DNA from: a virus
Taxonomy: Duplodnaviria; Caudoviricetes
Length of the DNA stretch: 64,000 bases
IMG/VR virus record: IMGVR_UViG_3300017912_003441
Coordinates: 32,001 to 96,000 of that record
Direction: 5' to 3' (one strand)
The position numbers were made by a program, and so were the translations under genes. Below the pieces are notes generated by a model. That model saw only the letters and a list, made by a program, of their open reading frames with translations. It did not search any database and was not told the DNA's origin. Of the stretch, positions 1-64,000 are shown one piece after another (within the stretch, counting starts at the first letter, position 1; each line of letters starts with the position of its first letter).

Positions 1-1
1 T

Positions 2-880
2 GATGATATTATAGATGAAGAGAATTGGGATGACGGTATAGGGAAAGTTTACTATACGTTACCTGCAGGAGAACCCGCGATTAAAGCTATACACCAAATA
101 ATGAAAACATATGTCTCGTCTGATGAAAGTGGCGGTATATTAACTCATTTTAACGGACAATTTCAGCTTCAATCTATAAGAAGTAATATTAATAAAATTT
201 ATAAAGAGACAAAAACAAAACGTACACCAGTTCAAGGGTTACTTAACTTATCAAATTTAGGTAATAATTTCGCAGGAGGTGTGAAAATACAAACCGATGA
301 CGGACGACAGTCATATACAAATAAAGAAGCTGGCTCTGTCTTAGGTCGTAATTTTAATTATATACCTGTTAATATTAACAATATACAATTTACTGACATT
401 CAACCTAGAGCCACATTTGATACTTTAAAGAAAAAAGAAGTTATACAATTTGATATTAAAAGTAAACAATGGGTTTTTCATAGTGATAAAGGTACTATAC
501 CTGCAGTAGAGAATAAAAGCAGTTTAGATACATTACCTGATGGTAATTCTAATAAAATTAATATTGATGTAAACGAAGAATTTAGTAACGTAAAGGAAAG
601 ACTTTTTGTTTTAGATGACGAAAATAGTGTAATGCATTATGGTACAATTAAATTACAAAGACAATTACTTGACAGTTTAACTAAAGCTAATTTTAATTGT
701 GTAGGTAATATTGATATGTCGGCAAATAAGTTTATTTATATGAACATAGATTTAAATAATAAAAACAAATTTGCTGAAAAAATACCAGGCTTTTGGTATA
801 TAACTACTAACCTAACAACAATAGGATCTGGCCAATTTAGCAGCACTATACAATGTGTTAAATTAGATAAACCGAAATGA
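2..880 (+). CDS. 5'-truncated tail/baseplate protein, possibly baseplate hub (gp27-like C-terminus)
   Basis: Frame is open from position 2; C-terminal PGFWYIT...FSSTIQCVK resembles hub-protein ends; structural context. Confidence 0.35.
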   Translation, partial: DDIIDEENWDDGIGKVYYTLPAGEPAIKAIHQIMKTYVSSDESGGILTHFNGQFQLQSIRSNINKIYKETKTKRTPVQGLLNLSNLGNNFAGGVKIQTDDGRQSYTNKEAGSVLGRNFNYIPVNINNIQFTDIQPRATFDTLKKKEVIQFDIKSKQWVFHSDKGTIPAVENKSSLDTLPDGNSNKINIDVNEEFSNVKERLFVLDDENSVMHYGTIKLQRQLLDSLTKANFNCVGNIDMSANKFIYMNIDLNNKNKFAEKIPGFWYITTNLTTIGSGQFSSTIQCVKLDKPK

Positions 881-1953
881 GCGCTATACCATCAAAAACA
901 GGAGTACCAAGAATTGTAGATATAAAGTTAAACAATACTGTTGACTTTCATGTAGCGTATACAAACTTTAACACTGTAATAGAACACTATATTAACTTTG
1001 TCGCTCTATCTAAGTACTATGATAGCTTAAAATATGAAGCCGATCCTATTACAGCTGAAGCTACATTTTGGGAACAATTAGCTAACTCTAATATTAACTT
1101 ACAATCTTTTGCTAAGAATCCTAAAGCAACAAAATATCTTAAACAGTTAGAAATAAATTTAAACCCTGGAGAGTTTTTGAAGACTACTGATGATGGTGAT
1201 GCGATTATATTTGTAAGTACAGATGGTAACTTAATTGCTGAAACAACAGAAGGGAGAGAAATACCTCTTACCGAAGATACTACTCGAGAAGTAAACGAAA
1301 AGATAGCTAATATTTCCTCTGCGTTTGATATAGTAAATGAAGATAAACATGGAGAGTTTATTGCATGGTGGTTAGACAAATATAGAAAGAGCCATCACAA
1401 AGTAAAAGAATTACTAAAAGAGAAAATTAATGTAGAAGATACTTTCCTACAAGAGGTCTCTGAAAGTTGTGGTTTTATTTTCTCCCAATATCAAACACCT
1501 CAAAGTAGATATATGCATTACGGTGATGAAGATTCTGATCCAACACCATTTCCGTTTAACGGTATTATTGATGACAAATTAGAACTTGACACTCGTAAGA
1601 ATATTTTAGGTCTTAGTAGAAGAGCAGAAGCTTTATTTAAACGTAACATGCAACAAGTCATTAGTACAGCTGATATTGGAAGTATGGCTCATAGAGAAAA
1701 TCTCGTTACTGATCACTTCCATTATAGAAGACTCAAACAAAACCAAGATGAGGTAAACGAAGTTATTGCTATTGTACTCGGAGGTTCTTACAAGCTGCTC
1801 ACTTGGCTAACTACAAATAAAGTTAGTAACAAACAAAAGATGGTACCCGGTGTTTTTGATATTGTAGTAGAGAGATCTAAAGAAAGAGTAGACATCTTAA
1901 AGAACAAGGTAGAGACATTACAGCGACCGTTTAGTATAGATATACTTAAGTAA
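877..1953 (+). CDS. hypothetical protein
   Basis: 358-aa ORF overlapping the upstream stop (ATGA). Confidence 0.6.
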   Translation: MSAIPSKTGVPRIVDIKLNNTVDFHVAYTNFNTVIEHYINFVALSKYYDSLKYEADPITAEATFWEQLANSNINLQSFAKNPKATKYLKQLEINLNPGEFLKTTDDGDAIIFVSTDGNLIAETTEGREIPLTEDTTREVNEKIANISSAFDIVNEDKHGEFIAWWLDKYRKSHHKVKELLKEKINVEDTFLQEVSESCGFIFSQYQTPQSRYMHYGDEDSDPTPFPFNGIIDDKLELDTRKNILGLSRRAEALFKRNMQQVISTADIGSMAHRENLVTDHFHYRRLKQNQDEVNEVIAIVLGGSYKLLTWLTTNKVSNKQKMVPGVFDIVVERSKERVDILKNKVETLQRPFSIDILK

Positions 1954-2419
1954 GCTTTTCCGGTTCTTTTACTTCTGCTTCAACATCTATCGCGTCTTTT
2001 GCGTTCAATAAGTTCGCGATAACTTCCTCTCTACTCATAGTAAGAGCGTGTTTCTGATCTGACTGTTGTAACTCTTTCTTAGATTCAATATCCATCTCTT
2101 TAGCTTTGAGAGTAGTATTAGATTTTTTATCTTGTAATACAATTTTGTTTAGAGTATCGATAGCACCTGTCGAAGCCTTTACAAGTTCAGATAGAGCGGA
2201 CATATTCTCCGCCTCGGGCATATGATGAACTACCTCTTTCATATTATCAATTAACTCTAAGCTATCTTGTATAAGTTTAGCAGAATTCTGTATAACGAAA
2301 TTTTCGATTTCCTCTTTTTCTAGCTCTGGTCGTTCTTGTACAGCTCTAGAAATTTTGTTACTATCCGCAGGGATAGCTTTTAACTGAGAAATTAAATCAT
2401 CCGGATTAATATCATCCAT
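1946..2419 (-). CDS. putative terminase small subunit (T4 gp16-like)
   Basis: 157-aa helical protein with gp16-like pattern (LIQDSLELID...SALSELVKAS...SREEVIANLL); TAAATA motif upstream. Confidence 0.45.
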   Translation of the reverse strand: MDDINPDDLISQLKAIPADSNKISRAVQERPELEKEEIENFVIQNSAKLIQDSLELIDNMKEVVHHMPEAENMSALSELVKASTGAIDTLNKIVLQDKKSNTTLKAKEMDIESKKELQQSDQKHALTMSREEVIANLLNAKDAIDVEAEVKEPEKLT

Positions 2420-2465
2420 AAAAATATTTACTTGAATAACTCTCTATTTACACTATATTAGTCGT

Positions 2466-2903
2466 ATGAGTAGCGTAAAAATGGAGTTCGTCAAGACGCA
2501 TAAGGATGCTAAGTTACCTGAGCGTGCACATGCTAGCGATTCTGGTTATGATCTAACTAGTGTAGAAGAAACAACAATCCCTGCTAAAGGATCAGCTGTA
2601 GTACCTGTTGGTTTGACTTTAGGTTATTTGGAACCAGGTTGGTGGTTTAGAATTGAGCCTAGGAGTGGTTTAGGTTTTAAGAAAAGCTTACAGCCTCATT
2701 TAGGTATTATTGATAATGGGTATCGTGGCGATCTCGGAGTTAAGCTTTATAACTTCAGTGGTTCAGACTGGGTTCTACCTGCAGGTAGTAAGATTGCTCA
2801 GTTAGTTTTATATCCTCATATTACTGCTAATGTAAGTTGGGCTGAAGAAGTTACTGAGGCTGATCGTGGAGATGCAGGGTTTGGTTCAACTGATAAAGCA
2901 TAA
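2466..2903 (+). CDS. dut: dUTPase (trimeric)
   Basis: Motifs SGYDL, PRSGLG, GIIDNGYRG, KIAQL, RGDAGFGST. Confidence 0.97.
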   Translation: MSSVKMEFVKTHKDAKLPERAHASDSGYDLTSVEETTIPAKGSAVVPVGLTLGYLEPGWWFRIEPRSGLGFKKSLQPHLGIIDNGYRGDLGVKLYNFSGSDWVLPAGSKIAQLVLYPHITANVSWAEEVTEADRGDAGFGSTDKA

Positions 2904-3814
2904 TGGAAATATCTGATATTTGGTGCGAGAAGTATAGACCTTCTTGTTTAGATGATGTAGTTCTAAACAAGAACATTATTACCTATTTTAATAAGATAAA
3001 AGAGGAGAAGACTCTCCCTAATATTTTATTTGTAGGACAGCCAGGTATCGGAAAAACTACTTTAGCTAAAGTTATAGTAAATGATATTCTTAAGTGTCAA
3101 TATCTATATATCAATGCATCTGATGAAAACGGTATTGATACTATAAGAACTAAAGTACTTAATTTCGCTCAAACAAAAAGTTTATTTGGCAATATCAAAG
3201 TTATTATTCTAGATGAGTGTGATGGTTTATCTGTTGATGCACAAAAAGCATTACGTAATTCAATTGAAGAATATCACGACTTAACTAGATTTGTATTAAC
3301 CGCTAATTATAAACATAAAATTATACCTGCCCTACAGAGTAGGTGTCAAACTATAGATATTAATTACGATAAGTCTGATTATATTGCTAAGCTTATATCT
3401 ATAGTTAAGTTAGAAGAAATGTCTATAAGCAAAGAGGACTTTATGGACATTGTGAATAGTTGTTATCCTGATTTTCGTAAAGGTATAAACAATATTCAAA
3501 AGTTTCATCTATCTGAAGGAAACCAGCAGAAAGACTTTAATGCTGATAACTTCTTTAAAGAAATAGTATCTAATCTATTACCAAGTAAGCAATATATGAA
3601 GATACGTAAGTACATTATTGAGAACGAAGCATTGTTTAATAATGACTATGATATGTTGTTTAAGAAACTATTTGACTTCTTATATGAATATACGATGGAT
3701 GAAGATAAAAAAAGAGACTGTTTAATTACAGTCTCTAGATATTTTTATCAGAATAGTCAGTGTATAGATCAGGAGATCAACTTCTATTCTTGTATGTTAG
3801 AATTACGCGTTTAA
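2903..3814 (+). CDS. sliding-clamp loader AAA+ subunit (T4 gp44/RFC-like)
   Basis: WCEKYRP, Walker A GQPGIGKTT, INASDENGID, Walker B ILDECD, LQSRC. Confidence 0.95.
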   Translation: MEISDIWCEKYRPSCLDDVVLNKNIITYFNKIKEEKTLPNILFVGQPGIGKTTLAKVIVNDILKCQYLYINASDENGIDTIRTKVLNFAQTKSLFGNIKVIILDECDGLSVDAQKALRNSIEEYHDLTRFVLTANYKHKIIPALQSRCQTIDINYDKSDYIAKLISIVKLEEMSISKEDFMDIVNSCYPDFRKGINNIQKFHLSEGNQQKDFNADNFFKEIVSNLLPSKQYMKIRKYIIENEALFNNDYDMLFKKLFDFLYEYTMDEDKKRDCLITVSRYFYQNSQCIDQEINFYSCMLELRV

Positions 3815-4300
3815 GTACTTCGCAGTAGTTAACTTATAATCCCCGTCAGGTACATGTGTTGGTTGGCCAACGTCTGCTGCCTTTGCTTCTGCTTCTTCAG
3901 GCTTTAAGGTAACTTTATGATCCGCGTCATTGGTTGGATCTTTCTGTGTACCTCGTGCATCAGCCGAAGAAATAGCAAACTCTAATAATTCTAACGGAAC
4001 TGTTAACTTCTGAGCATAAAAGCCAGGAGAGATTTCTACTGCAATATCAGCGAGTTGTTTTTCACTATCTGTTGTTTCGGTTTCGTATACTGCTTTTTTG
4101 ATAGTAGAAAGCATAAGTGGTTTTCCTTCTTCAGCAACAGTAACAATCTCGTCAACATAAGCTTTACGAGCTTCGTCTAGTCCTGAGTACCAATCAGAAG
4201 ATTTCATATTACTTGCAAACTTGACATAATCTCCAGCAATAGGACCGGATTTGACGAATCTACCAATTTGCGCCTCAAATATAGTATCGAATTTACTCAT
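3803..4300 (-). CDS. hypothetical late protein
   Basis: 165-aa ORF with TAAATA motif upstream; starts MSKFDTIFE. Confidence 0.65.
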   Translation of the reverse strand: MSKFDTIFEAQIGRFVKSGPIAGDYVKFASNMKSSDWYSGLDEARKAYVDEIVTVAEEGKPLMLSTIKKAVYETETTDSEKQLADIAVEISPGFYAQKLTVPLELLEFAISSADARGTQKDPTNDADHKVTLKPEEAEAKAADVGQPTHVPDGDYKLTTAKYLNA

Positions 4301-4346
4301 TTAAATTATTTATTGTTTTTAGCCATTTTAAATTAAATAATTATAG

Positions 4347-4829
4347 ATGGCTCTTAAATTAGATATACTAAAAGATGTAAAGAATAAGAACAGTTTTCGT
4401 TCTTATTCTTATGCAGACTTACATTTAGATATTGATTTGGATGCAAAAACACCTGATACCCCAACAGGAGCAGAAAAAAACAAGCAAGACCTTAAAATTG
4501 ACTATGATGAAAAAGCTATTTACAACTCTATTAGTAATATTTTTAATACAAAAAAAGGTCAAAAAATTCTAAACCCAACTTTTGGTTTAGATCTTGAACA
4601 GTATTTATTTGAAAACGTTTCTAAAGAAAACGGCCAAACTATAGGGCAAACAATATATGAAGAGTTAGCTTTGTATGAGCCTCGTATAGTTGTTAACGAT
4701 GTAAGTGTAGTTGCACGACCAGACAATAATGAATACAAAATTACCATCTCAATAACTATCCCGTCGTTAAATAATAAAAAAGGAACAGCGTCTGGATTAT
4801 TAACAACACAAGGATTTAATTACTCATAA
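4347..4829 (+). CDS. baseplate wedge subunit gp25-like
   Basis: AIYNSISNIFNTKKGQKILNPTFG..L..YLFE...YEPRI gp25/GPW pattern. Confidence 0.92.
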   Translation: MALKLDILKDVKNKNSFRSYSYADLHLDIDLDAKTPDTPTGAEKNKQDLKIDYDEKAIYNSISNIFNTKKGQKILNPTFGLDLEQYLFENVSKENGQTIGQTIYEELALYEPRIVVNDVSVVARPDNNEYKITISITIPSLNNKKGTASGLLTTQGFNYS

Positions 4830-4831
4830 TT

Positions 4832-6664
4832 ATGGCAAACTTTACAGAATTTAATCTACCAACAAATGCGTACACTGGGTTTGATGCTCAGAGTCTCAGA
4901 GATCTGATCATTGATAGAATTAATAACGACACGACAATTAATTTTACTGATCAAAACTTTGAGGGTAGTAATATTTCTGCCCTTATAGATATAATTGCGT
5001 ACTCATATCATACATTACTTTTTTACTTAAATCAAACTAGCTCTGAAAGTAATTTTAATGACGCAGAACTATACGAGAATATTAACCGCATTGTTAAGCT
5101 TATTGATTATAAGCCAGTAGGTAAACAAACCGCTGTATTACCGGTAGAAATAAAAGGTACTTCTGATTTGTCTGCTGGTTATTATACTATTCCTAAATTT
5201 TCATTCGCAACAAGTCAAGGTAAAACATTTACTTTCACTAAAGACGTAACATTTGAAAAAACTACTTCTGATACTGAAACAATCTCTGCAATTGGAAGTC
5301 AATTAATGTATGAAGGTACATTACAAGAATATCCTATTATTAACCCTATAGGAGAAAAATTCGAAGTAGTAAACATTTTACCCGGTGGTAATACTACAAT
5401 TGATCATTTTAATATTTACGTATATGTAAAAGAAGTTAATTCTAATAATAAATGGTATGAATGGTCACGAGTTCCTTCTTTGTACTTGTCAAAACCAAAT
5501 GAAAGAAGTTTTGAAATTAGATACAATGAAAATAAAAACTATGAATTAAAGTTCGGCAATAGTGTTAACGGAAAAAAATTAAATCAAGGTGACCAAATCG
5601 CAGTATACTACCTCAAATCTTCTGGTACAGATGGTAAAGTAACAAAGAATACTTTTAATAGTAGCTCGCTAAACATATACAATACTTCACAGTATGATAA
5701 CATTCTTACAGATACCCAAGATACATCTCTGAACTTTTTGACGATTGAGACTGTATTGAACACTACTATAAGTAATACAGAAGATAGTACCGACTTCGGA
5801 GAAGAAGAAAACGCAGATGAAATCAAACAAAATGCGCCAAGATTCTTTAGTTCAGAATATAAACTTACAACAAAGGATGATTACAAAAGCTTTGTAGAAC
5901 GTAATTATAAGAACCTTGTTTATGACGTTACAGTACAAAACAATAGTGACTATACTAATGATTATTTAAAATATCTAAATGATGAACTTGGTTTAACAGA
6001 TTATAGTCTCGAAACCAACGCATTATTTAATCAATATTATTTTGCTGATAGTTCAGATGCAAATAATATATACTTAACTATTGTACCTAATTTAAGAAAA
6101 AATAAATCTGTAATTACTAGATCAAATTATCTCTCTAATGCTCTTAAAGAAAAAATTCGAAGCGAAATCGCGGATTACAAATTATTAAATAGTGAAATTG
6201 CTTTTATTGATCCCGTTTATTTAAATTTAGATTTATCATTACGATTTTCAGGTGAAGTGAACAGACTTAGATATAAAGATAGTACTCAATTAGTTATAAC
6301 TAAACAAGCTCGTGCTTTAATAAATGAAGACGATTTAAAAAGTAAAGTGTATAATATTATTACTACATACATTAATAATCTAAAACTAGGAGATACTATT
6401 GACGTAAGATATCTCAATAATGAGATTGAAAAAATTCAAGGCATAGAAAGTATAGAAACATTACGTACAGATTTAAATCGAAGTACCCCTGGTCTTTCAT
6501 TTTGCGTGTTTAATCCGATTTACAATGGAAAGGATAAAAAAGTATTCGATACTAGATGCAAATTAAAACCATACCAAATACCATACATTGAAAGCCCTGT
6601 TGCTTTTAAAGATAAAATCGTAGTAAAGTCACAAGTCACTAACAAACGGGTTGTTGAATATTAA
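4832..6664 (+). CDS. baseplate wedge subunit gp6-like
   Basis: FTDQNFEGSNISALIDIIAY, YELKFGNSVNGKKL, E..DEIK.NAP...TKDDY; follows gp25. Confidence 0.9.
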   Translation: MANFTEFNLPTNAYTGFDAQSLRDLIIDRINNDTTINFTDQNFEGSNISALIDIIAYSYHTLLFYLNQTSSESNFNDAELYENINRIVKLIDYKPVGKQTAVLPVEIKGTSDLSAGYYTIPKFSFATSQGKTFTFTKDVTFEKTTSDTETISAIGSQLMYEGTLQEYPIINPIGEKFEVVNILPGGNTTIDHFNIYVYVKEVNSNNKWYEWSRVPSLYLSKPNERSFEIRYNENKNYELKFGNSVNGKKLNQGDQIAVYYLKSSGTDGKVTKNTFNSSSLNIYNTSQYDNILTDTQDTSLNFLTIETVLNTTISNTEDSTDFGEEENADEIKQNAPRFFSSEYKLTTKDDYKSFVERNYKNLVYDVTVQNNSDYTNDYLKYLNDELGLTDYSLETNALFNQYYFADSSDANNIYLTIVPNLRKNKSVITRSNYLSNALKEKIRSEIADYKLLNSEIAFIDPVYLNLDLSLRFSGEVNRLRYKDSTQLVITKQARALINEDDLKSKVYNIITTYINNLKLGDTIDVRYLNNEIEKIQGIESIETLRTDLNRSTPGLSFCVFNPIYNGKDKKVFDTRCKLKPYQIPYIESPVAFKDKIVVKSQVTNKRVVEY

Positions 6665-9114
6665 TGAGCGCTGAGGAAAAATGTCCATTAAGTGTACCAG
6701 TACCGATTACTCTATCGGTAAATACATCCGGGTCGATACCTTCTCCTGTGAACAATGTACACAGTTTATCTGCCACTCATAGCGGGTTCACTCGTATAAG
6801 TGAATTTACCTTTACATCTAATCTCACAGGTTCAACTTCGTTTAATGAACTAGTCGATCCGCCGATTTCTACTACTGTTGCAGTTTGGGACTTTGGTGAT
6901 GGTAACACTCTAAGCGCACGAAACACTCCAACTACAACCCATACATACAAAGTCCCGGGTATTTATACTGTAGCAGTTTATTACTATGATATTAACGGAA
7001 CAGCGTACTTTAACACCCTCACTGAAACTGTATCAGTATACAACTATGTAGAAACGAACATACAATTATCGAACACCGAAGTAGATAGTGTTTCTGGTAA
7101 GATGTTCAGAGCTGGTAGTACAGATGACCCTGGACAAAAATTTCCAACTCTTGTAACTGCCTCTTGGCAAGATGTATCAACAACAGACTCTATTACAGGG
7201 ACAGAAGATTTTACTCTTTATGTTACAGCGAGTGGTAGTAAATCAAAACCATACGACACTAAAAACAAGTATGCTCATTTATTACCTTACAATGCTTTTT
7301 ATGATCGCTCAGAAGAAGACAAAAATGTACGCATTGATCATACAGGAGTAAACATAAAAGTAAATAAACGCAATTACGCAATTAACCCAAAAGATAATAC
7401 TATTAAGTTAGTTGCGGATAGTTTTATTCCAGAATTAAGCGCATTAGGCATAAAAACCTACATGCTAGGCGCCACAAATAATCCACAGACCGCTGTTAAC
7501 AGTTATAATACTTCTGTATCTGGTTTAACAGGATCCGAAACATTATCAGGTAAAAGTGTAATATTAAGTTATTATGACGATACCCCAAATATAGATCCCG
7601 GAGTCCAATTAATTGTAAAGCTCGATCTTAGTAAACATCGTCTCAAAAATTTCTATGTAGATAATATAGAAACAGATATTAACGGTAGTGGGCAAAACTT
7701 TCTCGAAACTGGAGGTGGTGCTCTTAAAAACTACGACGGTATATTAGTCAAAGTCACAAAACCGGTACCGGATTTTACCGACTTGTTTTCTTTTACGTCT
7801 ACTGGAATGAAGCAAATGTCAGCGATTAATTATAAAAGACAAGGAGATAAGTTTCAGGTTTTTATAGGGGTACAAGACAAAGACAAAAATATATTAAAAA
7901 ACTACCCGATATTTTTAAGAGACACTACTGGGAATATCGGAACATTGTCTGCTACTGATAATACTTTTTATATTAATTGGGCTAGTGGTGGAGATTTACA
8001 CACTACTAATGTAAGCAGTGTAAGTACTAATAAGTTCCCATATAACAGCACTACAGGTAACACAGAGTTAAGTAGCTTTTTATATCTGAATATCGACCCA
8101 TTAAGCGCTGGAACATGGACATTAAATGTTTCTGCAAACATACAATCTCTAAGCGCTAACACGAGCGCGCTTTCTGGCTTTGGTAATGTTGGCGGAAACG
8201 TCGGGGAAAATACACAACATTATACCGGTTCGTTTACATTTACAGTTTACCCGTCAACTAACGATGTTGAGTTCTATTTACAAAACGAAGATATAGATTA
8301 CTCTCAGGTAATTAAAAGTTATAGATTCCAATCATTCATGCATGAGTATGATAATCTATTTGACGGTGTGTTTACGTCGTTTGTAGGAGAAGCAAGCTCA
8401 AGTCCAACTACATTTGGTAAGACTATTTTCTCTAAAATAGCTAACTTTGTTACTAATCATAACGATATTGATTTATGTAAAATAGATCAAATACAATCCT
8501 TTTATGATTTACTGAATGAAGATGTAGATATCATTTTACCTGAACCTCCCTCTGAACTAAAAAGACTGTATGATACGTTTAGTATAAAAGTATCTAAATT
8601 GTTAGGTAACTATGAACAATTTTCAGAAAGCTTAAACTCGAATTTTTATACTTCTTCTGCAGACGGTGTAAATGTAGATTTTAACAACCCAATTACTGCT
8701 TCTACATATACAGTTACAGCGTATACAAATTTTGTAGCACGACAAAAATTTAATAACGAATTTTTAATAATTAAACCTCAAAAAGTTGCTACTAAAAATG
8801 TTGATGGTACATCTTCAGGGGAATCTACAGAGTACGAACTTTCAGCTTATAACATATATAGTAATTGGGGCTGGCCGCTAGACACTACTGTGTCTGGTGC
8901 AAGTGGGTTGTCTGCAATGTATGATTTTTATCCATATACAGTTACTGATCCGACTTCAGCAATTAAAAATTTACAAGCAAATTTAATTGATTACAACAAC
9001 CCATATACAACAATAACAAGAACAGCTTCATCTTTAAGCGGTGATTGGACTAATGATGATGGTATAATGTATAAGAATTTAGACTATCAAATACGGAAGG
9101 GCCTTAGCATATGA
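6664..9114 (+). CDS. baseplate/virion structural protein with PKD domain
   Basis: WDFGDG...THTYKVPGIYTV PKD signature; structural operon. Confidence 0.7.
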   Translation: MSAEEKCPLSVPVPITLSVNTSGSIPSPVNNVHSLSATHSGFTRISEFTFTSNLTGSTSFNELVDPPISTTVAVWDFGDGNTLSARNTPTTTHTYKVPGIYTVAVYYYDINGTAYFNTLTETVSVYNYVETNIQLSNTEVDSVSGKMFRAGSTDDPGQKFPTLVTASWQDVSTTDSITGTEDFTLYVTASGSKSKPYDTKNKYAHLLPYNAFYDRSEEDKNVRIDHTGVNIKVNKRNYAINPKDNTIKLVADSFIPELSALGIKTYMLGATNNPQTAVNSYNTSVSGLTGSETLSGKSVILSYYDDTPNIDPGVQLIVKLDLSKHRLKNFYVDNIETDINGSGQNFLETGGGALKNYDGILVKVTKPVPDFTDLFSFTSTGMKQMSAINYKRQGDKFQVFIGVQDKDKNILKNYPIFLRDTTGNIGTLSATDNTFYINWASGGDLHTTNVSSVSTNKFPYNSTTGNTELSSFLYLNIDPLSAGTWTLNVSANIQSLSANTSALSGFGNVGGNVGENTQHYTGSFTFTVYPSTNDVEFYLQNEDIDYSQVIKSYRFQSFMHEYDNLFDGVFTSFVGEASSSPTTFGKTIFSKIANFVTNHNDIDLCKIDQIQSFYDLLNEDVDIILPEPPSELKRLYDTFSIKVSKLLGNYEQFSESLNSNFYTSSADGVNVDFNNPITASTYTVTAYTNFVARQKFNNEFLIIKPQKVATKNVDGTSSGESTEYELSAYNIYSNWGWPLDTTVSGASGLSAMYDFYPYTVTDPTSAIKNLQANLIDYNNPYTTITRTASSLSGDWTNDDGIMYKNLDYQIRKGLSI

Positions 9115-11411
9115 CAATAGATTTAAATACAACTAATCCATTATCATTTGTAGAATGGAAGCAATATTATAATGACAATCGCAACGCGACTGAATTATCT
9201 ATATTATATAATAATTATTTGGTTGACTGGAAAGAACAAAAACAAGCCAATACAGATACAAAAAACAACTACACAAGGTCTATTTATACCCAGTTTCTTA
9301 AAAATTTAACATTAGATACTTTAGATCACGAAGTTGGTAGATTTTTAAATGAAATAGATACTGATGATATATATGAATTAGAATTAGGAGTACATTATTT
9401 TGTTAATATAATTCGTAATCAGTTATTAAGTGTAAAAGAGTTAAGAGATGAAGCTACTTTTAGTACAACTAAAAATAAACTAAAAACATCTAAAGCAGGT
9501 GTAAAACAATACTTAAAGAATTATATTTCTAAGCTTTTAAGTAATAAAGATTTTATAACTGAAAATACTGATACTTCAACTGCAGATATAAATGTTGAAA
9601 AAATCGCTAATGCAATTTCTATAGATATAGACCATTACGTATCTGACGAATTCATATATAACATACATCCGATTGATAAAGATTTAGTCGACAATATTGA
9701 GAACAGAGTTTTAAGAGAGTCTAAATCAAAAAACATATATCAATTAATTACTATTAATAAAAATGGTAAACAGTATAAAGTTGAAACAAATAATATTTCT
9801 ACCCCGAGTGCTTTATTAGGTATTAATGACCCGTTTTCTAATTATGAAAGACTACCTAATAGATATTTTCGTAATGAAATAAAAACATTAGATAATTTAA
9901 AATTTATTCTTGAACGGGATCTAATTAAAAAATATTTAGCTAATGACATATATCGGCTGTCCGGAGATAAAAAGAACGCTAGTGTAGAAGTTTTATACGA
10001 TAATGTTAACCCTACAAACAATCTGACACAAAGATATGGCCCTAATTTATTTGGCGGTATTGTAAATGAGAAAAATACGAATATATTTCCTTTTCAGCTT
10101 TCATATAAAAATACTGGTACAAATAATTTTAATTCTTTTGGTCTAACTTTTAATATTAATTTATCTGCGTTCAACGGAAGAGAGTATTTGATTCCAAACC
10201 CACACCAATATGAACCAGGGTTAAAAGCAGTTGGTTATATTAAAGACCATAAAGGCAATATTTTACGCAACATAAAAGTTAAACAACGTACTCCATTAAT
10301 TTTTAAATCTAAAACAAACACATTTAAAAATAATGATAGAACGAATTCTGTTAATTTTTATAATAATAAAATTGTACGCAATTATGGTTATCAAAGCCAA
10401 GAAAACAGTTTAGAATATACTCCTGCAGGTATTAACAAGAGAGAAGATAATATTAGTTTTTGGGAAGATGCAGAAGGTCATATCGACTGGAGAAATACAG
10501 ATACTTATCCAGTAAGTGTTTTAAATATATTTCCGGAAAGTAAACGCTTAGATGATTTACTTATCACAAACAAGACAGGTGTTAAATTACGGAGCGATGT
10601 GTATGGTAATGAGTTTTACTTTATTAAGTCGATATACCCAAAGAGAAAAGCAGGAACATCATATATAAGTGAAGAGTCATCTAGCACAGATACAAGCTGT
10701 ACAACAGCAGCAGAGTTTTATGACGGTCTTTATTTTAATCCGCTTTTATCTGCTATATCCGCAGCTCAAGCATCTAGTCCTACAGCATATACAGGGTTGA
10801 CTGGAATATATGATACCTTCATTGTTAATGATAATACTTTATGTAGTCTAGGCAATATCGGTGGGTCTGGAAGTTCATTCTTCGCGCCATTATCAACATA
10901 TAATTGTACAGATCTACATACAATAGCTCTATCCTGCGGTTCTGTATCTGCTGTCTCAGCGGTTGATGGAGGTCCGTTTAAAAGTCACCCAGGTCGCTCG
11001 GATTTATTAATTGAGAATTATTTTAAAGATATAACTATACCATACTACACAATTGACTCAACTGCAATTTATTCTAATACAGTTACTACGTATGAGTCAG
11101 CAAGTCTTAACCAACCAACTGCAACAAAGTATCAGTTATTTGAACAGCAATTTGAGGAGTTTGGAGAAATATTTGTACGTAATAACTTTTCTCAAGAAGT
11201 ATTAACTTTAAAACAAGCCATGTCTGCTGTGTTTAACAAACATTCTGCTGCGACGAAAGGCAGGATTTACACATCTAATAAAATACAAGATTTTGAGATT
11301 ATCGAAGATTCAATATACATACAAACTAACGTAGAGACATTAACTGAAAAATACACATTTGATGACGGTACATTTAAAAACGCCGCAGGGTCGAAATCTA
11401 TAATAACTTAG
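9111..11411 (+). CDS. putative virion structural protein
   Basis: 766-aa ORF coupled to its neighbours in the baseplate operon. Confidence 0.6.
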   Translation: MTIDLNTTNPLSFVEWKQYYNDNRNATELSILYNNYLVDWKEQKQANTDTKNNYTRSIYTQFLKNLTLDTLDHEVGRFLNEIDTDDIYELELGVHYFVNIIRNQLLSVKELRDEATFSTTKNKLKTSKAGVKQYLKNYISKLLSNKDFITENTDTSTADINVEKIANAISIDIDHYVSDEFIYNIHPIDKDLVDNIENRVLRESKSKNIYQLITINKNGKQYKVETNNISTPSALLGINDPFSNYERLPNRYFRNEIKTLDNLKFILERDLIKKYLANDIYRLSGDKKNASVEVLYDNVNPTNNLTQRYGPNLFGGIVNEKNTNIFPFQLSYKNTGTNNFNSFGLTFNINLSAFNGREYLIPNPHQYEPGLKAVGYIKDHKGNILRNIKVKQRTPLIFKSKTNTFKNNDRTNSVNFYNNKIVRNYGYQSQENSLEYTPAGINKREDNISFWEDAEGHIDWRNTDTYPVSVLNIFPESKRLDDLLITNKTGVKLRSDVYGNEFYFIKSIYPKRKAGTSYISEESSSTDTSCTTAAEFYDGLYFNPLLSAISAAQASSPTAYTGLTGIYDTFIVNDNTLCSLGNIGGSGSSFFAPLSTYNCTDLHTIALSCGSVSAVSAVDGGPFKSHPGRSDLLIENYFKDITIPYYTIDSTAIYSNTVTTYESASLNQPTATKYQLFEQQFEEFGEIFVRNNFSQEVLTLKQAMSAVFNKHSAATKGRIYTSNKIQDFEIIEDSIYIQTNVETLTEKYTFDDGTFKNAAGSKSIIT

Positions 11412-11422
11412 TAAATAATTAT

Positions 11423-14347
11423 ATGCCTTTTAGCAACAAACAGTCAGACATATTTTACAACGATCAAACGAAAGAAATGTTCGTTTGTACTGTTAGTGCT
11501 ATTACTGCGGCAAGATGCGAAACAGGAGATACTATATACGGTGCATTACCAATAATTTACAAAATCGATAAAGATACAAATTATAGACAAACAATATATC
11601 CTGATAATTTAGACACCTTTCATACAGATGAAAACTCTGATATATTTAAATTAACTCCTCCATGTCCTGTAGAAGATTTAAATTTTGACTCTATAACAAA
11701 ACCTCTCATTAATTATAATAAGGACACGTCAAGATATTCTGTAACCTTTTTAGGTCGGTTCGCTAGTGATGTAGATGGATTAGTAATTAATAATTATATT
11801 TTCGAAGATGTAGATAGTAAGTTTCATTTATTAAAAGCTAAATCTCTTTTACCGCAAAATTCTTTATCAGCTGTTAACGGTCGATTTACATTTGATAGTG
11901 GTTATTTAAACTCTGATTTATATATTGGTGGTAATACTGTACGTAACCAAAACGCATCTTGGTTTAACCCAGCAGATGGAGAAGAAGTAGAAAGGTCTCC
12001 TAACTACATGGTGTCTCCTACTCATGTAGAAAGTACAAGCGCAATAGGCTTTAATCTAATTCAAGACAATACAAACACAGCACTTGATGCTCTTACAGGG
12101 GATAAAAATTTCCCTCTTATGTTTAGCGGTGGTTACATAACTGTTAATCCAAAGTATGCTGCTTATGATCCACAACATACTATAAGAATAGATTTTCGGG
12201 CGAGAAGTTTTAACGTACCTGCTCCGACTGCTTATGCGAGTACCCAAACAGTAGGCAATAGCGCCTCAAGATGGGTCCAGCAATATTCACCAGCTGGTGC
12301 AGGAGAAGGTTTTTGTGTATATTTGTTTGAACAACCTCAAAAGGATCGGTATGTTGTACCTAATGGTGTTGCATCAACACTCGGTTATAGTCCAGCAGAC
12401 TTCAATGTAGTTGAAACCGCTGGCTCTGCTCAAACTACAGTTGGTTTGTTTGAGAGAAACAATTGGAACCCATTTAAAGAAACATATGGTTGTATTGGAG
12501 ACGGTCAAGAGGCAAATAGTTTCATAGGTGTTGGTTTTGATATAGCTGGTAATTTCGGTTCTACTTCAGAAGATAAACCTGGGTGGTTTAATGTAAATAC
12601 AACTACTCCTTCTCCATGCTCAGTATCGATAAGAGGAAACAGGTTTACTAATAATCAAATATTAACCTCAGTAGATCTTTCTGCTGTTCCTGGTTCAACC
12701 GCTATACCTCTACATACGTCTGCAGCTGATGCAGTTTTTGTTGATTACAGAGTAGATCTAACTAATAAAGGAAATAGATTAACTGTCTCACACAAATTAA
12801 CATCGAGTGAAACATATAACACTATATTAGATTTACGTCTTAATAAGATACAGGGAAGTTATTATAGTACGACTGGTAATGCTGGTAATGTAGGTGGTAG
12901 TAATATGTATGATCCGTGGTCTGGTTTTCAGGTACAAGATGATGAATACCCGTTACTAAACATAGGTCTATCTTTTACTACAAGTACAAAAGTAAGTCAG
13001 TTTGAATTACATTCGTTCGAAGTAAAAGGAGTTAGAGTACATAACCCGTGGGATGAGAAAATCGAACCTGAAACACAAGAACAAAAAACACGGATTGATT
13101 ACATAAACAAATCTTCTAAAAATCTTAGAGAACGACTTACTTATTCTGAGCTAGACGATAACGTAGACATAGAAATGGTTGTCCCTGCAAAGAGTAATAT
13201 TGCAAGTGAATTATACGAGCAGACAAATACAACCGAGATTACATTGTGTGATATTAATGAACCAGAATTTATAGAAGAAGAGGTAGAGGTTAAATACACT
13301 GGCATTAGACCGGAAGATATTGATACAGTTGTACAAGCAGTTGAGCGTGGAGATTTAATACCAGAAATAGGTGGAGGTTCAATACCAAGAGCGACTGGAG
13401 ATCTTGTTGTACCGTCAGAACCACTTGCGACTTTATTACCATCTTTCCAGAAACAAATAACAGATACAGGTGAAGTGAGATTCACTCTTGGAGGTAATAA
13501 AGGATGGTCTGCTGTTTGTTTCTTAAAAGGGGATCGAGCACCAATATTAGGCAATCCTGTAAATCAATTATTAACTAATTCTGCAAACGCGTGGAACGGT
13601 CATCTATTTGATCCATTAATATATAACGGTAGAGAATATTGTGTATATATGAGAGTTAGAAACCTAGGGTTAACAACAGATACTAAAATATATTATACAG
13701 AAGATTATGACGAACTTAACGAACTGTTTATCGATGCCATAGAAAAAGACTTTGAAGCGAACGGAGCTGAGAAATATACTAAAGTATGGGAGTTAATGCC
13801 CATGGTGGAAACACCTGCTACCCCGTGGGAAGGTAAAATGTCCGACTGGGAAGGCGCAGATGGAAGACCAGATTGGAACTGGGTTAAAGTCGGTTCTAAA
13901 GAAGACGCAGTTGAGAAATACCAAGACGGTGGCGATGTTTGCATGGTGATAGAGGACCAGAAGGGCTTCCTCAACTTAACTGGTCATCGATTAGGGCAAG
14001 ATAAAAACGGTTATACTGGTTTAGTAGAAATAGATTTCGCTTTACTTGATATTATAAATACCCCAGATGATATAGCAGCAAGCGCAGAAAAAGCTCTAGT
14101 TATAACTTTAGATGAAGCTAAAAGAATGAGCAGATTATACGGTATAAAATGGGAACAGTTAACTGCTTATGAAGATGGTTATACATACTATTTACTGCCT
14201 AACACGATGGGGCAGGTTCCCAATCCTACTACCGCGCAGACCGAACTAAGAGAAAAATTTCCAGACTTTTATGCGAGTCAAGTAGGAACTGGTGGCAATT
14301 GGTTCGCAACTAAAGGTAGTTTTGATCTGAAAGATCTACAAGGTTAA
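11423..14347 (+). CDS. virion protein with L-type (legume) lectin-like domain
   Basis: GEGFCVY...IGVGFDIAGNF resembles the L-lectin GxDGFAF/VEFDT motifs; TAAATA upstream. Confidence 0.6.
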   Translation: MPFSNKQSDIFYNDQTKEMFVCTVSAITAARCETGDTIYGALPIIYKIDKDTNYRQTIYPDNLDTFHTDENSDIFKLTPPCPVEDLNFDSITKPLINYNKDTSRYSVTFLGRFASDVDGLVINNYIFEDVDSKFHLLKAKSLLPQNSLSAVNGRFTFDSGYLNSDLYIGGNTVRNQNASWFNPADGEEVERSPNYMVSPTHVESTSAIGFNLIQDNTNTALDALTGDKNFPLMFSGGYITVNPKYAAYDPQHTIRIDFRARSFNVPAPTAYASTQTVGNSASRWVQQYSPAGAGEGFCVYLFEQPQKDRYVVPNGVASTLGYSPADFNVVETAGSAQTTVGLFERNNWNPFKETYGCIGDGQEANSFIGVGFDIAGNFGSTSEDKPGWFNVNTTTPSPCSVSIRGNRFTNNQILTSVDLSAVPGSTAIPLHTSAADAVFVDYRVDLTNKGNRLTVSHKLTSSETYNTILDLRLNKIQGSYYSTTGNAGNVGGSNMYDPWSGFQVQDDEYPLLNIGLSFTTSTKVSQFELHSFEVKGVRVHNPWDEKIEPETQEQKTRIDYINKSSKNLRERLTYSELDDNVDIEMVVPAKSNIASELYEQTNTTEITLCDINEPEFIEEEVEVKYTGIRPEDIDTVVQAVERGDLIPEIGGGSIPRATGDLVVPSEPLATLLPSFQKQITDTGEVRFTLGGNKGWSAVCFLKGDRAPILGNPVNQLLTNSANAWNGHLFDPLIYNGREYCVYMRVRNLGLTTDTKIYYTEDYDELNELFIDAIEKDFEANGAEKYTKVWELMPMVETPATPWEGKMSDWEGADGRPDWNWVKVGSKEDAVEKYQDGGDVCMVIEDQKGFLNLTGHRLGQDKNGYTGLVEIDFALLDIINTPDDIAASAEKALVITLDEAKRMSRLYGIKWEQLTAYEDGYTYYLLPNTMGQVPNPTTAQTELREKFPDFYASQVGTGGNWFATKGSFDLKDLQG

Positions 14348-14349
14348 TA

Positions 14350-15423
14350 ATGAATACAACGACATACACAGTAACAGCAACACCTAGTCCGTTCGGTGGA
14401 ACGAAGACTAAGTCTAAATCTATCACTGGTACTAATGACGTTACGTTCGACTTTGGTGGCTTAAGTAGCTATGATGCTGCTGCAGGTGGTAACTATCGCA
14501 TCAATAAAGTTATAGTAGATTTCGATGATGGGCAAGAACTTGTAGTAAATAGACCTCTTTCAGCCTCTACAATTCCATCTTTATCTAGTCATACATTCAC
14601 ACATACTATTGAGAGTGATTTTACTGACATGGCGACCCGTCATGTATACTTTACAATATATAGAGATGATCAAGAAGTAGATGTTATAGATTTAAAATTT
14701 ACAGTCGAAAAAGCTCCTATCGAAAAATATGAAAATGTTAATTTGTTAAAAACAGATTACTTTAATGACGACAAAAATGATGAAAAGTTATTATTAACAT
14801 TTATTAACAAAAACCCTGAAGTACTAGGATTGAGCTTATTAGATGTAGATAACGAAACAGATGTATATGATCCTGCTTTAGCAACTAGCCAGGGAGTAAG
14901 TGCTGAATCATTTAATGTTGGGTTTACAACCGAGTATATACAAACTCAAGCATCTCAGTCTAATACTGCTGAAGGTGTACAGGTAAGTCTTACTGACATT
15001 ATTAACCCAAATACAGGGCTACCTAAAAATAACGGTTCTATAAGTCTAAAATATAGAACAAGAGCTGCTGATCCAAATAATCAAGGCGCTGTTAATTTAC
15101 CTAACAACCCGGCTCTGTTTTACATACCATTAACTGCTAATTCTGGTTTCATGCATTTGAGCGGGTTCTTGAGTTGGAACTGTGGTGATTTACTTAAAGA
15201 TGTAGACTTATCAACTAAAACAATTACAATACCGCTTGTTGATATTGTAGGTACAAGAGTTTCTTTAGGAGATTATTATTTTACTAATGTTAATACAGGT
15301 GTTGGAACATCTGTAATGGGTCTTGCATCTGGTGGTTATTTTTATGTAGATTTATATGATGTATCTGGATGTGACTCAATAACAACACAAACAAGTACAA
15401 TTACAGCGTTTGTAAATTACTAA
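14350..15423 (+). CDS. putative virion structural protein
   Basis: Beta-rich, Thr/Ser-rich; VDFDDG PKD-like motif. Confidence 0.55.
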   Translation: MNTTTYTVTATPSPFGGTKTKSKSITGTNDVTFDFGGLSSYDAAAGGNYRINKVIVDFDDGQELVVNRPLSASTIPSLSSHTFTHTIESDFTDMATRHVYFTIYRDDQEVDVIDLKFTVEKAPIEKYENVNLLKTDYFNDDKNDEKLLLTFINKNPEVLGLSLLDVDNETDVYDPALATSQGVSAESFNVGFTTEYIQTQASQSNTAEGVQVSLTDIINPNTGLPKNNGSISLKYRTRAADPNNQGAVNLPNNPALFYIPLTANSGFMHLSGFLSWNCGDLLKDVDLSTKTITIPLVDIVGTRVSLGDYYFTNVNTGVGTSVMGLASGGYFYVDLYDVSGCDSITTQTSTITAFVNY

Positions 15424-15441
15424 TAGGAATTAAATAATTAT

Positions 15442-16374
15442 ATGGCGATAGAAGACGAAATTATTAATATATCAGATATTGATATTGGAACAGAGATACT
15501 TAATAGTGACAAGCTATTAATAGAAACAAGCAATGGCACTAAGATGATTGCTTTTAAAGACTTTGTTGTAGGTCCTGATAATATTAGCTCAGTCCGACAA
15601 AGTCAAATTGAAGGTAATGTTGAAGGAGAAGCAGATACGTTTTATAATGTAGTAACTGGTTTTAATATTCTTAACAATCAAACAACACCAGGTTTAAATA
15701 CACAATATGATCAAATTAGTGGTACAGTAGAATTAGGTAAATTTAACTTTAACGCTATCGCCAACTTAGCGTCTGTTTCAGCTGATATTGCTACTAATGC
15801 GGCTGCTGTCGATGAACTGCGAGTTGTTTTAGACGGTCTCGCCTCTCTACTTGCAGATACAAGTAGCGCAACTCTTAACAGTATTACTTTAACAACATCA
15901 GCTTGTAATTGTATTGTAAGAGGTGCATTTAAAGCTTCAAACAACAATTCAAGTTTATCTTTTACCACAGCGGAACTTGATCCATCAACAACAAACCCAA
16001 ACTGTACTGTACAATTAAGTCCGTTCAAACTTACGTTTCCAGACGCGAATGAAGGTTTCGTAGATGGCTCCCGCTATATGATACTTGGTAATATTTCTGG
16101 CATATCGTCCCGGGGTAGTACTGGAGCTGGAGGAAGCAGGAAATTTTTTCGTGAAGCCAGTATGGTAATATACAGAGACGAAGCTGAAGGTGGAACATCG
16201 CATGTATATGGGAAATCCCATTACGTCCCTCGGGTTAGCCAGAGTCATGGAGATGAACCGTTCGCTTTCGATATTATGGCAGTAGTTAAAATAGGTGTTG
16301 GGGACTCCTTGAGGATTACTCTTCCTAAAGGCACACCACAAAGAGGCTCCTTAGATATATTTAAAATTTCTTAA
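15442..16374 (+). CDS. putative short fibre/spike protein
   Basis: Fibre-type N-terminus, central coiled coil, C-terminal beta domain. Confidence 0.5.
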   Translation: MAIEDEIINISDIDIGTEILNSDKLLIETSNGTKMIAFKDFVVGPDNISSVRQSQIEGNVEGEADTFYNVVTGFNILNNQTTPGLNTQYDQISGTVELGKFNFNAIANLASVSADIATNAAAVDELRVVLDGLASLLADTSSATLNSITLTTSACNCIVRGAFKASNNNSSLSFTTAELDPSTTNPNCTVQLSPFKLTFPDANEGFVDGSRYMILGNISGISSRGSTGAGGSRKFFREASMVIYRDEAEGGTSHVYGKSHYVPRVSQSHGDEPFAFDIMAVVKIGVGDSLRITLPKGTPQRGSLDIFKIS

Positions 16375-16376
16375 CT

Positions 16377-19300
16377 ATGATTATTAACTCTATTAATACT
16401 GAAAGTATTACGCCAGTCGAGTATAATCATATGCACGACAGCACGCTAGTATTCAGAAAATATAGAGAAAACTTTGACTTCGGTTTAACAGTAGATCAAT
16501 ACTACTTTAATAAAGACGCAAAAGATAGAAAAACAAATTACAATACTCAGTACATATTATCTGAGCTCCAACCACTATCTACTATCTTAGAGTTAAAAAT
16601 ACCTTACACGAAAAAAGCAACAGAGGAGTTTACAACTACCGTAAAATTTGACGGAGACTTTCTTATGACTTCGGGGTCAGGAGACTCAGGTTTAAGTGCT
16701 AACTTTGTTTCATCTACTGAGTTTAGTAATTTAAGCAGTCAGTTCTTTTTTACTTTCACTCTTACAAGTACGTCATTAACTAAATCTACAGCTGTAACAG
16801 CAACATCAGGCAATATACTTCCGCCAGAAGATAGAGTTATTGTTACAACTACTTCTGCAGACAATACGTATTATCTTGCTGCAGTTTCTGGTACTGATAC
16901 TACAGCGACATTTTTACCCTTGTCAGCAGTATCATCTGATATACCTAGTTTTAGATATAATTTAGACAATAATAAATTAATACTCTCTAATGTTACTCCA
17001 GAGTTATCTGCTCGTGATGGTAGATTATGTAATCACGGAGGAACTCTGAGCTTATCTGGTATTGATAACTTTTTTAATACAGCAAGTTTACTTAGCGCTT
17101 GTATATTTGATATTAATAGATATGAGCTGACAAAAGACTATAAGACATTACCTAATAGTTTTGTTAAATATACTTCTTCTTTTAATACAGATGTTGTAGA
17201 TTTAAATACTAGTACTGTAACAGAGTACATTAGTAATAATTATTTTGTTTATAGTAATAATTATAATTACTTTCAACAAAAGCAGAACAATACCAACACT
17301 GTACACGCAGATATATTTCCTTTAAAAAACCAAGCTACGCTACACGAATATTACGCGGAAAATAATCACTTTAATTCCGAACCAGGCTATTTAAACCGCG
17401 TATATGAAAAAATACATGCAGGCACAAACCAACAAACAGGTACAGACAAAATAGGAATATCTTATAATATAGGTACATATGATATTGCGTTTAAGCCTAA
17501 CAAATTAACATACTTCACGACCCCTAGTTCTTTATCTCCGTATACTGTTTTACACATTAAAGATTCTAAGATAGAAAACTTAGGAGCTATACCAGGAGAT
17601 AATCCGTTAATGTCGGACAAGGTCTTTAAGAGACGAGTAGATATTAAAAATAACAACTACAGTAATAATACTGATCCGACTTATTTGTGTAGTTGGTTAT
17701 CCGGTAATAGTGATGGAGAAACAAAATGGGTAGATAGGTATTATAACCCATCTATTAAAAACTTTACTGCTGCTCTTTCTACTACATCTTATTATAAGGT
17801 TGTTACTGCAGCTGGCGCTGAAACAACAGAGACATTCGACGTTTCATCTAGTTTAACATTTGAGCCTAATAATGATTATATGTTTTATCATATAGGGTCG
17901 AATGACTATGGAAAGTTATTTGAAGCTTATAATACTCAATATAATGAAGCGTCAGGAATAGAGTATATTAATTACAAAGGGGTACCTCAAGTTGTTGATA
18001 AGGTATTAGACGACGATGAGATTGTACTAAACGGAGAGACATTCGGTAGAATTAAAACTGAGTCTATTGGAGACTTTAGTACTAATTTTTGGTTACATAC
18101 TGAAGACAATACCTTACCATTTGGCTACCAGATACTAGGTAATTACTTTGAAGAAGGATTTGGTATATTCAATACTGACTTAATTACCCCTAATATTATC
18201 CTACCTACTCGAAATGAAAAATCTGGTAGAATGAGTAAGTTAATGTTTTTAAATAATGATTTCGAATCTTATGATGAGATTATATTAAGAGATGGTAAGA
18301 GTGAAATTGAGATAAAAGCGATAGGTAGAAAAGATAACTTCTCTGAGTTTTATGTATTAGGTGTTAATAATGTAATATACGTATTTAACAGTAACAATAA
18401 TCTCATTAGTAAGATTGAAGACTTAAAAGATACAAATGCTATAGTAGATGACTTTGAAGTAGGAGAAGACAAATTGCATGTGTTATTTAACCCTGTAACA
18501 GCGGCAGGTAATTTCTTTACTTATAATTATAACACTAATAAAACCAATACTGTTACTACAAGTGTTTCTGCAAATACAAAAGGACAAAAAGGAAAGATTG
18601 TAAGAAAAAATGGCGGTACTACAGTATATAAAGTAGATGCAAATAACGGGTATGGTAATGAGATTAGTTTTGATAGCAGTGGTAACCCATTTGTGTTAAG
18701 ACAAGAGAAACCAAATGACTTATCTAACACTCAAAACTATGTACAAAAAAATGCTGACCCTCTTAACTATTCTGAGTCTTTAACCGACTCTATAAAAGCT
18801 GGCCTCGGTATTAAAACAAAAATTAATGGTGTAATAATTGACGACGATGATAACATTGTTGTACTACATGATAATAATATCATTTCTATTTTAGATAATA
18901 ATCGCAAATTGAAGCGCACTAGAGAATTTTGTGACATTAATAACTTTCCTTTCCAACAAACTTATATGGATATAATTTGTGACTTTGAAGACGGGGTCTA
19001 CAAAAAATATATTTTGTTTATACAAGAATTTAATGACGGTTTTCGATTAACTAAACTTAATGAAAGATTAGAAATTATAGCCTCTAAAAAGTTCTTTAAT
19101 AGTGGTCCAGGAAAACCTAGTTTAGGAAATTTAAAACTCACTAAATCTGTTACATCATATTATTACCTAAGAAATACAGGTGCTAATAAGAACAGACTTA
19201 AAGTTGTAATAAAAGCAAAACCAAAATTTTCTTCCTCTGGAGTTATTCCTAGAGTAAAAAGTTCAATTGACTTTGATATTACAACATTGAATCCTGGTTA

Positions 19301-19826
19301 TAATCATTTCTTTGTTAATGTATCTTTGAGGAAAGGTTATATGGAGCTTTATGTAAATGGAAGTCATTATCAAACAGTTAATTTCTCCGCAGGTACATTT
19401 GCTTTAGATAACATTTTAGGAACTGGTTTGTATGTTGGTGCGGTTAGTACTCCATTTTATCTCACCTTAGCGAATAGGTTACAACAACCTAAGAAGTATT
19501 TTATTAATAATGCTAAGATAAAAGGTTTTAAGCTCTACAACAAAATAATGTCCTATTTCGATATGTTAGCTCATTATAACTATCATATCGGAGACAAAGA
19601 TCTTATCTGGTCATATCCTATCGGTCAAAGAACATATATCGATACTATTGATAAACTGTCTAAATTTAGCTTCCCAGAAAAAATTAATAATAATTATAAG
19701 GTTGACATCCTTAACACAGATATTAAGGATGAGAAGTTGAAAGATAAGATAAAAGAGAGATTAAAAGAGGAGTTAAAGAAAATAACTCCTTACTACGACA
19801 CTAATGAGGAAATGACTATTACTTAG
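16377..19826 (+). CDS. large virion protein with LamG/ConA-like and propeller-like regions
   Basis: FSTNFWL...YNHFFVNV...MELYVNG...LYVGA...FKLYNK LamG-like motifs. Confidence 0.6.
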   Translation: MIINSINTESITPVEYNHMHDSTLVFRKYRENFDFGLTVDQYYFNKDAKDRKTNYNTQYILSELQPLSTILELKIPYTKKATEEFTTTVKFDGDFLMTSGSGDSGLSANFVSSTEFSNLSSQFFFTFTLTSTSLTKSTAVTATSGNILPPEDRVIVTTTSADNTYYLAAVSGTDTTATFLPLSAVSSDIPSFRYNLDNNKLILSNVTPELSARDGRLCNHGGTLSLSGIDNFFNTASLLSACIFDINRYELTKDYKTLPNSFVKYTSSFNTDVVDLNTSTVTEYISNNYFVYSNNYNYFQQKQNNTNTVHADIFPLKNQATLHEYYAENNHFNSEPGYLNRVYEKIHAGTNQQTGTDKIGISYNIGTYDIAFKPNKLTYFTTPSSLSPYTVLHIKDSKIENLGAIPGDNPLMSDKVFKRRVDIKNNNYSNNTDPTYLCSWLSGNSDGETKWVDRYYNPSIKNFTAALSTTSYYKVVTAAGAETTETFDVSSSLTFEPNNDYMFYHIGSNDYGKLFEAYNTQYNEASGIEYINYKGVPQVVDKVLDDDEIVLNGETFGRIKTESIGDFSTNFWLHTEDNTLPFGYQILGNYFEEGFGIFNTDLITPNIILPTRNEKSGRMSKLMFLNNDFESYDEIILRDGKSEIEIKAIGRKDNFSEFYVLGVNNVIYVFNSNNNLISKIEDLKDTNAIVDDFEVGEDKLHVLFNPVTAAGNFFTYNYNTNKTNTVTTSVSANTKGQKGKIVRKNGGTTVYKVDANNGYGNEISFDSSGNPFVLRQEKPNDLSNTQNYVQKNADPLNYSESLTDSIKAGLGIKTKINGVIIDDDDNIVVLHDNNIISILDNNRKLKRTREFCDINNFPFQQTYMDIICDFEDGVYKKYILFIQEFNDGFRLTKLNERLEIIASKKFFNSGPGKPSLGNLKLTKSVTSYYYLRNTGANKNRLKVVIKAKPKFSSSGVIPRVKSSIDFDITTLNPGYNHFFVNVSLRKGYMELYVNGSHYQTVNFSAGTFALDNILGTGLYVGAVSTPFYLTLANRLQQPKKYFINNAKIKGFKLYNKIMSYFDMLAHYNYHIGDKDLIWSYPIGQRTYIDTIDKLSKFSFPEKINNNYKVDILNTDIKDEKLKDKIKERLKEELKKITPYYDTNEEMTIT

Positions 19827-19920
19827 AAAGCAGATCTAAGTAACCACAAGAACGCATATATAAAAAGAAAAAGGATCCCCCAGCTAAGAAGCCCGAGGAT
19901 CATATAAACATATATATTTC

Positions 19921-20133
19921 TCATCTACCAGATACAAACAACGCTTTAACGTTTTCTAACTCAGCAACAACTTGTTGAGCTAAATGCAATTGAGCACTAT
20001 CTGTACCTTCCATAATTAACGATTGACCGTTATAGGTATGCTCATTTACAATACGTCGATACTTACTAATCATACCGTCTAATGCGGCGTATGTTTGTGT
20101 AGGTTTATTTCTTTCGAATTCTGATGGGTTCAT
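19921..20133 (-). CDS. hypothetical protein
   Basis: Start moved to the ATG in TAAATAATTATATG. Confidence 0.55.
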   Translation of the reverse strand: MNPSEFERNKPTQTYAALDGMISKYRRIVNEHTYNGQSLIMEGTDSAQLHLAQQVVAELENVKALFVSGR

Positions 20134-20137
20134 ATAA

Positions 20138-20395
20138 TTATTTAGCTTTAGGTGATACAACATGCACGCCCGACCCACGACCGGATAATTTACCATAAGG
20201 GTTGAGGCGGCGATAATCAGCGAAGTTCTCTTGACTTACAATCTGACAATCACCGCCAGTCTTATGACCAAATACCATAATACCTTTCTTACGAGAAGGT
20301 CCTCGTCCATTAAAGGCACAAGACTTACAGATCTTAAAACCGAATTCAACCCTTACAGGTTCGATAGTATTACCACAAATGCAATCCATATTCAA
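20138..20395 (-). CDS. small C4 zinc-finger protein
   Basis: CICG...CKSC; sigma70-like promoter upstream. Confidence 0.55.
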   Translation of the reverse strand: MNMDCICGNTIEPVRVEFGFKICKSCAFNGRGPSRKKGIMVFGHKTGGDCQIVSQENFADYRRLNPYGKLSGRGSGVHVVSPKAK

Positions 20396-20453
20396 TATAA
20401 TAGGAAAGCTAGAGAATTAATCAATTGATTAATTCAGGGTAAAATTAATCAAA

Positions 20454-20804
20454 TCAGAAACCTATCTTTTGAGCCTGCCAAAAACCATCTAGAGCTTTCT
20501 CACCACCTAACGTAGCATTAAGACAGGTAAGAATAACAGTCGCTTCTCCTGATATGTTTTTTCTCTCTGCCTCAAACATCTCATTAATAATTAACGACTT
20601 TCCATCCTCACTTAGCCCTGTCCAAGGTCCAGAGCAATTTACCATCACCCATTTATTTGTCTCTACTTGGTTACCATCAACATCTGTCCCTGTTCCCTTT
20701 TCTTGTTGATAGGTTGCGATCGCCATGTTAGAATAATCTGACGCCATCCATTGAGCAGTAATTCCATGCTCATGCTTTAAAAGTACTTGTTGATTAAATC
20801 TCAT
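20454..20804 (-). CDS. hypothetical protein
   Basis: 116-aa ORF. Confidence 0.55.
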   Translation of the reverse strand: MRFNQQVLLKHEHGITAQWMASDYSNMAIATYQQEKGTGTDVDGNQVETNKWVMVNCSGPWTGLSEDGKSLIINEMFEAERKNISGEATVILTCLNATLGGEKALDGFWQAQKIGF

Positions 20805-20850
20805 AATATTATTTACCCTTATAAAAATTAGAGCAATAGTATAATTGAAA

Positions 20851-21342
20851 TTAATGCAAATCTTTTTTCTTGGATAACTTCTCTAGAATGTGATACAGTT
20901 GAATGAATTCTTTCTTATATCGTCTTTCGAATCGTCGAGCATCTACTTCCCATTTATTTTGACAGTATGTAGGTCGCTCTTTATCAACATCTTCATCTGT
21001 GTAGTTTAACTTCTCTTCAGATACCCCCAGCATGTTATCCTGTATCCAATGTCTAAGCTCATGAAGATAATGACTTACAAATGTATCAAACCTCTTCTCT
21101 TTACTCCAACCATTCTGATCTAGATTTCCAGTCAAGTAAAGCTCGTCGAAACCAAAATAATATCCACTGCTGTTTGCGTTCTTATATCGCTTAATCTCAA
21201 TCTCAGGAAAGACCCACTTGTTGTGTCGCCGAATTTGATTGAGAAGTATGTTTGTACATTTTTGGATGATACGAATATCGATTTCATTATCACGCAACCA
21301 TTTTTTTATAGTTTGTTTCGCATGCAATTCTATCGACAGCAT
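20851..21342 (-). CDS. putative zincin metallopeptidase
   Basis: HELRH (HExxH) plus downstream WEVDAR; start after TAAATAATTAT. Confidence 0.65.
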   Translation of the reverse strand: MLSIELHAKQTIKKWLRDNEIDIRIIQKCTNILLNQIRRHNKWVFPEIEIKRYKNANSSGYYFGFDELYLTGNLDQNGWSKEKRFDTFVSHYLHELRHWIQDNMLGVSEEKLNYTDEDVDKERPTYCQNKWEVDARRFERRYKKEFIQLYHILEKLSKKKDLH

Positions 21343-21447
21343 ATAATTATTTAGTCGAGTCAATCACACGAAGGAACATAAAAAAGCAGCTTTTCCGAAC
21401 GGTTCTCTCCTATTTGTTCATACAGGGAATATAAGATTTGGTGATAG

Positions 21448-21476
21448 AAAAACCCATGGTTTCCCATGGGTTCTCT
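21448..21476 (-). terminator. intrinsic terminator
   Basis: AACCCATGG-loop-CCATGGGTT hairpin followed by a T-run on the - strand. Confidence 0.7.
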
Positions 21477-21500
21477 ATGTTGTTGTTGGATGAGGAGAAA

Positions 21501-22526
21501 TTAATCTACTAGCACGATTTCGCGCTCTTTTACAACTGGCTTATCGAACATTACAGTACCAGTTAGCAGGTTCAATGCGCGGCGCTTGAATCGATCCATC
21601 TGACCACCTGGAGTATTCAAACTACCAATCCGATTCTGGATGTATTCATGATTCTTATTCTCAATCGCATTAGCCATCCGAGTTGCATGCTGATGATGAT
21701 CAACATACTCAGTCACCGCGTTAAACGCATCCCACCGCGACTTACCAAGATTACCAGCACCACGTGAAAAGAGAGCTGCAACATCGTTATGCACTCGAGC
21801 AGTCTTCTCATCTTCAGTATCGCGCATCGGGTATAAATGACCAAGAAAGTTATATAACTCTTCTTTTGAAATCGTCCTACTATCAAGTTTCGCGAAATCG
21901 GTATACATGTTCTTCAAGCTGTCAATATTCTTAGCGAAGATTGCCTTAACTGTATCCAATCGCTTTTCCCAATTAGCAAAATGCTGAATTCGATAATCGC
22001 GAGTAGACTCTTTAGTCATAGCTACAAACTGATTATTACATGCACCTCGCATCGACGTCGGGAAGATACAATTAGATACAATACCATCTTGACCAATCAA
22101 CATAGTTAGCATTGAGTTGATCTTATCACCCTTACGATTAGGGATCTCAAACGTATAGTCCTTTGGAAGCTCAGCTTGAACCCAAATTCGACTACCACCG
22201 CGCATAACTCCGGCGGCTTTATATTCAGCGCCATACATTTTGCGAACTTCATCAAATGCATCAATTAATTCATGATTCTGAATTGGTGCATACTTACGAC
22301 CTGTAACTGCATAGACTTGACCAGTCTTATTATTACGCAACCCGTAAAACCTATCAAAGTTATCATCTCCAGTAGCTTTACCGAGATTGACTTGCTCTAC
22401 TTCGAAATCTAGACCAGCCTTAGTGTAAAGCTCATCTTTACTCGAAATCTGATGAACACCTTCAACTGCAATTGCTGAGTGTTCGTTAATGTCTTGAAGG
22501 GCGACGTTCTTATCGTTTATTCTCAT
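21501..22526 (-). CDS. DUF932/DUF945 family (TIGR03299-like) protein
   Basis: AGLDFEV, Y.PIQN.E, G.M.GG.RIW, R.AC.NQ, W.AFNAVTEY.DH. Confidence 0.85.
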   Translation of the reverse strand: MRINDKNVALQDINEHSAIAVEGVHQISSKDELYTKAGLDFEVEQVNLGKATGDDNFDRFYGLRNNKTGQVYAVTGRKYAPIQNHELIDAFDEVRKMYGAEYKAAGVMRGGSRIWVQAELPKDYTFEIPNRKGDKINSMLTMLIGQDGIVSNCIFPTSMRGACNNQFVAMTKESTRDYRIQHFANWEKRLDTVKAIFAKNIDSLKNMYTDFAKLDSRTISKEELYNFLGHLYPMRDTEDEKTARVHNDVAALFSRGAGNLGKSRWDAFNAVTEYVDHHQHATRMANAIENKNHEYIQNRIGSLNTPGGQMDRFKRRALNLLTGTVMFDKPVVKEREIVLVD

Positions 22527-22535
22527 AACTCGTTT

Positions 22536-22580
22536 ATTATAGACTGTCTCTTATTCTTTATCAACTACTTTTTTCCGGAT
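22536..22580 (-). promoter_or_regulatory. early sigma70-like promoter with ATCCGGA upstream element
   Basis: - strand ATCCGGAAAAAAAGTAG-TTGATA-spacer-TATAAT. Confidence 0.75.
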
Positions 22581-22772
22581 ATATGAACCTTTACCCTTTT
22601 TGGGTCTGTGCACTCTGGATCCGGTGTTGAATCTTATTAAGACTCTTGGCTTTAGACTTTTCATAGTTTCTCACTTTAATCTCGAATTTGTTCCGATTAA
22701 CCATTATTCGCATTTTGACTGCCATAACTTCAATCATTATAGCTATTTATGAGAAACAGTCAAGCTTTATCT

Positions 22773-22973
22773 CTAGCTCGCACCAATAGTCGTTTCGTAA
22801 ACGTACTTAGACCGGAGAGGAGTGGTCTTTATGTATTGTGTGAATTCACCGTCTTCGGATAAACATGTCTCAGTTCTCGTCACAGGTTTACATTCTAGAC
22901 ATTCACCTTTACACGTCTCTTCGAAACAATGAGGATTTTTACATATTTTAGGCTGATCTGTATTGTTTGACAT
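22773..22973 (-). CDS. small Cys-containing hypothetical protein
   Basis: 66-aa ORF with several Cys. Confidence 0.45.
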   Translation of the reverse strand: MSNNTDQPKICKNPHCFEETCKGECLECKPVTRTETCLSEDGEFTQYIKTTPLRSKYVYETTIGAS

Positions 22974-23208
22974 TGGAGAGATCTGTCTGAGGCTTAGGTG
23001 GAGAAATAGTATCGATAAACTTTCTGGCTTCTGCTATCGCCTGTTCATTTAACTTCCGGACAGCTTCCGGCCCTTCAGCTGTGCATAGCTCAGAACCGTG
23101 ATATATTAGCATGTTTGCTAAATTCATATAATGACATTTGTAATCGTACTTAGTTTGTGACTTTGAAGGCATCGAGTAATAATTGTAACGTATCTTTTTC
23201 AACTTCAA
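22948..23208 (-). CDS. hypothetical protein
   Basis: ORF track; true start is probably downstream. Confidence 0.45.
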   Translation of the reverse strand: MKLKKIRYNYYSMPSKSQTKYDYKCHYMNLANMLIYHGSELCTAEGPEAVRKLNEQAIAEARKFIDTISPPKPQTDLSNVKQYRSA

Positions 23209-23653
23209 CTACAACATCAGTTTCGACATCACCCGATACCGGCTCAGAGTCGTAGTCACCATATATATCATCTTCTTCTACATCTTCGAACTCTAGAATC
23301 TGTGGCGGAGCAGTGGTAGCAGACTCTAACAAATTTTGCTTCTTTATATCTAATACTATTAGATTTAATAATTGATTAGTAACTAAATCCTTCTTGGCTC
23401 TGGATACAAATCCTGAAACCTCTGACTTAGTAAACACACCCTCTAACATCTGTATGGGGTTCTTAATCTGTGAATATATTAAGTGAGGTAAATAAAGTTC
23501 CGCAATCTTGGCGCAGTCACGAATAACGTAATAAGCGGACTTTTTGAGTATCTTAACTCCTGTATCGGGTTCTTTTGCAGCCTTCTTAGCTGCTCTTAAG
23601 AGCTTAGCCTCTTTACTCTTCGACTCTTTGAGAATCTTTTCTTCGAAGGTCAC
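23150..23653 (-). CDS. hypothetical late protein with acidic C-terminus
   Basis: TAAATA motif before GTG start. Confidence 0.6.
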   Translation of the reverse strand: MTFEEKILKESKSKEAKLLRAAKKAAKEPDTGVKILKKSAYYVIRDCAKIAELYLPHLIYSQIKNPIQMLEGVFTKSEVSGFVSRAKKDLVTNQLLNLIVLDIKKQNLLESATTAPPQILEFEDVEEDDIYGDYDSEPVSGDVETDVVVEVEKDTLQLLLDAFKVTN

Positions 23654-23768
23654 GTAAATATTTAATCATTCGTCGATTCTTAATCCAACGATAATAAGAA
23701 CTTAATACTAATTTCCAGTTTTTTTATTCGCCATTTCTATCCATTAATAGCTAACTGTACAAATAAGT

Positions 23769-24002
23769 TCAAGGCAACTCTATATTATAGATTGAATTCG
23801 TTGTCTCTGCGTTTAAGCTACGCAAATATAACATGTATTCATCTTTCTCTTCTCTCGTAAGAGTATTATGTAAGCTTAACTTATTTTCTATTATTTTATT
23901 AGCTCTCACCTCTATTGGCTCTTCAGATAATAAGATAGAAAAGAATACTATAACTATCATTATAGTAAGTAACTTACTTGTCTCTTTTAACACTCGTACC
24001 AT
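23769..24002 (-). CDS. small membrane-anchored protein
   Basis: N-terminal hydrophobic helix. Confidence 0.45.
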   Translation of the reverse strand: MVRVLKETSKLLTIMIVIVFFSILLSEEPIEVRANKIIENKLSLHNTLTREEKDEYMLYLRSLNAETTNSIYNIELP

Positions 24003-24106
24003 AAAACTTTAAATTACCTAGATACATAAATAATGCACATATTAACGCAATCGGTAATGCAATCAATATAACTAATGGACTTACTGGCTTATCTGGACAA
24101 GGAGGC

Positions 24107-24337
24107 TTAGACATCATTTCCTATAGCTTCTACTGGACAATTGTCTAATGCGTTCTGACAGTCAGACTCTTCTTCTTCATTCTCTGGCTGTTTATATACA
24201 TATGAATAACCTTCTGTCTCTTGCCTAGTAAAGTTATTCGGCGCTTCTTCTCTACATAAATCACAATCTATACATTGCTCATCTACGTAATACTTACCCG
24301 CTACATTCTCCGGTTGTATATCAGCTCTATCTGCCAT
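24107..24337 (-). CDS. mono-cluster [4Fe-4S]/[3Fe-4S] ferredoxin
   Basis: YYVDEQCIDCDLC...CPVEAI. Confidence 0.93.
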   Translation of the reverse strand: MADRADIQPENVAGKYYVDEQCIDCDLCREEAPNNFTRQETEGYSYVYKQPENEEEESDCQNALDNCPVEAIGNDV

Positions 24338-24356
24338 ATAGTTATTTATCTAAAAT

Positions 24357-24432
24357 TGGAGCACGTCCAGGGTACCGCCCCCTGCATAGATGGTTTTGCA
24401 GACCACTCCGTTCACTTGCTCGGTCGACGTGC
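24357..24432 (-). tRNA. tRNA-Cys(GCA), non-canonical D and T loops
   Basis: Acceptor GCACGTC/GACGTGC, U73, CCA; anticodon loop CT-GCA-AA; T stem CAGGG/CCCTG with loop GGCGGTA. Confidence 0.8.
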
Positions 24433-24508
24433 TGGTGGGCCTTGTAGGATTTGAACCTACGGCCAATCGATTATGAGTCGACTGCTCTAACCGCTGAGCT
24501 AAAGGCCC
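24433..24508 (-). tRNA. tRNA-Ile2(CAU) (Met less likely)
   Basis: GGGCCTTTAGCTCAGCGGTTAGAGCAGTCGACTCATAATCG...GGTTCAAATCC...ACCA resembles bacterial Ile2 tRNAs. Confidence 0.88.
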
Positions 24509-24517
24509 TTGATTCAT

Positions 24518-24745
24518 TTAATCTTTTAATACAAACTTCCTTACTGTGAATCTAAAAGCAAAGAAATTAATAATAGCCATTGCTATCAGTGCAAACGCAT
24601 TAAATGATCCAGATTGCTCTAATGTATCCGGATCTGATATAGAACCTGTAATCGCTCCGATAAGCCCTACTACAAAGCCTACACCGAATAATCCTGCTAA
24701 GGTTATTAATGCAGTTAATACCCACGCTATCAAATAATCTTTCAT
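24518..24745 (-). CDS. small two-TM membrane protein
   Basis: Two hydrophobic helices; TTGCAA...TATAAT promoter at about 24754-24781. Confidence 0.6.
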   Translation of the reverse strand: MKDYLIAWVLTALITLAGLFGVGFVVGLIGAITGSISDPDTLEQSGSFNAFALIAMAIINFFAFRFTVRKFVLKD

Positions 24746-24863
24746 AAAACCTATTATAGGAACTCCGCAGAGGATTGCAAAAAAAATTTAGCATGCGTTT
24801 AATTTACCCTTTTTTCGGGTTTCTATATATAACGAATTCTCGTACTTACAGCTCTATATAGAG

Positions 24864-24898
24864 AGGTGGAGAGAGTACTCTATATACTCTCTCCACTC
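24864..24898 (-). terminator. long hairpin downstream of 24921..25406
   Basis: GTGGAGAGAGTA-loop-TACTCTCTCCAC inverted repeat. Confidence 0.55.
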
Positions 24899-24920
24899 GA
24901 CTGTTAGAAATGTAAGCTTG

Positions 24921-25406
24921 TTAGTTGATCTCTTGTAGTTCAGCTAATGCTTCATCGAATGTTGCTGGTTCTGGTTCTGGTTCAGGAGTAGATTTAGCAA
25001 TCGACTCTAACGCGCTTTCGCTAGCGGTTACTTGTACAACATCATCTAATGATTGTACCTTCTCTTCTTTCTTCTTAGGAGTAGGCTTAGCGGTCTTGTA
25101 CACACCAGCCTCAAACCAGAAGTTAGTTACTCGGCTCTTACTGTTCTTCTGAACAAGCTCCTTCAACTGCTCATCAGTACCGAGCCATGGCGGCATAGAC
25201 TGATTGGTACGACTCTCGATAAGATCTTGTACGCTACGACCAGCTCGAAGTTGAGAACAGATATACTTGCTTACATAATTATTAAGCAACCATTCACTAG
25301 TAACACCCAAGCGCGCTGCTTTAGATGCGAGATAGTTGTGAGAGGTCTTTCTGGATTGACCAGAGATGACACACGTTAGTACTGGGGCTGGATTTTTCTT
25401 AGACAT
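24921..25406 (-). CDS. hypothetical early protein
   Basis: 161 aa; LTCVISG N-terminus and PEPEPEP acidic tail. Confidence 0.65.
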   Translation of the reverse strand: MSKKNPAPVLTCVISGQSRKTSHNYLASKAARLGVTSEWLLNNYVSKYICSQLRAGRSVQDLIESRTNQSMPPWLGTDEQLKELVQKNSKSRVTNFWFEAGVYKTAKPTPKKKEEKVQSLDDVVQVTASESALESIAKSTPEPEPEPATFDEALAELQEIN

Positions 25407-25635
25407 ATTAATTATAATTCCTTTCTGTTATGGTTATTGGTTTAAAGACTAGCTTCTGCTTCACGACGCTCTTTCTTGAGCGGTTCAATTTCACGATGGA
25501 TAGCACGGAGCATTTTCATTAATGCGCCCCAGCGCTTCCAAGCTTTTAGATTATCGATCTCTTTCTCTGTCATTTTCATGGCGCAATCAGCGTTCATACG
25601 ATTAATTATAGCGATATTCCGGAGAGGTGCAACTG

Positions 25636-25836
25636 TTAATTTTCGAAATGTTTGGCTTGCTCAAAGCCCCAAACACGCATACTGTATTCTAAGAATTTAT
25701 AGAATTCGAATTCACCCATATATGATCTAACTTCTCTGAGCATGTCATATTTATCATTATTATCTGGAGAAGAAACCATACCAGTATCTTCTAACTCATC
25801 CATCACTTGCTCTATTATCTCTGTTTGTTTAGTCAT
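25636..25836 (-). CDS. hypothetical early protein
   Basis: Small acidic ORF. Confidence 0.5.
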   Translation of the reverse strand: MTKQTEIIEQVMDELEDTGMVSSPDNNDKYDMLREVRSYMGEFEFYKFLEYSMRVWGFEQAKHFEN

Positions 25837-25845
25837 GACTGTAAA

Positions 25846-26028
25846 TTATTTAAAACGGAAAAATTTCAACATCTTATAATGAATTGATCGCAACTCATTC
25901 AATTCTTCTTTCAGAGCTGGCTCTTCATTTATGACATCCTCACCTTCTGATTCAATCATATCAATTTGCATTTCAATTAACGCTTCAAGCGCTTTAGCTT
26001 CTTGTTTATTAAATGTGATTTCTTTCAT
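25846..26028 (-). CDS. hypothetical early protein
   Basis: Downstream of the promoter at about 26062-26106. Confidence 0.55.
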   Translation of the reverse strand: MKEITFNKQEAKALEALIEMQIDMIESEGEDVINEEPALKEELNELRSIHYKMLKFFRFK

Positions 26029-26125
26029 ATCTCTCTCTATCGTTCTATCAACAACACCAATATTATGGCGGCTCGCTCGGGTTTCGGCAACTGTTATTTT
26101 CCGGATATTTATCTATCTCTTTCTA

Positions 26126-26302
26126 TTAAAGTGTTATTTCAGCAAACTCTACACTATCCATTTCATATCCGAAACCTTCTGCACCATCTACCATACTAAC
26201 AAAACCATCTTCAATTTCGATAACAGTACCGCTATCTACACTCTTACCATTTTCGAAAACGATCACTCTCATCCCAACTCTCAAATCGCTCTTATTTAAC
26301 AT
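26126..26302 (-). CDS. 58-aa beta-rich (SH3-like) early protein, not in ORF track
   Basis: MLNKSDLRVGMRVIVFENGKSVDSGTVIEIEDGFV...EITL*, directly after a TTGCCG-17-CATAAT promoter. Confidence 0.6.
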   Translation of the reverse strand: MLNKSDLRVGMRVIVFENGKSVDSGTVIEIEDGFVSMVDGAEGFGYEMDSVEFAEITL

Positions 26303-26425
26303 ACGTATATTATGGCGGGTTTTTGCGGATTCGGCAACAACTTTATTGCTTGCAGTGACAATAGTTTAGCGCAACGCCGCGCTTTTTTTTCAGTTAGTTT
26401 TTGCGATATAAACTATAACCGAGCG

Positions 26426-26707
26426 TTAAGCGCGTGCTTCGCGCGCTTTTACTCTATCTTCATACCGTTCATACTTGAATTCGAACGTGCTATTATCATC
26501 TGGACGATGCTGATCAATTTTATGATTCCAGCGCTTTTCATGACCTTCTGGAAATTTATAACGATGCAGCTCACCGCTCATAATCTCTATGGTATGAGAT
26601 AATCCCATTTCAATACCAATCTGAACTCCCTTTTCACGTCCAGCATTGAAACCTTCTTGATAAGCTTCCGCTTTGATCCGATCTAATGTTTTTCTCATTC
26701 TGCTCAT
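26426..26707 (-). CDS. hypothetical early protein
   Basis: Promoter and GGAGA upstream. Confidence 0.6.
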   Translation of the reverse strand: MSRMRKTLDRIKAEAYQEGFNAGREKGVQIGIEMGLSHTIEIMSGELHRYKFPEGHEKRWNHKIDQHRPDDNSTFEFKYERYEDRVKAREARA

Positions 26708-26888
26708 ATCTCCAACAACACGAATATTATGGCGGCTAGAGCTGAAAACAGCAACTACTTTCTGCGGATTTATTAAACTTTTTTTCTTTACTAACTCTCC
26801 GGGTAAAGTAGAATCATAGCAGAGATTATAAAAAGAGCTGGAGAGTATATCCCTCCAGCTTGATTATTAAATTATCCAGAGAGGATAA

Positions 26889-27131
26889 TTAGTGAGTGGT
26901 AATGCGAGAAGTCTGCAATTCCCGAGAGAAGAAGCGGTTGTTGATCCCGACCTTCTGAGTCTTTCCGCCGACCTTATAATTGGCCTTCGCCGAATGAACA
27001 TAATAATCGCCGTTCTCGGATCGGGTCATCTCGACTGTCACGCGACGCGCTCGAGCGTTGTCCTTAAACCAACTTGCGCGCTTACCATCAGTTGTCTCTA
27101 GCTGAGACTGAGCATATGTTTGTGCTGTCAT
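26889..27131 (-). CDS. hypothetical early protein
   Basis: TATAAT and GAGGG upstream; terminator hairpin at about 26831-26861. Confidence 0.6.
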   Translation of the reverse strand: MTAQTYAQSQLETTDGKRASWFKDNARARRVTVEMTRSENGDYYVHSAKANYKVGGKTQKVGINNRFFSRELQTSRITTH

Positions 27132-27268
27132 AACTACCCTCTTATTATAGGATATCCCGAGCAGTATTCCACTACTTTTTTTATTGGGAGAGTCGAGTCG
27201 AATTGTCTGAGGGGCCGTTAGTAAATCCTCTATGGTTACGTATATATGTATTACGTATATGTCAGACC

Positions 27269-27301
27269 CTGAGCTATCTTGAGAAAAACTGAGCTATCTT
27301 G
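27269..27301. repeat. 13-bp direct repeat CTGAGCTATCTTG x2 in non-coding DNA
   Basis: Copies at 27269-27281 and 27289-27301. Confidence 0.7.
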
Positions 27302-27430
27302 GGAGTTCTTTAAGGTTTATTGGTATTCATATATGGCTAATATACAATAAAAAAATGCACTATTCGTTAGAATAATGCACTTTTGCGGAGATACTATATG
27401 TTTTTATCTGAGATCTATATATTTTTGACC

Positions 27431-28117
27431 TTAATTTCTAGGTAATTTCATACCAAAAGTATCTACATCCTGAGGAATACGGCCTGTATCATCATCAGGT
27501 AGGTTAAGATTTGCTTCTGGAACTGACCATCCTTCTGGGCCAACTTGCATAAGGTTAAAGACTCTTCCTTCATCTTCTTCATCTATGCTAACAATGATAC
27601 CATCGTAATCGTCTTGAGATACATCTGCAGGAATAATCTCACCAACTTTATACGTACTAGGATCTCCGGAGACATGATCGAATGCACCTTCTTGTAGCTT
27701 AGCTATTTTCTTTTTCAGCATATCTTTATATGCTTGTACACTGCCATAGTTCTTTTTAGCGAATTCTTCATCAGGATTATCATGAAGCGCTTGTAAGTCT
27801 TTTACGTCATCATTACTACCTTCATCTACATTAGTAGACTCGTCGTAATCTTCTTCATCCCCGATAACAGTATCAATGAACCAATTAGTCCAATTGTCAC
27901 CTTGATCTTTGATCTGTTTAACCATATAATCAACAATGTCATCTGCACCAACAGCTTGTGCGGCTTTATGTAGAGGTTGTAGAAGTTCTTGATCCATCAT
28001 GTATTGATTATGATGGTCAGTACTATTGTCTGCCTCTCTAGATACAAATGATTCCCAGATTAACTTATCGTCGCTCTGGACTTCGTTTTGTGTTTTAGGT
28101 CCTTTGAATGACTTCAT
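27431..28117 (-). CDS. acidic protein, possible internal head protein
   Basis: Modular acidic segments; late cluster. Confidence 0.5.
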   Translation of the reverse strand: MKSFKGPKTQNEVQSDDKLIWESFVSREADNSTDHHNQYMMDQELLQPLHKAAQAVGADDIVDYMVKQIKDQGDNWTNWFIDTVIGDEEDYDESTNVDEGSNDDVKDLQALHDNPDEEFAKKNYGSVQAYKDMLKKKIAKLQEGAFDHVSGDPSTYKVGEIIPADVSQDDYDGIIVSIDEEDEGRVFNLMQVGPEGWSVPEANLNLPDDDTGRIPQDVDTFGMKLPRN

Positions 28118-28118
28118 A

Positions 28119-28343
28119 TTACTTGTTACAATGTGCGGCTTGAATTAATTCTCCGCACTTAGGGCATTCGAATTTATCAGAATCAGAAGCACCTTCTCTT
28201 TTAGTATTACAGCTTGTTTCATCAACAGTATCGGTATCAGTTGCTTCGTCTTCTTCAACAGTATTGTTTGCTGGTACTTCAATCTTATGAGTATACATCT
28301 CATTAATGATTGCCTCAAGGTCTTTTTCGCGATTAGATCTCAT
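28119..28343 (-). CDS. small late protein with CPKC motif
   Basis: TAAATAACTATATG start. Confidence 0.55.
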   Translation of the reverse strand: MRSNREKDLEAIINEMYTHKIEVPANNTVEEDEATDTDTVDETSCNTKREGASDSDKFECPKCGELIQAAHCNK

Positions 28344-28351
28344 ATAGTTAT

Positions 28352-28546
28352 TTAGTCTTCGTAGCGTGACTTTAAGTAAGCTTTGAACTTAGCCTCTTTC
28401 ATTTTCTGTCTCTTAACTGCTGAAGGTTTCTGGAAGTATCGTCTTCTTCTGCATTCCCTAAGTACATCATCTCTATCTAACTGCTTCTTCAGCCGCTTTA
28501 GAGCTTTGTCGATAGGTTCATCAGGGCGTAAGTTAACTTTAGACAT
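28352..28546 (-). CDS. rpsU: ribosomal protein bS21
   Basis: MSKVNLRPDEPIDKALKRLKKQ...VLRECRRRRYFQKPSAVKR; start corrected to 28546. Confidence 0.92.
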   Translation of the reverse strand: MSKVNLRPDEPIDKALKRLKKQLDRDDVLRECRRRRYFQKPSAVKRQKMKEAKFKAYLKSRYED

Positions 28547-28547
28547 A

Positions 28548-29246
28548 TTAGCGTTTGGAGTTAAAGTATTTCTGGAAGTTCTCGTCTCCGAGGTATGGAA
28601 GAGCATCTTCTTTATAGATCCAGAATCTAACATTATTACGATCACTATCATCTATAAAGTAACCGTAACCTTCCAGAGAGGAGTTTCTTAATGATTTGAA
28701 AGCCAATTGAGTTAATTTAGTATAGATTGGACCTCTATTCTCATCTTTAGCACCAGTGAAGAGTAATACATTAGGTTGTCTAGTAATGATGTAGTGTTGC
28801 GCAATATGTATGATAGTGCCTATAACACGAGTAGCTCTATGGCCACCTTTACCTGTTTTAATGACAGTACCTTCATCGGCATCAGAGAATCCATACTCAA
28901 TAACGTTAGCATACTCGGGTTTAACTGCATTAGGATATTTAGATGCTACATATTGGTCCGCGGCCTGAACCGCTTGCCGGTGGTTGTACTTTGCGATACC
29001 GGCACTATCTCTCTCTGGTTCTATAAATTGATCTAAGGTATCGTCACTAGCGAAAGCTGCCTCTACCCTATATGGTTCGTCTGCGTCGTCTACCGTAAAC
29101 TTATATAGTATAAGATTTCTATTGGTGCTATCGATATTAAAGTTATATGGATTATCGAATGCTTCTGTTAGCTTACAGTATTCTAGAAAGCTCATATGCT
29201 TTGTAGAAGATAACCAGCCCTCTTGTGTAGGGTAGAACGTACTCAT
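28548..29246 (-). CDS. hypothetical phage protein
   Basis: 232-aa ORF. Confidence 0.6.
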   Translation of the reverse strand: MSTFYPTQEGWLSSTKHMSFLEYCKLTEAFDNPYNFNIDSTNRNLILYKFTVDDADEPYRVEAAFASDDTLDQFIEPERDSAGIAKYNHRQAVQAADQYVASKYPNAVKPEYANVIEYGFSDADEGTVIKTGKGGHRATRVIGTIIHIAQHYIITRQPNVLLFTGAKDENRGPIYTKLTQLAFKSLRNSSLEGYGYFIDDSDRNNVRFWIYKEDALPYLGDENFQKYFNSKR

Positions 29247-29653
29247 GAGTTGTATTGTGAAACAGGAGGTGTTTTAGACCTTTGTTTATCTAATGGATCA
29301 CTCTTTCTAGCTCCTCGCTCTTGAGCATCAGCACTCAATCTACCTTTGACCAAGTTACCAGATTTAGTATAGTAATGACCATCCGGAGCTGTCTTAGTTT
29401 CTTTATTCATAGTCTCATAGCGAGTTTCAATCATATTCTTAATTTGTTTGAACTGACCCATGAGATCACTTACAATCTCTTTATCAGAGAAGTCCCAATC
29501 GAAGCCAAGTATATTCTTATCAATGTGATCGTATACGCTAGCAAGGATAAAGTCTTCTATTTTGAAGTTAGGTCTTTTACTCTCTTCAGTATATGTTTTC
29601 TTGAGATGTAGACCTTCGTAGAGCTCGTCGAGTTTAGAGTGGAACTGTTTCAT
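29243..29653 (-). CDS. hypothetical late protein
   Basis: TAAATA motif upstream. Confidence 0.6.
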   Translation of the reverse strand: MKQFHSKLDELYEGLHLKKTYTEESKRPNFKIEDFILASVYDHIDKNILGFDWDFSDKEIVSDLMGQFKQIKNMIETRYETMNKETKTAPDGHYYTKSGNLVKGRLSADAQERGARKSDPLDKQRSKTPPVSQYNS

Positions 29654-29911
29654 TGTATAGAATTATTTATTCTTTACGTGACGAGTTTAGGCTTGTTAAT
29701 ACGATCTAGAGCTTCTTGTACCTTCTTTATTTTATGTTGATCTGACTGCCATTTAGAAATAGTATACAAAATATCTTTTATGTCTACTTGTTTAGCTTTC
29801 ATTTTTTTGCTCTTTTATACTTCTTTTTAGGTCGTAAGTCCTCAATATATTTCATTTCAGGATATAGTTCAGCGTGATAATCTTCTATATCTTTAAACTT
29901 AAATAGCTTCT

Positions 29912-30448
29912 TTAAAATTTTGCGTACCATATACTTTCTTTCTCTTTCTTAGTTAGAGTCAATTGTGCACCATTATTTGGTTCAATATAAACTACAGAGA
30001 GATTCTTTGCACCAGGTCTTTGTGTTATAACTGCATTGATAGCATGCAAGTTTTGTGAATTTGGTGCTTTACTATTATCATACCAGATTGTACCTACAGC
30101 TAATCCTTCTGAATCACTCTTGTTTTTCTTCTTTGCTTTAGAATTCTCTGTAAATGATAACGGGTTAGTCTTATAATGTAGCAAGTCACAATAGCTTTTA
30201 TACAATGATGCTAAGTTCTCACAATCAAACTTACGGTGCCAGAATTGCTTTTGACCTGTCTTTCTATCTAATCCAATAAACTTTAACCATTTAGTAAAGC
30301 TATTATAAATTTCAGTCTTTATATAAGCACAATCTGGTATAGCATATGAAGAGTCAGTTATATAATAACCTGCGTCTAATGAGAAGTCATCAACGTCTTT
30401 GTGAACGATATCTAATAGTTCTTGTCCGGTAATTGATAATACACTCAT
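29912..30448 (-). CDS. putative transglutaminase/papain-like cysteine protease
   Basis: FDCENLA...HAINAV...YIEP Cys-His-Glu triad pattern. Confidence 0.55.
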   Translation of the reverse strand: MSVLSITGQELLDIVHKDVDDFSLDAGYYITDSSYAIPDCAYIKTEIYNSFTKWLKFIGLDRKTGQKQFWHRKFDCENLASLYKSYCDLLHYKTNPLSFTENSKAKKKNKSDSEGLAVGTIWYDNSKAPNSQNLHAINAVITQRPGAKNLSVVYIEPNNGAQLTLTKKEKESIWYAKF

Positions 30449-30636
30449 GCAATTAATTCCTTTACCTCATCATAGGTTTGTTTCACTCTAATAACTCCGC
30501 GCTTAACTTCGATATTAGTTCCGTCTCCAGACTCAACCGGTGTAAAGCTTATAACTCTATTGGTGTTGATAGATACTTGTCGCTCTTTTCCTGTGGATAG
30601 TCCTGCTGTAATTAATTCTGTTAGTTCAATAAACAT
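30445..30636 (-). CDS. FlbD-like small protein
   Basis: MFIELT...INTNRVISF..T.I...VKQTYDEV pattern. Confidence 0.5.
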   Translation of the reverse strand: MFIELTELITAGLSTGKERQVSINTNRVISFTPVESGDGTNIEVKRGVIRVKQTYDEVKELIA

Positions 30637-30857
30637 TATTCTTCCTCGTTATTGTCAAATTCATACAATACTTTCAATAATTTATCAGCAAGTAGCTCAA
30701 TATCACGTATGTCGTCGAACCTATCTTCTCTCACATCTAGAAACCTTTTGATCTCTACCATAAAGTCTAAGTACTCTTCTACTCTATGCTGGGCTGTACG
30801 TAACTTATTTTTTACGCTCTTATGATAACTTATTTGATCTTCTTGTGTCATCGCCAT
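30636..30857 (-). CDS. hypothetical protein
   Basis: Coupled to neighbours. Confidence 0.5.
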   Translation of the reverse strand: MAMTQEDQISYHKSVKNKLRTAQHRVEEYLDFMVEIKRFLDVREDRFDDIRDIELLADKLLKVLYEFDNNEEE

Positions 30858-31213
30858 ACTCTATAACTATCTGAATCTTCTGAATAAGTACTCGTCTCGT
30901 CAAACTCAACTGGACTATCTTCATCAGCACTCAATCGATGAGCCATACCTCGAGGTATCTCCATACAATCTCCCTCTTCTAATACTGTAACAGTATGTTC
31001 AACCGTCTTAGGATCAATTGTAGTAATAAACAACGTACCTTTTCTTACATAAAAGCATTCATGCTTCTTAAGATGATAATGCATAGAGGTACCTGCACCT
31101 GCATTAATATAAAGAATCTTACTGCAATAGTCTTCCTCTTTGTTGTTAACTCTAATGAGTTCGTACCCCCAGCTCTTATCTATCTTCTCTGGTAAGAATT
31201 GTAAGTGTTCCAT
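30848..31213 (-). CDS. cupin-fold protein (sugar isomerase-like)
   Basis: KSWGYE, SMHYHLKKHE, HRL, ETST...DSYRV. Confidence 0.85.
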   Translation of the reverse strand: MEHLQFLPEKIDKSWGYELIRVNNKEEDYCSKILYINAGAGTSMHYHLKKHECFYVRKGTLFITTIDPKTVEHTVTVLEEGDCMEIPRGMAHRLSADEDSPVEFDETSTYSEDSDSYRVWR

Positions 31214-31227
31214 ATGAGTATTATAGC

Positions 31228-31434
31228 TTATCCATTCTCTTTATCAAGCTCAGTATAGATTTCGTTGAGAGAACATTCTTGACATTGAAACAATACTGTA
31301 TTACCGAACATAGCTCCAGTTACTGGATTACCATCTCGACCTTCAGCACCACATTCGTCACAAGCGTCATAAGGTATATGTTTTTCTACAACGCTAGTTC
31401 CGACCGATATATTATTATAATAAGGACTTGTCAT
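31228..31434 (-). CDS. small CxxC...CxxC protein
   Basis: CDEC and CQEC. Confidence 0.5.
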   Translation of the reverse strand: MTSPYYNNISVGTSVVEKHIPYDACDECGAEGRDGNPVTGAMFGNTVLFQCQECSLNEIYTELDKENG

Positions 31435-31612
31435 TTGAAAGTATTTCGTTTTTTAGATGTCATACGCTTCCACTCTTCCCAAGATGGTTTTGGCTCTTGC
31501 AAGCTTTCCCATTCACGCTTTAGCTTCTTTCGCTCTTGCTCTATAAATTGACTTGAACTCATTCTAGTTTCAATATATTCTCTATTGTTATCTGTTAATA
31601 CACATAGACACA

Positions 31613-31852
31613 TTATTCCCAATCTTTTCTCAAAGAAGAATCAGCTTCGTTATCATCAAAACCAGCCCAATACTCTGCAATCTCTTTTTTGCTCATATCT
31701 TTCTCTTCTACTTTAGGAGAGTAATATGTATCAGCTTCGAAGTAATGAGGTACTGGGGTACGTCCATACCAACTATCAGCTGTTCCTCGATCATATGGGC
31801 TTCCATGCCCCCTATCAGTTCTTTCAGTTTTAACTTTCATCTCTAACAACAC
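31613..31852 (-). CDS. conserved phage hypothetical protein
   Basis: HGSPYDRG.ADSWYGR...EY.AGF motif. Confidence 0.65.
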   Translation of the reverse strand: MLLEMKVKTERTDRGHGSPYDRGTADSWYGRTPVPHYFEADTYYSPKVEEKDMSKKEIAEYWAGFDDNEADSSLRKDWE

Positions 31853-31886
31853 AATAATTATATCTTATCTAGAGAGGACGTCAAGC

Positions 31887-32168
31887 TTAGATTTGTTTCT
31901 CGAGCTTAGCGATCAATTGCTTGACGCTAACTGTAGGGTTGGTTAGATTATAGGTGAGAATATTATAAAGCTGATTGCACTCACCTTTAGTTAGTTTAAT
32001 TTCACTAGGAAGTTTTTCCCATTCTTCGAACTTAAGTTCAACTGGTTCAGCAATACCATGCACATAAACTTTTTTCTTTGCGAGAGGTCCTCTTGGATCT
32101 CTGCGGCGGTCGAGAGTATTATCGTATTCTAATTTCATATTAGTCTGCAATTCCGTAATGTTGCTCAA
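31887..32168 (-). CDS. hypothetical protein
   Basis: ORF track. Confidence 0.5.
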   Translation of the reverse strand: MSNITELQTNMKLEYDNTLDRRRDPRGPLAKKKVYVHGIAEPVELKFEEWEKLPSEIKLTKGECNQLYNILTYNLTNPTVSVKQLIAKLEKQI

Positions 32169-32559
32169 CAGTAACTGTATTCTTTATATTGGTTTTCTTA
32201 AATCCAATATCACCTTCATTAAGAACCGCATGACCAGTAAACCATCTCAATTTACCATATGAAGATTGACGAGGGAACTTTTTATCAAGAGCTTTTCTAA
32301 TCCTGTCTTTGTCGATCTTTCCTTTAACAGGAACAGAATACACTGTCACATCTCCATAAGCAAAATTCTTATGCTCAATGAATTTACGATCTCCCCATTT
32401 GAGGAGCCCTTTCTTTTCTACTGGATCTTTCATAAAAGCTTCTTCTGAACTTACTGAAGCAAATCTGGAGCTTGTGCTCTCAGCCGCGAGGTTTTTGTAG
32501 TCATTCGCTATCATCTCTAACAACGCCATTATTATAGCGTATTCGTAGCTAAACGTCAA
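32140..32559 (-). CDS. hypothetical early protein (true start probably MIANDYK)
   Basis: A promoter lies within the annotated 5' end. Confidence 0.55.
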   Translation of the reverse strand: MTFSYEYAIIMALLEMIANDYKNLAAESTSSRFASVSSEEAFMKDPVEKKGLLKWGDRKFIEHKNFAYGDVTVYSVPVKGKIDKDRIRKALDKKFPRQSSYGKLRWFTGHAVLNEGDIGFKKTNIKNTVTVEQHYGIAD

Positions 32560-32796
32560 CTACTTACTCCGGATAAATTTATCTTTACCGAGTAAAGATA
32601 GGATTACTTTACCGGTAAAGAGTTGAGGTATTCTAGTTCTTGCTCTTCAGTTATTGGAGAAGTGTAATAATCTAAAGAAATTTCAGTAGGTTGCTCGTGA
32701 AGTATAAAAGCAATAGGAGATAATAAAAAGAAAGCATACAGTTTCTCGTTACGAGACCGTATGCTTTCTCTTAAATTAAACTTTTTATCCAAAAAA

Positions 32797-33171
32797 TTAC
32801 TCAGCGCCTTCAGCTGGAGCTTCTGCTGGTTCGACGTAATCAGTCAAATCTGAGACAGCTGCTTTATCACTTGGCCAATGATCAGCTAAATCAGTCCAGG
32901 AAAGAGCTGCAACAGCAGTCTTAGCTGCGTTTAACGCGGTTGTAACTTTCGCGACCTGTGTAGCTGCTGTTGTACGAGCAACATCAAGACCATCAATCTT
33001 ACATGTCTCATCTAAAAATCTAAATAAGTCGCGCGCGGCTTGTTCAGTCTCTTCTAGCTTCCATTTTGCCTGTTCAATAGCGCGAAATGGAGTGTTATCA
33101 TTTCCCGGGCCCATGAAGTTATCATCGCCAGCGGCTGATAAGTAATTTCTAAGTTCTGTTTTGTGTGACAT
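32797..33171 (-). CDS. hypothetical late protein
   Basis: TAAATA motif; Ala-rich helical sequence. Confidence 0.6.
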   Translation of the reverse strand: MSHKTELRNYLSAAGDDNFMGPGNDNTPFRAIEQAKWKLEETEQAARDLFRFLDETCKIDGLDVARTTAATQVAKVTTALNAAKTAVAALSWTDLADHWPSDKAAVSDLTDYVEPAEAPAEGAE

Positions 33172-33408
33172 ACTAAAATTATTTATGGTTTATTGTATCG
33201 ATTTGGAGTCTTTTTTTCTATTCTTTTGATACTTTTCACCTCATAGCCAGCCTTCTTCTTAGTAGCTTTCTTTTTCTTTTCTTTCTTAGGAGCAGTCAAC
33301 TCTGCTTCTTTCAACTTTAGAGCCCGAGCTGCGCGACGAACCGTCTTCTCTGAAGCTTGTCCGTAACTTTGCAAGGTATCAAAGAACTCCTGAGCGCTCT
33401 TTACGTCT

Positions 33409-33798
33409 TTGGCCGATCGAATGTTATCTATCATTCCCATACCAAAGATTATAAATATTTCCAGAGCGATGGCAAGCACAAAACCAATAATATTCAGAGA
33501 AGGAATTGTCTGTCCGCCTTCTGAGCCTCTAGCCATTCGATCAGTTTGTTTGTACATATCTACTTTTGTAAAGAAAGACACGGAGTTCCTTTTAGAAACG
33601 CACAAACACAATAAGGACATCTATTACAAATGGATAAAGCAATTGTATTTAACTGACTTTATAACTGATCTAGTCGAAGTCGAGGAAGAAGTATATGGAC
33701 TAAGAATCGGGGATGAGGTAATGAAGAGACCCTGCCTTATATTCGACAGGGTCTCATGGGATAATCTTCAACAGATTATATACTTGTTATCTACTTAG
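33409..33798 (+). CDS. hypothetical protein (likely start MASTKP at 33469)
   Basis: TATAAATA at 33450-33457. Confidence 0.5.
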   Translation: MADRMLSIIPIPKIINISRAMASTKPIIFREGIVCPPSEPLAIRSVCLYISTFVKKDTEFLLETHKHNKDIYYKWIKQLYLTDFITDLVEVEEEVYGLRIGDEVMKRPCLIFDRVSWDNLQQIIYLLST

Positions 33799-34024
33799 AT
33801 GATATCTTCTTTAACTCTTTATGTACCTCAAAGATAATGAGCATTAGCTCAGCATAGATACGTATAATAAGAGGACCACCTACTGCAGTACCAATACCAG
33901 TTAAAAGATCAGATGTAGCTGCAGTAAACACACCTGCGATAATTGCCAACACCATTCCAATGTAAGAAATAATCTTAAGTAAGCCTGGTGTAATCATGTA
34001 TTCATATTTTAAGAATGCTTTCAT
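33791..34024 (-). CDS. DUF4282-like membrane protein
   Basis: FLKYEYMITP..LKII...RIYAELMLIIF. Confidence 0.7.
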   Translation of the reverse strand: MKAFLKYEYMITPGLLKIISYIGMVLAIIAGVFTAATSDLLTGIGTAVGGPLIIRIYAELMLIIFEVHKELKKISSK

Positions 34025-34100
34025 ATCATTATTTATTATTTTAAGGAAAAAAGAGTCAGTCTCGATCGAGACTGACTCTCCAATCCCCATTTAAAGGAGC

Positions 34101-34466
34101 TTACTTCTTCTTACCTCCAGCCTTCTTCTTAGCTGGAGCCTTCTTCTTAGCTCCGACCGCCTTGATACCTTCTGTAGAAACAGATACCTTTTGGGTACCA
34201 GGTACTCCTACAGTCAGTTTAGGGGTTTTAGCTCCTACTTTGATGAACGGAAGTGAAACACTAGCACTACCAGAATCTGCTGATGCAGATACTTTCGTAC
34301 CAGCTGCGCTTCCCAATGTTACACTTGGAACAGACACTTGAAGTGTTTGCCCGAATAGAGTAACACTAGATGTTTCTCCGAACTTCGCACCGAACCAGCC
34401 CGCTTGGACTGGACTACTCATTAAGCCGATTAAGGCTACTGTCAATATGATTTTCTTCATACTCAT
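34101..34466 (-). CDS. secreted beta-rich protein with Lys-rich tail
   Basis: Signal peptide ending VQA; terminator hairpin at about 34047-34080. Confidence 0.6.
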   Translation of the reverse strand: MSMKKIILTVALIGLMSSPVQAGWFGAKFGETSSVTLFGQTLQVSVPSVTLGSAAGTKVSASADSGSASVSLPFIKVGAKTPKLTVGVPGTQKVSVSTEGIKAVGAKKKAPAKKKAGGKKK

Positions 34467-34485
34467 AATATTTATTATAATTTAT

Positions 34486-34755
34486 TTAATTTCCTACAGT
34501 TTCCTCTTCTTCGACCCTAATGGGCCATACGCCATCAAAATGCATCTTACCTAATTCTTTATATTTTTTTATACTTCCCTTACGCTCTTCTTTTAAGAAT
34601 GTTACTTCGCCTTCAACACCTTCAAATACTTCGAAGTCTTTGATAGGACATTTAGCTTTCTTACCTTCATCAGTTACAATCCTCGCATGAGTTGTGCCTT
34701 TAGGTCGCTTGAGTAGTTTTAAGTCTTGATAACTCATATCATTATTATATATCAA
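34486..34755 (-). CDS. hypothetical protein
   Basis: ORF track. Confidence 0.5.
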   Translation of the reverse strand: MIYNNDMSYQDLKLLKRPKGTTHARIVTDEGKKAKCPIKDFEVFEGVEGEVTFLKEERKGSIKKYKELGKMHFDGVWPIRVEEEETVGN

Positions 34756-35513
34756 ATCTCGATTGTTGCAACACCTTTTTTCTGGACTACTCGCGCAGCA
34801 AGATCATTAGCATAATGTAGAGCTTTATCTATATCTTGTTCATGAACATAAGAAGTCACTAATCCGCACATGAAGGTATCACCAGCTCCAGATAAGTCGA
34901 AAACGTCTACAGGGTTGACAGGATATGTCTTACCATTATACATACAACCTTTACCCCCTAGCGTTACAATAACTTTATTTTTTACTTCAGATGATACATT
35001 ATCTTTTGTAGCGTTCCATTCAGGTTCGTTTATCTTAATAAAAGCACATGACTTAAAATTATGATCTAGAGTCTTCTTAGTATCAACAAACACTAATGGG
35101 TGAGCCTCGCAGATCTTTCTAATATCTTGTTGATGTAAGAACCCTTTACCATAATCTGATACAATAATAGCATCCCATTTTTCACCAGCATTATATAATA
35201 ATTCGTCTAAATTATCAGATTGTATCCGACTAACAGGTTTTTCAGTATCTACTCTAATGATAGTATGATTTGTCTTCTCATCAATGTATTTTCTCTTACA
35301 AATAAATTCCTCGTTAAACTTTGTATCAACATAACAGTCCCACTCTTTTAACTGTCGGGCTACGTTACCAGCCATACCATCTGTCTGGACAGTCTTAACT
35401 GGTTTGAATACAGGTGCAGGAACATCCGGACAAAGACGCGTCACATTACCGTAAACGTACTGATCAGCGCACTTATCACCAATGACCAAAATTCTTGGCT
35501 TATCAAATTTCAT
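34752..35513 (-). CDS. PfkB-family kinase, HldE/RfaE domain I-like (heptose-7-phosphate kinase)
   Basis: ILVIGD...D.Y.YG...RL.PD.PAPV, GMAGNV, SDYGKG, DLSGAGDTF. Confidence 0.88.
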   Translation of the reverse strand: MKFDKPRILVIGDKCADQYVYGNVTRLCPDVPAPVFKPVKTVQTDGMAGNVARQLKEWDCYVDTKFNEEFICKRKYIDEKTNHTIIRVDTEKPVSRIQSDNLDELLYNAGEKWDAIIVSDYGKGFLHQQDIRKICEAHPLVFVDTKKTLDHNFKSCAFIKINEPEWNATKDNVSSEVKNKVIVTLGGKGCMYNGKTYPVNPVDVFDLSGAGDTFMCGLVTSYVHEQDIDKALHYANDLAARVVQKKGVATIEI

Positions 35514-35547
35514 ACTTCTATTGTAGCGTTTCCATAAATAATTACAA

Positions 35548-35889
35548 GTGACTAATTTGAAGAAATTAGAAAAGTTGACTAGACAGCTGGAGCTGCATGA
35601 AAACGACTTTATTAATTATGTTATTGAAGCGGATTATTCCATCGTGCTGGTATCCGAAGCAGGCAGAATTAAGTGGTGCAATGAATTCTTTCAACAGTCA
35701 TTTAAAGTGGACAATACTGAAATCCACAACAAGGGTCTAAAAAGTATTATTGGTGTAGATATTTCTAAATGGTCTAGAAAGACATTCACAATAGATATCA
35801 ATGGTGCCACTCACACAGTAAAGATAAGAGATCTAAATAGAAATGGCAAATTAATACATAAAAAAGTAACCCTTGTACCGCATGAGTAA
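35548..35889 (+). CDS. stand-alone PAS-like domain protein
   Basis: IVLVSEAGRIKWCNEFF resembles the PAS N-terminal motif; CATAAATA upstream. Confidence 0.55.
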   Translation: MTNLKKLEKLTRQLELHENDFINYVIEADYSIVLVSEAGRIKWCNEFFQQSFKVDNTEIHNKGLKSIIGVDISKWSRKTFTIDINGATHTVKIRDLNRNGKLIHKKVTLVPHE

Positions 35890-36112
35890 TGATCCAAATA
35901 AATTAGAAAATGGTTCTTGGGCTGAGTGGAGACGATTAGTACTCAGCGAACTAAGCCGTTTAAACTCAGATATAGAAGAGCTTCAAAAGAACCAAAAGAA
36001 AATAGAAGTGCAATTAGCCACTCTAAGTACTAAAATAATTATGTATGGTGCTATTGGGGCTTCTGCAATCGGTTTCGCAACTTCATTAATATCATCTTAC
36101 CTTAGTAAGTGA
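35882..36112 (+). CDS. coiled-coil + C-terminal TM protein (XhlA/holin-like architecture)
   Basis: Heptad repeat followed by a hydrophobic helix. Confidence 0.5.
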   Translation: MSNDPNKLENGSWAEWRRLVLSELSRLNSDIEELQKNQKKIEVQLATLSTKIIMYGAIGASAIGFATSLISSYLSK

Positions 36113-36402
36113 ACAATAAAGGGTATACGCTTTTAGAACTTCTACTTTGTATTACTATTATTCTAATACTTGTAGGTAATTTAGCAGGTAATTTTTACGC
36201 TGCTAAAGAAGTCGCTAAGGAAGTCCGTTGTAAGACTTATAGAAAGCAAATGGAACTATTCTATTCTATGCCAGAGTTCGATTATACTCAGGACTATGGA
36301 GAGTATTCTGATTATACATCAGTTATAGACGAAATGGTGCTAATGTATAATGAATGTTATAGATGTCACCCAAGTGTAAGTAACAATAACTGGAATCCCT
36401 AA
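36109..36402 (+). CDS. prepilin-type N-methylation-motif protein with CxxCH
   Basis: KG|YTLLE + TM helix; AKEVAKEVRC; CYRCH. Confidence 0.75.
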   Translation: MNNKGYTLLELLLCITIILILVGNLAGNFYAAKEVAKEVRCKTYRKQMELFYSMPEFDYTQDYGEYSDYTSVIDEMVLMYNECYRCHPSVSNNNWNP

Positions 36403-36410
36403 ATAATTAT

Positions 36411-37991
36411 ATGGATGAGAGTTTGCACCAATTAGCTGCGACAGGGAACTTAAGATGTATAAAAAAGGCGTTAGAAACTCCTAAATTATTTTATTCTACT
36501 GATGAAAATAACGGATGGACTCCACTTCACTACGCGTCTAATAAAAGTAAAGTAAAAATAGTAAGCGTTATTCTTGAAGCTGGAGTAGATCCGAACACTC
36601 CAAGTAAACCTGTAAGCGTTAGACAGAGTAGTTGGAACTTAGCGTTGATGGAGGACAAAGAATGCCCAATAGTTACTGCTATGGATGTAGCTGATGGGCC
36701 TAATCGTCATAAAATTGTAGGTTCATTGAGAGACGCAGGAGGTATGTTTTATAATAAAGAACTTACTTTACATCAATGCGTACAGTTAGAAGATATAGAT
36801 GAAATAGAAGGTCTACTAGAAGATGATAGTTTAAAAATTAATGCAAGAGACCATAGAGGTTGGATGGCTTTACATTACGCTGTAGATATTAACAATATTA
36901 ATATAGTTAAGCTTTTATTAGACGCTAAAGCCAACATAAACGGATCAACTTATAATCCTAATGATCAATTCCATTATAATGCTTGGGAAATAGCTAATGC
37001 TAATAATAGTAATGTAATGCTAGACTACTTAGTTAATAGAGGAGCATGTAAACACCCTAGTAGGGATAATCCTAAATACAAACCAAGAGTCAATAATCAA
37101 GTTATTGACAATAAAGCTGCCGATGAAGCTTTAGGTCGCATAAGAAAAGAACGCAGAGAACAAGATGAAGATAGAAAAGCATTACAAGAACCTGATACAT
37201 TATTAGGCAAACTGTTTGAATCAAAAGAGAAAAAAGAGAAAAGAGAAGCAGTAAAAAGTAGAATAGCTGCTGAACAAGCTAAAGCAAGAAGAGAAGCAGC
37301 AGAGAAAATACAAAAAGAAGAAGAAAATAAAAAGAAGCAAAGAGTTATAAAATGGAAGTGGGGACAAGATCCATTCAAGTTAAAAGGAGAAGGAATCCAA
37401 TACGATTCTCCGTGTCGAGCTCATACCTACTTCATGGATATAGTAGGTTATTCTAAAAAGACTACAGCTGAACAAAAGAAAGTAACTAATGAGTTAATTG
37501 ATTATGTTAAAAGCACACAAGGTTATCAACAAGCGGATCGACAAGGCAAACTAATTATATTACCTACTGGGGATGGTATGGCGTTAGTATTTTTTAATAG
37601 CGTTAATGCTGCATTTAAGTGTATGGTTGATGTAGGTCGTATGACTTATAAACATTCTAGTATCGGCTTAAGGAATGGATTGTATTCTGGCCCAGTAGTA
37701 CCTGTAAAAGATATAAATGATAATCCTAACGTTAGCGGTACAGGTATTAACATGGCTCAACGTTGCATGGATGCAGGAGATAATGATCACTTATTAATAT
37801 CAAACGATGTACATCAGTATGTATGTGAAATGGATATACCTGGTTTACAGTTTGATGATTGGGGCCCTGTTATAGTTAAACACGGGACTACTGTTCATAT
37901 GTGGACAGCATATGGTAATAATTTTGGTAGGAGAGAATTTCCTCATTGGAGAGGAACAAAAAAAGCAGAATTTAAAACAGAAGAAGAATGA
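36411..37991 (+). CDS. ankyrin-repeat / coiled-coil / class III nucleotide cyclase fusion
   Basis: GWTPLHYA and GWMALHYA ankyrins; FMDIVGYS, TGDG, LRNGLYSGPV, INMAQR. Confidence 0.88.
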   Translation: MDESLHQLAATGNLRCIKKALETPKLFYSTDENNGWTPLHYASNKSKVKIVSVILEAGVDPNTPSKPVSVRQSSWNLALMEDKECPIVTAMDVADGPNRHKIVGSLRDAGGMFYNKELTLHQCVQLEDIDEIEGLLEDDSLKINARDHRGWMALHYAVDINNINIVKLLLDAKANINGSTYNPNDQFHYNAWEIANANNSNVMLDYLVNRGACKHPSRDNPKYKPRVNNQVIDNKAADEALGRIRKERREQDEDRKALQEPDTLLGKLFESKEKKEKREAVKSRIAAEQAKARREAAEKIQKEEENKKKQRVIKWKWGQDPFKLKGEGIQYDSPCRAHTYFMDIVGYSKKTTAEQKKVTNELIDYVKSTQGYQQADRQGKLIILPTGDGMALVFFNSVNAAFKCMVDVGRMTYKHSSIGLRNGLYSGPVVPVKDINDNPNVSGTGINMAQRCMDAGDNDHLLISNDVHQYVCEMDIPGLQFDDWGPVIVKHGTTVHMWTAYGNNFGRREFPHWRGTKKAEFKTEEE

Positions 37992-38134
37992 AACAACAAA
38001 CCAAAGAATTAATATTAGTAGGTATAGGTATCCTATTTATACTCGCTGTGTGTCTGAGTTCATGTGACAACACTGCAAATATAGCTGTACAAAAGCAAGA
38101 CTTTCCTACACGGATAGGGTCAGGTATAAGATAA
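37988..38134 (+). CDS. 48-aa putative lipoprotein, not in ORF track
   Basis: MKQQTKELILVGIGILFILAVCLSSC lipobox; overlaps both neighbours. Confidence 0.55.
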   Translation: MKQQTKELILVGIGILFILAVCLSSCDNTANIAVQKQDFPTRIGSGIR

Positions 38135-38385
38135 TGGATATTGATAGAGAAATAAAATTTTTAGAAAGAGGTACATTTTGGACTCCTGTTGTAGGTCTTA
38201 TTATATGCTTCTTTCTTCTTTTTCTTTCTACTGGTTGTAGTGGTACTTGGGTATGGCAGGAAGATTACCCTAAACATAGAACAATGTCATTTAAATGCCC
38301 GAGATGGAATTATGATCAAGCATATGATAGACTACATCACGCATGGTCAACTAGACAACACGAACCAATAAAAATAAAAAAATGA
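38134..38385 (+). CDS. putative lipoprotein
   Basis: Hydrophobic segment followed by LSTGC. Confidence 0.5.
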   Translation: MDIDREIKFLERGTFWTPVVGLIICFFLLFLSTGCSGTWVWQEDYPKHRTMSFKCPRWNYDQAYDRLHHAWSTRQHEPIKIKK

Positions 38386-38735
38386 AGTTCCATGCTTACA
38401 TAAAAGAAATAAGATTAAAATACTTCAAAGACTTAACTAAGTTTAGTAAGATACTTGGAGTAGAAAAGACAATGTGGCGTAAAGTTGAAAGAGGTATCAA
38501 CCCACCTCCCAAACGCTCATTACTTAAACGATTTGCTAGCTTGACTCATATGCTAAGTTACGAAGAAGCTCAATTGCATGAGCTAGCAAGAAGATGGGAA
38601 CCTTCGCCTGATACTAACACTAACAATCATATATTATTATCTGATGCTTCTAAGGCAGAATGGAGACAGGCTTTATTAGAAGAAAATACTCCAGACTACG
38701 AGCATAAATTTTGGGGAAAAAAAAGCCCCCGTTAG
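38382..38735 (+). CDS. XRE-like HTH protein
   Basis: IKEIR...FSKILGVEKTMWRKVERGINPPP. Confidence 0.7.
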   Translation: MKFHAYIKEIRLKYFKDLTKFSKILGVEKTMWRKVERGINPPPKRSLLKRFASLTHMLSYEEAQLHELARRWEPSPDTNTNNHILLSDASKAEWRQALLEENTPDYEHKFWGKKSPR

Positions 38736-38745
38736 GAGGCTTTTG
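38717..38745. terminator. bidirectional terminator
   Basis: AAAAGCC...GGCTTTT between convergent genes. Confidence 0.65.
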
Positions 38746-38768
38746 TGCGTTGACTCTTTTAAAAGAGT

Positions 38769-39215
38769 TTAGGTACCGACACCAACGTTCCCATCTGCAG
38801 AACTACCTACACCGACATTACCATCAGTGCCTGTACTTCCAATACCTACGTTAGCTTCAGGCGCAGAACCGCCTACGTTACCAGATGATGTACCAACTCC
38901 GATGTTTCCATCTGTAGCTGTACTTCCAATTCCTACATTTCCTTCACTCATAGAAGTATTTATAGGCTGAGACTGAATTAAATTAACTAATGTCGCAGCT
39001 GGTATTGTTACAGTAGGTGCAGAACTCCCGATCCCAATATTCCCATCTGCGTTTGTACCAATACCAATATTACCAAGCGCTGGCGCCGGTTCTTCTAACA
39101 ACCATTCATCTTCTTCTTCTAATGCGTCTACACGCGCGTCTAAATCAGCAATTGCACTTTGTAAGTCAGCAATAACTGTCCTAATTGATCTTCTTCGTCT
39201 ACGGGGAATACTCAT
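38769..39215 (-). CDS. basic N-terminus / coiled-coil / GNVGIG-repeat protein
   Basis: RRRRR, heptads, about 8 [GA]N[VI]G[IV]G repeats; TATAAATA upstream. Confidence 0.65.
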   Translation of the reverse strand: MSIPRRRRRSIRTVIADLQSAIADLDARVDALEEEDEWLLEEPAPALGNIGIGTNADGNIGIGSSAPTVTIPAATLVNLIQSQPINTSMSEGNVGIGSTATDGNIGVGTSSGNVGGSAPEANVGIGSTGTDGNVGVGSSADGNVGVGT

Positions 39216-39230
39216 ATCGAAAGTATTTAT

Positions 39231-39255
39231 AAAAAAAGGTGGCCGAAGCCACCTT
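39231..39255 (-). terminator. UUCG-tetraloop terminator, copy 1
   Basis: AAGGTGGC-TTCG-GCCACCTTTTTTT. Confidence 0.85.
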
Positions 39256-39279
39256 AAAGATTCTCTCTAGAAAATAACT

Positions 39280-39885
39280 CTATGCGCTCACTGTAGATGT
39301 TGTAGAGGTACCATGAGGTACAATAGAAGCATTGAGAATGTCTAATACTTTCATCAAACCTTCAGGTGGTCCGTCGTCTCTAGCTTCAACATGTACATCG
39401 TATTTCGCTGAATTATCAGTCTTACGAGTACTTTCTGATTTACTTTGACTTGATACTGATGCCTTCATCTCGACACTTACTGGTGAATACCATGCACTGT
39501 ATGAAACATCTGTACTTACATTAGCGTTGGTTGACGAGCTATCAGTTTGCACTGAGCTTGACTTTACTTCCATTGTAAAATCTACAGTCGCCTTTTTAAC
39601 AGAAAGATTAGGAACATTAAGAATAGATAATAACGGTACTGATAATTTATCATCTACTAATTGGGTCGAACCGTCACTGTTTGTAACTGGAGCTTTAAAA
39701 CCAAAATCAACAGAACGAGCCGAGACTGCTCCTCCACTTGAACTCGGCTCTGATAAACCTACATCGTTAATAAACTGTTGAGTGTGTGTTGATAGTTTGC
39801 CTTGCGCTTTCGCTGCAGCTAACAAGGGTTGTCCTATCAAATCGGACATTGGAAGTCCTTTAAATTGATCTGCGATACCTGCCAT
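39280..39885 (-). CDS. DUF2589 family protein
   Basis: FKGLPMSDLIGQPLLAAAKAQ, VPLLSILNVPNL, VDFTMEVK, PPEGL.KVLDIL. Confidence 0.85.
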   Translation of the reverse strand: MAGIADQFKGLPMSDLIGQPLLAAAKAQGKLSTHTQQFINDVGLSEPSSSGGAVSARSVDFGFKAPVTNSDGSTQLVDDKLSVPLLSILNVPNLSVKKATVDFTMEVKSSSVQTDSSSTNANVSTDVSYSAWYSPVSVEMKASVSSQSKSESTRKTDNSAKYDVHVEARDDGPPEGLMKVLDILNASIVPHGTSTTSTVSA

Positions 39886-39935
39886 AACAAAATTATTTAT
39901 CTACGATTTTATTTTAATCTATGTATCCGGAACAA

Positions 39936-40433
39936 CTAAGATGGTAGTTGTTTAATCATCTCTTGTCGTATGCGAGCTATACCTTCAGGTGGTTCTGTAG
40001 AGTCAAGTTTCATTCGGACTTTAGCCATTCGCTTCCCATTAACAGAAGTAACTGCAGCACTAATATCATCATTGTCAATATCTTCTAAGTGACCTAGCTC
40101 AACTTCAAAATCAATCTCTAACTCTTTAATATTGAGATGATTACCATGAGTTAATGTAATAAGAGGTACATCTACTTCTACAGGATCTCCATCGTGAGTC
40201 GGTAGACTTAACCTAAACAAATTAGGATGACCATCTTTATCAAAGAATCTTTCTAGAAAATGCTCAACAACCTGCTCGTCTACTTTACGCTGCGCCATAA
40301 TAGTCGAGCGATAGATAGAACGTACTAACTGATTAAAAGTCTTTGCAGCTTTAGATTTAGTTTGCTTAGGTTTTGTTCCTCCAAAACCAACACTGCTTTC
40401 GTCATCATCTTTACCGTATGAATATTTTGGCAC
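39936..40433 (-). CDS. DUF2589 family protein (second type)
   Basis: VPLITL..L.IKELEIDFEV...EPPEGIARI. Confidence 0.75.
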   Translation of the reverse strand: MPKYSYGKDDDESSVGFGGTKPKQTKSKAAKTFNQLVRSIYRSTIMAQRKVDEQVVEHFLERFFDKDGHPNLFRLSLPTHDGDPVEVDVPLITLTHGNHLNIKELEIDFEVELGHLEDIDNDDISAAVTSVNGKRMAKVRMKLDSTEPPEGIARIRQEMIKQLPS

Positions 40434-40468
40434 AACATTATTTTAACATAATCCGAATAGTATGCAAC

Positions 40469-40506
40469 TATAAAAAAAGGCGGCCGAAGCCACCTTTTGC
40501 ACACTA
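40469..40506 (-). repeat. terminator-containing direct repeat, copy 2
   Basis: TATAAAAAAAGGCGGCCGAAGCCACCTTTTGCACACTA (+ strand). Confidence 0.85.
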
Positions 40507-40529
40507 ATCATATTTTTTGTTTTCTGAGC

Positions 40530-41549
40530 TCATAGTTCTAAGTTTAATCTTTCTATTGTTATATTAAACCAATTAGTAGGTTTAGGCTTATTAGTAGGTA
40601 TTTTTGAAAAGTTTATATTAGGGCTAAACGTTGCGTAACCTGCTTGCTCAGCGTCATTACTATTAGCATATTGTTCGTAGTGATTAGGGAGTGGTACCAT
40701 TAATAAAGGCTTACAGAGGTTAATAGCTTCAGAGCTGGTTTCGAATCCTCCTGTACAGATAACACTTGAACATACTTTCATACGTTGCTGAAATAATTCA
40801 GCATCTACATTAAACAATTTAACATTATCTGGCACGTTAATGTGTTCTTTAGTGAGCCTAGTAAAGCATTCTACTTTAGTATCAGGATATTTTCTAGCCT
40901 CATTAAACAAATCTCTTAGCATTCCTTCGTTAATGAGATAACAAAGAATAAAGTCCTCGTTATCAGCACTCTTTATATAGGCTTGTTTTCTTAATAAAGG
41001 AGGGGATATCGTTATCTTTGCATCAGGAATATCATAATAACTTAATCCGATTTTACACGATCTAAGAGATGTAGCCCAGTTAAGTATTTTTAGAAATAGC
41101 TTTTGAATCTTAAATCCTTCAATCTTAGGGTATGCTGACTGTGTCATACAAAACTGATGACTAATACTAACATACTTAGTCTGCCAATTAATCAAAGATG
41201 ACAAGCCTACAAGTGGGTCATAAAAGTTAACTATAATATCTGGTTTAGTTACTTTAATATGATATAAAATTTTTATCAAAGAGTATATTATTATCGGTAG
41301 CTTGATTGTATTATGCAAAAATGTTTTCCATAAAACCACTCTTCCTGTACTATCAAAAATAAAATCAAAGCCACTATACGTAAATAATTTGAATTCATCT
41401 TTAAAGTATTGAGGTATACCTTTTTTTTTGTTTGGTACAACAGCGCTTACAATTTCATACTCTTCTTTATTTAAATGTTCTTTAAGAGCGAGCGCTTGCG
41501 TTAAATGCCCATTACCTTCTGTACACGCACTTACTAAAATTCTTTTCAT
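40530..41549 (-). CDS. GT-B glycosyltransferase (MJ1255/VC2487-like)
   Basis: EGNGHLTQA, CTGGFETSSEA..L.KPLL.VP...HYEQ..N. Confidence 0.85.
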   Translation of the reverse strand: MKRILVSACTEGNGHLTQALALKEHLNKEEYEIVSAVVPNKKKGIPQYFKDEFKLFTYSGFDFIFDSTGRVVLWKTFLHNTIKLPIIIYSLIKILYHIKVTKPDIIVNFYDPLVGLSSLINWQTKYVSISHQFCMTQSAYPKIEGFKIQKLFLKILNWATSLRSCKIGLSYYDIPDAKITISPPLLRKQAYIKSADNEDFILCYLINEGMLRDLFNEARKYPDTKVECFTRLTKEHINVPDNVKLFNVDAELFQQRMKVCSSVICTGGFETSSEAINLCKPLLMVPLPNHYEQYANSNDAEQAGYATFSPNINFSKIPTNKPKPTNWFNITIERLNLEL

Positions 41550-42250
41550 AGTTTAATTAATTTTATTTCACCTTCAGTCGTCTCAATCACGCAAGTATTT
41601 GATTCAACAAAATCACCACAATTAACATAATGTATGCTATCTTTTTTATAATCTGCTGGTTTGTGTATATGACCGGTAATAACACCATTACTTTTACTAT
41701 TTTTAACAAATTTAAAAACAGCGTCTTCATAATTCGCCATATATTTTACAGCTTCTTTAGCTCTACTTTTGAGAAATTTACTAAAGCTAAATTTAAACCA
41801 TCTAGTTATTTTATTAAGAGCTAAGCTTAATTCGTAGAACTTTGCGCCTATAACTTGAATCCATTTATGTTTAGTAATAACCCCATCAAATTGATCCCCA
41901 TGAATAATAATATATTCTCTACCTCTAAGAGTTTTATGATATGCTGTTCTACATATTTTTATGTCTCCTAGGAAATAACCATCAAAATAAGATAAGAAAT
42001 CATCATGATTACCCCAGATATATCTAATTTTAACACCCTTTCTAGAGTGTTTTAGTAGCTTTTGAATAATAGTATTATAGTTCGGATGCCACCTAAAATT
42101 ATTTCTAAGTAACCAACCATCAATAAAATCTCCTACGATGTATATATACTCACATTCTATATTTTTAATAAGGTTGAGTATTATTTCGTGATTACTATAC
42201 TCAGAACCTAAATGGCAATCTGATATGAAAAGGGATCTCACCTTCATCAC
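41546..42250 (-). CDS. PlcP-like metallophosphoesterase (LpxH2 / phospholipase C family)
   Basis: SDCHLG, VGDFIDGW, QKLLK..RKG, GNHD, HGDQFD, GHIH, NCGDFVES. Confidence 0.88.
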   Translation of the reverse strand: MMKVRSLFISDCHLGSEYSNHEIILNLIKNIECEYIYIVGDFIDGWLLRNNFRWHPNYNTIIQKLLKHSRKGVKIRYIWGNHDDFLSYFDGYFLGDIKICRTAYHKTLRGREYIIIHGDQFDGVITKHKWIQVIGAKFYELSLALNKITRWFKFSFSKFLKSRAKEAVKYMANYEDAVFKFVKNSKSNGVITGHIHKPADYKKDSIHYVNCGDFVESNTCVIETTEGEIKLIKL

Positions 42251-42269
42251 TATTATTTATTCACTCTTA

Positions 42270-42306
42270 TATAAAAAAGGTGGCCGAAGCCACCTTTAGC
42301 ACACTA
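42270..42306 (-). repeat. terminator-containing direct repeat, copy 3
   Basis: TATAAAAAAGGTGGCCGAAGCCACCTTTAGCACACTA (+ strand). Confidence 0.85.
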
Positions 42307-42371
42307 TCTTCACACGGCAGATTATTCGCCAGGTTTATTACCTTCAATCACCTTATCTAAAAATAACTCAA

Positions 42372-43022
42372 TCATTGTTTACTCCAGAGAGCTTCAGCAA
42401 CATTAGGGAAATGATCTTTAAGGATGCTCTTACACTCCTCTGCTATATCTCTATGCTCCTTCTGTGTGTTTTCTTCTGTTCTCAAATCAATATAATGTAT
42501 CCAGCTTCTAATACTTCCTTTCATATACATAGTAGTTTGTGTTGTTAATGGCAACACCATACGAGCTTGCTCTTTAGCAACTCCTTGTGTGATAAGTTTA
42601 TCATAAGTCATCATCGCTGTATCTATAGAGTGTTGTACTACGTTCTTAAGTACAGGGTCATCTATTACATCCGAACTACTCTGTCTATTAGTCTCTGCTT
42701 TAGATCTTAATTCGATTGGCTCTATTTCTGTCGCAGCGCTATAACGTTGAGAGAATTCTTGAAAAGAAAAGCTCCTGTGTCTTAATATTTGCGCTGCAAT
42801 TGCTCTTGATGTTTTGATCTCTACACACATATCAACCATTTCAAATGGTGACCAATGTTTATGCTTTATTAGAAACTTAAGCAGCCTAGGAGCTGTTTGT
42901 GCGTTGTTTTGATTTTCTGGGTTACTTACTCGAGCACAATATGCAATTAAGTCTTCAGGGAAACCAGTTGCTTCATGATCGAACGGCTGGGTGAGTGATA
43001 TAAGTTTAACTTTGTTATTCAT
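42372..43022 (-). CDS. thyX: flavin-dependent thymidylate synthase
   Basis: HWSPFE and RHRSFSFQEFSQRY signature. Confidence 0.96.
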   Translation of the reverse strand: MNNKVKLISLTQPFDHEATGFPEDLIAYCARVSNPENQNNAQTAPRLLKFLIKHKHWSPFEMVDMCVEIKTSRAIAAQILRHRSFSFQEFSQRYSAATEIEPIELRSKAETNRQSSSDVIDDPVLKNVVQHSIDTAMMTYDKLITQGVAKEQARMVLPLTTQTTMYMKGSIRSWIHYIDLRTEENTQKEHRDIAEECKSILKDHFPNVAEALWSKQ

Positions 43023-43073
43023 TATTTTTGGTCATCGCGACAATGTATATTTCATAAATATATTTAGATTGTA

Positions 43074-43268
43074 ATGGTTAATAGACCACAGTGGCCTTTG
43101 AATAGCGAGGTGCTTAGAAACTATACTCTTTATATGGAAAACGAACTTGGACATAATTATTTGAATACTTCATTTACTGGAGCGACTACGGCTGAGAATC
43201 CACAAGTACAAGAACAAGATACTGAACAAGAGGAGTGTTGCGGTAGCGGGTGTGGGTGCCATGATTAG
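43074..43268 (+). CDS. small protein with CCGSGCGCH terminus
   Basis: CATAAATA upstream; Cys-rich tail. Confidence 0.45.
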   Translation: MVNRPQWPLNSEVLRNYTLYMENELGHNYLNTSFTGATTAENPQVQEQDTEQEECCGSGCGCHD

Positions 43269-43684
43269 ATTATATCCACTTGGATATTATTTTTACGTAG
43301 AAAGTCGATACCATCGGTAATTCTATACGCTTCAGCGCAAACAACTCTCTTTATCTCTGCTTGAACAATTAACTTAGCACAATCAAAGCATGGGCTCAGA
43401 GTTAAATAGATTGTGCTACCTTTACTACTGTTCGCGCCTTTAGCTAGTTTCATTAAAGCATTAGACTCAGCGTGTAATACTTCTCGCTTTGTCGTTAAAA
43501 CCCCTGATACAAAATGCTCACACTCATTATCAAACCCTGAAGGAGTGCCATTATACCCATCGGAAATAATTTGACCATCTTTAACAACTAGACAGCCTAC
43601 CTTCTTACGAGTAGCCTTTGATAGATTAGCCCATACAGCGGCCATCCTCAAATAAGTTTTATCTAATTCTAACTGACTAGGCAT
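43265..43684 (-). CDS. dCMP deaminase
   Basis: GYNGTP, HAESNA, SPCFDC. Confidence 0.95.
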   Translation of the reverse strand: MPSQLELDKTYLRMAAVWANLSKATRKKVGCLVVKDGQIISDGYNGTPSGFDNECEHFVSGVLTTKREVLHAESNALMKLAKGANSSKGSTIYLTLSPCFDCAKLIVQAEIKRVVCAEAYRITDGIDFLRKNNIQVDII

Positions 43685-44414
43685 TCCAAAGTTGTAGTTG
43701 TTTGTGTAAGTTTCCTTGATACTTGTGACGACCAATATGAACTAAATTAGTATCTGTAGCGCAGTAGATCTCTCCACCACATTCTTTCCATAGCTGACAA
43801 AATCCATAATCTTCACTCTCATACTTCTTCGTCTTAGGATTAACTCTCACTGAGAAGAAGTCATAGAAATTATCACCTGCTCCCATATAAAAATCAATAT
43901 CATTTTTGTACTTTAAGTCTGGTCGAGCTTTAATTATTGTCTCAAATACTGATCTATGTATCAACATAAAACCAGTAGCACCATAATTTACTTTGATAAC
44001 TTTATCTAATTTAGTACCTGCAGGTATCTCTGTACTAAAGTCTGTAGAATAACTTTCCCAGTCTTTATCTAAAGATTGTTTACGTTTAATGTAGTCTTCA
44101 ATCTTTTCTTTTCTAAGATACTTCTTACAATAAGCTCCTATTGCTAATGGCTTCTTTACCTTTGCGACCTCATTAAAGTCATTTGGTTCAAAGGCCATGT
44201 CAGTATCAACAAAGAGCATATAGTCACAATCAGATTTTAAGAAGAAAGCTGCAGCACTATTTCGACCTCTACTGATTAAGCTCTCTGCTGTTATGGGGTG
44301 GAATATTGCTGCATATCTTCTGCTTTGGAGCGAATGCTGAAGCTTCATCATACTCATCATGAACTCAGCATGAACCTGACCTCCGTATGCTATTATTGGT
44401 ATGAATATCCTCAC
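43677..44414 (-). CDS. GT-A fold glycosyltransferase-like phage protein
   Basis: ESLISRGRN, LFVDTD (DxD), TGFMLI, SEDYGFC. Confidence 0.75.
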   Translation of the reverse strand: MRIFIPIIAYGGQVHAEFMMSMMKLQHSLQSRRYAAIFHPITAESLISRGRNSAAAFFLKSDCDYMLFVDTDMAFEPNDFNEVAKVKKPLAIGAYCKKYLRKEKIEDYIKRKQSLDKDWESYSTDFSTEIPAGTKLDKVIKVNYGATGFMLIHRSVFETIIKARPDLKYKNDIDFYMGAGDNFYDFFSVRVNPKTKKYESEDYGFCQLWKECGGEIYCATDTNLVHIGRHKYQGNLHKQLQLWNA

Positions 44415-44620
44415 TCAGTAATAAGCATTTCGTTCTGACTAGCGCCAGCAGGAGAGTTAGACAGTTTTAATATTGTGTCTAAGTCTTCTTTTACTTTTGT
44501 GCTTCCCCATCTAGTACAAATGACTGTACCTTCAGGTAGTGGGTCTATACTTACAACAGTATCGAGATTGAATAACATCTCAGCATTATCTGAGCCGTGT
44601 AGTTTAATGAAGTGTGCCAT
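44411..44620 (-). CDS. FlbD-like small protein
   Basis: FIKL...FNLDTVVSI...T....VKEDLD. Confidence 0.5.
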   Translation of the reverse strand: MAHFIKLHGSDNAEMLFNLDTVVSIDPLPEGTVICTRWGSTKVKEDLDTILKLSNSPAGASQNEMLITE

Positions 44621-45186
44621 TATTTTTTATATTGATCTAGAGCGGAAGGATCTTTCTTTAGACGTTCTGAAACTTTGTATGCTTGCTCTCTTACCTTGTA
44701 TGGTATTTGAGTTTTTAATTGCGCATAACTCGATAAGCGAGAGAACAAACAAGCTAACTTATCCCACATTTTAACGAGAGGTTTATTTCTATACTCGTCG
44801 AAATATTGTTGCTCAATCTTCCACATAGTTTCCTGCTCTTGCTTCTCTTTCTTTGTCTGAACAACATGAGTACCAACAAACTCTTTAGAATCTAGTTTAC
44901 CGTTCTTAAAGACAAACTTAAAGTCGAACCAATGCTCAGTCTCGCTTTCATCTTTTACTGATGTGTAAAAGTCAACCGCACCTGTATATGTATCCTTCTC
45001 CCAATTGTCTTCGCTTAGCACTGATGCTTTATATAATTGTCTACGATGGACTTTATAAGTAAACATCGCATTCTCTAAGCTTTTAGTTTGAAAGACTACG
45101 TCATCATCAAATAATTTTTCTGTCTTCTTATCTAAGATACCTCTCAAATAAGCTACCGGTACTTTAATATCGTCGAACATTCCCAT
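44620..45186 (-). CDS. hypothetical phage protein
   Basis: MGMFD...FQTKSL motif. Confidence 0.6.
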   Translation of the reverse strand: MGMFDDIKVPVAYLRGILDKKTEKLFDDDVVFQTKSLENAMFTYKVHRRQLYKASVLSEDNWEKDTYTGAVDFYTSVKDESETEHWFDFKFVFKNGKLDSKEFVGTHVVQTKKEKQEQETMWKIEQQYFDEYRNKPLVKMWDKLACLFSRLSSYAQLKTQIPYKVREQAYKVSERLKKDPSALDQYKK

Positions 45187-45191
45187 ATTAA

Positions 45192-45392
45192 TTAATTAGG
45201 TAAAGGGTTAGTAAGTACCACTTTATATTTTCCTTCTGGAGCATCTTCTCCTTCTGCACGAGGTATTAGGGTACCAAATATTGCTTCATGTGCTCTTGTT
45301 ACGCAGAGTGCGCTACCGTTGGGGTCGTTCAACCTGTCTATAATATGCTTCTTCAGCTCATCTAACGTTCTATATGCAATGTCGTCTTTCAT
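45192..45392 (-). CDS. hypothetical protein
   Basis: Weakly similar to 46996..47196. Confidence 0.5.
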   Translation of the reverse strand: MKDDIAYRTLDELKKHIIDRLNDPNGSALCVTRAHEAIFGTLIPRAEGEDAPEGKYKVVLTNPLPN

Positions 45393-45405
45393 TCTTCTAA
45401 ATTAA

Positions 45406-45559
45406 AGTCGTCGCAGCGCCACCCGCGATACGATAACCCTCTAGTTGGTTATCCAGTGTAAGATGTCTTACCATCCCTGTCCAGCATCGACCAGTCTGGG
45501 TCGCTTCTCTGTATCTAGATTCGAGATCGTTGGCAATGGAGGCGTTGTACTCACCGACT
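45406..45559. ncRNA. candidate structured non-coding RNA
   Basis: GC-rich intergenic stretch with closing stems and 3 or more internal hairpins. Confidence 0.55.
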
Positions 45560-45572
45560 ATTAAATTCTTTA

Positions 45573-46016
45573 TCATACGGGCCAGTAATATTCTAGATTA
45601 TCTGGAGTAGAAGGCCATAACTTTCTGTACCAGCTACTATCTTTTTGAGTCAACATACTACGATGAGACTCATGAAGCTTATGAATACCTAACCACGGAG
45701 GAAATACTAACTGTTTCGAATGATCATAAAGAGCAGATATTTTCTCGTAACAAGTATCTTTGTAGCCGCGTTCTTTCCAAGCCTTACATACTGCTTGACC
45801 ATAATAAACTAATGCGTTAGCATAGTCATGTTTACCTTTAAGGTACCACATTTTACGACATGGATGATTCTTCCAGCCTCTATACGGTCTATCTTCTTTC
45901 GATGCTTTGATAGAGTTAAGCAATTGAAGTACTTCTACTCTCTGCTTACCTAGACGCTTCTGGTCTAATACCTTCGCACTCTGATAGAAATTGTTATATG
46001 GTAGAAACGTTTGCAT
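45573..46016 (-). CDS. pyrimidine-dimer DNA glycosylase / endonuclease V-like (MSMEG_6728 family)
   Basis: MQTFLP...LDQKRLGKQRVE...HP...MW...SHRSML...Y.WP. Confidence 0.85.
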   Translation of the reverse strand: MQTFLPYNNFYQSAKVLDQKRLGKQRVEVLQLLNSIKASKEDRPYRGWKNHPCRKMWYLKGKHDYANALVYYGQAVCKAWKERGYKDTCYEKISALYDHSKQLVFPPWLGIHKLHESHRSMLTQKDSSWYRKLWPSTPDNLEYYWPV

Positions 46017-46939
46017 TACTTCTTGAATATGTAGTGAGTTTTACTTTTACCTGCCTTATCAGCTTCCACAATTATACCATCATCCCGAAGTTTTTTCAAC
46101 ACATAATATGCTCGAGGTTTGTTTTTGATCTTCTTGGTCACCTCGTCAATGCTAAACTTACCATCCTTAATCTTATCCGCAAGTTGCTTGATCGTAGTCG
46201 TCTCAGACTTGATGCGATGACTCTTCGGTGATGCTGTATTCTCTGCTTTTACTTCCTTGACTGTAGTCCAATCATAACCACGCGCAGTAAAGTTTAGCTC
46301 TCGAACTAATGTAGGTCCGAATCTATTCTTAGTAATATTCAGCACCACAGACTTATCTTCCATCTCGTCGAAGTCATCATGACGAGTCAAATGACACACC
46401 ACATCCACAGAGTGCGGCAACAACGTACTTCCTTTCATCTTACCAGTCTTAGTAATATGAGAGATAATGAATACTGTAGTCTGATGCTTCTTAGCTGCAG
46501 CGCAAATCTTCTCAACACATTCTTTCTCATGAGCCAATCCGCGCTTGTTTGTATTCAGTGACTGGAAGCTATCTATGACTAACGCATCAAAGCTCGGGAT
46601 ATGTTTGAGGATGGAGTTAAGGTTAGTCTCATTACAAGCTAGAACATTCTTGACACCAATCCGATCACAATTGACCTTAAGCAGCTCTATGCACTCTTCT
46701 CCAGAAATATATCCTACATTGTATTTCCGAATGGCGAGCTCCTCAAGCACTTGCAACAGGAATGTAGTCTTACCAGTGCCAGGTTCCCCGCTCATAACAA
46801 CAGTGCTAGAAGGGAGAAAACCATCACCAAAAGCATTATCTACTACGTCGATTCCAGACTTTAGACGATTGTAAAAGATATCAGGGACATCGATATTCGA
46901 TATCTTTTCGAATTTAGTTTTGTTTATGTTTAATTTCAT
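46016..46939 (-). CDS. RadA/Sms-like RecA-family ATPase
   Basis: GEPGTGKTT, YISGEE, IDSFQ, HITK.G, KNRFG. Confidence 0.88.
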   Translation of the reverse strand: MKLNINKTKFEKISNIDVPDIFYNRLKSGIDVVDNAFGDGFLPSSTVVMSGEPGTGKTTFLLQVLEELAIRKYNVGYISGEECIELLKVNCDRIGVKNVLACNETNLNSILKHIPSFDALVIDSFQSLNTNKRGLAHEKECVEKICAAAKKHQTTVFIISHITKTGKMKGSTLLPHSVDVVCHLTRHDDFDEMEDKSVVLNITKNRFGPTLVRELNFTARGYDWTTVKEVKAENTASPKSHRIKSETTTIKQLADKIKDGKFSIDEVTKKIKNKPRAYYVLKKLRDDGIIVEADKAGKSKTHYIFKK

Positions 46940-46995
46940 CTCTGACAACACCAAGATTATAGCGTAGCCAGAGATCTAGTCAAGTCTAAACTCGA

Positions 46996-47196
46996 CTATG
47001 ACTCGTAAACATAAACCCATTCCTCTCCAGTTCCTTCGACTTCAGCTTCATCTGTTACGATGTTTCCGGATAAGGATTCATATGCTTTACATACGAGAGA
47101 TGTATCGTTTGCGGATCTCATCTTTTCGATTACATATTGTCTTAATTCTTCTACTGGTTTTACTTTCATATGCTTGTGATTGTGACGGGTTATCAT
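46996..47196 (-). CDS. hypothetical protein
   Basis: ORF track. Confidence 0.45.
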   Translation of the reverse strand: MITRHNHKHMKVKPVEELRQYVIEKMRSANDTSLVCKAYESLSGNIVTDEAEVEGTGEEWVYVYES

Positions 47197-47342
47197 TATT
47201 AGCGCCCTTGTCCTCTATATTTCTTTGTATAGAGTTTAGAGCCTTTTTGGTTGCTAGTTTTATTTTTAGAATGGCGACCATTCATTCTTTTCTTTTCATT
47301 TAGTCCTAACTTACTAGTTGTTGTCTTTTTTGCCATAAATTT

Positions 47343-47657
47343 TTACCATTTGTGTATAATATTAGCTATAATAAAAAAGCAAGTTATAACATTAATTAAG
47401 ATAATACTCGTACGGAATATTAAACTAACGTTAGCTTGCTCTAGGGATAAGATAGGTATTTGAGGCTCATCATCATCTGTTTTACCTATCCGATGATCAA
47501 CAGTTCGGCACCATATTAACCATAACTGTTTTAATTTCGATGTGTGACCAACATGGGTGAGGTTTGGTATGGCTGGTTTTTTTCGACCCTCAAACCACGA
47601 CCACATAAAGAAGCAACCAAACACAACACCAAAAGAATACGGTAACAATACTTCCAT
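47343..47657 (-). CDS. membrane protein
   Basis: Two hydrophobic segments. Confidence 0.55.
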   Translation of the reverse strand: MEVLLPYSFGVVFGCFFMWSWFEGRKKPAIPNLTHVGHTSKLKQLWLIWCRTVDHRIGKTDDDEPQIPILSLEQANVSLIFRTSIILINVITCFFIIANIIHKW

Positions 47658-47676
47658 ATTAATTTTAATTATTTAA

Positions 47677-47752
47677 TGGAGCCAGTTGTCAGATTCGAAC
47701 CGACGACCGTTCGATTACAAATCGAGTGCTCTACCAACTGAGCTAAACTGGC
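47677..47752 (-). tRNA. tRNA-Thr(UGU)
   Basis: Canonical cloverleaf, loop TT-TGT-AA, GGTTCGAATC, CCA. Confidence 0.95.
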
Positions 47753-47753
47753 G

Positions 47754-48119
47754 TTACTTAGCTACTCTATATACATCATTATCATGATGATAGGTACTAA
47801 CTTCGATGGCAGTAACACCGCCATCCTTTGCCATTAAACGATGAGCAACATTCTGTTCGATTTCAAAACATTCCTCTGAATCAACATCGTATTGAACTAA
47901 TTCTGCATTGTCTGGCTCAATAACTTCTATAGTCAAAGTGCCTTGTAAGACATATATTGTTTTATGTTTTAGAGAATGGAAATGAGTCGATGTAGTATGA
48001 TTTTGGTTTATATTGAGAATGCGACCACTATAATTATTATTTTCGTTGTCGACAATCTTAATAACATTACCCCAATCTTTATTTGTTACAGCTCCATATC
48101 TCTTATGTCTTACTTTCAT
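47754..48119 (-). CDS. cupin-fold protein (paralog of 30848..31213)
   Basis: KDWG, STHFH..KH, HRL, EVSTYH...DVYRV. Confidence 0.8.
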   Translation of the reverse strand: MKVRHKRYGAVTNKDWGNVIKIVDNENNNYSGRILNINQNHTTSTHFHSLKHKTIYVLQGTLTIEVIEPDNAELVQYDVDSEECFEIEQNVAHRLMAKDGGVTAIEVSTYHHDNDVYRVAK

Positions 48120-48214
48120 TTTAATTAATTATGTACCTATTGGTTTATTTCAAATGAGTTATTCTGCAACAACTTTGTAGAAGTTATTGTTAATAGAGGA
48201 GGTGGTAATTATTT

Positions 48215-48751
48215 TTATTGTCTTTTTCTGTTAAGAAATTGAAAAAATGATCCCTCTAAGTTTGCTATAAAAATTTTATTTACAATACGAGATCTAATAT
48301 GTTTTTGAATTACATTGTTTACTCTAATTGGATCAATTAATGGGGAATTTTGCTTAGACACTATCTCTTCTAATTGCTCTATAGACATTTTAGATAGTTG
48401 TTCCTCGGTATAAATTTCTGGATTCTTATCTTTTTTAAATGGTAAAATACACGTACCAAAAATAGCAACACATAGACCAGATGCAGTAGTAATCATTGCT
48501 TTTGAAATACCATAAGACAAGCCCTGTACATCTGCTCCTGCTCGTTGAAGAGCGTTAAATGTATCTATCATACCTACAACTGTTCCTAACAAACCTAATA
48601 ACGGAACCACCCCTATCATTAGATTAGTAAAATTTTTTGTATATCTTCGGCTCCAATAGAAAACACCTATAAAAAAAGAAGATAAAAGTATAACGAGATT
48701 AACAGTACCACCTGACCACCAGTAGTCCCAACAAAATTTTAAATATTCCAC
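48215..48751 (-). CDS. MotA/TolQ/ExbB proton-channel family protein
   Basis: PLLGLLGTVVGMI.TF...GIS.AMITTASGL.VAI. Confidence 0.85.
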   Translation of the reverse strand: MEYLKFCWDYWWSGGTVNLVILLSSFFIGVFYWSRRYTKNFTNLMIGVVPLLGLLGTVVGMIDTFNALQRAGADVQGLSYGISKAMITTASGLCVAIFGTCILPFKKDKNPEIYTEEQLSKMSIEQLEEIVSKQNSPLIDPIRVNNVIQKHIRSRIVNKIFIANLEGSFFQFLNRKRQ

Positions 48752-48819
48752 ACTTTAACTTAGTATACGAAGTTTAGGGTTCGATTAAGATTGTATTAAG
48801 ATTCGTCAAAGATTTAATA

Positions 48820-48896
48820 TGGCACTCCAGACTGGACTTGAACCAGTAACCACCTGCTTAGAAGGCAGATGCTCTATCCAATTGAGCTACTGGAGC
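48820..48896 (-). tRNA. tRNA-Arg(UCU)
   Basis: Canonical cloverleaf, loop CT-TCT-AA, CCA. Confidence 0.95.
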
Positions 48897-48977
48897 TAAA
48901 CTAAGTACATGGCTGCTAATATACAATTTGCAATGACTAATATTAATATTAGCATCCACATTGCGATCTTTTCATTT

Positions 48978-49196
48978 TTAGTCATTCTCATTAGTATATG
49001 ATTGTGCTTTGACTATTCGATAGTCATGAAACTCTTTGAACTCTTCAACATATTTTGCAGCATCTACTCTTTCGTCAAATACCGCATCTGGCTCTGTTCC
49101 ATGGACATCCATCACATAATAACGATATGTGTCGTCATAAACTTGTTGCGTAGTAGTACAACCACACAATCCTACTAGTAATAATAACTTCTTCAT
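48978..49196 (-). CDS. small lipoprotein
   Basis: MKKLLLLVGLCGC lipobox. Confidence 0.6.
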   Translation of the reverse strand: MKKLLLLVGLCGCTTTQQVYDDTYRYYVMDVHGTEPDAVFDERVDAAKYVEEFKEFHDYRIVKAQSYTNEND

Positions 49197-49201
49197 TTAA
49201 A

Positions 49202-49288
49202 TGGTACCAGTGGTCGGACTCGAACCGACAAGCCCAAAAGGGCGACAGATTTTAAGTCTGTTGTGTTTGCCAATTTCACCACACTGGC
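49202..49288 (-). tRNA. tRNA-Leu(UAA)
   Basis: Long variable arm, loop CT-TAA-AA, CCA. Confidence 0.95.
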
Positions 49289-49289
49289 T

Positions 49290-49742
49290 CTATTGTAGCT
49301 TAGTAAAGAATGGTTCATTCACATTAACCCAGATAACTTGATCCCCATTCTTCGTAATCTTAGCTGACTTCTTCTCCCATCGAATTACATTAATATGATT
49401 ACGCATCTCGAGTAGATCATATGAATAAATGTTTTTGTTCTCATAATCTACAGCGTAAATACTATCAGCACTCGATGTAAATAACCAACCCGGAGATCCA
49501 TTTTTCTTACCTACTTCGACACAATGCCAACCTTTGTAAATATTGTTCTTTACATCAATGGTTCTATCTCCAACACTAGAGTCAATCTTTTTATGGACTT
49601 GACTTTCAATATCAGTTTTGTGTTCATAAGTTATACTATTATGCAGAAAATATTCTTCTACTAGCTTTTCACCTAGGTCTCCTTTACGACCACTTGCTCC
49701 GTGTCGTCCTTCTGAATTTGCGTACCAAGTCATAATGTCCAA
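49290..49742 (-). CDS. PD-(D/E)XK nuclease-like protein
   Basis: G.LGE, ID...IDVK, E...GW. Confidence 0.65.
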   Translation of the reverse strand: MDIMTWYANSEGRHGASGRKGDLGEKLVEEYFLHNSITYEHKTDIESQVHKKIDSSVGDRTIDVKNNIYKGWHCVEVGKKNGSPGWLFTSSADSIYAVDYENKNIYSYDLLEMRNHINVIRWEKKSAKITKNGDQVIWVNVNEPFFTKLQ

Positions 49743-50030
49743 ACTAACCAGTTAAGAAAAAGAATGAACCAAATGTCATCTTTTGCTAATTCTTTAATAA
49801 CGTACCATGTCATAACTCTATATTATGTGATCTAGAGAGGATGTCAACTACCAAAACCATACGAAATAGTCTTGACCGTCTACTTCTTCAGGGAGGATAT
49901 CATATTGATAATTCGACGAAGGAGAGATGGTCGTTTTAGCTCGCCGTTTTTTCTTAGCATCTCGTTTATTCCTTGTAGCTCTTTTAGGGATGCAGACCAT
50001 CTTTCATCTTTCCAAGTAATAGCTATAATC

Positions 50031-51239
50031 TTACAATTCGGACTTAACGCTGAGTGCGACTCGTTCGGCTTTTTCTTTTGCATACTCTAATTTATTATCT
50101 AATGCTATAGCAACCCCCATACGTCGCGAACCTTTTACTCCAGGTTTTCCAAATAGTCTCACTTGTGTACCAATTTCTTTTAACCCTTCGAAGCCTGAGA
50201 ATGTTACACTGTCACTCTCACCTTCTAACTTAATAACATGAGACGCTCCGAAACCTAGCTGTAGAATTTCTGGAACTGGTAGTCCTAATATAGCTCTAGC
50301 ATGTAGAGCAAACTCTGATAGATCTTGAGAGATCATAGTCACTAACCCAGTATCATGTGGTCGTGGAGATACTTCAGAGAAATAAACTTCATCACCTTTA
50401 ACGAATAACTCTACCCCGAACACCCCATAACCACCAAGATTGCTTACTACACTTCTAGAAATATCTTGAGCTTTTTGTCTAGCATCCCCAGACATTGGAT
50501 GAGGTTGCCAGGATTTGATATAGTCTCCATCTACTTGCTCATGTCCGATAGGTTCACAAAAAGAAATACCATCGCTATGCTTTACTGTGAGTAAAGTAAT
50601 TTCATAATCGAATTCGATAAACTCTTCTACAATAACTCGACCAGCTCCAGCTCTACCTCCAGTTTGAGCGTAGTCCCAAGCAGTATGTACATCATCAAAC
50701 GATCTAACTACACTCTGTCCTTTACCGCTAGAAGACATAATTGGCTTAACTACACAAGGTAAGAAGTGGTCGTCTACAGAAGACCGTAAAGAAATTTCAT
50801 TAACAGCAGTAACAAACTCTTCTTTAGTAGAAGCGAATTTATAATTAGAAGTCTTTAATCCTAGCTCTTCAGCTACAAGAGTCCGAATACCTTCTCGGTT
50901 CATAGTAAGTTGAACTGCTCTAGCATTTGGTATGACTGTACGATCACATTCTTCTGCTTCTTTGAGGACATTTGTAGCAATAGCTTCAATTTCAGGAACA
51001 ATAATATTAGGGTTGTATTTAACGATCACATCCCTCAATTGTTTTTCATCAAGCATATCAATAACAGCTGAATGATCTGCTACTTGATGCGCTGGAGCAT
51101 TCTCATATGAGTCCACTGCAACTACTTCAGCGCCTAAACGCTGTAATTCAATTACAACTTCTTTACCTAACTCTCCACTTCCGCATAGCATTACTAAAGT
51201 AGAAGTCTTCGTAAACGGGGTACCTATTTTTGTTTCCAT
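50031..51239 (-). CDS. purT: formate-dependent phosphoribosylglycinamide formyltransferase
   Basis: [44 protein letters not shown]. Confidence 0.96.
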
Positions 51240-51240
51240 T

Positions 51241-51669
51241 TTAAAATTTTGCGGCGATTGCGCGATGTTTTGCTGTGATTCCTCCATCTCGATCTACATT
51301 AATTCCATAAGCTGTTTTAAGAGCTCGTTTATTACCAGCTGCACCAGGTGGTTTGATATCGTTTACCACAACCCTAGGGCCTGCGCCCAACTCGAATATC
51401 CATTGATCAAACGGCATACCAATATATTCTAATACATTTAATGTATGGTCGATGTGTCTTTTTTCACGAGCGGTCGCAATGACGATAATATCAGTTTCAG
51501 GTAAGTCTTGAAAAAACTCTACTGCGCTAATAATAGGCTGTTCATATTTAAAACTATCATCCCCATACTCCTCGATAAGTTTATCCAAGCTATCATTTGT
51601 GTGATGATGTAAGATTGTTCCATCTACATCTACGAACCATGTTTTATTTAACGTTTCCATATTAATCAA
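51241..51669 (-). CDS. HAD-superfamily phosphatase
   Basis: DVDGT, TAR, VND motifs. Confidence 0.8.
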
Positions 51670-51898
51670 TTACATCTGCTTCATCAAGTTGAATTAGGGC
51701 TAACAAATCTAGGATTCTATCCATACCATTTTCATTAAACTCTTCTAATGGAGTCTTATTTAAGAAGTTGTGATGCGTAGTCATCCAATCGCTAACGTAT
51801 TGATCTTCTATCAGACACGTTTCGCAAATTTCATTTATTAGATTTACAAATGGGATGAGTTGTTCTTTATCTTTTATTAGAATAGATTCTACGTACAT
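51662..51898 (-). CDS. MbcA/ParS/Xre antitoxin C-terminal-like protein
   Basis: W..T.H.FL.KTPLE.....G...ILDLL. Confidence 0.5.
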   Translation of the reverse strand: MYVESILIKDKEQLIPFVNLINEICETCLIEDQYVSDWMTTHHNFLNKTPLEEFNENGMDRILDLLALIQLDEADVID

Positions 51899-52131
51899 TA
51901 TTCGTCAGCGCATTGATATAGATCATCCCCGTTCTCATTCTTACCAACGATTTTAAGCAAACCTTCGGCAACCATTTCGTCTAGCAATTCTTGCATTGCT
52001 TTCATTTCTAGTGCTTTTTTCATACCTTCTGGATCATCTGAGTCATAATCAACATTTTTAAGAATTGTGTCTGCATTATCAGAAACATAATTTAACATAT
52101 CATCAAGTGACTCGAATTCATTCATACGCAT
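51898..52131 (-). CDS. hypothetical acidic protein
   Basis: ORF track. Confidence 0.5.
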   Translation of the reverse strand: MRMNEFESLDDMLNYVSDNADTILKNVDYDSDDPEGMKKALEMKAMQELLDEMVAEGLLKIVGKNENGDDLYQCADE

Positions 52132-52348
52132 ATAATAATTTATCTGCAGAGGTATGCAAGAACTTAGGTAAGGCTTATCTGGACAGTGTATCCATCATCA
52201 TCTAACCGGACATCGATGTCGTAATATTCGTCTCTAATACAGTCGCCAACTACTTCAACATCTTGTTCTAGCTGGTCCTCATCTAATGCTTGAAGTTTCT
52301 CTAAAAGATCAAGGTAGGTCATATAATATTCTTATTGATAAAGTTAGG

Positions 52349-52864
52349 TTATAATTTCAACACTTTATCGGAGACTATTTTCTTCTTTTTATTCTTATGA
52401 TAGATATAAAGTATAAAACCAACTAACCCTAATATAAAAATTGCTTGAACATATGCAACAGAAGCTACAAAATTATTTTTAAGCTCAACAATCTCAACTT
52501 GCTCCTCTGTCATAGGCATAAGTTTAGTTTCATCTACAATAATAGGTAGCTCAGTTATTTCCTGAGTCTCTCTAACTCTCCTTTTCGGAAGTTTTATAGG
52601 TGGTACAACTTTAGGTTTATTCGCTGTAATGGTTTTAGGCTTAGTTGTTGTTGCTGACTTAACAGGAGGGTCTTTTTTGAATACCTTCTTTATTTTATCA
52701 GCAACGGTATCAACCTTTTCACCTATATCCTTGTCTGTGCCCTGATCTTTTACAACATAATAATGTTTATACTCATCGTGAGAGATTACCTTACCTTGAT
52801 TAATATCACTAGACTTACAGCCACATAGCAATATTAATGACAGAATGAACAACCTGAAGGACAT
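52349..52864 (-). CDS. lipoprotein with C-terminal TM helix (u-spanin-like architecture)
   Basis: LILLCGC lipobox; C-terminal TM followed by KNKKKK. Confidence 0.5.
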   Translation of the reverse strand: MSFRLFILSLILLCGCKSSDINQGKVISHDEYKHYYVVKDQGTDKDIGEKVDTVADKIKKVFKKDPPVKSATTTKPKTITANKPKVVPPIKLPKRRVRETQEITELPIIVDETKLMPMTEEQVEIVELKNNFVASVAYVQAIFILGLVGFILYIYHKNKKKKIVSDKVLKL

Positions 52865-53094
52865 TATAATGATTTAAATGCTGTGTTAATATTATCAACC
52901 ATTTTTTTATAATCTGGTTTAAACTTCTCGTTTATAATATTGTAATAGTTTTGTAGAATTTCTTTAAAAACATTTCTTCTGAAATATTGCAAGTCTGTAT
53001 AATCATACTCTTTGCCTGTATGGTGATTAACACAAGCTAAGAGCATAACCTTTTCCTCATCAGATAAAGAGTTGAGTATGTCGGAGTGAATCAT
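52864..53094 (-). CDS. hypothetical protein
   Basis: ORF track. Confidence 0.5.
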   Translation of the reverse strand: MIHSDILNSLSDEEKVMLLACVNHHTGKEYDYTDLQYFRRNVFKEILQNYYNIINEKFKPDYKKMVDNINTAFKSL

Positions 53095-53116
53095 TAAATA
53101 AGTTTAGTATCAGCCG

Positions 53117-53509
53117 ATGATAATTCAAGCCACAATTAAGTTTGAAGTTTATGTCGAATTACATGACCAGACATTTGAATCAAAATTGATAGAAATAATG
53201 GGTGGGAAGGAACAAGGAGAGCTAAAAGGAGATATTGAGAGAATTGACGGTCAAAAAATATTTACAATTACTAACTCTGATGTTCATGGAAAGCTGCATG
53301 GGTTGAATCTTGGCTTTCAATTTTATACTGCTACAATATCAAAATGCTTAGATCTTGGCGCGACTGAATTTAGATCTTCTCACTTACTTAACGAAAACAG
53401 TACTGCTGTATGGAAAAAAATCGAACGATTATATTATAATTGTTCTTTCGTTAATAAAACAAAAAAAGATACATATTATTGTGTAAAGCGCGATAAAGAG
53501 TTATTGTGA
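53117..53509 (+). CDS. GNAT-like fold protein
   Basis: HGLNLG..FY...S..VWKK; TAAATA upstream. Confidence 0.4.
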   Translation: MIIQATIKFEVYVELHDQTFESKLIEIMGGKEQGELKGDIERIDGQKIFTITNSDVHGKLHGLNLGFQFYTATISKCLDLGATEFRSSHLLNENSTAVWKKIERLYYNCSFVNKTKKDTYYCVKRDKELL

Positions 53510-54495
53510 AGCAATTTAATTTTCTAAGGAAAAAAACTTTCAGAGAAGAGATTCATCGAGCAGGGTGGAACTGGGTTAATGCCTGTATGGTAAAACGCTT
53601 TCACAACGATACAGCAGACATACTCATAGATGAATTTATAGAAAGAACATTCGATTGGGATTATTGCTTTAACAACGATAAGCCTCAAGTACTTCCTCAT
53701 CACAAAAAAGATTGGATTGGTTTTATACACAACCCAATGATTATACCTAAACCGTTTGATATAAAACAGACCCCTATAAACATGTGCGCTAGATTACCGT
53801 TTGTATTAGCTATGCGTAACTGTAAAGGTATATTTACTTTATCAGACGATTTAGAAGAACATGTAAGATATATTTTTACCCAATACGGATTCGATCATAT
53901 TTTGGTTGAAACATTATTACACCCAACACCGTTAGATGTAGAAGAGTTTAATTTAAATGCATTCTTAGAGAAACCTCAAGTTACTTGTTTAGGTTACTGG
54001 TTGAGAGACTTTGAAAAGTATTGGCTGTTAAACACTCAAATGCCTAAAAATGTCTTATTAGGTAGATTACCTTATGCGCATCAAATATATGATGAGCAGA
54101 TGAAAGAGTTTAAACGTAAGCAAGAGTATACTGGGGAACAAATTAAAGGTAACGTTATAGTACATAAGCATTTAGAGAATAAAGAGTTTGATAAGTTCAT
54201 GACTGATACAATTGGTTTTTTATATCTAATAGACACAAGCGCTAATAACGGTGTTACTGATTGTATATCGAGAAACATTCCTCTTCTAGTTAATTGTCAC
54301 CCAGCTGTAGTACAATACCTAGGTGAAGATTATCCCTTCTATTATAACTCGCTAGAGACTGCTAATAAAAAGATAAATGATATTGAGCTAATAAAAGAAA
54401 CTCATCTGTATCTTAAAAATATGGATAAGTCTAGACTAGATATCAAAACATTTATGACTGAGTTTGAAGCGAGTGAAATTTATCAAGAAGCATAA
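53506..54495 (+). CDS. glycosyltransferase-like (GT-B) protein
   Basis: HR.GW, WIGFIHNP, GYWLR, DTSANN...CI.RN.PLLVN..PAV..YLG..YP. Confidence 0.6.
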   Translation: MKQFNFLRKKTFREEIHRAGWNWVNACMVKRFHNDTADILIDEFIERTFDWDYCFNNDKPQVLPHHKKDWIGFIHNPMIIPKPFDIKQTPINMCARLPFVLAMRNCKGIFTLSDDLEEHVRYIFTQYGFDHILVETLLHPTPLDVEEFNLNAFLEKPQVTCLGYWLRDFEKYWLLNTQMPKNVLLGRLPYAHQIYDEQMKEFKRKQEYTGEQIKGNVIVHKHLENKEFDKFMTDTIGFLYLIDTSANNGVTDCISRNIPLLVNCHPAVVQYLGEDYPFYYNSLETANKKINDIELIKETHLYLKNMDKSRLDIKTFMTEFEASEIYQEA

Positions 54496-54523
54496 AAAAA
54501 AAGACTCCTTTCGGAGTCTTTTG
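54496..54523. terminator. bidirectional terminator
   Basis: AAAAGACTCC-TTTC-GGAGTCTTTT. Confidence 0.85.
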
Positions 54524-54543
54524 TTTATTATGTTTAATCTATG

Positions 54544-54777
54544 TTAAACTTGTTCAGCGGGTTGTGCGAGTCCAATTGCTGTTCCTACTGCCGCTCTAGC
54601 TTGCTCTAATTGAACATGCTCCATATATGTGAACGGCTGTGATCTTACAGCGCTTGTAAGAAACCCAAATGCTTGCTCAGTACTGAGCTCATCTAGATTA
54701 ATCTCTTGCCCACCTTCTTGCTGAGGTTGTGCTTGGGCTCCAGCGGGTGCTTCGGTACCTTGACTAATGTTCGCCAT
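54544..54777 (-). CDS. small protein, paralog of 54779..55024
   Basis: EQAFGFL...FTYMEHVQLEQA. Confidence 0.55.
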   Translation of the reverse strand: MANISQGTEAPAGAQAQPQQEGGQEINLDELSTEQAFGFLTSAVRSQPFTYMEHVQLEQARAAVGTAIGLAQPAEQV

Positions 54778-54778
54778 A

Positions 54779-55024
54779 TTACTTCTTCCTCCTTCCGCCA
54801 CGACGAGGGGTTTTAGCCTTCGCCTTCGTTGGTGTAGGGGCTTCATCTTCTAGTACAACAGGTTCATCTGTGTCTAGAAGCTCTGCAGGTTCTTGACCAC
54901 CACCACTTTGTAGTGCGTCTTTAAGAACATCTACAGATCTTTCAAGTAAGACGTGTTCATTGTAAGGTAGCTTAATACCTTTTACAACCTGATTTAACAT
55001 ATCTAATGCTTGTATCGGATCCAT
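54779..55024 (-). CDS. small late protein
   Basis: QALDML...LPYNEHVLLERS; TATAAATA upstream. Confidence 0.6.
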   Translation of the reverse strand: MDPIQALDMLNQVVKGIKLPYNEHVLLERSVDVLKDALQSGGGQEPAELLDTDEPVVLEDEAPTPTKAKAKTPRRGGRRKK

Positions 55025-55079
55025 AACGAAAATTATTTATACCACGGTGGAATTTAGTCAACTTTGATTAAATACTTAC

Positions 55080-55364
55080 ATGCCAGAAGGTGAACCAACA
55101 GCAAATTCGACGGAAGCGCAGGCAGCAGTTACTGCCGCGTTAGATTCTGTTACAGTTATTGACAATATCATAGATAATACAGAGGCAGTAGCAGGACAAA
55201 CTACAGCTGAAAAAGCTGATGATGCAGACAGAAACTATCGACACATCGAACTTATGATGGATAAAGATTGGTTTACTGAAACTGCTACAACAGCTCAGAA
55301 GAGTAAGTTCAATACCGCTATTACAGAGGGTAGGACTTATTATCAGTCTAACAGCGCTGCTTAA
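55080..55364 (+). CDS. small fibre-associated protein (putative)
   Basis: RNYRHIELM motif; TAAATA upstream. Confidence 0.5.
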   Translation: MPEGEPTANSTEAQAAVTAALDSVTVIDNIIDNTEAVAGQTTAEKADDADRNYRHIELMMDKDWFTETATTAQKSKFNTAITEGRTYYQSNSAA

Positions 55365-56179
55365 TAATTAAAATACTTGAAATAAAACTCTCCGACCTCT
55401 TTTATATGGTCGCAAGTTTTAACACCAAGAACGTCGATATAATCCTGTGGTAATTCGCTTACTACAGGATTAATTTTATGATCACCGTATATTCCGTATA
55501 CGGTGTCATCTTCTTTTGTAGTCTGTTCTACTTTATTGAAGTTGTGTCCAGTATAAGAGTCAAGTTCTAGATAGTCATATATCCTATCCATTTCTTCATC
55601 TGGATACTTTGTGAAGTCTTCGAATTTTACAAACAACATATGCTTATCCCATCCGCGTTTAATTATCTCACCGAAACGCTCTAATGCTAAGCCTACAGGC
55701 TGTGTTTGTAACCATACAGATGCTCTTTTCTCAACGGTTGTGCCCGACATTTCTGACCAATTAACTATAGGGTCATGGTCGAGAGGGTTCTCTCTAAATT
55801 TCTTTTCCATAGAGGCGATTATCTGTCTAAGATCTCTAACCATACAAATGATCTTAGGTTCATACTCTAAGAATGCATCTAAGAAGTCATAATGTATACC
55901 CCAGCCTCTACTCTTATCTACTACATAGGGCTTATCAGTAATATTATCGTACCACCCATGTATACCTTCATTAAGAAAACCAATAAGACCATCCTCCATA
56001 GTTTTAGAATCTTGAGCTTGAAACTCATTAGATTCGTTAAACATATGTCGAGCAGCAAAGGTTAGCTCTAATACACCTGAGGTAGGTGTAGCATATATGT
56101 CGGGATTTTGAGCAAGTACATTTTGTAATAATGTACTACCTGCCCTCGGCATAGAGGACTGAAAAAAGATTGTTGACAT
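55361..56179 (-). CDS. PAPS-dependent sulfotransferase family protein
   Basis: 5'-PSB SMPRAGSTLL, DKSR.W, 3'-PB VRD...I.AS, FEDF...P. Confidence 0.88.
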   Translation of the reverse strand: MSTIFFQSSMPRAGSTLLQNVLAQNPDIYATPTSGVLELTFAARHMFNESNEFQAQDSKTMEDGLIGFLNEGIHGWYDNITDKPYVVDKSRGWGIHYDFLDAFLEYEPKIICMVRDLRQIIASMEKKFRENPLDHDPIVNWSEMSGTTVEKRASVWLQTQPVGLALERFGEIIKRGWDKHMLFVKFEDFTKYPDEEMDRIYDYLELDSYTGHNFNKVEQTTKEDDTVYGIYGDHKINPVVSELPQDYIDVLGVKTCDHIKEVGEFYFKYFNY

Positions 56180-57246
56180 TACTTTCTACGCTTCTTAGGT
56201 TTTTGTCTATTAGTACGTTTACCTGGTGCTGGAGGGAATGGGTTATTCATTTGAGCTAGCACAGGCTCAGGAGGTAATGGTTTAGCAGTATCAAATAAGT
56301 TCTTCTCTTGCTTGTTACTTACTCTCACCCCTGCAGGTGGTTCGTAAAATTCTTTCTCTTCTAACTCTTCGAGACTGTCTAAGATTGGTTGTGATTCAAA
56401 TATATTATCATTATCAAATGGGCACTCATGTAAGAACTCTCCATTGATCGGATGAGCACCTAAGTAACTATCAATCAAATGTACTTTACGAGTATCAGCA
56501 TTAGATACAATATTGTTATGGAAATCAGGATAACCTAATGTCTTAACGTTATCAATAGGCCATAATACAGTAGATGGTCTATCTAATGCTACCGCTGCAT
56601 GCTGACCAAAACTATCAATTAATAATCTGTTATGAGAATATTCTATAAGAGCAAATAAGTCTCTTACATTAGGAGTTTCAATATAATCAATACCTTTAAT
56701 CTCTAACTGATCTTTCCTTCTAATATGAATAATCTTATACTCTTTATTAACTTCATTTAGTACTTCTTTAAGATTAGATAGAGGTACATCTCTTACCCAT
56801 GATACTGGATAGTCTTGTGGTCCACCTCCGTTAGTTTGTAGAGCAAAAATAGGCTTACCAAAACCACGAAGTTTTCTATCCATATTATCTTTCTCATTCT
56901 TAGATAGAACTATTGTGGGCATTTCTCCGTTGTATGGTACGCCTAGTTGCTCGCACCAAATATCTGCAAGGTATCTCTTACCGTTTAAAAAGTCATGATG
57001 ATGGTATGGTTCGGATTTAAAGATCCAAGTATCTTTACCTTTAATAAAATCTTCAAAGAAGTATGGTGTTGCACCCAGCATATAAAAACGTTCAATATGA
57101 GGATTATTTACCCATACTGCTGCCCATGCAGCTACTACGATTAATTTTCTATCAGGATGTGCTTTTGATATAGCTTCAGCAACTGCCGTAGCCATAATGT
57201 TCTTACCGATACCGCCTTCTACGTGAAAGATAATATGTTTGTCCAC
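56179..57246 (-). CDS. GT9 / ADP-heptose transferase-fold glycosyltransferase (GGIGK variant)
   Basis: EGGIGKNIMATAV..AI..AHP, NNPHI, IDSFGQHAAVAL..P..VLW. Confidence 0.75.
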   Translation of the reverse strand: MDKHIIFHVEGGIGKNIMATAVAEAISKAHPDRKLIVVAAWAAVWVNNPHIERFYMLGATPYFFEDFIKGKDTWIFKSEPYHHHDFLNGKRYLADIWCEQLGVPYNGEMPTIVLSKNEKDNMDRKLRGFGKPIFALQTNGGGPQDYPVSWVRDVPLSNLKEVLNEVNKEYKIIHIRRKDQLEIKGIDYIETPNVRDLFALIEYSHNRLLIDSFGQHAAVALDRPSTVLWPIDNVKTLGYPDFHNNIVSNADTRKVHLIDSYLGAHPINGEFLHECPFDNDNIFESQPILDSLEELEEKEFYEPPAGVRVSNKQEKNLFDTAKPLPPEPVLAQMNNPFPPAPGKRTNRQKPKKRRK

Positions 57247-57305
57247 GTAAAAATTTATCTACATACAATTAAAACTCCAGTGTGTATGTTTTATCAAAGT
57301 TCAAC

Positions 57306-60300
57306 TTACTCTTTATACTTCTTCTCAGCAAGTACCTCAGGTCCTTCCCAGCTTTGAACTGCGGCATCCTTACGTGTACCTATTAATAATACGTTATAAT
57401 TACCATCGGTTTCAGAGCAAACAATTAAACATTTTTGATCTTCTGTTACTTCTCCATATGCATTACCAAAGTGACGATTCGGTGAAATCCATACTTGATC
57501 GTTTTTATTAAGATATCTATAGTAATCAGGTAACTCTATTACTGACCTACAATTAGTTGTCTCTGTTGTCCACCTATAAATATTATCACCTTCGGTTGGA
57601 GACTCTACAAACGAGTGTACCAAGTCATATTTCTCTCGTTTAGCAGGATCAGGATGCGGTATATTAAAACAACCAGAAGACTTACTCAACGCACCACATA
57701 TATATGTATTTGTGGTAGATGCATTACCAATGTAAGTTCTATTACAAGCTGTTGTATTAGCGCAACCTGCATGCTTACCAATACCAATATTATTACCACC
57801 AGTTGTATTACCATATAAAGCACCGCAACCAATTGCAACGTTAGTACTACCACCAGTATTACTATACATCGCGTAATAACCGAGTGCAACATTTTGACCA
57901 CCTGTAGTATTAATTCTTAAAGATTTAGCGCCCATTGAAGTATTTTGTTGACCGGTGGTAGTCGCGTAGGCCGATTGATAACCACTTGAAGTGTTACTAC
58001 TAGCTGACGTGGTTGCATATAACGCACCAACTCCTACCGCAGTATTCTGACCACCAGTAGTGGTTTGTTGCATCGCACAACCACCCACAGCGGTATTAGA
58101 CGAAGCGGTATTATTATATAAAGCGGAAACACCAACCGCGGTGTTCCTAAAGCCAGTAGTATTTTTGAACAAAGCTTGCATACCAAATGCTGTATTATTA
58201 TGACCAGTTGTATTACAGCACATAACTCTATACCCACTAGCAGTATTAAAGAACCCTGATGTAGTAGCTTGCATTGCTTTGAAACCGATCGCAACATTAC
58301 CAGTCCCTGTACCGCTAGGTAATGCACAATAACCTAAAGTAGTACAACTGCCATTTGCGGAACCTGTACTACCACATAAACTACCACCAGCAGATATACC
58401 AGTTAAGTTAGATCCATCTCCGTAAAAACCAGAAGTAGCACAAACAACACCACCTCTTACACAAGTACTACCACATACTCTTGGTGCGACAACACATGAC
58501 CCAGCGCATACATTCTGGTTATGACATACTCGGTTATAAGAAACTGTAAATTTACGCACCCCACCAAATATTGCATCATAACCATAAGTAGCTGACGCAC
58601 CCATTTCTACTTTAATACCGTATTCAGTAGCAGTACCGACATTTTTACAAACCCTCATAGCCCAATCACTATTACTGCATTGCCATATTAATAATGCAGT
58701 GTCGAGCGATGAATTTCTATCAGCACCGTCTATAACAACCGACCCACATCTACATACTTTTAGTGGGTGAATCCAGCCGTTACCTGCTGCATTACCAACT
58801 CCAAATGTTATACAATTTTGAGTCTGAGACCATGCGTAAATATGATTACCAGTTTGCAGATAACCTGGTGTACGTAAATATGAGGAACCTGTAATACCAA
58901 GACAAGAGCAAATATTACTAGCAGCTTTAATACAATTGTTAACATATAAACAACCAGCGCAGTTAAGATGCAGTATGTTAGATCCGGCACAATTTCTAAA
59001 AAAGAAACAACCAGTGTTATAGTTTTGGAAGTACAGGTGACATGAATGAGCTTGTATTTTAGTTTTTTCTCCAGACCAGTTAGAGTGAGTAAAAGTTATA
59101 CCACAACAAGCATGTACACAGTTAGTAGCTAATACATAAGGAGCCCTCGCGCACGTAGAACCGATTATATAAGGTCCGCATACGCTATCAGCCGCGCATA
59201 GATGACCAGCTGAGCGAACCACACAAAAACAACCAGTCGTAGCAGAACCATTACCGACTCCTTGCATTTGTAGGGGGTAAGCAGAGGTATTACAAATAGT
59301 ACTGTTTCTACAGGTTTGTGCATTAGCGCAAGTTAGTGCACAAACACAAGCACAGTTGCCCGGGCAAAAGTACGTACACGTACTATGAGGCATTCCTTGA
59401 GAATCTGTACCACCAGTGCCATCATATACACAAACACAACTATTACACATAGCATCTGAAGCGTAACAATAAAGAGCACCACCACCTCTTAGTAATACAA
59501 TACCACCAGATACTGTATGTACGTGACCGCCTATAACAGTAGTATAAATTTCGCGAACCTGGTTGACTCTAAAAGATCTATCGTTACCTCCCCATTGGGT
59601 ATCTGATGTTTGTTCCCAAGTATAATTTAAACCGCCTTTGTGAGTTGATGTATACCATGTATTAGGAGCAGTAGAATTATAACTTCTATTTATCGAATAC
59701 CTTTTATATCCGAACGTGTAACCTCTAAAATAACACACAGGGTAAAAAGTATCTGCATCTCCGCAAACCATAAATTGTCTCCACTTACAGCAACCTTGTG
59801 CCATATTAGTTACATTAGCTCCGTTAGAGTAAACATTAGGAGCAGTTACACATCCTGTAGCACATACCGTAGGAGCTCTAAGACAGCTAGCAGCGCATAT
59901 AATGCCACAATGACAAAGACAGCCTGTATATAGGTTCATTTTCACACTATTACCTATTCTAAAGTCAGTACAAGAACTAGCTACATGTCGTATAGCCCAA
60001 TTCCCGTTAGAGTCTAATATACCGATATTGTTACTCGAGTTTCCATATAAATAACCACGTGCTGTAGTATTATCGCTCGTAGTTATTACTAGAGCAGTAT
60101 TAGAGTGACACGATCTTAAGTGCATGTACGGAGTATTTGAACATGCTGGATATAGATGTAAGCTACAGTTACCACTCCAATATAACCCTCTTGTTGCAGA
60201 GCCAAATCTTACCCACTCTCCTACACATGTTGCGTTACCTGATACCAAATCACAACCAGCACAAACATTACAATTAGCTTGCATACAACTTACTGCTAAT

Positions 60301-62462
60301 ATACAACCCGCAGACCTTAAGCCCCAGTTTGTAGTCGCGTTAGAACAAAATCTTCCATTATTGTATGCACAAACAACACCAGTACCCCCACCGTGTATAC
60401 CTGCTGTATGACTACTAAAATAAAGTCCATTATTACCTGTAATTCTGTACCAATCAGATGTAACACATATACCACCAGCAGATACAATTGCACAAGATCC
60501 TGTCGCTGTTGAGCAAATCCGACCACCTACAATATTACCATATACACAAGTTGTATTACACAATCTGATATCAGTACTAGAGTTTACTAAAATTCTAGCA
60601 TTACCACCAGAGTCATATATATGAATTTGATTATCACAATTAAAATGTAAACAACCACGCCCAGCACCACAACTAAATCCTTGTAGACCGATATTATTAG
60701 CTTGACCACTATAAAACCGAACATTATTTGTCGCAGTAGAATAAAAATGAAATCCTGTACCTGTGTTATATAGTCCTTGACCTGAATTAGCATTTCTAAA
60801 CCACGAACCAGAACAAATTTCAGTACCACATATATTACCTGTAGAGTGTACACAAGCTGTTCTTACACAAGTTGTACCACAAATAGCAGCACTCTGTACA
60901 CATGATGTACCACAAATAACAGGTGCGTATAATTTACCTGTAAGAATCTGACCACCGTCTTGTATACACTGTAAATTTACACTAGCACTGGTACAATAAC
61001 AACCAGCAGGCCAACAAGCATTAAAACATGAAGTACTATAAGGTACACATGCATCACAACACCACGAATTTAGAAAATACCAACCACTTGAGTGTATATT
61101 ATCTCCTGCTTCATATGCTACGAGATTATTAGTCGCATCACACACATAAACCTGCAAAGCAGCACCGTCGTATGTACTAGAATCCTTTATTCGAATACAC
61201 TGCATAGGTTGATTAATATATCTACTATAGCTTAATACATTAATACTGTTACCTTCTCCATACATATGAGTGGCATAAAACACAACATATTGATGCCTAC
61301 TACCAGTTGTATCTCTAAGAACAAATCTACCACCAGCTCTACTACCTGTATTAATAAAAATTGTATGCCAACCTACAGGAAGATTAGCGCTTGCATTTAC
61401 TTGAGGTAAATAACGGGTACCCATAATACTCCATGTCGGGAACGAACGAGTCATACTAGTTGTAGAACACAAACAATTAACGCTCAACTGACCAGCTATT
61501 GTATTACACACATCCCCAACGGTACATATAGAACATACACGTGCTTGACCTGTTGCACAAACAGTAGCTCCTCTAAGACAACTAGTACCACATATTCTCG
61601 GAGATTGTAAACAAACACAACCGTATACTCCACCGCCTTGACACATTACCATAGCTGTAGTGCCATTAGGATTTGCTGTGGCATCGGCGCAGTTATTTAC
61701 TACAAACTCAAACCGACCTCCTCCTGCTTCATCTCCTGCTATTATTTGGTTCACACCGTTATTACCAAGTTGAAGTTTATTCCAGCAAAATAATCCTCTA
61801 TAATTATTATTCCCGTCGCTATAACGAGCTGCATAAATCGGATATTTTATACAACCTGTACAAGAACATATAAAACCACATGATGTGGAAGCGAACCTCA
61901 AACCCTGGTGGTTCAACTGAGCTAAATTTTGTGTTGTACCAGACCCATTATCTTCTTGCCAAACAAACCCTCTCTGGTAACTAGTACCAGACCCGTTGTT
62001 ACCTAACATTTTAAAATACATATTATAATCGCCTTGTGACCAAAGCTCACCAGCTCCACTACCTCCGGTCGAAGACATATATATTTTATAACTCTGGGAA
62101 CCGTTCCAGAATCTAATACCGTTACCATCCCCAGCGTCAACAAGGTAATTGTCTGAGTATGTATTACCAGAACTACGAAGACAGGAAGCAGCACACACAG
62201 TAGGAGTACACAAAGTATTACAAACTTTAGTATGAGTAGAGCCAGAGTCTCCGATGATAATAGGACAGTTACCAGCCGCGCGAAAATGGAGATTAGTACA
62301 ACTCTGTATTGTGTTATATAAGTTCTCTGAACCAACACATATATTACCAAAGCGCACACAACCACTAGCGTTATCACTATTCGCACGTATAGTAGGAGTA
62401 CATAAGGTACTTCCTGCAGTAAGCTCGACTACTTTTCCATATTGTTGACTTAATAATCCCAT
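57306..62462 (-). CDS. Cys-rich long tail-fibre protein
   Basis: [VI]C[GA]xxC[VL] repeats, NTAxGxxAL.NTTG beta-helix repeats, C-terminal F.I.HP...L.HSFVESP..DNIYR...LPDY domain. Confidence 0.8.
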   Translation of the reverse strand: MGLLSQQYGKVVELTAGSTLCTPTIRANSDNASGCVRFGNICVGSENLYNTIQSCTNLHFRAAGNCPIIIGDSGSTHTKVCNTLCTPTVCAASCLRSSGNTYSDNYLVDAGDGNGIRFWNGSQSYKIYMSSTGGSGAGELWSQGDYNMYFKMLGNNGSGTSYQRGFVWQEDNGSGTTQNLAQLNHQGLRFASTSCGFICSCTGCIKYPIYAARYSDGNNNYRGLFCWNKLQLGNNGVNQIIAGDEAGGGRFEFVVNNCADATANPNGTTAMVMCQGGGVYGCVCLQSPRICGTSCLRGATVCATGQARVCSICTVGDVCNTIAGQLSVNCLCSTTSMTRSFPTWSIMGTRYLPQVNASANLPVGWHTIFINTGSRAGGRFVLRDTTGSRHQYVVFYATHMYGEGNSINVLSYSRYINQPMQCIRIKDSSTYDGAALQVYVCDATNNLVAYEAGDNIHSSGWYFLNSWCCDACVPYSTSCFNACWPAGCYCTSASVNLQCIQDGGQILTGKLYAPVICGTSCVQSAAICGTTCVRTACVHSTGNICGTEICSGSWFRNANSGQGLYNTGTGFHFYSTATNNVRFYSGQANNIGLQGFSCGAGRGCLHFNCDNQIHIYDSGGNARILVNSSTDIRLCNTTCVYGNIVGGRICSTATGSCAIVSAGGICVTSDWYRITGNNGLYFSSHTAGIHGGGTGVVCAYNNGRFCSNATTNWGLRSAGCILAVSCMQANCNVCAGCDLVSGNATCVGEWVRFGSATRGLYWSGNCSLHLYPACSNTPYMHLRSCHSNTALVITTSDNTTARGYLYGNSSNNIGILDSNGNWAIRHVASSCTDFRIGNSVKMNLYTGCLCHCGIICAASCLRAPTVCATGCVTAPNVYSNGANVTNMAQGCCKWRQFMVCGDADTFYPVCYFRGYTFGYKRYSINRSYNSTAPNTWYTSTHKGGLNYTWEQTSDTQWGGNDRSFRVNQVREIYTTVIGGHVHTVSGGIVLLRGGGALYCYASDAMCNSCVCVYDGTGGTDSQGMPHSTCTYFCPGNCACVCALTCANAQTCRNSTICNTSAYPLQMQGVGNGSATTGCFCVVRSAGHLCAADSVCGPYIIGSTCARAPYVLATNCVHACCGITFTHSNWSGEKTKIQAHSCHLYFQNYNTGCFFFRNCAGSNILHLNCAGCLYVNNCIKAASNICSCLGITGSSYLRTPGYLQTGNHIYAWSQTQNCITFGVGNAAGNGWIHPLKVCRCGSVVIDGADRNSSLDTALLIWQCSNSDWAMRVCKNVGTATEYGIKVEMGASATYGYDAIFGGVRKFTVSYNRVCHNQNVCAGSCVVAPRVCGSTCVRGGVVCATSGFYGDGSNLTGISAGGSLCGSTGSANGSCTTLGYCALPSGTGTGNVAIGFKAMQATTSGFFNTASGYRVMCCNTTGHNNTAFGMQALFKNTTGFRNTAVGVSALYNNTASSNTAVGGCAMQQTTTGGQNTAVGVGALYATTSASSNTSSGYQSAYATTTGQQNTSMGAKSLRINTTGGQNVALGYYAMYSNTGGSTNVAIGCGALYGNTTGGNNIGIGKHAGCANTTACNRTYIGNASTTNTYICGALSKSSGCFNIPHPDPAKREKYDLVHSFVESPTEGDNIYRWTTETTNCRSVIELPDYYRYLNKNDQVWISPNRHFGNAYGEVTEDQKCLIVCSETDGNYNVLLIGTRKDAAVQSWEGPEVLAEKKYKE

Positions 62463-62468
62463 AGTATT

Positions 62469-64000
62469 TTAAAAAACTCTTTTAATTTTCACACATGTGT
62501 TATTTTTATATGACCCGCCCGCTACTTGAATTTGCAAGCAAGTTGCACAAGCAGCAGCATAACACTCGCACCCTGTTGTACCGACTAGTAATTTAGGTAC
62601 GGCAGTTATTGTCCCACCACCCGAATCATGTACAGTACCTCTAACAAAATTATTTACGTGGTTAATGTACTTAGTCACTGCTGAACCACTCCAACCTGTG
62701 GTAACATATACTGACATATGTACTATATCTCTATATGATCCTGAACCAGCACAATTCGGGTTAGCTGAAACATATACATCATATACTGCATCATACCCTG
62801 TTACACAACTAGTATTAAAACAAATAGTACCCGTACACATAGTAGCGCATGAAAGGGTATCTCCTTCCATACCATCAGCACAAACCGTACCTGTAACGCA
62901 TAGATTACCATGAACTTTTGTAAACTGACATATATGAGTTGTACCTGATGTAATTGTAATTCTTTCTGCTGCAGTACTATTTGCGCAACCTCTATGCAGT
63001 ATTAAATCTTCATCATAAGAACCAATACAACCAGTATTTACGATCCATGGTTTATTTACATAAAATTTACTTCTATCAGTTATAAAATGGCCCCAACTAC
63101 CTGTTGGGCAAATGTCTATATACCCAGCAGAAGAACACGTACGAGACCCATTAGCTAGAGTGCGGAATCTCGCCGCACCTGCTTGATAAAGGTAAGTAGA
63201 AGAACCACTACCAAAATATAGCACCCATTGATTGCAAGAATCGTTATAAATACCACCACCACCACAATCTGATGCTGACATAAAAGTTGTTCCACAGAAA
63301 TGAACACCACCATACCCTCCTTTGTTTCCTTCAATTGCCAATGCACCGTAATCAGAAGGTGCACTACCACTACTAGAAATAACATTAGTAGCTAAACATG
63401 TTGTACCACAAACTTTACCAGCAACAAATGTACTGTTACTAGAGTCTCCGTCATGCCTTTTAAGAGCTAAACTAGGGGCAGAGTAAGTGCCACCGGTCTG
63501 GAGATATGGGCCGCAATTAGATGGATAACACCACCTAACAATACTACCAGAAGTCTCAATAACATTCCCCGTAACACAACTTGTAGCACAAAGAACGGAA
63601 CCATGCACGCAAGCATTTAACATTTTACTTGAACCAATATAAAATCCTGAAGCTCCAGCTGTTTGATCTATACGTACTGTAGTTGAATCTTCAGTACTAT
63701 CAAAGTGAAACGAATTTCCAGCACCACTAGCATCACAAGAATCAGCATGAAAATGTCTAAGGTAACCTCTCTGGGTACTTGCAGGATTATCATTAAACAT
63801 AATTGACGTACCACCACCATTAAGACTATTAACAAGGTTAAGAGCATAACAAGCAGTCCCTCCGTCTTGAATTGCATTTAATACACCTACAGCACAGGTA
63901 CCTGCAACTGTTAACTTACCTCCTGTAATTGTACAAGTAGCTCGTAAACACACACTAGTAAAATCTTCTCCTAAAGATAATATACCACTATTACCTTCTA
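62469..64000 (-). CDS. Cys-rich tail-fibre protein, 5'-truncated
   Basis: Frame is open to the window edge; fibre-like modules (GYIDI.P..S.GHF.TDR..FY) with many Cys. Confidence 0.75.
   Translation of the reverse strand, partial: EGNSGILSLGEDFTSVCLRATCTITGGKLTVAGTCAVGVLNAIQDGGTACYALNLVNSLNGGGTSIMFNDNPASTQRGYLRHFHADSCDASGAGNSFHFDSTEDSTTVRIDQTAGASGFYIGSSKMLNACVHGSVLCATSCVTGNVIETSGSIVRWCYPSNCGPYLQTGGTYSAPSLALKRHDGDSSNSTFVAGKVCGTTCLATNVISSSGSAPSDYGALAIEGNKGGYGGVHFCGTTFMSASDCGGGGIYNDSCNQWVLYFGSGSSTYLYQAGAARFRTLANGSRTCSSAGYIDICPTGSWGHFITDRSKFYVNKPWIVNTGCIGSYDEDLILHRGCANSTAAERITITSGTTHICQFTKVHGNLCVTGTVCADGMEGDTLSCATMCTGTICFNTSCVTGYDAVYDVYVSANPNCAGSGSYRDIVHMSVYVTTGWSGSAVTKYINHVNNFVRGTVHDSGGGTITAVPKLLVGTTGCECYAAACATCLQIQVAGGSYKNNTCVKIKRVF

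Follow-up and report, generated by a model that had tools for sequence, protein, structure and literature searches.

A phage gene that joins ankyrin repeats to a nucleotide cyclase raises the question of which signal, if any, the phage makes inside its host and what that signal is for. The gene (P0001; positions 36411 to 37991, plus strand; 526 amino acids, stop codon included) lies in a 64,000-nucleotide stretch of DNA, termed the window here. This stretch was taken from an IMG/VR viral contig of 119 kb that carries gp6-like baseplate and tail genes, and the initial annotation of the cyclase as phage encoded was upheld on this basis. The source is an uncultured, large, marine, T4-like phage. 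Searches of a phage GenBank collection by tblastn with the protein and by megablast with 15 kb of context produced no match, and a literature search located no description of a phage class III cyclase or of an ankyrin cyclase.

Domain architecture and the surrounding locus

From its N-terminus onwards, the 526-aa protein consists of an ankyrin domain, a helical linker rich in charged residues and a cyclase-homology domain of class III; Pfam, AF2 modelling and matches to PDB sequences and folds agreed on this architecture, as first described from the sequence. The ankyrin domain (residues 1 to 215, approximately 5 repeats; positions 36411 to 37055, plus strand) was detected by five Pfam Ank families over their cut-offs, with E values of 1e-8 to 1e-17 (Ank_2, E = 2.7e-17; Ank, E = 6.9e-15) and coverage of residues 34 to 64 and 120 to 213. 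The AF2 model contained ∼5 helix-pair ankyrin repeats with a pLDDT of ∼80 to 94, and Foldseek matched the N-terminal domain to ankyrin and DARPin structures, so that the presence of ankyrin repeats was confirmed. A conserved β-hairpin/loop insert with a PMDVxxGPxR motif was present at residues ∼63 to 98 of this domain. In a 74-sequence family alignment, the invariant residues of the ankyrin part were G35, W36, H40, D92, N144, R146, D147, G150 and H155, and the dN/dS ratio for this domain was 0.069. The only matches to the PHROGs collection were ankyrin-repeat families of unknown function, with no match for the cyclase domain. Matches to Legionella Ank effector models of NCBIfam were weak, confined to the repeat level and far under the cut-off (38 versus 600 bits), while a weak match to the candidate defence family PDC-M72A of PADLOC was restricted to generic ankyrin repeats; neither assignment was accepted. 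A T4 internal-protein-style N-terminal signal for capsid targeting or cleavage was looked for by eye and rejected, as the N-terminus belongs to the first ankyrin repeat.

The linker (residues 216 to 330; positions 37056 to 37400, plus strand), which was delimited from the AF2 model and from composition, was modelled as disordered at residues 220 to 235 and 310 to 327 and as helical at residues 235 to 258 and 272 to 309. Its composition was conserved but its sequence was not (37% identity; dN/dS of 0.159). A long charged coiled coil had been noted here initially; the charge was substantiated, with 50% of residues being charged, but the coiled coil was not, as the hydrophobic occupancy of heptad a and d positions was 0.18 to 0.43. 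With opposite charges at 12 of 34 i/i+4 pairs, the linker looks more like an ER/K single alpha-helix than a coiled coil. A weak match of the charged helix to JetC (PADLOC) was put down to composition. As no hydrophobic segment, transmembrane segment or signal-like N-terminus was present (maximum KD hydropathy of 1.34), the ankyrin-cyclase is predicted to be soluble and cytoplasmic. The full-length AF2 model had a pTM of 0.43, and hence the arrangement between the ankyrin and cyclase domains was undefined in this model.

A start-proximal TAAATA motif of the late-promoter type (positions 36400 to 36405, plus strand) is located 5 nucleotides before the ATG and overlaps the TAA stop codon of the upstream open reading frame. 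Across the 119-kb contig, this motif was 17.7-fold enriched at positions −18 to −3 relative to the starts of open reading frames, with a peak at a 5-nucleotide spacer (13 open reading frames), and the copy ahead of the cyclase gene was of the same class as that of the structural genes of this phage. The late-type motif ascribed to the gene is, therefore, a positional signal in this phage but was not a feature of most orthologues: it was present in only 8 of 41 orthologous loci, the majority having GTGTAAT instead. Expression would be late in the source phage, while the different upstream motif of most orthologues means that late timing may not be general. Two small downstream open reading frames of 83 and 117 amino acids (positions 38134 to 38735, plus strand) often accompany the cyclase gene: of 43 group 1 loci examined by tblastn, 20 had the first and 27 the second next to it. 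A Pfam search with both products returned no match. An upstream prepilin-like gene was considered as forming a module with the cyclase and was rejected, as a pilin-like gene beside the cyclase was found as one weak match in 43 loci.

The cyclase domain and its catalytic and base-selecting residues

Assignment of residues 331 to 510 (positions 37401 to 37940, plus strand) to the class III cyclase-homology domain, made from sequence, profile and fold matches, is considered secure despite a low score against PF00211. The 526-aa protein scored 12.2 bits (E = 0.13) against this Pfam model, below the gathering cut-off of 21.9. Bacterial relatives with 40 to 46% identity reached 22.9 to 32 bits, which is over the cut-off, and a profile of the subfamily detected the PDB entries 3mr7 and 1ybt with E values of 4e-12 and 7e-10, indicating that the low score of the phage protein was due to divergence rather than to missing homology. 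A phmmer search of the PDB with the protein itself detected Rv1900c (1ybt; E = 1.9e-4) and 3mr7 (E = 5.8e-4). The domain was modelled with a pLDDT of ∼90 to 96, and Foldseek aligned the model to the cyclase-homology domain of Rv1900c (1ybt) with a TM score of 0.81. In comparisons of the domain model with known structures, 239 chains had a Z score of at least 8, and the best 50 entries (Z ≥ 17.3) were all adenylyl or guanylyl cyclases. The nearest solved structures were the adenylyl cyclases Ma1120 (PDB 4wp9/5d0e), Rv1900c/LipJ (1ybt/1ybu) and Rv1264 (1y10/1y11), which have a compact fold in common with the phage domain (Z of 20.2, 19.7 and 19.6), with guanylyl cyclases close behind. The rmsd for Ma1120 was 2.0 Å over 158 residues, and superpositions of the three enzymes gave values of 2.0 to 3.6 Å over 158 to 166 residues. 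Sequence identity to the mycobacterial class IIIc adenylyl cyclases was ∼20%. These enzymes differ from the ankyrin-cyclase in not being phage encoded and in their regulatory partner, a lipase-like or pH-sensing domain rather than ankyrin repeats on a charged helix. The cyclase domain was the most constrained part of the phage protein, with a mean identity of 77% and a dN/dS of 0.012.

Of 80 related viral loci, 79 had all four of the motifs FMDIVGYS, LPTGDG, INMAQR and VKHG of the phage protein; the remaining one (L042) stops before VKHG, and the N-x3-R motif was present in every one of the 80. Asp343 (positions 37437 to 37439), the first metal-binding Asp, lies within FMDIVGYS and aligned to the Asp of DIVG in 1ybt. 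The LPTGD segment (positions 37560 to 37574) contains Leu384, at the base-selecting position otherwise held by Lys or Glu, and, four residues further on, Asp388, the second metal-binding Asp; both metal Asp residues aligned with those of 1ybt and 3mr7. The alignment placed Asn440, at the second base-selecting position, and the transition-state pair of Asn447 and Arg451 at positions 37728 to 37763, and Lys490 of VKHG is encoded at positions 37878 to 37880 (all on the plus strand). Lys490 presumably occupies the place at which class III cyclases have their triphosphate-binding Lys. Asp343, Leu384, Asp388, Asn440, Asn447 and Lys490 were invariant among the 74 aligned sequences, and Arg451 was present in at least 90% of them; both metal Asp residues and the N-x3-R pair were, therefore, as initially described. 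In the mycobacterial class IIIc cyclases, the metal Asp pair and the position of the transition-state Asn match those of the phage protein; in Rv1900c, the Arg is aligned as well.

Canonical cyclases select the base with a Lys/Asp pair for ATP and with a pair of the Glu/Cys type for GTP (PMC4215837). Neither pair was present in the ankyrin-cyclase, which has Leu384/Asn440 instead. The initial annotation of Leu at the Lys/Glu position and of an unclear base specificity thus stands: the base is not readable from the sequence, and cAMP is a guess from the nearest neighbours. Leu384 aligned with the Asn of evNtaGDG and Asn440 with the Asp of gtDvaG in 1ybt, the corresponding pairs being Asn/Asp in Rv1900c and Lys/Asp in Ma1120. 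With Asn where the phage protein has Leu384, Rv1900c shows that an enzyme deposited as an adenylyl cyclase can do without Lys there.

The nearest relatives of the phage cyclase domain were enzymes of Acidobacteriota and Verrucomicrobiota, in which a large subfamily of cyclases, joined to TPR arrays and Ser/Thr kinases, has the Leu/Asn pair as its norm. Hundreds of these bacterial cyclases share the pair, indicating that it is a trait of the subfamily and not a phage-specific chemistry. The TPR- and kinase-fused cyclases (e.g., P0127-P0136 and P0148) were 40 to 46% identical to the phage cyclase domain and had the same signature of F.DIVGYSK, [LI]PTGDGMALVF, N[VI][AS]G.GIN.AQR and VKHG, including Leu(Ile)/Asn. 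They differ in being cellular and in having a TPR or Pkinase partner instead of ankyrin repeats; five residues ahead of the second Asp, many of them have Arg or Lys, whereas the phage family has Ile, Val or Ala. The ankyrin-cyclases were separated from them by a long branch (0.9 substitutions per site). No biochemically characterised member of the Leu/Asn subfamily was found in a literature search.

Proposed function and the alternatives to it

From sequence comparison and modelling, we consider it probable that the protein is a soluble class III (IIIc-like) cyclase with an ankyrin module that provides the phage with a cyclic-nucleotide signal, most probably cAMP. That the enzyme is an active cyclase appears likely. 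Given activity, there is an even chance that the product is cAMP; cGMP or a mixture of purine products is a lesser possibility, as is a product outside these purines. Other class III cyclases are head-to-tail homodimers in which the active site is formed by the dimer, and, by analogy, the phage enzyme would homodimerise head-to-tail with two active sites. It would convert a nucleoside triphosphate, most probably ATP, to a 3′,5′-cyclic nucleotide during infection, with release of pyrophosphate. Ankyrin repeats generally serve to bind proteins, and this module may bind a host or phage protein through which the enzyme is switched or localised. The product would then act on the cyclic-nucleotide receptors of the host itself, shifting host physiology to the favour of the phage.

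An alternative is that the enzyme is a pyrimidine or other noncanonical cyclase, producing cCMP, cUMP or another nucleotide either for signalling of the phage's own, such as a Pycsar-like superinfection exclusion, or as a false signal to a nucleotide-based defence of the host. PycC has the class III fold and, like the phage protein, is without the classical purine-selecting pair (PMC11224242). The replacement of the Lys/Asp and Glu/Cys pairs by an invariant Leu384/Asn440 is in keeping with this alternative, as is the finding that the published PycC clades have quite different residue sets near the base-selecting positions (PMC11224242), such that sequence leaves room for pyrimidines. Nevertheless, the link to Pycsar raised in the initial annotation found no support in any of the tests that were run. 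The PADLOC models of PycC did not match the full protein at E ≤ 1 or the isolated domain and four relatives at E ≤ 10, and no PycC chain was detected at E ≤ 1 with the subfamily profile against the PDB. PycC was absent from the top Foldseek list and from the best 50 VIA entries (Z ≥ 17.3), although PycC entries may rank further down; the best structural matches were the purine cyclases Ma1120 and Rv1900c. Pycsar has a cNMP-binding TM/TIR effector and occurs in defence islands, whereas the ankyrin-cyclase is in a phage context and no such effector was found adjacent to it or elsewhere in the contig and two complete relatives: the best score with PF00027 was 11.9 bits (cut-off of 27.5) in the source contig, which is ∼59% complete, and there was no match in two complete related phage genomes and one partial genome. 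Furthermore, the Leu/Asn pair is common to TPR- and kinase-fused cyclases that look like housekeeping enzymes and are not in defence-type operons. A pyrimidine or other noncanonical product with such a role is, hence, regarded as improbable.

A comparably doubtful alternative is counter-defence by interference, with the ankyrin part binding an immune or regulatory protein of the host and the cyclase being secondary or responsible only for a local perturbation of signalling. The protein-binding nature of ankyrin repeats, the invariant surface motifs and dN/dS of this part and the repeat-level match to PDC-M72A could all be read in favour of interference, although that match spans generic repeats only. 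A secondary role for catalysis is, however, hard to explain when the cyclase is the most constrained domain and every catalytic residue has been kept.

Distribution and origin of the ankyrin-cyclases

Full-length relatives of the phage protein were present in at least 117 IMG/VR contigs and in several hundred protein clusters of marine metagenomes, with pelagic data sets (Tara, ENA and JGI) being the source of the family. Complete phage genomes of 170 to 200 kb carry members of this family; one complete genome of 200.8 kb with an ankyrin-cyclase has terminal repeats and a gp6-like gene. In bacteria the fusion was rare: among the matches listed for 185,579 species genomes, only two short Verrucomicrobiota contigs encoded it, and a further instance was found on a 194-kb MAG contig with bacterial neighbours. 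All of the ankyrin-cyclases formed one clade (support of 1.0; stem of 0.9) apart from the cellular cyclases. With the latter as the outgroup, group 1 separated from a cluster of group 1b with viral group 2 and Verrucomicrobiota, with supports of 0.885 to 1.0, and the bacterial ankyrin-cyclases were nested inside the phage diversity. These comparisons indicate that the ankyrin-cyclases are an old, phage-dominated clade.

The Verrucomicrobiota chromosomal ankyrin-cyclase (594 aa; P0120, L004, L089 and L090) was sister to viral group 2 and had the identical order of ankyrin repeats, linker and cyclase and the same catalytic signature. It was 32 to 33% identical overall to the phage protein and had an extra N-terminal ankyrin block of ∼100 residues. 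Its locus had a GC content of 63% and conserved flanks of ligA, mreB, fliS and fliD, and was syntenic in two MAGs. Misclassification of Verrucomicrobiota DNA as viral group 2 was rejected on the basis of GC content (36% versus 63%), the unshared flanks and the 134-kb contig of the group 2 gene, which also encodes a gp6-like baseplate protein. The chromosomal locus and the proximity of the cyclase domain to Acidobacteriota and Verrucomicrobiota enzymes would fit with a verrucomicrobial host gene that is merely carried along without a phage-specific role. This explanation was largely refuted, and is thought very improbable, given the scarcity of the fusion in bacteria relative to viral contigs, the nested position of the bacterial clade, a GC content that is fully ameliorated on both sides and the strong purifying selection on all three parts of the protein (dN/dS of 0.01 to 0.16); the picture of a widespread host gene that was taken up lately and is now in decay did not hold. 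As for an effector aimed at a eukaryote, either a grazer or the animal host of the bacterium, this is the least credible explanation: ankyrin repeats typify the effectors that bacteria direct at eukaryotes, and 'ankyphages' of sponge symbionts encode ankyrin proteins, but the phage protein had neither a signal peptide nor a hydrophobic segment, its family came from pelagic samples and the resemblance to Legionella effectors was far under the cut-off.

The preferred reading thus remains that of a soluble cyclase, with cAMP as its likeliest product, controlled or positioned through its ankyrin module. Neither the fold nor the chemistry is out of the ordinary, the 'odd' residues are shared by the family as a whole, and no new mechanism has been demonstrated. 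A bolder version, in which large aquatic phages of a widespread clade have an ankyrin-gated cyclase with a product other than cAMP or cGMP, or have ankyrin repeats that sense a defence or regulatory protein of the host and convert this into a signal, is considered unlikely. If true, it would give the phage a second-messenger system of its own with which to take over the host or counter its defences, and would offer a first functional entry point to the large Leu/Asn subfamily of cyclases in Acidobacteriota and Verrucomicrobiota. Phages are known to destroy or sponge the cyclic-nucleotide signals of their hosts; a conserved phage enzyme that produces one would represent the opposite strategy. 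The base-selecting residues of the large bacterial subfamily match those of no characterised enzyme, and the product of the phage enzyme would be informative for this subfamily also.

Architecture and active site of the ankyrin-cyclase

The ankyrin-cyclase gene (36411 to 37991, plus strand) encodes a 526-aa protein in which the ankyrin repeats were a strong Pfam match (Ank_2, E = 2.7e-17; residues 34 to 64 and 120 to 213) and PF00211, the class III cyclase family, a weak one (12.2 bits; cut-off, 21.9). A search with the C-terminal 221 aa gave E values of 1.9e-4 for the Rv1900c cyclase domain (1ybt) and 5.8e-4 for 3mr7, and the motifs for metal binding and the transition state lined up in these alignments. 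A subfamily profile consisting of the domain plus 19 short relatives recovered 3mr7 (4e-12), 1ybt (7e-10), Ma1120 (3e-9), rhodopsin-guanylyl cyclases (4e-8) and the ANP receptor (1e-6) from the PDB. Because of these matches, assignment to the class III cyclases is considered secure despite the sub-cut-off PF00211 score.

A full-length AF2 model based on a 74-sequence alignment (mean pLDDT, 81) contained an ankyrin domain with an inserted hairpin (residues 1 to 215), a disordered stretch (220 to 235), two long helices (235 to 258 and 272 to 309), a second disordered stretch (310 to 327) and a well-predicted alpha/beta domain (335 to 505). Foldseek aligned this model with the Rv1900c cyclase-homology domain (TM, 0.81). 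When folded alone (pLDDT, 85.5; pTM, 0.81), the cyclase domain matched Ma1120 with a Z of 20.2 (2.0 Å over 158 aa), Rv1900c with 19.7, Rv1264 with 19.6 and a fungal rhodopsin-guanylyl cyclase with 19.5; all of the 50 best structural entries were adenylyl or guanylyl cyclases. No hydrophobic segment was present, predicting a soluble protein.

The linker had been described as a long charged coiled coil. A charged helix was borne out, with 50% of residues 230 to 330 being charged, but a coiled coil less so, as the a/d positions in the best register had a hydrophobic occupancy of just 0.18 in the long helix and 0.43 in the short helix. Opposite charges repeat at i/i+4, a sequence pattern more in keeping with an ER/K-type single alpha-helix than with a classical coiled coil. 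Across the family, linker length (89 to 109 aa) and charge are kept but sequence is not.

Family alignments of 22 and 74 members indicated that Asp343, Asp388, Asn447 and Lys490 are invariant in both, as are Leu384 and Asn440, while Arg451 is invariant in the smaller alignment and at least 90% conserved in the larger. All four catalytic motifs were found in 79 of 80 related viral loci, the sole exception (L042) being a sequence that stops before VKHG. In an ungapped alignment to Rv1900c, Leu384 occupies the position of the adenylyl Lys or guanylyl Glu, and Asn440 that of the Asp of adenylyl cyclases; the roles of this base-selecting pair in class III cyclases have been described (PMC4215837). 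The residue conservation and the Rv1900c register therefore confirm the earlier observation that catalytic residues are kept and that Leu replaces Lys or Glu.

Distribution and origin of the fusion

The window comprises bases 32001 to 96000 of a 119,263-bp IMG/VR viral contig (59% complete by CheckV) that carries a gp6-like baseplate wedge gene (about 24% identity to cyanomyophage gp6), tail-fibre-like genes and four tRNAs. A protein search detected more than 100 clusters with the same 510- to 545-aa architecture (60 to 98% identity), mainly from marine metagenomes, and at least 117 IMG/VR contigs encoded a full-length relative. These included the viral clades group 1 (54 to 89% identity; 511 to 542 aa) and group 2 (32 to 34%; 591 to 592 aa). 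One complete group 1 genome of 200,819 bp has terminal repeats and a gp6-like gene, and a gp6-like gene is also present on a 134-kb group 2 contig.

Among the matches listed from 185,579 species genomes, the fusion occurred on two short Verrucomicrobiota-binned contigs and the other 500-plus were cyclase-only, a count that is a lower bound for weak matches but not for the best ones. On a 194-kb MAG contig, a 594-aa version is flanked by mreB and FGE-sulfatase/HDOD genes, with ligA, fliS and fliD nearby, and this neighbourhood is kept in a second MAG. The GC content of the MAG neighbourhood is 63%, compared with 36% for viral group 2 and 35% for the window's ankyrin-cyclase gene. Two loci with the Verrucomicrobiota gene (L004, 8001 to 9785 and flanks, and L089) encode a conserved HDOD-domain protein, FGE-sulfatase-domain proteins and a pentapeptide-repeat ion-channel protein, which may hint at a cellular signalling context for the bacterial version.

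In a tree of 223 cyclase domains, the ankyrin-cyclases formed one clade (support, 1.0; stem, 0.9 substitutions per site) in which group 1 is separated from group 1b, itself sister to viral group 2 plus the Verrucomicrobiota clade (supports, 0.885 to 1.0). The single clade and its topology indicate one origin of the fusion, with diversification mainly in phages, and the bacterial lineage is an old sister to one phage group. Median Nei-Gojobori dN/dS values over unsaturated pairs were 0.012 for the cyclase, 0.069 for the ankyrin domain and 0.159 for the linker; in the comparison with L006, the closest relative, they were 0.025, 0.06 and 0.079, respectively. The gene is not decaying and, with two bacterial contigs among the matches listed, is not a common host gene recently acquired.

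An HMMER scan with the cyclase domain detected 3,506 cluster representatives (E ≤ 1e-3), of which 297 also passed E ≤ 1e-30. Non-ankyrin relatives (40 to 46% identity) carried TPR arrays, Ser/Thr kinase domains or both as fusion partners, had PF00211 scores above the cut-off and, among the species-representative matches listed, came nearly all from Acidobacteriota and Verrucomicrobiota. Like the phage family, these cyclases have the full signature, in which Leu/Ile takes the place of the Lys and Asn that of the Asp; one difference is that, five residues ahead of the second Asp, many cellular members have Arg/Lys where the phage family has Ile/Val/Ala. The apparently odd Leu/Asn residues are thus, by alignment, a subfamily trait. 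A literature search found no paper characterising this subfamily.

Gene neighbourhood and start-proximal motifs

The ankyrin-cyclase gene lies in a 3.2-kb plus-strand island surrounded by a minus-strand region. The first gene of the island (35548 to 35889, plus strand) has a GTG start with CATAAATA seven bases upstream; its product has a weak PAS-like match below the cut-off (PF21370 GdpP PAS, E = 0.006), and the gene is shared with L025 and L028 alone. The cyclase is immediately preceded by a 97-aa ORF (36109 to 36402, plus strand) that carries a prepilin N-terminal cleavage/methylation motif (PF07963, 26.3 bits), marking its predicted product as a phage-encoded pilin- or pseudopilin-like protein; this gene is not conserved beside the cyclase in related loci. 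Two small overlapping plus-strand ORFs downstream (38134 to 38385, 83 aa; 38382 to 38735, 117 aa) are found beside the cyclase at 20 and 27 of 43 group 1 loci, respectively, and neither had a Pfam match. Visual inspection suggests a hydrophobic segment with a lipobox-like STGC at its end in the former and a helix-turn-helix-like stretch in the latter. The neighbourhood yields no inferable functional partner.

On the minus strand, adjacent DUF2589 paralogues (39280 to 39885 and 39936 to 40433; E = 2e-37 and 4e-17) are also found in L025 and L028. A 148-aa ORF (38769 to 39215, minus strand) consists mostly of glycine-rich GN[IV]G[IV]G repeats, which follow a short helix-like segment at the N terminus; it had no Pfam match, and the related loci searched contained no homologue.

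A TAAATA motif (36400 to 36405) containing the upstream stop codon lies five bases before the ankyrin-cyclase ATG. The window contains no excess of the motif (105 copies observed; 133 ± 12 expected) but, across the whole contig, the motif is 17.7-fold enriched at −18 to −3 of ORF starts, with a peak of 13 ORFs at a spacer of 5; window ORFs with a start-proximal copy include some in the tail/baseplate region. This positional enrichment makes a late-type motif a reasonable reading for this phage, but the motif is not conserved, being present at only 8 of 41 orthologous loci. Most orthologues instead have GTGTAAT 7 to 10 nt before the ATG, and around the cyclase gene of 42 related loci (L002 to L046) about 49 ORF starts have this sequence upstream, as against none in the window or whole contig. 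The two motifs may differ in promoter or temporal class, or may be signals specific to sub-lineages.

Base specificity and proposed function

A link to the pyrimidine cyclases of Pycsar defence, raised initially, was not supported. PADLOC PycC models did not match the full protein, the isolated cyclase domain or four relatives; the subfamily profile detected no PycC chain in the PDB at E ≤ 1; no PycC entry stood among the top Foldseek matches or the 50 best structural entries for the domain folded alone, although one may rank lower; and no cNMP-binding domain exceeded the cut-off in the contig (59% complete), two complete related phage genomes or one partial genome. As published PycC clades differ in the residue triplets they use for CTP or UTP (PMC11224242), a pyrimidine product would be compatible with the sequence alone, but nothing points to one.

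These comparisons establish a predicted soluble phage protein whose two-metal cyclase site is intact and whose ankyrin surface is conserved. Such a protein would homodimerise and cyclise an NTP, most likely ATP, since the closest folds among characterised enzymes are those of adenylyl cyclases and Rv1900c similarly has no Lys at the base-selecting position. A partner bound by the ankyrin domain would control or place the cyclase, and the cyclic nucleotide would act on host receptors, as the phage contig encodes no recognisable receptor. The ankyrin-cyclase is real and conserved and is probably an active phage cyclase, in which the domain partner is new and the chemistry is probably ordinary.

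Follow-up and report, generated by a model that had tools for sequence, protein, structure and literature searches.

Cysteine-rich tail fibers adjoin a GT9-like glycosyltransferase and a sulfotransferase in marine phages: a candidate virion-decoration module

We analyzed 64,000 nucleotides (the window; positions 32,001 to 96,000) of IMG/VR record IMGVR_UViG_3300017912_003441, a 119-kb, ~59% complete sequence from an uncultured marine T4-like phage. At the nucleotide level, the region had no match among cultured phages. Toward its right end, the window carries the following features.

53506..54495, plus strand: convergent GT-B-fold glycosyltransferase, GT4-like (329 aa; AF2 pLDDT, 93)
54499..54522, both strands: bidirectional terminator-like hairpin (10-bp stem; T run on both strands)
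55361..56179, minus strand: PAPS-type sulfotransferase (272 aa; assigned by Pfam)
56179..57246, minus strand: GT9-like (heptosyltransferase-fold) glycosyltransferase (355 aa; assigned by AlphaFold model and Foldseek)
57306..62462, minus strand: tail-fiber gene, here gene A (1718 aa; 127 Cys, i.e., 7.4%)
62469..64000, minus strand: fiber-like gene, here gene B (the window holds the C-terminal 509 aa; 6.3% Cys)

Gene A matched tail-fiber and virion-structural families of PHROG (1e-22 to 1e-31) and, by tblastn, annotated tail fibers of pelagiphages, roseophages, and cyanophages. NTAxG-type fiber repeats occupy residues ~1360 to 1600 and are followed by a C-terminal domain (~1600 to 1718). Gene B extends past the window to genome position 98482 (L001:469-4482, minus strand) and encodes 1337 aa in full length (6.1% Cys); it matched no Pfam or PHROG family and is called a fiber by position, composition, and shared motifs alone. 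A third fiber, which lies on the same scaffold past the window end, has 4357 aa and 4.1% Cys. Counted gene by gene, the fibers (7.4%, 6.1%, and 4.1%) stand apart from the other genes (~1% on average); Cys in the giant fiber genes reaches six to eight times the usual level, and no further ORF of at least 150 aa across the 119-kb record exceeds 3.2% Cys. The initial annotation had put the fibers at one Cys in ten residues; the enrichment is real, and the actual rate is ~1 in 14 to 16. Its finer readings were exact, namely, 9 Cys within the first 100 residues of 57306-62462, Cys-poor structural genes at 4.3 to 19.8 kb (0 to 1.0% Cys per gene), and the fiber motifs SKSSGCF, MCCNTTG, and NVCAG. Among 16 metagenomic homologs of gene A (E ≤ 1e-30), 15 contain 6.1 to 8.0% Cys, which is among their best-kept residues. 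No tRNA-Cys gene was detected in the 119-kb record.

Foldseek searches with the AF2 model of the GT9-like protein (pLDDT, 83) placed 3TOV and WaaF 1PSW at ranks 1 to 3 (E values of 5e-11 to 5e-9), with TibC and WaaC after them. The GT9 donor motif D-[ST]-G-x-x-H-x-A-A-L-x-x-P was found in the C-terminal domain (LIDSFGQHAAVALDRPS; donor-side DSFGQHAAVAL..P), and a GGIGK motif lies at the N terminus. Among 30 diverse relatives, G11, G12, G14, K15, D211, S212, and H216 are invariant, as is a WxRDxP motif; D211 and H216 correspond to D261 and H266, which are invariant in WaaC, WaaF, and WaaU. The protein ends in a disordered, basic tail of ~55 aa. Pfam Glyco_transf_9 (PF01075) matched neither the protein, even at E ≤ 10, nor any of the six translated frames of the record, and the family profile obtained a chance match alone among PDB sequences.

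The canonical GT9 catalytic Asp (Asp13 of WaaC) was not found in this protein, and Lys15 stands in its place. This Asp-to-Lys exchange had been proposed from the letters of the sequence, and hhalign upholds it by setting the invariant Lys15 against WaaC G12-D13, in a weak alignment (probability, 10.6%; E value, 0.003). In the model, Lys15 occupies the beta1-alpha1 junction, as does Asp13 in WaaC. Judging by its predicted GT9 fold and the invariant donor-site residues, the protein looks like an active enzyme.

The adjoining gene matched Sulfotransfer_3 (1.9e-13; 51.6 bits) and Sulfotransfer_1 (2e-11; 44.2 bits), the cutoffs being 27 and 22 bits, respectively, and contains 5'-PSB and 3'-PB motifs (PRAGSTLL and VRDLRQIIAS). 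Only 59 nt separate gene A from the GT9-like gene, whose stop is overlapped by 1 nt by the sulfotransferase start, all on one strand. The hairpin at 54499..54522 ends both this minus-strand unit and the convergent plus-strand unit. The same-strand order of fibers, GT9-fold enzyme, and sulfotransferase described in the initial annotation is thus borne out by gene identity and strand. In our estimate, the odds lean slightly toward these genes being transcribed late as a single unit whose products decorate the virion.

An alignment-based search of IMG/VR recovered 484 relatives of the GT9-like protein; a scan with the single sequence found no match, so that an alignment was required. In nearly all of 80 IMG/VR loci, a large fiber ORF lies immediately upstream of the GT9-like gene on the same strand, and the main fiber family in these loci has a median Cys content of 4.3% (maximum, 8.2%). 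Median Cys is 2.8% at distances of up to 1.5 kb from the GT9-like gene and drops to 0.8 to 0.9% past 4 kb. When the GT9-like sequences were clustered at 55% identity, 13 of the 15 assessable clusters had an ORF of 3% Cys or more no more than 5 kb away. The reverse test began from the 10%-Cys fiber-tip proteins of cyanophages (Gly_rich_2), which are not homologous to the Cys-rich fibers of the window; a GT9-like gene was present ~1.5 kb downstream in all 62 assessable loci. The search profile for these proteins was built from three paralogs, which sufficed, a seven-protein alignment being too divergent. Cys-rich proteins of the Gly_rich_2 type also occur in 11 records from cultured phages or SAGs, and all those examined carry the GT9-like gene.

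A set of phage genomes provides a matched control. The fibers of pelagiphages HTVC112P and HTVC111P contain 14 and 12 Cys, respectively, all within NTAxG repeats, and the GT9-like gene follows directly 3'. The NTAxG repeats of CRP-7, CRP-1, CRP-831, Venkman, ctfne034, and ctpbd312 contain 0 to 4 Cys, and these complete genomes lack the GT9-like gene, as do Va2 and LR756500 (fiber Cys, 0.35% and 0.3%). Exceptions in the other direction exist, i.e., Cys-poor fibers (0.7 to 1.8%) adjoin the GT9-like gene in five loci (L027, L034, L046, L062, and L083), and the fiber beside it in AG-345-L05 has just 1.0% Cys. The predicted co-occurrence of high fiber Cys with the GT9-like gene was therefore positive across non-homologous proteins and matched controls, in counts that come from related contigs and are not independent samples. 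The module is present in hundreds of aquatic phage contigs, including relatives of phages of SAR11, Prochlorococcus, and Synechococcus.

The sulfotransferase is a less constant companion. In 46 of the 80 related loci, it lies directly 3' of the GT9-like gene, and an APS kinase comes next in 25 to 29 of them; in cyanophages, a carbamoyltransferase is the partner instead, and pelagiphages have no partner enzyme. The expectation that it would accompany the GT9-like gene thus held for those 46 loci and failed in cyanophages and pelagiphages. Being replaced or absent elsewhere, the sulfotransferase is therefore accessory and not core. In cyanophages P-SSM2, S-SSM7, and Sf-FS3, the GT9-like homolog adjoins gmhA, a PfkB kinase, cytidylyltransferase-like genes, and an epimerase, which together make up an ADP-heptose pathway, as well as the carbamoyltransferase. 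Given these genes in cyanophages and the APS kinase and sulfotransferase elsewhere, the phages appear to bring along the donors as well as an enzyme that tailors the sugar. The 119-kb record, which represents ~59% of a genome, yielded neither an APS kinase nor any of these ADP-heptose genes, those of the gmhA and cytidylyltransferase types included.

Since the GT9-like enzyme adjoins Cys-rich fiber proteins in many unrelated phages, it probably decorates the fibers. We propose that, in the cytoplasm, it would glycosylate the Cys-rich fibers, with heptose as the most likely sugar and ADP-heptose as its donor, and that the translationally coupled sulfotransferase would then add sulfate from PAPS, most likely to the fiber-bound sugar. 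The fibers as acceptor, heptose as the sugar, and the sugar as the site of sulfation are all inferred. Because the presence of Cys tracks the GT9-like enzyme, Cys is the leading candidate for the attachment residue; attachment to Cys is plausible, and attachment to Ser, Thr, or Asn is possible. In its most far-reaching form, the model would make these GT9-like enzymes, with their invariant Lys, protein S-heptosyltransferases that act on surface Cys of the fibers, with a partner (the sulfotransferase here and the carbamoyltransferase in cyanophages) that tailors the sugar. We hold this tentatively, at a probability of roughly 0.3.

The main competitor gives the Cys a structural role. In this explanation, disulfides formed after lysis, or bound metals, stiffen the fibers in oxic seawater, while the enzymes act on a free glycan or, to mask receptors or exclude superinfection, on the envelope of the host, and the adjacency reflects host-range genes traveling together. 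We consider it unlikely overall, but several observations speak for it. Few residues, if any, are better conserved in fibers A and B than Cys, with 59% kept at 31% identity and 81% at 54% identity, the latter value from the gene B ortholog in a TARA scaffold (L086). The strongly conserved Cys of these two fibers and of the cyanophage tip proteins form CxC, CxxC, or CCC clusters, and three S-SSM7 paralogs share 26 invariant Cys in CxC, CxxCxxC, and CCC clusters. Conserved clusters of this kind typically mark disulfides or metal sites, not sites of glycosylation, and a structural role fits them as well. An alignment of 11 relatives of fiber A, in which paired Cys losses were sought, was gappy (2964 columns) and dominated by phylogeny. 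Disulfide-linked fibers are also documented, in cyanophage Pam3, where Cys of the fiber and baseplate hold the fibers on the virion (PMC9942802). Pam3 uses a handful of specific Cys and has no linked glycosyltransferase, whereas the fibers described here contain 4 to 8% Cys over thousands of residues. Moreover, the classical product of GT9 enzymes is the LPS core.

The same explanation leaves two patterns without an account. One is the tracking of the GT9-like gene by Cys density across non-homologous proteins and hosts. The other comes from the 4357-aa fiber, in which Cys occurs only at variable positions of a 17-residue repeat, at ~1 per repeat. When the repeat positions of this fiber were examined for constant Cys partners, no consistent pairing emerged, one pair (positions 7 and 14) being enriched on only 5 cases, and from one ortholog to the next the Cys change position at an unchanged density. 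This behavior is more consistent with surface sites than with a disulfide scaffold of fixed geometry. In addition, the 32-kb podophages HTVC111P and HTVC112P retain the GT9-like gene immediately 3' of the fiber. As to an envelope target, the LPS of marine Synechococcus is reported to be heptose free, and the normal core of the host is therefore an unlikely destination for the product of a phage ADP-heptose pathway.

It is improbable that the GT9-like protein instead lacks catalytic activity and serves the Cys-rich fibers as a chaperone or assembly factor, comparable to the phage tail-fiber assembly genes found 3' of fibers. Its position immediately 3' of the fiber genes and the replacement of the canonical catalytic Asp by Lys would suit such a role, and Foldseek also matched non-enzymatic GT9-fold subunits of chloroplast NDH (9GRX and 7WFF). 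Against it, the nucleotide-sugar motif and cleft residues are invariant in the 30 diverse members, and the gene is recurrently linked to genes for nucleotide-sugar supply, PAPS supply, and sugar tailoring, which would be useless to a chaperone.

The notion that the Cys enrichment is a functionless by-product of base composition, mutation bias, misread frames, or the genetic code draws on the fiber coding strand being G+T-richer than the rest of the window, and it is largely refuted by the counts: Cys is 1.4 to 1.6 times the expectation from positional base frequencies in the fibers and strongly avoided elsewhere among the structural genes (0.35 times), so that base composition does not account for the enrichment; Phe, Leu, Val, and Trp show no parallel enrichment; the long fiber ORFs are unambiguous and have homologs among known fibers; and Cys is restricted to certain repeat positions and kept by orthologs. 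Codon reassignment was discarded, as nothing supported it. Mutagenesis of the DGR type was likewise rejected as the source of the variable-position Cys, given that NNT randomization would yield ~6% Cys and not 12 to 18%.

Among the known systems closest to this module are the bacterial autotransporter heptosyltransferases (BAHT) TibC and AAH, GT9-related GT-B enzymes (PDB 4RAP and 4RB4) that act on the adhesins TibA and AIDA-I; in the cytoplasm, a BAHT hyper-glycosylates a repetitive beta-solenoid adhesin encoded next to it, using heptose from ADP-heptose (PMC4358343). BAHT hallmarks are an iron finger with four conserved Cys, an N-terminal beta-barrel, and a beta-hairpin thumb (PMC4358343). 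The GT9-like gene shares with them its place beside a long repetitive fiber, and TibC is among the Foldseek matches of its product. The GT9-like protein differs in having no iron finger (2 Cys in 355 aa), barrel, or thumb, its model beginning at Rossmann beta1, and in carrying Lys at the GT9 Asp position, whereas TibC uses the catalytic residue D110. BAHT acceptors are Ser, while the candidate substrates here stand out for Cys, and the gene is phage encoded and paired with a sulfotransferase or carbamoyltransferase. The LPS-core heptosyltransferases WaaC and WaaF (CAZy GT9; PF01075) are the best structural neighbors of the protein (3TOV, 1PSW, and 2H1H) and share its donor-side motif; it departs from them in its lack of a Pfam match, its invariant Lys15 at the Asp13 position, and its location behind fibers and not in an LPS cluster.

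Precedent for a sugar on a Cys thiol or another chalcogen nucleophile is provided by the glycocin S-glycosyltransferases SunS, ThuS, and GccA, by plant UGT74B1, and by SenB. UGT74B1 acts in glucosinolate synthesis, in which a PAPS sulfotransferase step comes next. The glycocin enzymes are GT2 members of the GT-A fold that modify small peptides, in contrast to the two glycosyltransferases described here, which are GT-B. Virus-encoded glycosyltransferases are known to decorate the viruses' own structural proteins in mycobacteriophages (capsid and tail) and chloroviruses (capsid glycans). These systems employ other enzyme families and O- or N-linkages, without Cys enrichment, and we know of no report of sulfation or carbamoylation in them. 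Nor, to our knowledge, is there a precedent for heptose linked through sulfur or for S-glycosylation of a virion protein. In the literature on Cys-rich fibers, phage heptosyltransferases, phage S-glycosylation, and phage sulfotransferases, our searches turned up no account of the present system.

Tail fibers set host choice and the survival time of the particle. A coat of sugar and sulfate on the fibers, if present, would alter how marine host range, particle decay, and receptor recognition are read. The initial annotation supposed that such a coat could shield the fiber or mimic sulfated glycans, which is conjectural. Linkage through Cys would represent a new protein-sugar linkage and, with Lys in place of the catalytic Asp, a new enzyme mechanism. 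If the sugar on Cys were heptose, it would be the first S-linked heptose and the first S-glycosylated virion, widespread in abundant ocean phages (pelagiphages and cyanophages).

The convergent gene at 53506-54495 had been named in the initial annotation as a nearby GT-B gene. Its fold and orientation were as described; a family HMM found it in the syntenic scaffold L086 only and in none of the 159 loci centered on the GT9-like gene or on Cys-rich proteins. The gene is kept just in close relatives and is not part of the conserved module. It had no Pfam match, and its profile reached SenB in the PDB at E values of 0.45 to 1.1, with nothing stronger. Foldseek returned 310 matches (E ≤ 1e-3) for the model, all of them GT-B enzymes among the matches listed, including SenB (top), GlgM, BshA, SdgB, and Gtf3; the likeness to SenB is one of fold alone, at 8 to 9% identity.

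The 119-kb record (about 59% complete), of which the window covers bases 32001-96000, comes from a divergent marine T4-like myovirus, and its gp6-like baseplate wedge shares ~24% identity with the cyanophage counterparts. Read from the right, the minus strand carries the 4357-aa fibre, fibre B, fibre A, the 355-aa gene, and the 272-aa gene.

Layout of the locus (window coordinates).
Beyond the window (flank L001), minus strand: 4357-aa fibre, ~190 copies of the 17-residue repeat NTAVGxxALxxNTTGxx and almost nothing else
62469-64000, minus strand: last 509 aa of a 1337-aa gene (fibre B)
57306-62462, minus strand: 1718-aa fibre A
56179-57246, minus strand: 355-aa GT9-like gene, 59-nt gap after fibre A
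55361-56179, minus strand: 272-aa sulfotransferase gene, start overlapping the stop of the 355-aa gene by one base
Between the sulfotransferase gene and the hairpin: two small ORFs, end of the minus-strand unit
54499-54522: bidirectional terminator-like hairpin closing the minus-strand unit
53506-54495, plus strand: 329-aa GT-B gene, opposite the minus-strand unit

The best-supported reading, to which we assign a probability of roughly 0.55, is a fibre-decoration system. The GT9-like transferase would place a sugar on the neighboring Cys-rich fibre proteins, and an accessory enzyme (the sulfotransferase in this phage) would then tailor it. Fold, motif, and the ADP-heptose genes borne by cyanophages point to heptose as the probable sugar; we infer the fibre acceptor, the sugar identity, and the sulfation site. 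A further suggestion of the initial annotation, a coat that mimics sulfated glycans, drew no support from the analysis. A literature search found no description of such a system (Cys-rich fibres plus a GT9-like enzyme), the nearest published cases being the disulfide-anchored fibres of cyanophage Pam3 (PMC9942802) and the TibC/AAH adhesin heptosyltransferases (PMC4358343).

Cys makes up 7.4% of fibre A (127 residues), 6.1% of fibre B (82), and 4.1% of the 4357-aa fibre (177); the values are 0 to 3.2% for the record's remaining ORFs of 150 aa or more and 0 to 1.0% for the structural genes at 4.3-19.8 kb. The initial annotation had counted 9 Cys in the first ~100 aa of fibre A and quoted several Cys motifs; residues 1 to 100 contain exactly 9, and all of the motifs are present. 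Fibre A matched tail-fibre and virion-structural PHROG families (1e-22 to 1e-31) and, by tblastn, annotated fibres of pelagiphages, roseophages, and cyanophages; judged by these matches, it is a real fibre homologue. Its 16 metagenomic homologues contain 6.1 to 8.0% Cys, save one distant Cys-poor member, and Cys ranks among their best conserved residues. The C-terminal domain (residues ~1600-1718; window 57306-57660; FNIPHPDP...LVHSFVESP...), whose sole match was the uncharacterised PHROG 28536, is nearly Cys-free, in contrast to the rest of the protein.

IMG/VR contains 484 relatives of the GT9-like family. Of the 80 best loci, nearly all had a large fibre-like ORF immediately upstream in the same orientation; the fibre family seen most often there (44 loci) had a median of 4.3% Cys (maximum, 8.2%). 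For ORFs of at least 250 aa, median Cys was 2.8% up to 1.5 kb from the GT9-like gene and 0.8 to 0.9% beyond 4 kb (Mann-Whitney p 5e-9; loci not independent). The proposed co-occurrence of Cys-rich genes with the GT9-like gene across phage genomes was borne out, also when the GT9-like proteins were grouped at 55% identity: 13/15 assessable clusters had an ORF of 3% Cys or more within 5 kb, and 10/15 had one of 4% or more. Co-occurrence with the sulfotransferase held in part; this gene was directly downstream in 46 of the best 80 loci, but cyanophages have a carbamoyltransferase instead and pelagiphages have neither. Homologues of both accessory enzymes lie near the GT9-like gene in the single-cell viral genomes AG-345-L05 (L003) and AG-345-O18 (L091), the former being exceptional in that the adjoining fibre has just 1.0% Cys.

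Cys-rich proteins with no relation to these fibres show the association too. In the cyanophages P-SSM2, S-SSM7, and Sf-FS3 and in single-cell viral genomes, two or three small fibre-tip-like Gly_rich_2 proteins (9 to 11.5% Cys) are encoded just upstream of the GT9-like homologue, which is followed by the carbamoyltransferase and the ADP-heptose pathway. Conversely, among 79 loci centred on Cys-rich Gly_rich_2 proteins, the GT9-like gene was present in 62/62 with enough flank. Such proteins occur in 11 of 50,697 phage records from cultures or SAGs, and these are essentially the records with the GT9-like gene. In Synechococcus phage Sf-FS3 (L172, 11588-20291), several 2OG-Fe(II)/prolyl-4-hydroxylase-like genes are scattered among those for the GT9-like enzyme, the carbamoyltransferase, and the heptose pathway, a hint that cyanophages carry out additional tailoring of proteins or sugars.

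The cleanest comparison of Cys with the GT9-like gene is a matched pelagiphage-roseophage control of fibres sharing NTAxG repeats, picked in expectation of GT9-free genomes. The gene was absent from eight complete genomes (CRP-7, CRP-1, CRP-831, Venkman, ctfne034, ctpbd312, Va2, and LR756500), and the repeats in GT9-free genomes, where present, contain 0 to 4 Cys. Pelagiphages HTVC112P (14) and HTVC111P (12) had the most Cys among the compared fibres, all inside the repeats. In both, the gene immediately after the fibre is GT9-like (HMM E 1e-26); its annotation reads just "putative glycosyl transferase." Just upstream of a large tail protein, these phages also encode an RTX-toxin-type lysine acyltransferase (HTVC112P gp46, L174:1154-1540; HTVC111P gp50, L180:913-1320), which may be a second virion-protein-modifying enzyme, acting by fatty acylation of Lys.

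The main rival, which we consider rather unlikely, is that the Cys residues serve cross-linking or metal binding, with the host envelope as the target of the enzymes. Cys in the 4357-aa fibre falls at variable repeat positions 7, 10, 11, 16, and 17 (12 to 18% each), occasionally 14, and at none of the conserved ones; there is about one per repeat, in a distribution more even than random placement would give (mean, 0.79; variance, 0.58). No position in the same or an adjacent repeat served consistently as a partner, and orthologs at 44% identity retained 27% of Cys, yet density held (97 versus 85). From sequence, selection seems to have favored Cys density on a face that varies and is probably exposed, and not a fixed disulfide scaffold. 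In fibres A and B, however, 59% and 81% of Cys were retained between orthologs (31% and 54% identity), and 26 Cys, arranged in CxC, CxxCxxC, and CCC clusters, are invariant in the cyanophage tip proteins; such patterns are at least equally compatible with disulfides or metal sites.

Although a Pfam search of the 355-aa protein gave no match, its predicted structure (model from 30 relatives; pLDDT 83) was nearest to the GT9 structures 3TOV, WaaF, TibC, and WaaC. In this family the first strand is followed by an invariant GGIGK, with Lys15 opposite WaaC Asp13 in a weak profile alignment. The GT9 donor-side motif is retained, with D211, S212, and H216 invariant, corresponding to the invariant D261 and H266 of WaaC, WaaF, and WaaU. 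The "Asp-to-Lys GT9" of the initial annotation is therefore supported at the level of fold and motif. A role as a non-catalytic chaperone is improbable. Attachment of the decorating sugar to Cys is a tentative proposal; in its favor, Cys tracks the enzyme, the repeat pattern is surface-like, and the catalytic base is missing, and no finding speaks directly against it. A compositional artefact is very improbable, as fibre Cys is 1.4 to 1.6x the expectation from positional base frequencies (0.35x in other structural genes) and the enrichment is specific to Cys, with no rise in Phe, Leu, Val, or Trp. Identity as a bacterial autotransporter heptosyltransferase was ruled out; the protein has neither the four-Cys iron finger nor the beta-barrel and thumb that define TibC (PMC4358343). 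Residues ~300-355 (window 56179-56340) form a disordered, Pro- and Lys/Arg-rich tail (pLDDT below 50) that this phage shares with its nearest relatives; it is missing from the ~290-aa proteins that make up most of the family.

Pfam identifies the 272-aa protein as a PAPS-type sulfotransferase, in which both PAPS-binding motifs can be seen. APS kinase, the PAPS-making enzyme, follows the sulfotransferase in 25 to 29 of the best 80 GT9-like loci, for example as a 150-aa protein at L011:11689-12141 (PF01583, E 1.8e-12); those phages would therefore boost their own PAPS supply. No APS kinase gene was found in the 119-kb record. The convergent gene does have the GT-B fold initially assigned to it (pLDDT 93; nearest structures SenB, GlgM, BshA, SdgB, and Gtf3), but it lies outside the conserved module because the syntenic TARA scaffold L086 is the sole other place where its family was found. 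The closest of these structures, the selenosugar synthase SenB proteins, make a carbon-selenium glycosidic bond; SenB also ranked first in a profile search against sequences, at E 0.45-1.1 only, a resemblance at the fold level alone.

Four minus-strand tRNA genes lie in the window (24433-24508, Met-CAT; 47677-47752, Thr-TGT; 48820-48896, Arg-TCT; 49202-49288, Leu-TAA); none of the tRNA genes in the record is tRNA-Cys, although the fibre genes demand much Cys. The window also encodes a full-length PurT, formate-dependent GAR transformylase (50031-51287; ATP-grasp and PurT_C domains, E 7e-54), an auxiliary purine-synthesis gene shared with the syntenic TARA scaffold.

Follow-up and report, generated by a model that had tools for sequence, protein, structure and literature searches.

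A predicted GT9-fold transferase family with lysine at the position of the catalytic-base aspartate is encoded, together with a sulfotransferase, behind phage fibre genes

POFUT1 (GT65) and OGT (GT41) are inverting GT-B enzymes that act on folded, Cys-rich or repetitive protein domains without a catalytic base; in both it is an Arg or Lys, not a carboxylate base, that stabilises the leaving diphosphate, and holding the leaving phosphate is the usual task of Lys or Arg in GT-B enzymes. S-glycosidic bonds to cysteine are made by SunS, ThuS and GccA, which belong to GT2, have the GT-A fold and use small peptides as substrates, and the plant GT1 enzyme UGT74B1 is an S-glycosyltransferase that acts on a thiol and keeps its catalytic His. 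We know of no Lys-for-base swap in any of these four S-glycosyltransferases. Among the adhesin-modifying enzymes, TibC is encoded by a gene that adjoins tibA. TibC has the GT9 fold and heptosylates the E. coli adhesin TibA, a beta-helical protein; the base of TibC is Asp110, and the D110A mutant is inactive (PMC4358343). In HepI (WaaC) the catalytic base is Asp13, described as strictly conserved, and the backbone of Met11 and Gly12 contacts the phosphates of ADP-heptose (bioRxiv 10.1101/2021.06.16.448588).

Here we describe how a phage-encoded transferase compares with these systems. The window, a stretch of 64,000 nucleotides (IMGVR_UViG_3300017912_003441:32001-96000), belongs to a 119-kb IMG/VR record that is roughly 59% complete. 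The record carries gp32, RecA-like, DnaB-like and baseplate-wedge genes, which are typical of T4-like phages, and its source is an uncultured marine T4-like phage that we take to be lytic; megablast and tblastn searches against cultured phages returned no close relative, only two single-virus genomes. The fibre, transferase and sulfotransferase genes of the window lie on the minus strand. Three consecutive Cys-rich giants precede the transferase gene. The furthest upstream encodes a fibre protein of 4357 aa (4.1% Cys), the second one of 1337 aa (6.1% Cys; the 3′ part of its gene occupies 62469-64000 of the window), and the third, at 57306-62462, a tail-fibre protein of 1718 aa with 127 Cys (7.4%), the C-terminal part of which is a YadA-head-like NT-repeat. 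For comparison, the Cys content of the proteome averages 1.9%, and that of the baseplate-region proteins is 0.2-1.0%. The transferase gene (56179-57246, 355 aa, GTG start) begins 60 nt beyond the stop of the 1718-aa fibre gene, and at its 3′ end the stop codon runs into the ATG with which a sulfotransferase gene (55361-56179, 272 aa) starts, the overlap reading TAATG; judged from the gene arrangement, the two are translationally coupled in the phage. Translation of the minus-strand ORF gives the N-terminus VDKHIIFHVEGGIGKNIMATAV, identical to that reported in an initial sequence-only reading of this DNA. At its other end the protein has a tail of 35 residues (321-355; 56182-56286) that is Pro-rich, polybasic, predicted to be disordered (pLDDT <50) and restricted to close relatives.

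The sequence-only reading had called the enzyme GT9-like, an assignment that is borne out by the predicted structure and by profile-profile alignment, not by family models. The transferase matched no Pfam model at E<=0.1, nor any in the genome-wide scan, and no NCBIfam model; neither the protein sequence nor the profile built from it matched a PDB sequence, and the sole family-level match was to PHROG 8954, the function of which is unknown. An AF2 model built on an alignment of 32 homologues (pLDDT 85, pTM 0.81) consists of two Rossmann-like halves. The top Foldseek match of this model was the GT9 protein 3tov (E 2e-11), followed by WaaF, TibC and WaaC at 1e-6 to 1e-10, and in an exhaustive structural scan with VIA-align the Z scores of these four were 22.5 (3tov), 20.2 (WaaF, 1psw), 19.0 (TibC, 4rap) and 18.4 (WaaC, 2h1f), as against 10.6 for the best GT-B chain outside GT9. 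GT9-fold chains of the chloroplast NDH complex were also among the best structural matches (7wff with a Z of 18.8 in VIA-align; 9grx in Foldseek). The Pfam GT9 model PF01075 was barely passed by two distant relatives in the region of the donor motif (22.9 and 22.4 bits versus a cut-off of 22), and one neighbour cluster in the ESM Atlas has PF01075 in 15% of its members. The transferase itself does not reach the curated Pfam threshold, and its GT-B fold is nearest to GT9 structures. Based on the model, it is placed in the GT9 structural lineage but in a separate family without a model of its own, and the best explanation of its predicted architecture is a soluble two-domain GT-B glycosyltransferase descended from the GT9 (heptosyltransferase) lineage.

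The GT9 structures used for comparison were WaaC (HepI; 2H1H/2GT1/6DFE), WaaF (HepII; 1PSW) and the Veillonella parvula protein 3TOV, which share the two-domain GT-B fold with the transferase and are its best structural matches (Z 18-22.5). For comparison at the level of single residues we assembled a GT9 profile of 12 sequences comprising E. coli WaaC, WaaF, WaaQ and WaaU and eight diverse plasmid-borne GT9 genes; a WaaC homologue search gave only sequences with 83-96% identity, which are unsuited to profile building. Gly-Asp follows strand 1 in 12 of the 12 sequences. Aligned to this profile with hhalign, the transferase-family profile A1 matched over almost the entire enzyme, both globally (probability 98.4%, E 3.9e-14) and locally (probability 96.7%, E 4.5e-10), and the top column confidence was assigned to Ile13-Gly14-Lys15 on WaaC Met11-Gly12-Asp13. 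Lys15 (57202-57204) belongs to GGIGK (57202-57216), the Gly-rich loop that connects strand 1 to helix 1 and has the same length and register as the corresponding loop of WaaC and WaaF. The structural alignments open with model residue 3 on residue 1 of WaaC, and likewise of WaaF, in the identical register; with WaaC or WaaF alone in place of the GT9 profile, the hhalign match was too weak for positioning the N-terminus of the transferase. The general-base Asp of the Gly-Asp motif is thus absent from the transferase and a Lys stands in its place, as the sequence-only reading had concluded from an alignment made by eye, with which the profile-profile alignment agrees.

The family comprises 630 representatives at E<=0.001, and relatives are encoded on at least 472 viral-contig stretches. 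Across 253 family proteins the Lys15 column contains K in 245 and R in four, with one each of Y, V, M and D. The residue is K in 80/80 viral loci, which share a GG-x-GK loop (x being I, L, M, C, H or A), and the readable genome-locus copies have K (66) or R (two). One diverged subclade has lost the glycines of the loop and kept the Lys or Arg. The Asp variant (P0260) and the Val variant (P0185) both come from contigs of 2-4 kb; the former lies after a fibre C-terminus, and the latter is followed by a Lys-type paralogue. The interchange of Lys and Arg points to a role for charge rather than proton abstraction, and Lys15 most likely acts through its charge. A positively charged residue at this site could stabilise a thiolate, hold the departing diphosphate, bind an anionic acceptor or pair with Glu79 (see below). 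The first of these roles had been put forward in the sequence-only reading; a stabiliser of the donor phosphates fits equally well, as the neighbouring backbone of HepI Met11 and Gly12 touches the donor phosphates. POFUT1 and OGT provide a mechanistic precedent for Lys or Arg at position 15, although they have only the generic GT-B fold in common with the transferase (Z 9.0 for POFUT1) and differ in donors and in family.

The donor-binding half of the enzyme is retained, including an NGG loop, Arg152, Asp211 and His216. In the hhalign alignment Asp211 falls on WaaC Asp261, His216 on His266 and Arg152 approximately on Lys192, so that a basic residue at the phosphate site is shared with WaaC and WaaF, as is an Asp...His donor motif followed by AL..P. 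In the transferase this C-terminal motif reads DSFGQHAAVALDRP (56575-56616), and its Asp and His are five residues apart, the same spacing (D+5) as in WaaC D261-H266. That the donor motif is kept had been recognised earlier; its spacing, then written as DS..H, needs correcting, since three residues separate DS from H. Asp211 is conserved in 245/256 members, His216 in 249/256 and Arg152 in 247/259, and such near-invariance argues for a working nucleotide-sugar site and against a dead enzyme. With the canonical base missing and a GT9-fold subunit of plant NDH (7wff) among the best structural matches, the transferase could instead be a pseudo-enzyme, that is, a GT9-fold protein without catalysis that serves as a fibre assembly factor or as a scaffold binding sugar nucleotides. 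We regard this as highly improbable: both the donor-site residues and the replacement Lys are almost invariant across 250 diverged members, and the recurrent association, by gene coupling or by fusion, with the sulfo-, methyl- and glycosyltransferases described below is sensible only if a sugar is placed.

A further conserved element is the loop after strand 4, Glu79-Pro80-Tyr81 (57004-57012). Position 79 is acidic (D or E) in 91% of the family, and Tyr81 is found in 96%. Given the topology of a Rossmann-type fold, this loop should adjoin the Lys15 loop, and Glu79 may serve as an alternative base. In view of this conserved acidic residue, the absence of any base cannot be claimed for the family.

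The downstream gene product is recognised by two sulfotransferase models (PF13469, E 1.9e-13; PF00685, E 2e-11) and has an N-terminal PAPS 5′-phosphosulfate-binding motif, PRAGST, at residues 11-16. It also weakly resembles NoeE, a sulfotransferase that acts on sugars (E 1.5e-8, which is far under the model cut-off). A sulfotransferase adjoins the transferase gene in 36 of 43 de-duplicated viral lineages, and in other family members a GT25 domain or an FkbM methyltransferase is fused to the transferase or follows it. These partners (sulfo-, methyl- and glycosyltransferases) all act on sugars, which supports a transfer of a glycosyl group that is followed by its capping. A search of the ~59%-complete genome fragment revealed no APS kinase. 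The phage genome does encode RmlA-, RmlB- and RmlD-like enzymes, suggesting that the phage makes its own activated 6-deoxy sugar.

Since the sequence-only reading had connected the Lys with a thiol acceptor on Cys-rich fibres, we examined the large ORFs around the transferase genes, taking as Cys-rich those with at least 3.5% Cys and at least 300 aa. Among large ORFs, 41/231 within 5 kb of the transferase were Cys-rich versus 2/128 at greater distance (Fisher p 8e-7, counted before de-duplication of the loci), and in the de-duplicated set of 43 viral lineages the figures were 25/129 near and 0/78 far; in the genome loci the effect of distance was not significant (28/233 versus 5/59). Of the 76 Cys-rich neighbours, 59 belong to a single BLAST-linked family, which spans phages and Bacteroidota. 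Cys-rich fibres are genuinely linked to the transferase gene, with enrichment within 5 kb, but not strictly so: in 14/43 lineages all neighbours of at least 500 aa within 5 kb have <2% Cys, examples being an 878-aa protein with 0.7% and a 1732-aa protein with 1.3%, and the Lys is kept in every one of them. While the Lys is conserved among homologues near Cys-rich fibres, it is equally conserved beside Cys-poor neighbours. As it is unchanged in all of the latter lineages, the comparison of sequences indicates that the Lys is a trait of the whole family and not a correlate of thiol-rich neighbours.

The fibre proteins themselves give some indication of where their cysteines lie. The 4357-aa fibre consists of NT-type 14-residue repeats of the YadA-head kind, and many of its Cys, as judged by eye, occupy variable repeat positions that are charged or polar in other repeats, which suggests exposure at the surface rather than a fixed disulfide ladder. 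Substitution patterns at the Cys columns of the fibres were uninformative, homology being mostly in the C-terminal part and the alignments repetitive. Counts of Cys spacing and of sequons are dominated by the repeat motif itself and do not tell S-, O- and N-linkage apart. If the transferase were an S-glycosyltransferase, it would place a sugar on fibre cysteine thiols, with Lys15 stabilising the thiolate and a general base unneeded; for the family at large, the acceptors would be exposed cysteines of phage fibres and of surface repeat proteins in Bacteroidota, with sulfation or methylation of the attached sugar to follow. The substitution of Lys or Arg for the base across the family would fit such a chemistry, as would the probable exposure of the Cys in the 4357-aa fibre and the Cys-rich fibre-family neighbours, which are enriched in phages and frequent in the Bacteroidota cassettes. 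However, the evidence does not support deducing a thiol acceptor from the Lys, because the Lys is just as invariant in the 14/43 lineages with Cys-poor large neighbours and because Glu79 may provide the base; moreover, exposed Cys could merely cross-link fibres after lysis. No homology was found between the phage transferase and SunS, ThuS, GccA or UGT74B1. Overall, we consider S-glycosylation improbable, both for this enzyme and for the Lys-type family.

The family extends beyond phages. In Bacteroidota (Flavipsychrobacter, Chitinophagaceae), metagenome-assembled genomes (MAGs) contain cassettes on contigs that reach 1 Mb in length. Each cassette encodes a repeat protein of ~1100 aa that is rich in Cys, an NHL-propeller protein bearing a T9SS sorting domain, a Lys-type transferase, either single or fused to FkbM, and often a sulfotransferase. 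In 14 MAGs, mostly Bacteroidota, two or three Lys-type transferase genes are present on separate contigs, and every cassette of these multi-cassette MAGs pairs a separate large repeat protein with a separate transferase. One transferase per cassette is more readily explained by a dedicated protein substrate than by a single glycan of the whole envelope.

This arrangement bears on the possibility that the transferase and the sulfotransferase modify a host envelope glycan during infection (LPS core, capsule or the glycan of a surface glycoprotein), which could block superinfection or keep progeny off debris in the manner of seroconversion genes beside tailspike genes. Receptor-modifying genes are often found beside receptor-binding genes, some relatives are labelled ADP-heptose:LPS heptosyltransferase in JGI records, and some are fused to GT25, a domain annotated in LPS biosynthesis. 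GT9 enzymes also classically work on LPS cores (bioRxiv 10.1101/2021.06.16.448588). On the other hand, several cassettes occur per bacterial genome with a large repeat protein in each, no other polysaccharide-assembly genes were found in the few cassette neighbours scanned with Pfam, and the N-terminal acceptor domain of the transferase has no acceptor-binding motif in common with WaaC and WaaF, to whose acceptor-domain loops its own are unrelated. The genomic setting differs from that of WaaC and WaaF as well, the gene being phage-encoded and placed beside fibre genes, with a sulfotransferase as its partner instead of LPS-core genes. To our knowledge, seroconversion has little precedent in lytic T4-like phages. 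Taking both sides together, we think modification of a host glycan unlikely, albeit with a real claim to consideration.

The closest working analogy for the phage enzyme is, in our view, TibC/TibA. Like TibC/TibA and AAH/AIDA-I (BAHT; PDB 4RAP/4RB4), the locus appears to combine a soluble cytoplasmic enzyme that has a GT9-type catalytic domain (Z 19.0) with an adjacent gene for a long beta-solenoid repeat surface protein: the gene for the GT9-type domain follows three fibre genes, and this linkage recurs elsewhere. Unlike TibC, the base of which is Asp110, a residue conserved among BAHT enzymes, the phage transferase has Lys in the equivalent loop. The architecture of BAHT enzymes binds iron and forms dodecamers; the structural match covers TibC residues 95-391, and the first ~95 residues of TibC have no counterpart in the transferase. 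TibC has no sulfotransferase partner, whereas the phage pair includes one, and the BAHT substrates are autotransporters, whereas those considered here are, putatively, phage fibres or Bacteroidota repeat proteins.

From the fold, the alignment, the conservation and the gene linkage we infer a scheme in which the transferase would glycosylate the phage's own fibre in a TibC-like manner, with sulfation of the sugar afterwards; we regard this as the most likely role and give it an even chance of being correct. The transferase and the sugar-type sulfotransferase would be produced from one coupled unit directly behind the fibre genes, and the transferase would put a sugar on the beta-solenoid fibre proteins in the cytoplasm of the infected cell. 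The donor may be a heptose or a 6-deoxyhexose, the latter being suggested by the RmlA/B/D-like enzymes that the phage encodes. During transfer, Lys15 would hold the leaving diphosphate, or else an anionic or low-pKa nucleophile, and proton abstraction, if needed, could be carried out by another residue, for which Glu79 is the candidate, or by the departing phosphate. The fibre sugar would then be capped, with sulfate in this phage and with methyl or a second sugar in relatives. Several observations speak against fibre glycosylation. The protein escapes all Pfam and NCBIfam models, the genome fragment yielded no APS kinase, loss of the canonical base could mean that activity has been lost, adjacency to fibre genes is also typical of receptor-modifying (seroconversion) genes, and about one third of the lineages have no fibre-like Cys-rich neighbour within 5 kb, although many contigs are short.

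Our literature searches found no description of the Lys-type family or of any GT9 enzyme that has Lys in place of its base, none of a phage sulfotransferase and glycosyltransferase pair at fibre genes, and nothing relevant on virion sulfation. As far as these searches show, a GT9-derived family that combines a changed catalytic residue with a conserved genomic partnership is new. Should S-glycosylation prove true despite its low likelihood, it would represent the first S-linked virion glycan, the first S-glycosyltransferase of the GT-B/GT9 type and the first sulfated phage particle.

Collectively, our results describe a large uncharacterised sister family of GT9 in which a strictly conserved Asp has become Lys in every lineage and the donor site has been kept. 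The swap of Asp for Lys implies that the acceptor chemistry differs or that the base has moved to another residue, each of which would be a novelty for the GT9 fold. Its steady pairing with sulfo- and methyltransferases, next to fibre genes, suggests that phages make capped glycans and place them on their receptor-binding fibres. In aquatic viruses, glycans of this kind would affect the recognition of hosts as well as the stability and stickiness of the particles.

The transferase gene lies behind three consecutive genes for giant Cys-rich fibre proteins, which begin at window position 57306, run to the window's end at 64000 and continue beyond it to genome position 111637. These proteins of 1718, 1337 and 4357 aa contain 7.4%, 6.1% and 4.1% Cys, respectively, and about 386 Cys residues between them; in contrast, the proteins of the baseplate region (4.8-19.8 kb) contain only 0.2-1.0%. 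Within the 4357-aa fibre, Cys followed by Asn was observed 61 times versus 22 expected, and Cys often occupies the variable positions of the NT repeat, its 14-residue YadA-head-like unit.

The fibre and transferase genes are separated by a 60-nt gap, in which no Shine-Dalgarno sequence is evident before the GTG start of the transferase. Just upstream of this start, the gap contains the promoter-like minus-strand sequence GATAAATT (57250-57262), which by its sequence resembles the T4-type late promoter TATAAATA. At its other end the transferase carries a disordered C-terminal tail (56182-56286, minus strand), Pro-rich and then Lys/Arg-rich, that is shared by its closest relatives only; its possible binding targets are membranes, nucleic acids and acidic surfaces on the fibre.

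Downstream, a plus-strand ORF of 329 aa (53506-54495) without Pfam or NCBIfam matches converges on the transferase/sulfotransferase cassette. In two other loci (L013 and L015) a region homologous to this ORF is found inside a 625-aa protein encoded immediately after the sulfotransferase, and the 329-aa ORF may therefore be a member of the same module. A hairpin (54499-54522) whose perfect 10-bp stem is closed by a loop of 4 nt, and which is flanked on either side by T-runs, looks like a bidirectional terminator between this convergent gene and the minus-strand genes.

A repeated cellular cassette was found on Bacteroidota MAG contigs (L101, L109, L112, L120, L137, L139 and L153), in 2 or 3 copies per MAG. 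It comprises a Cys-rich Gly/Asn-repeat protein of ~1100 aa that has an N-terminal F-x-x-F-C-D-P-like motif but no signal peptide apparent on visual inspection, an NHL beta-propeller that carries a T9SS sorting domain at its C-terminus, a Lys-type GT9-like enzyme and, often, a sulfotransferase. The GT9-like enzyme is sometimes one of a tandem Arg-type and Lys-type pair and sometimes fused to FkbM.

Other family members lack the Lys. On two Logan contigs (L171 and L172), a Val-type member, followed by a Lys-type paralogue, adjoins genes for transketolase, ribulose-phosphate 3-epimerase and RpiB, which could be a source of sedoheptulose-7-phosphate; this may be a clue to a heptose donor in that subclade. 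The single member with Asp at this position, P0260, is encoded on a short Logan contig (L170) between the C-terminus of a fibre, 53% identical to the end of the window's fibre, and a downstream gene with a GT25-looking start.

Outside the window, the phage's whole genome record (G000) encodes RmlD-like, 4,6-dehydratase (RmlB/GDP-mannose dehydratase-like) and RmlA-like nucleotidyltransferase proteins at 12239-14132 and 22088-22966 (loci L167 and L168). These genes constitute a nucleotide 6-deoxyhexose pathway, which could feed one of the phage's glycosyltransferases.
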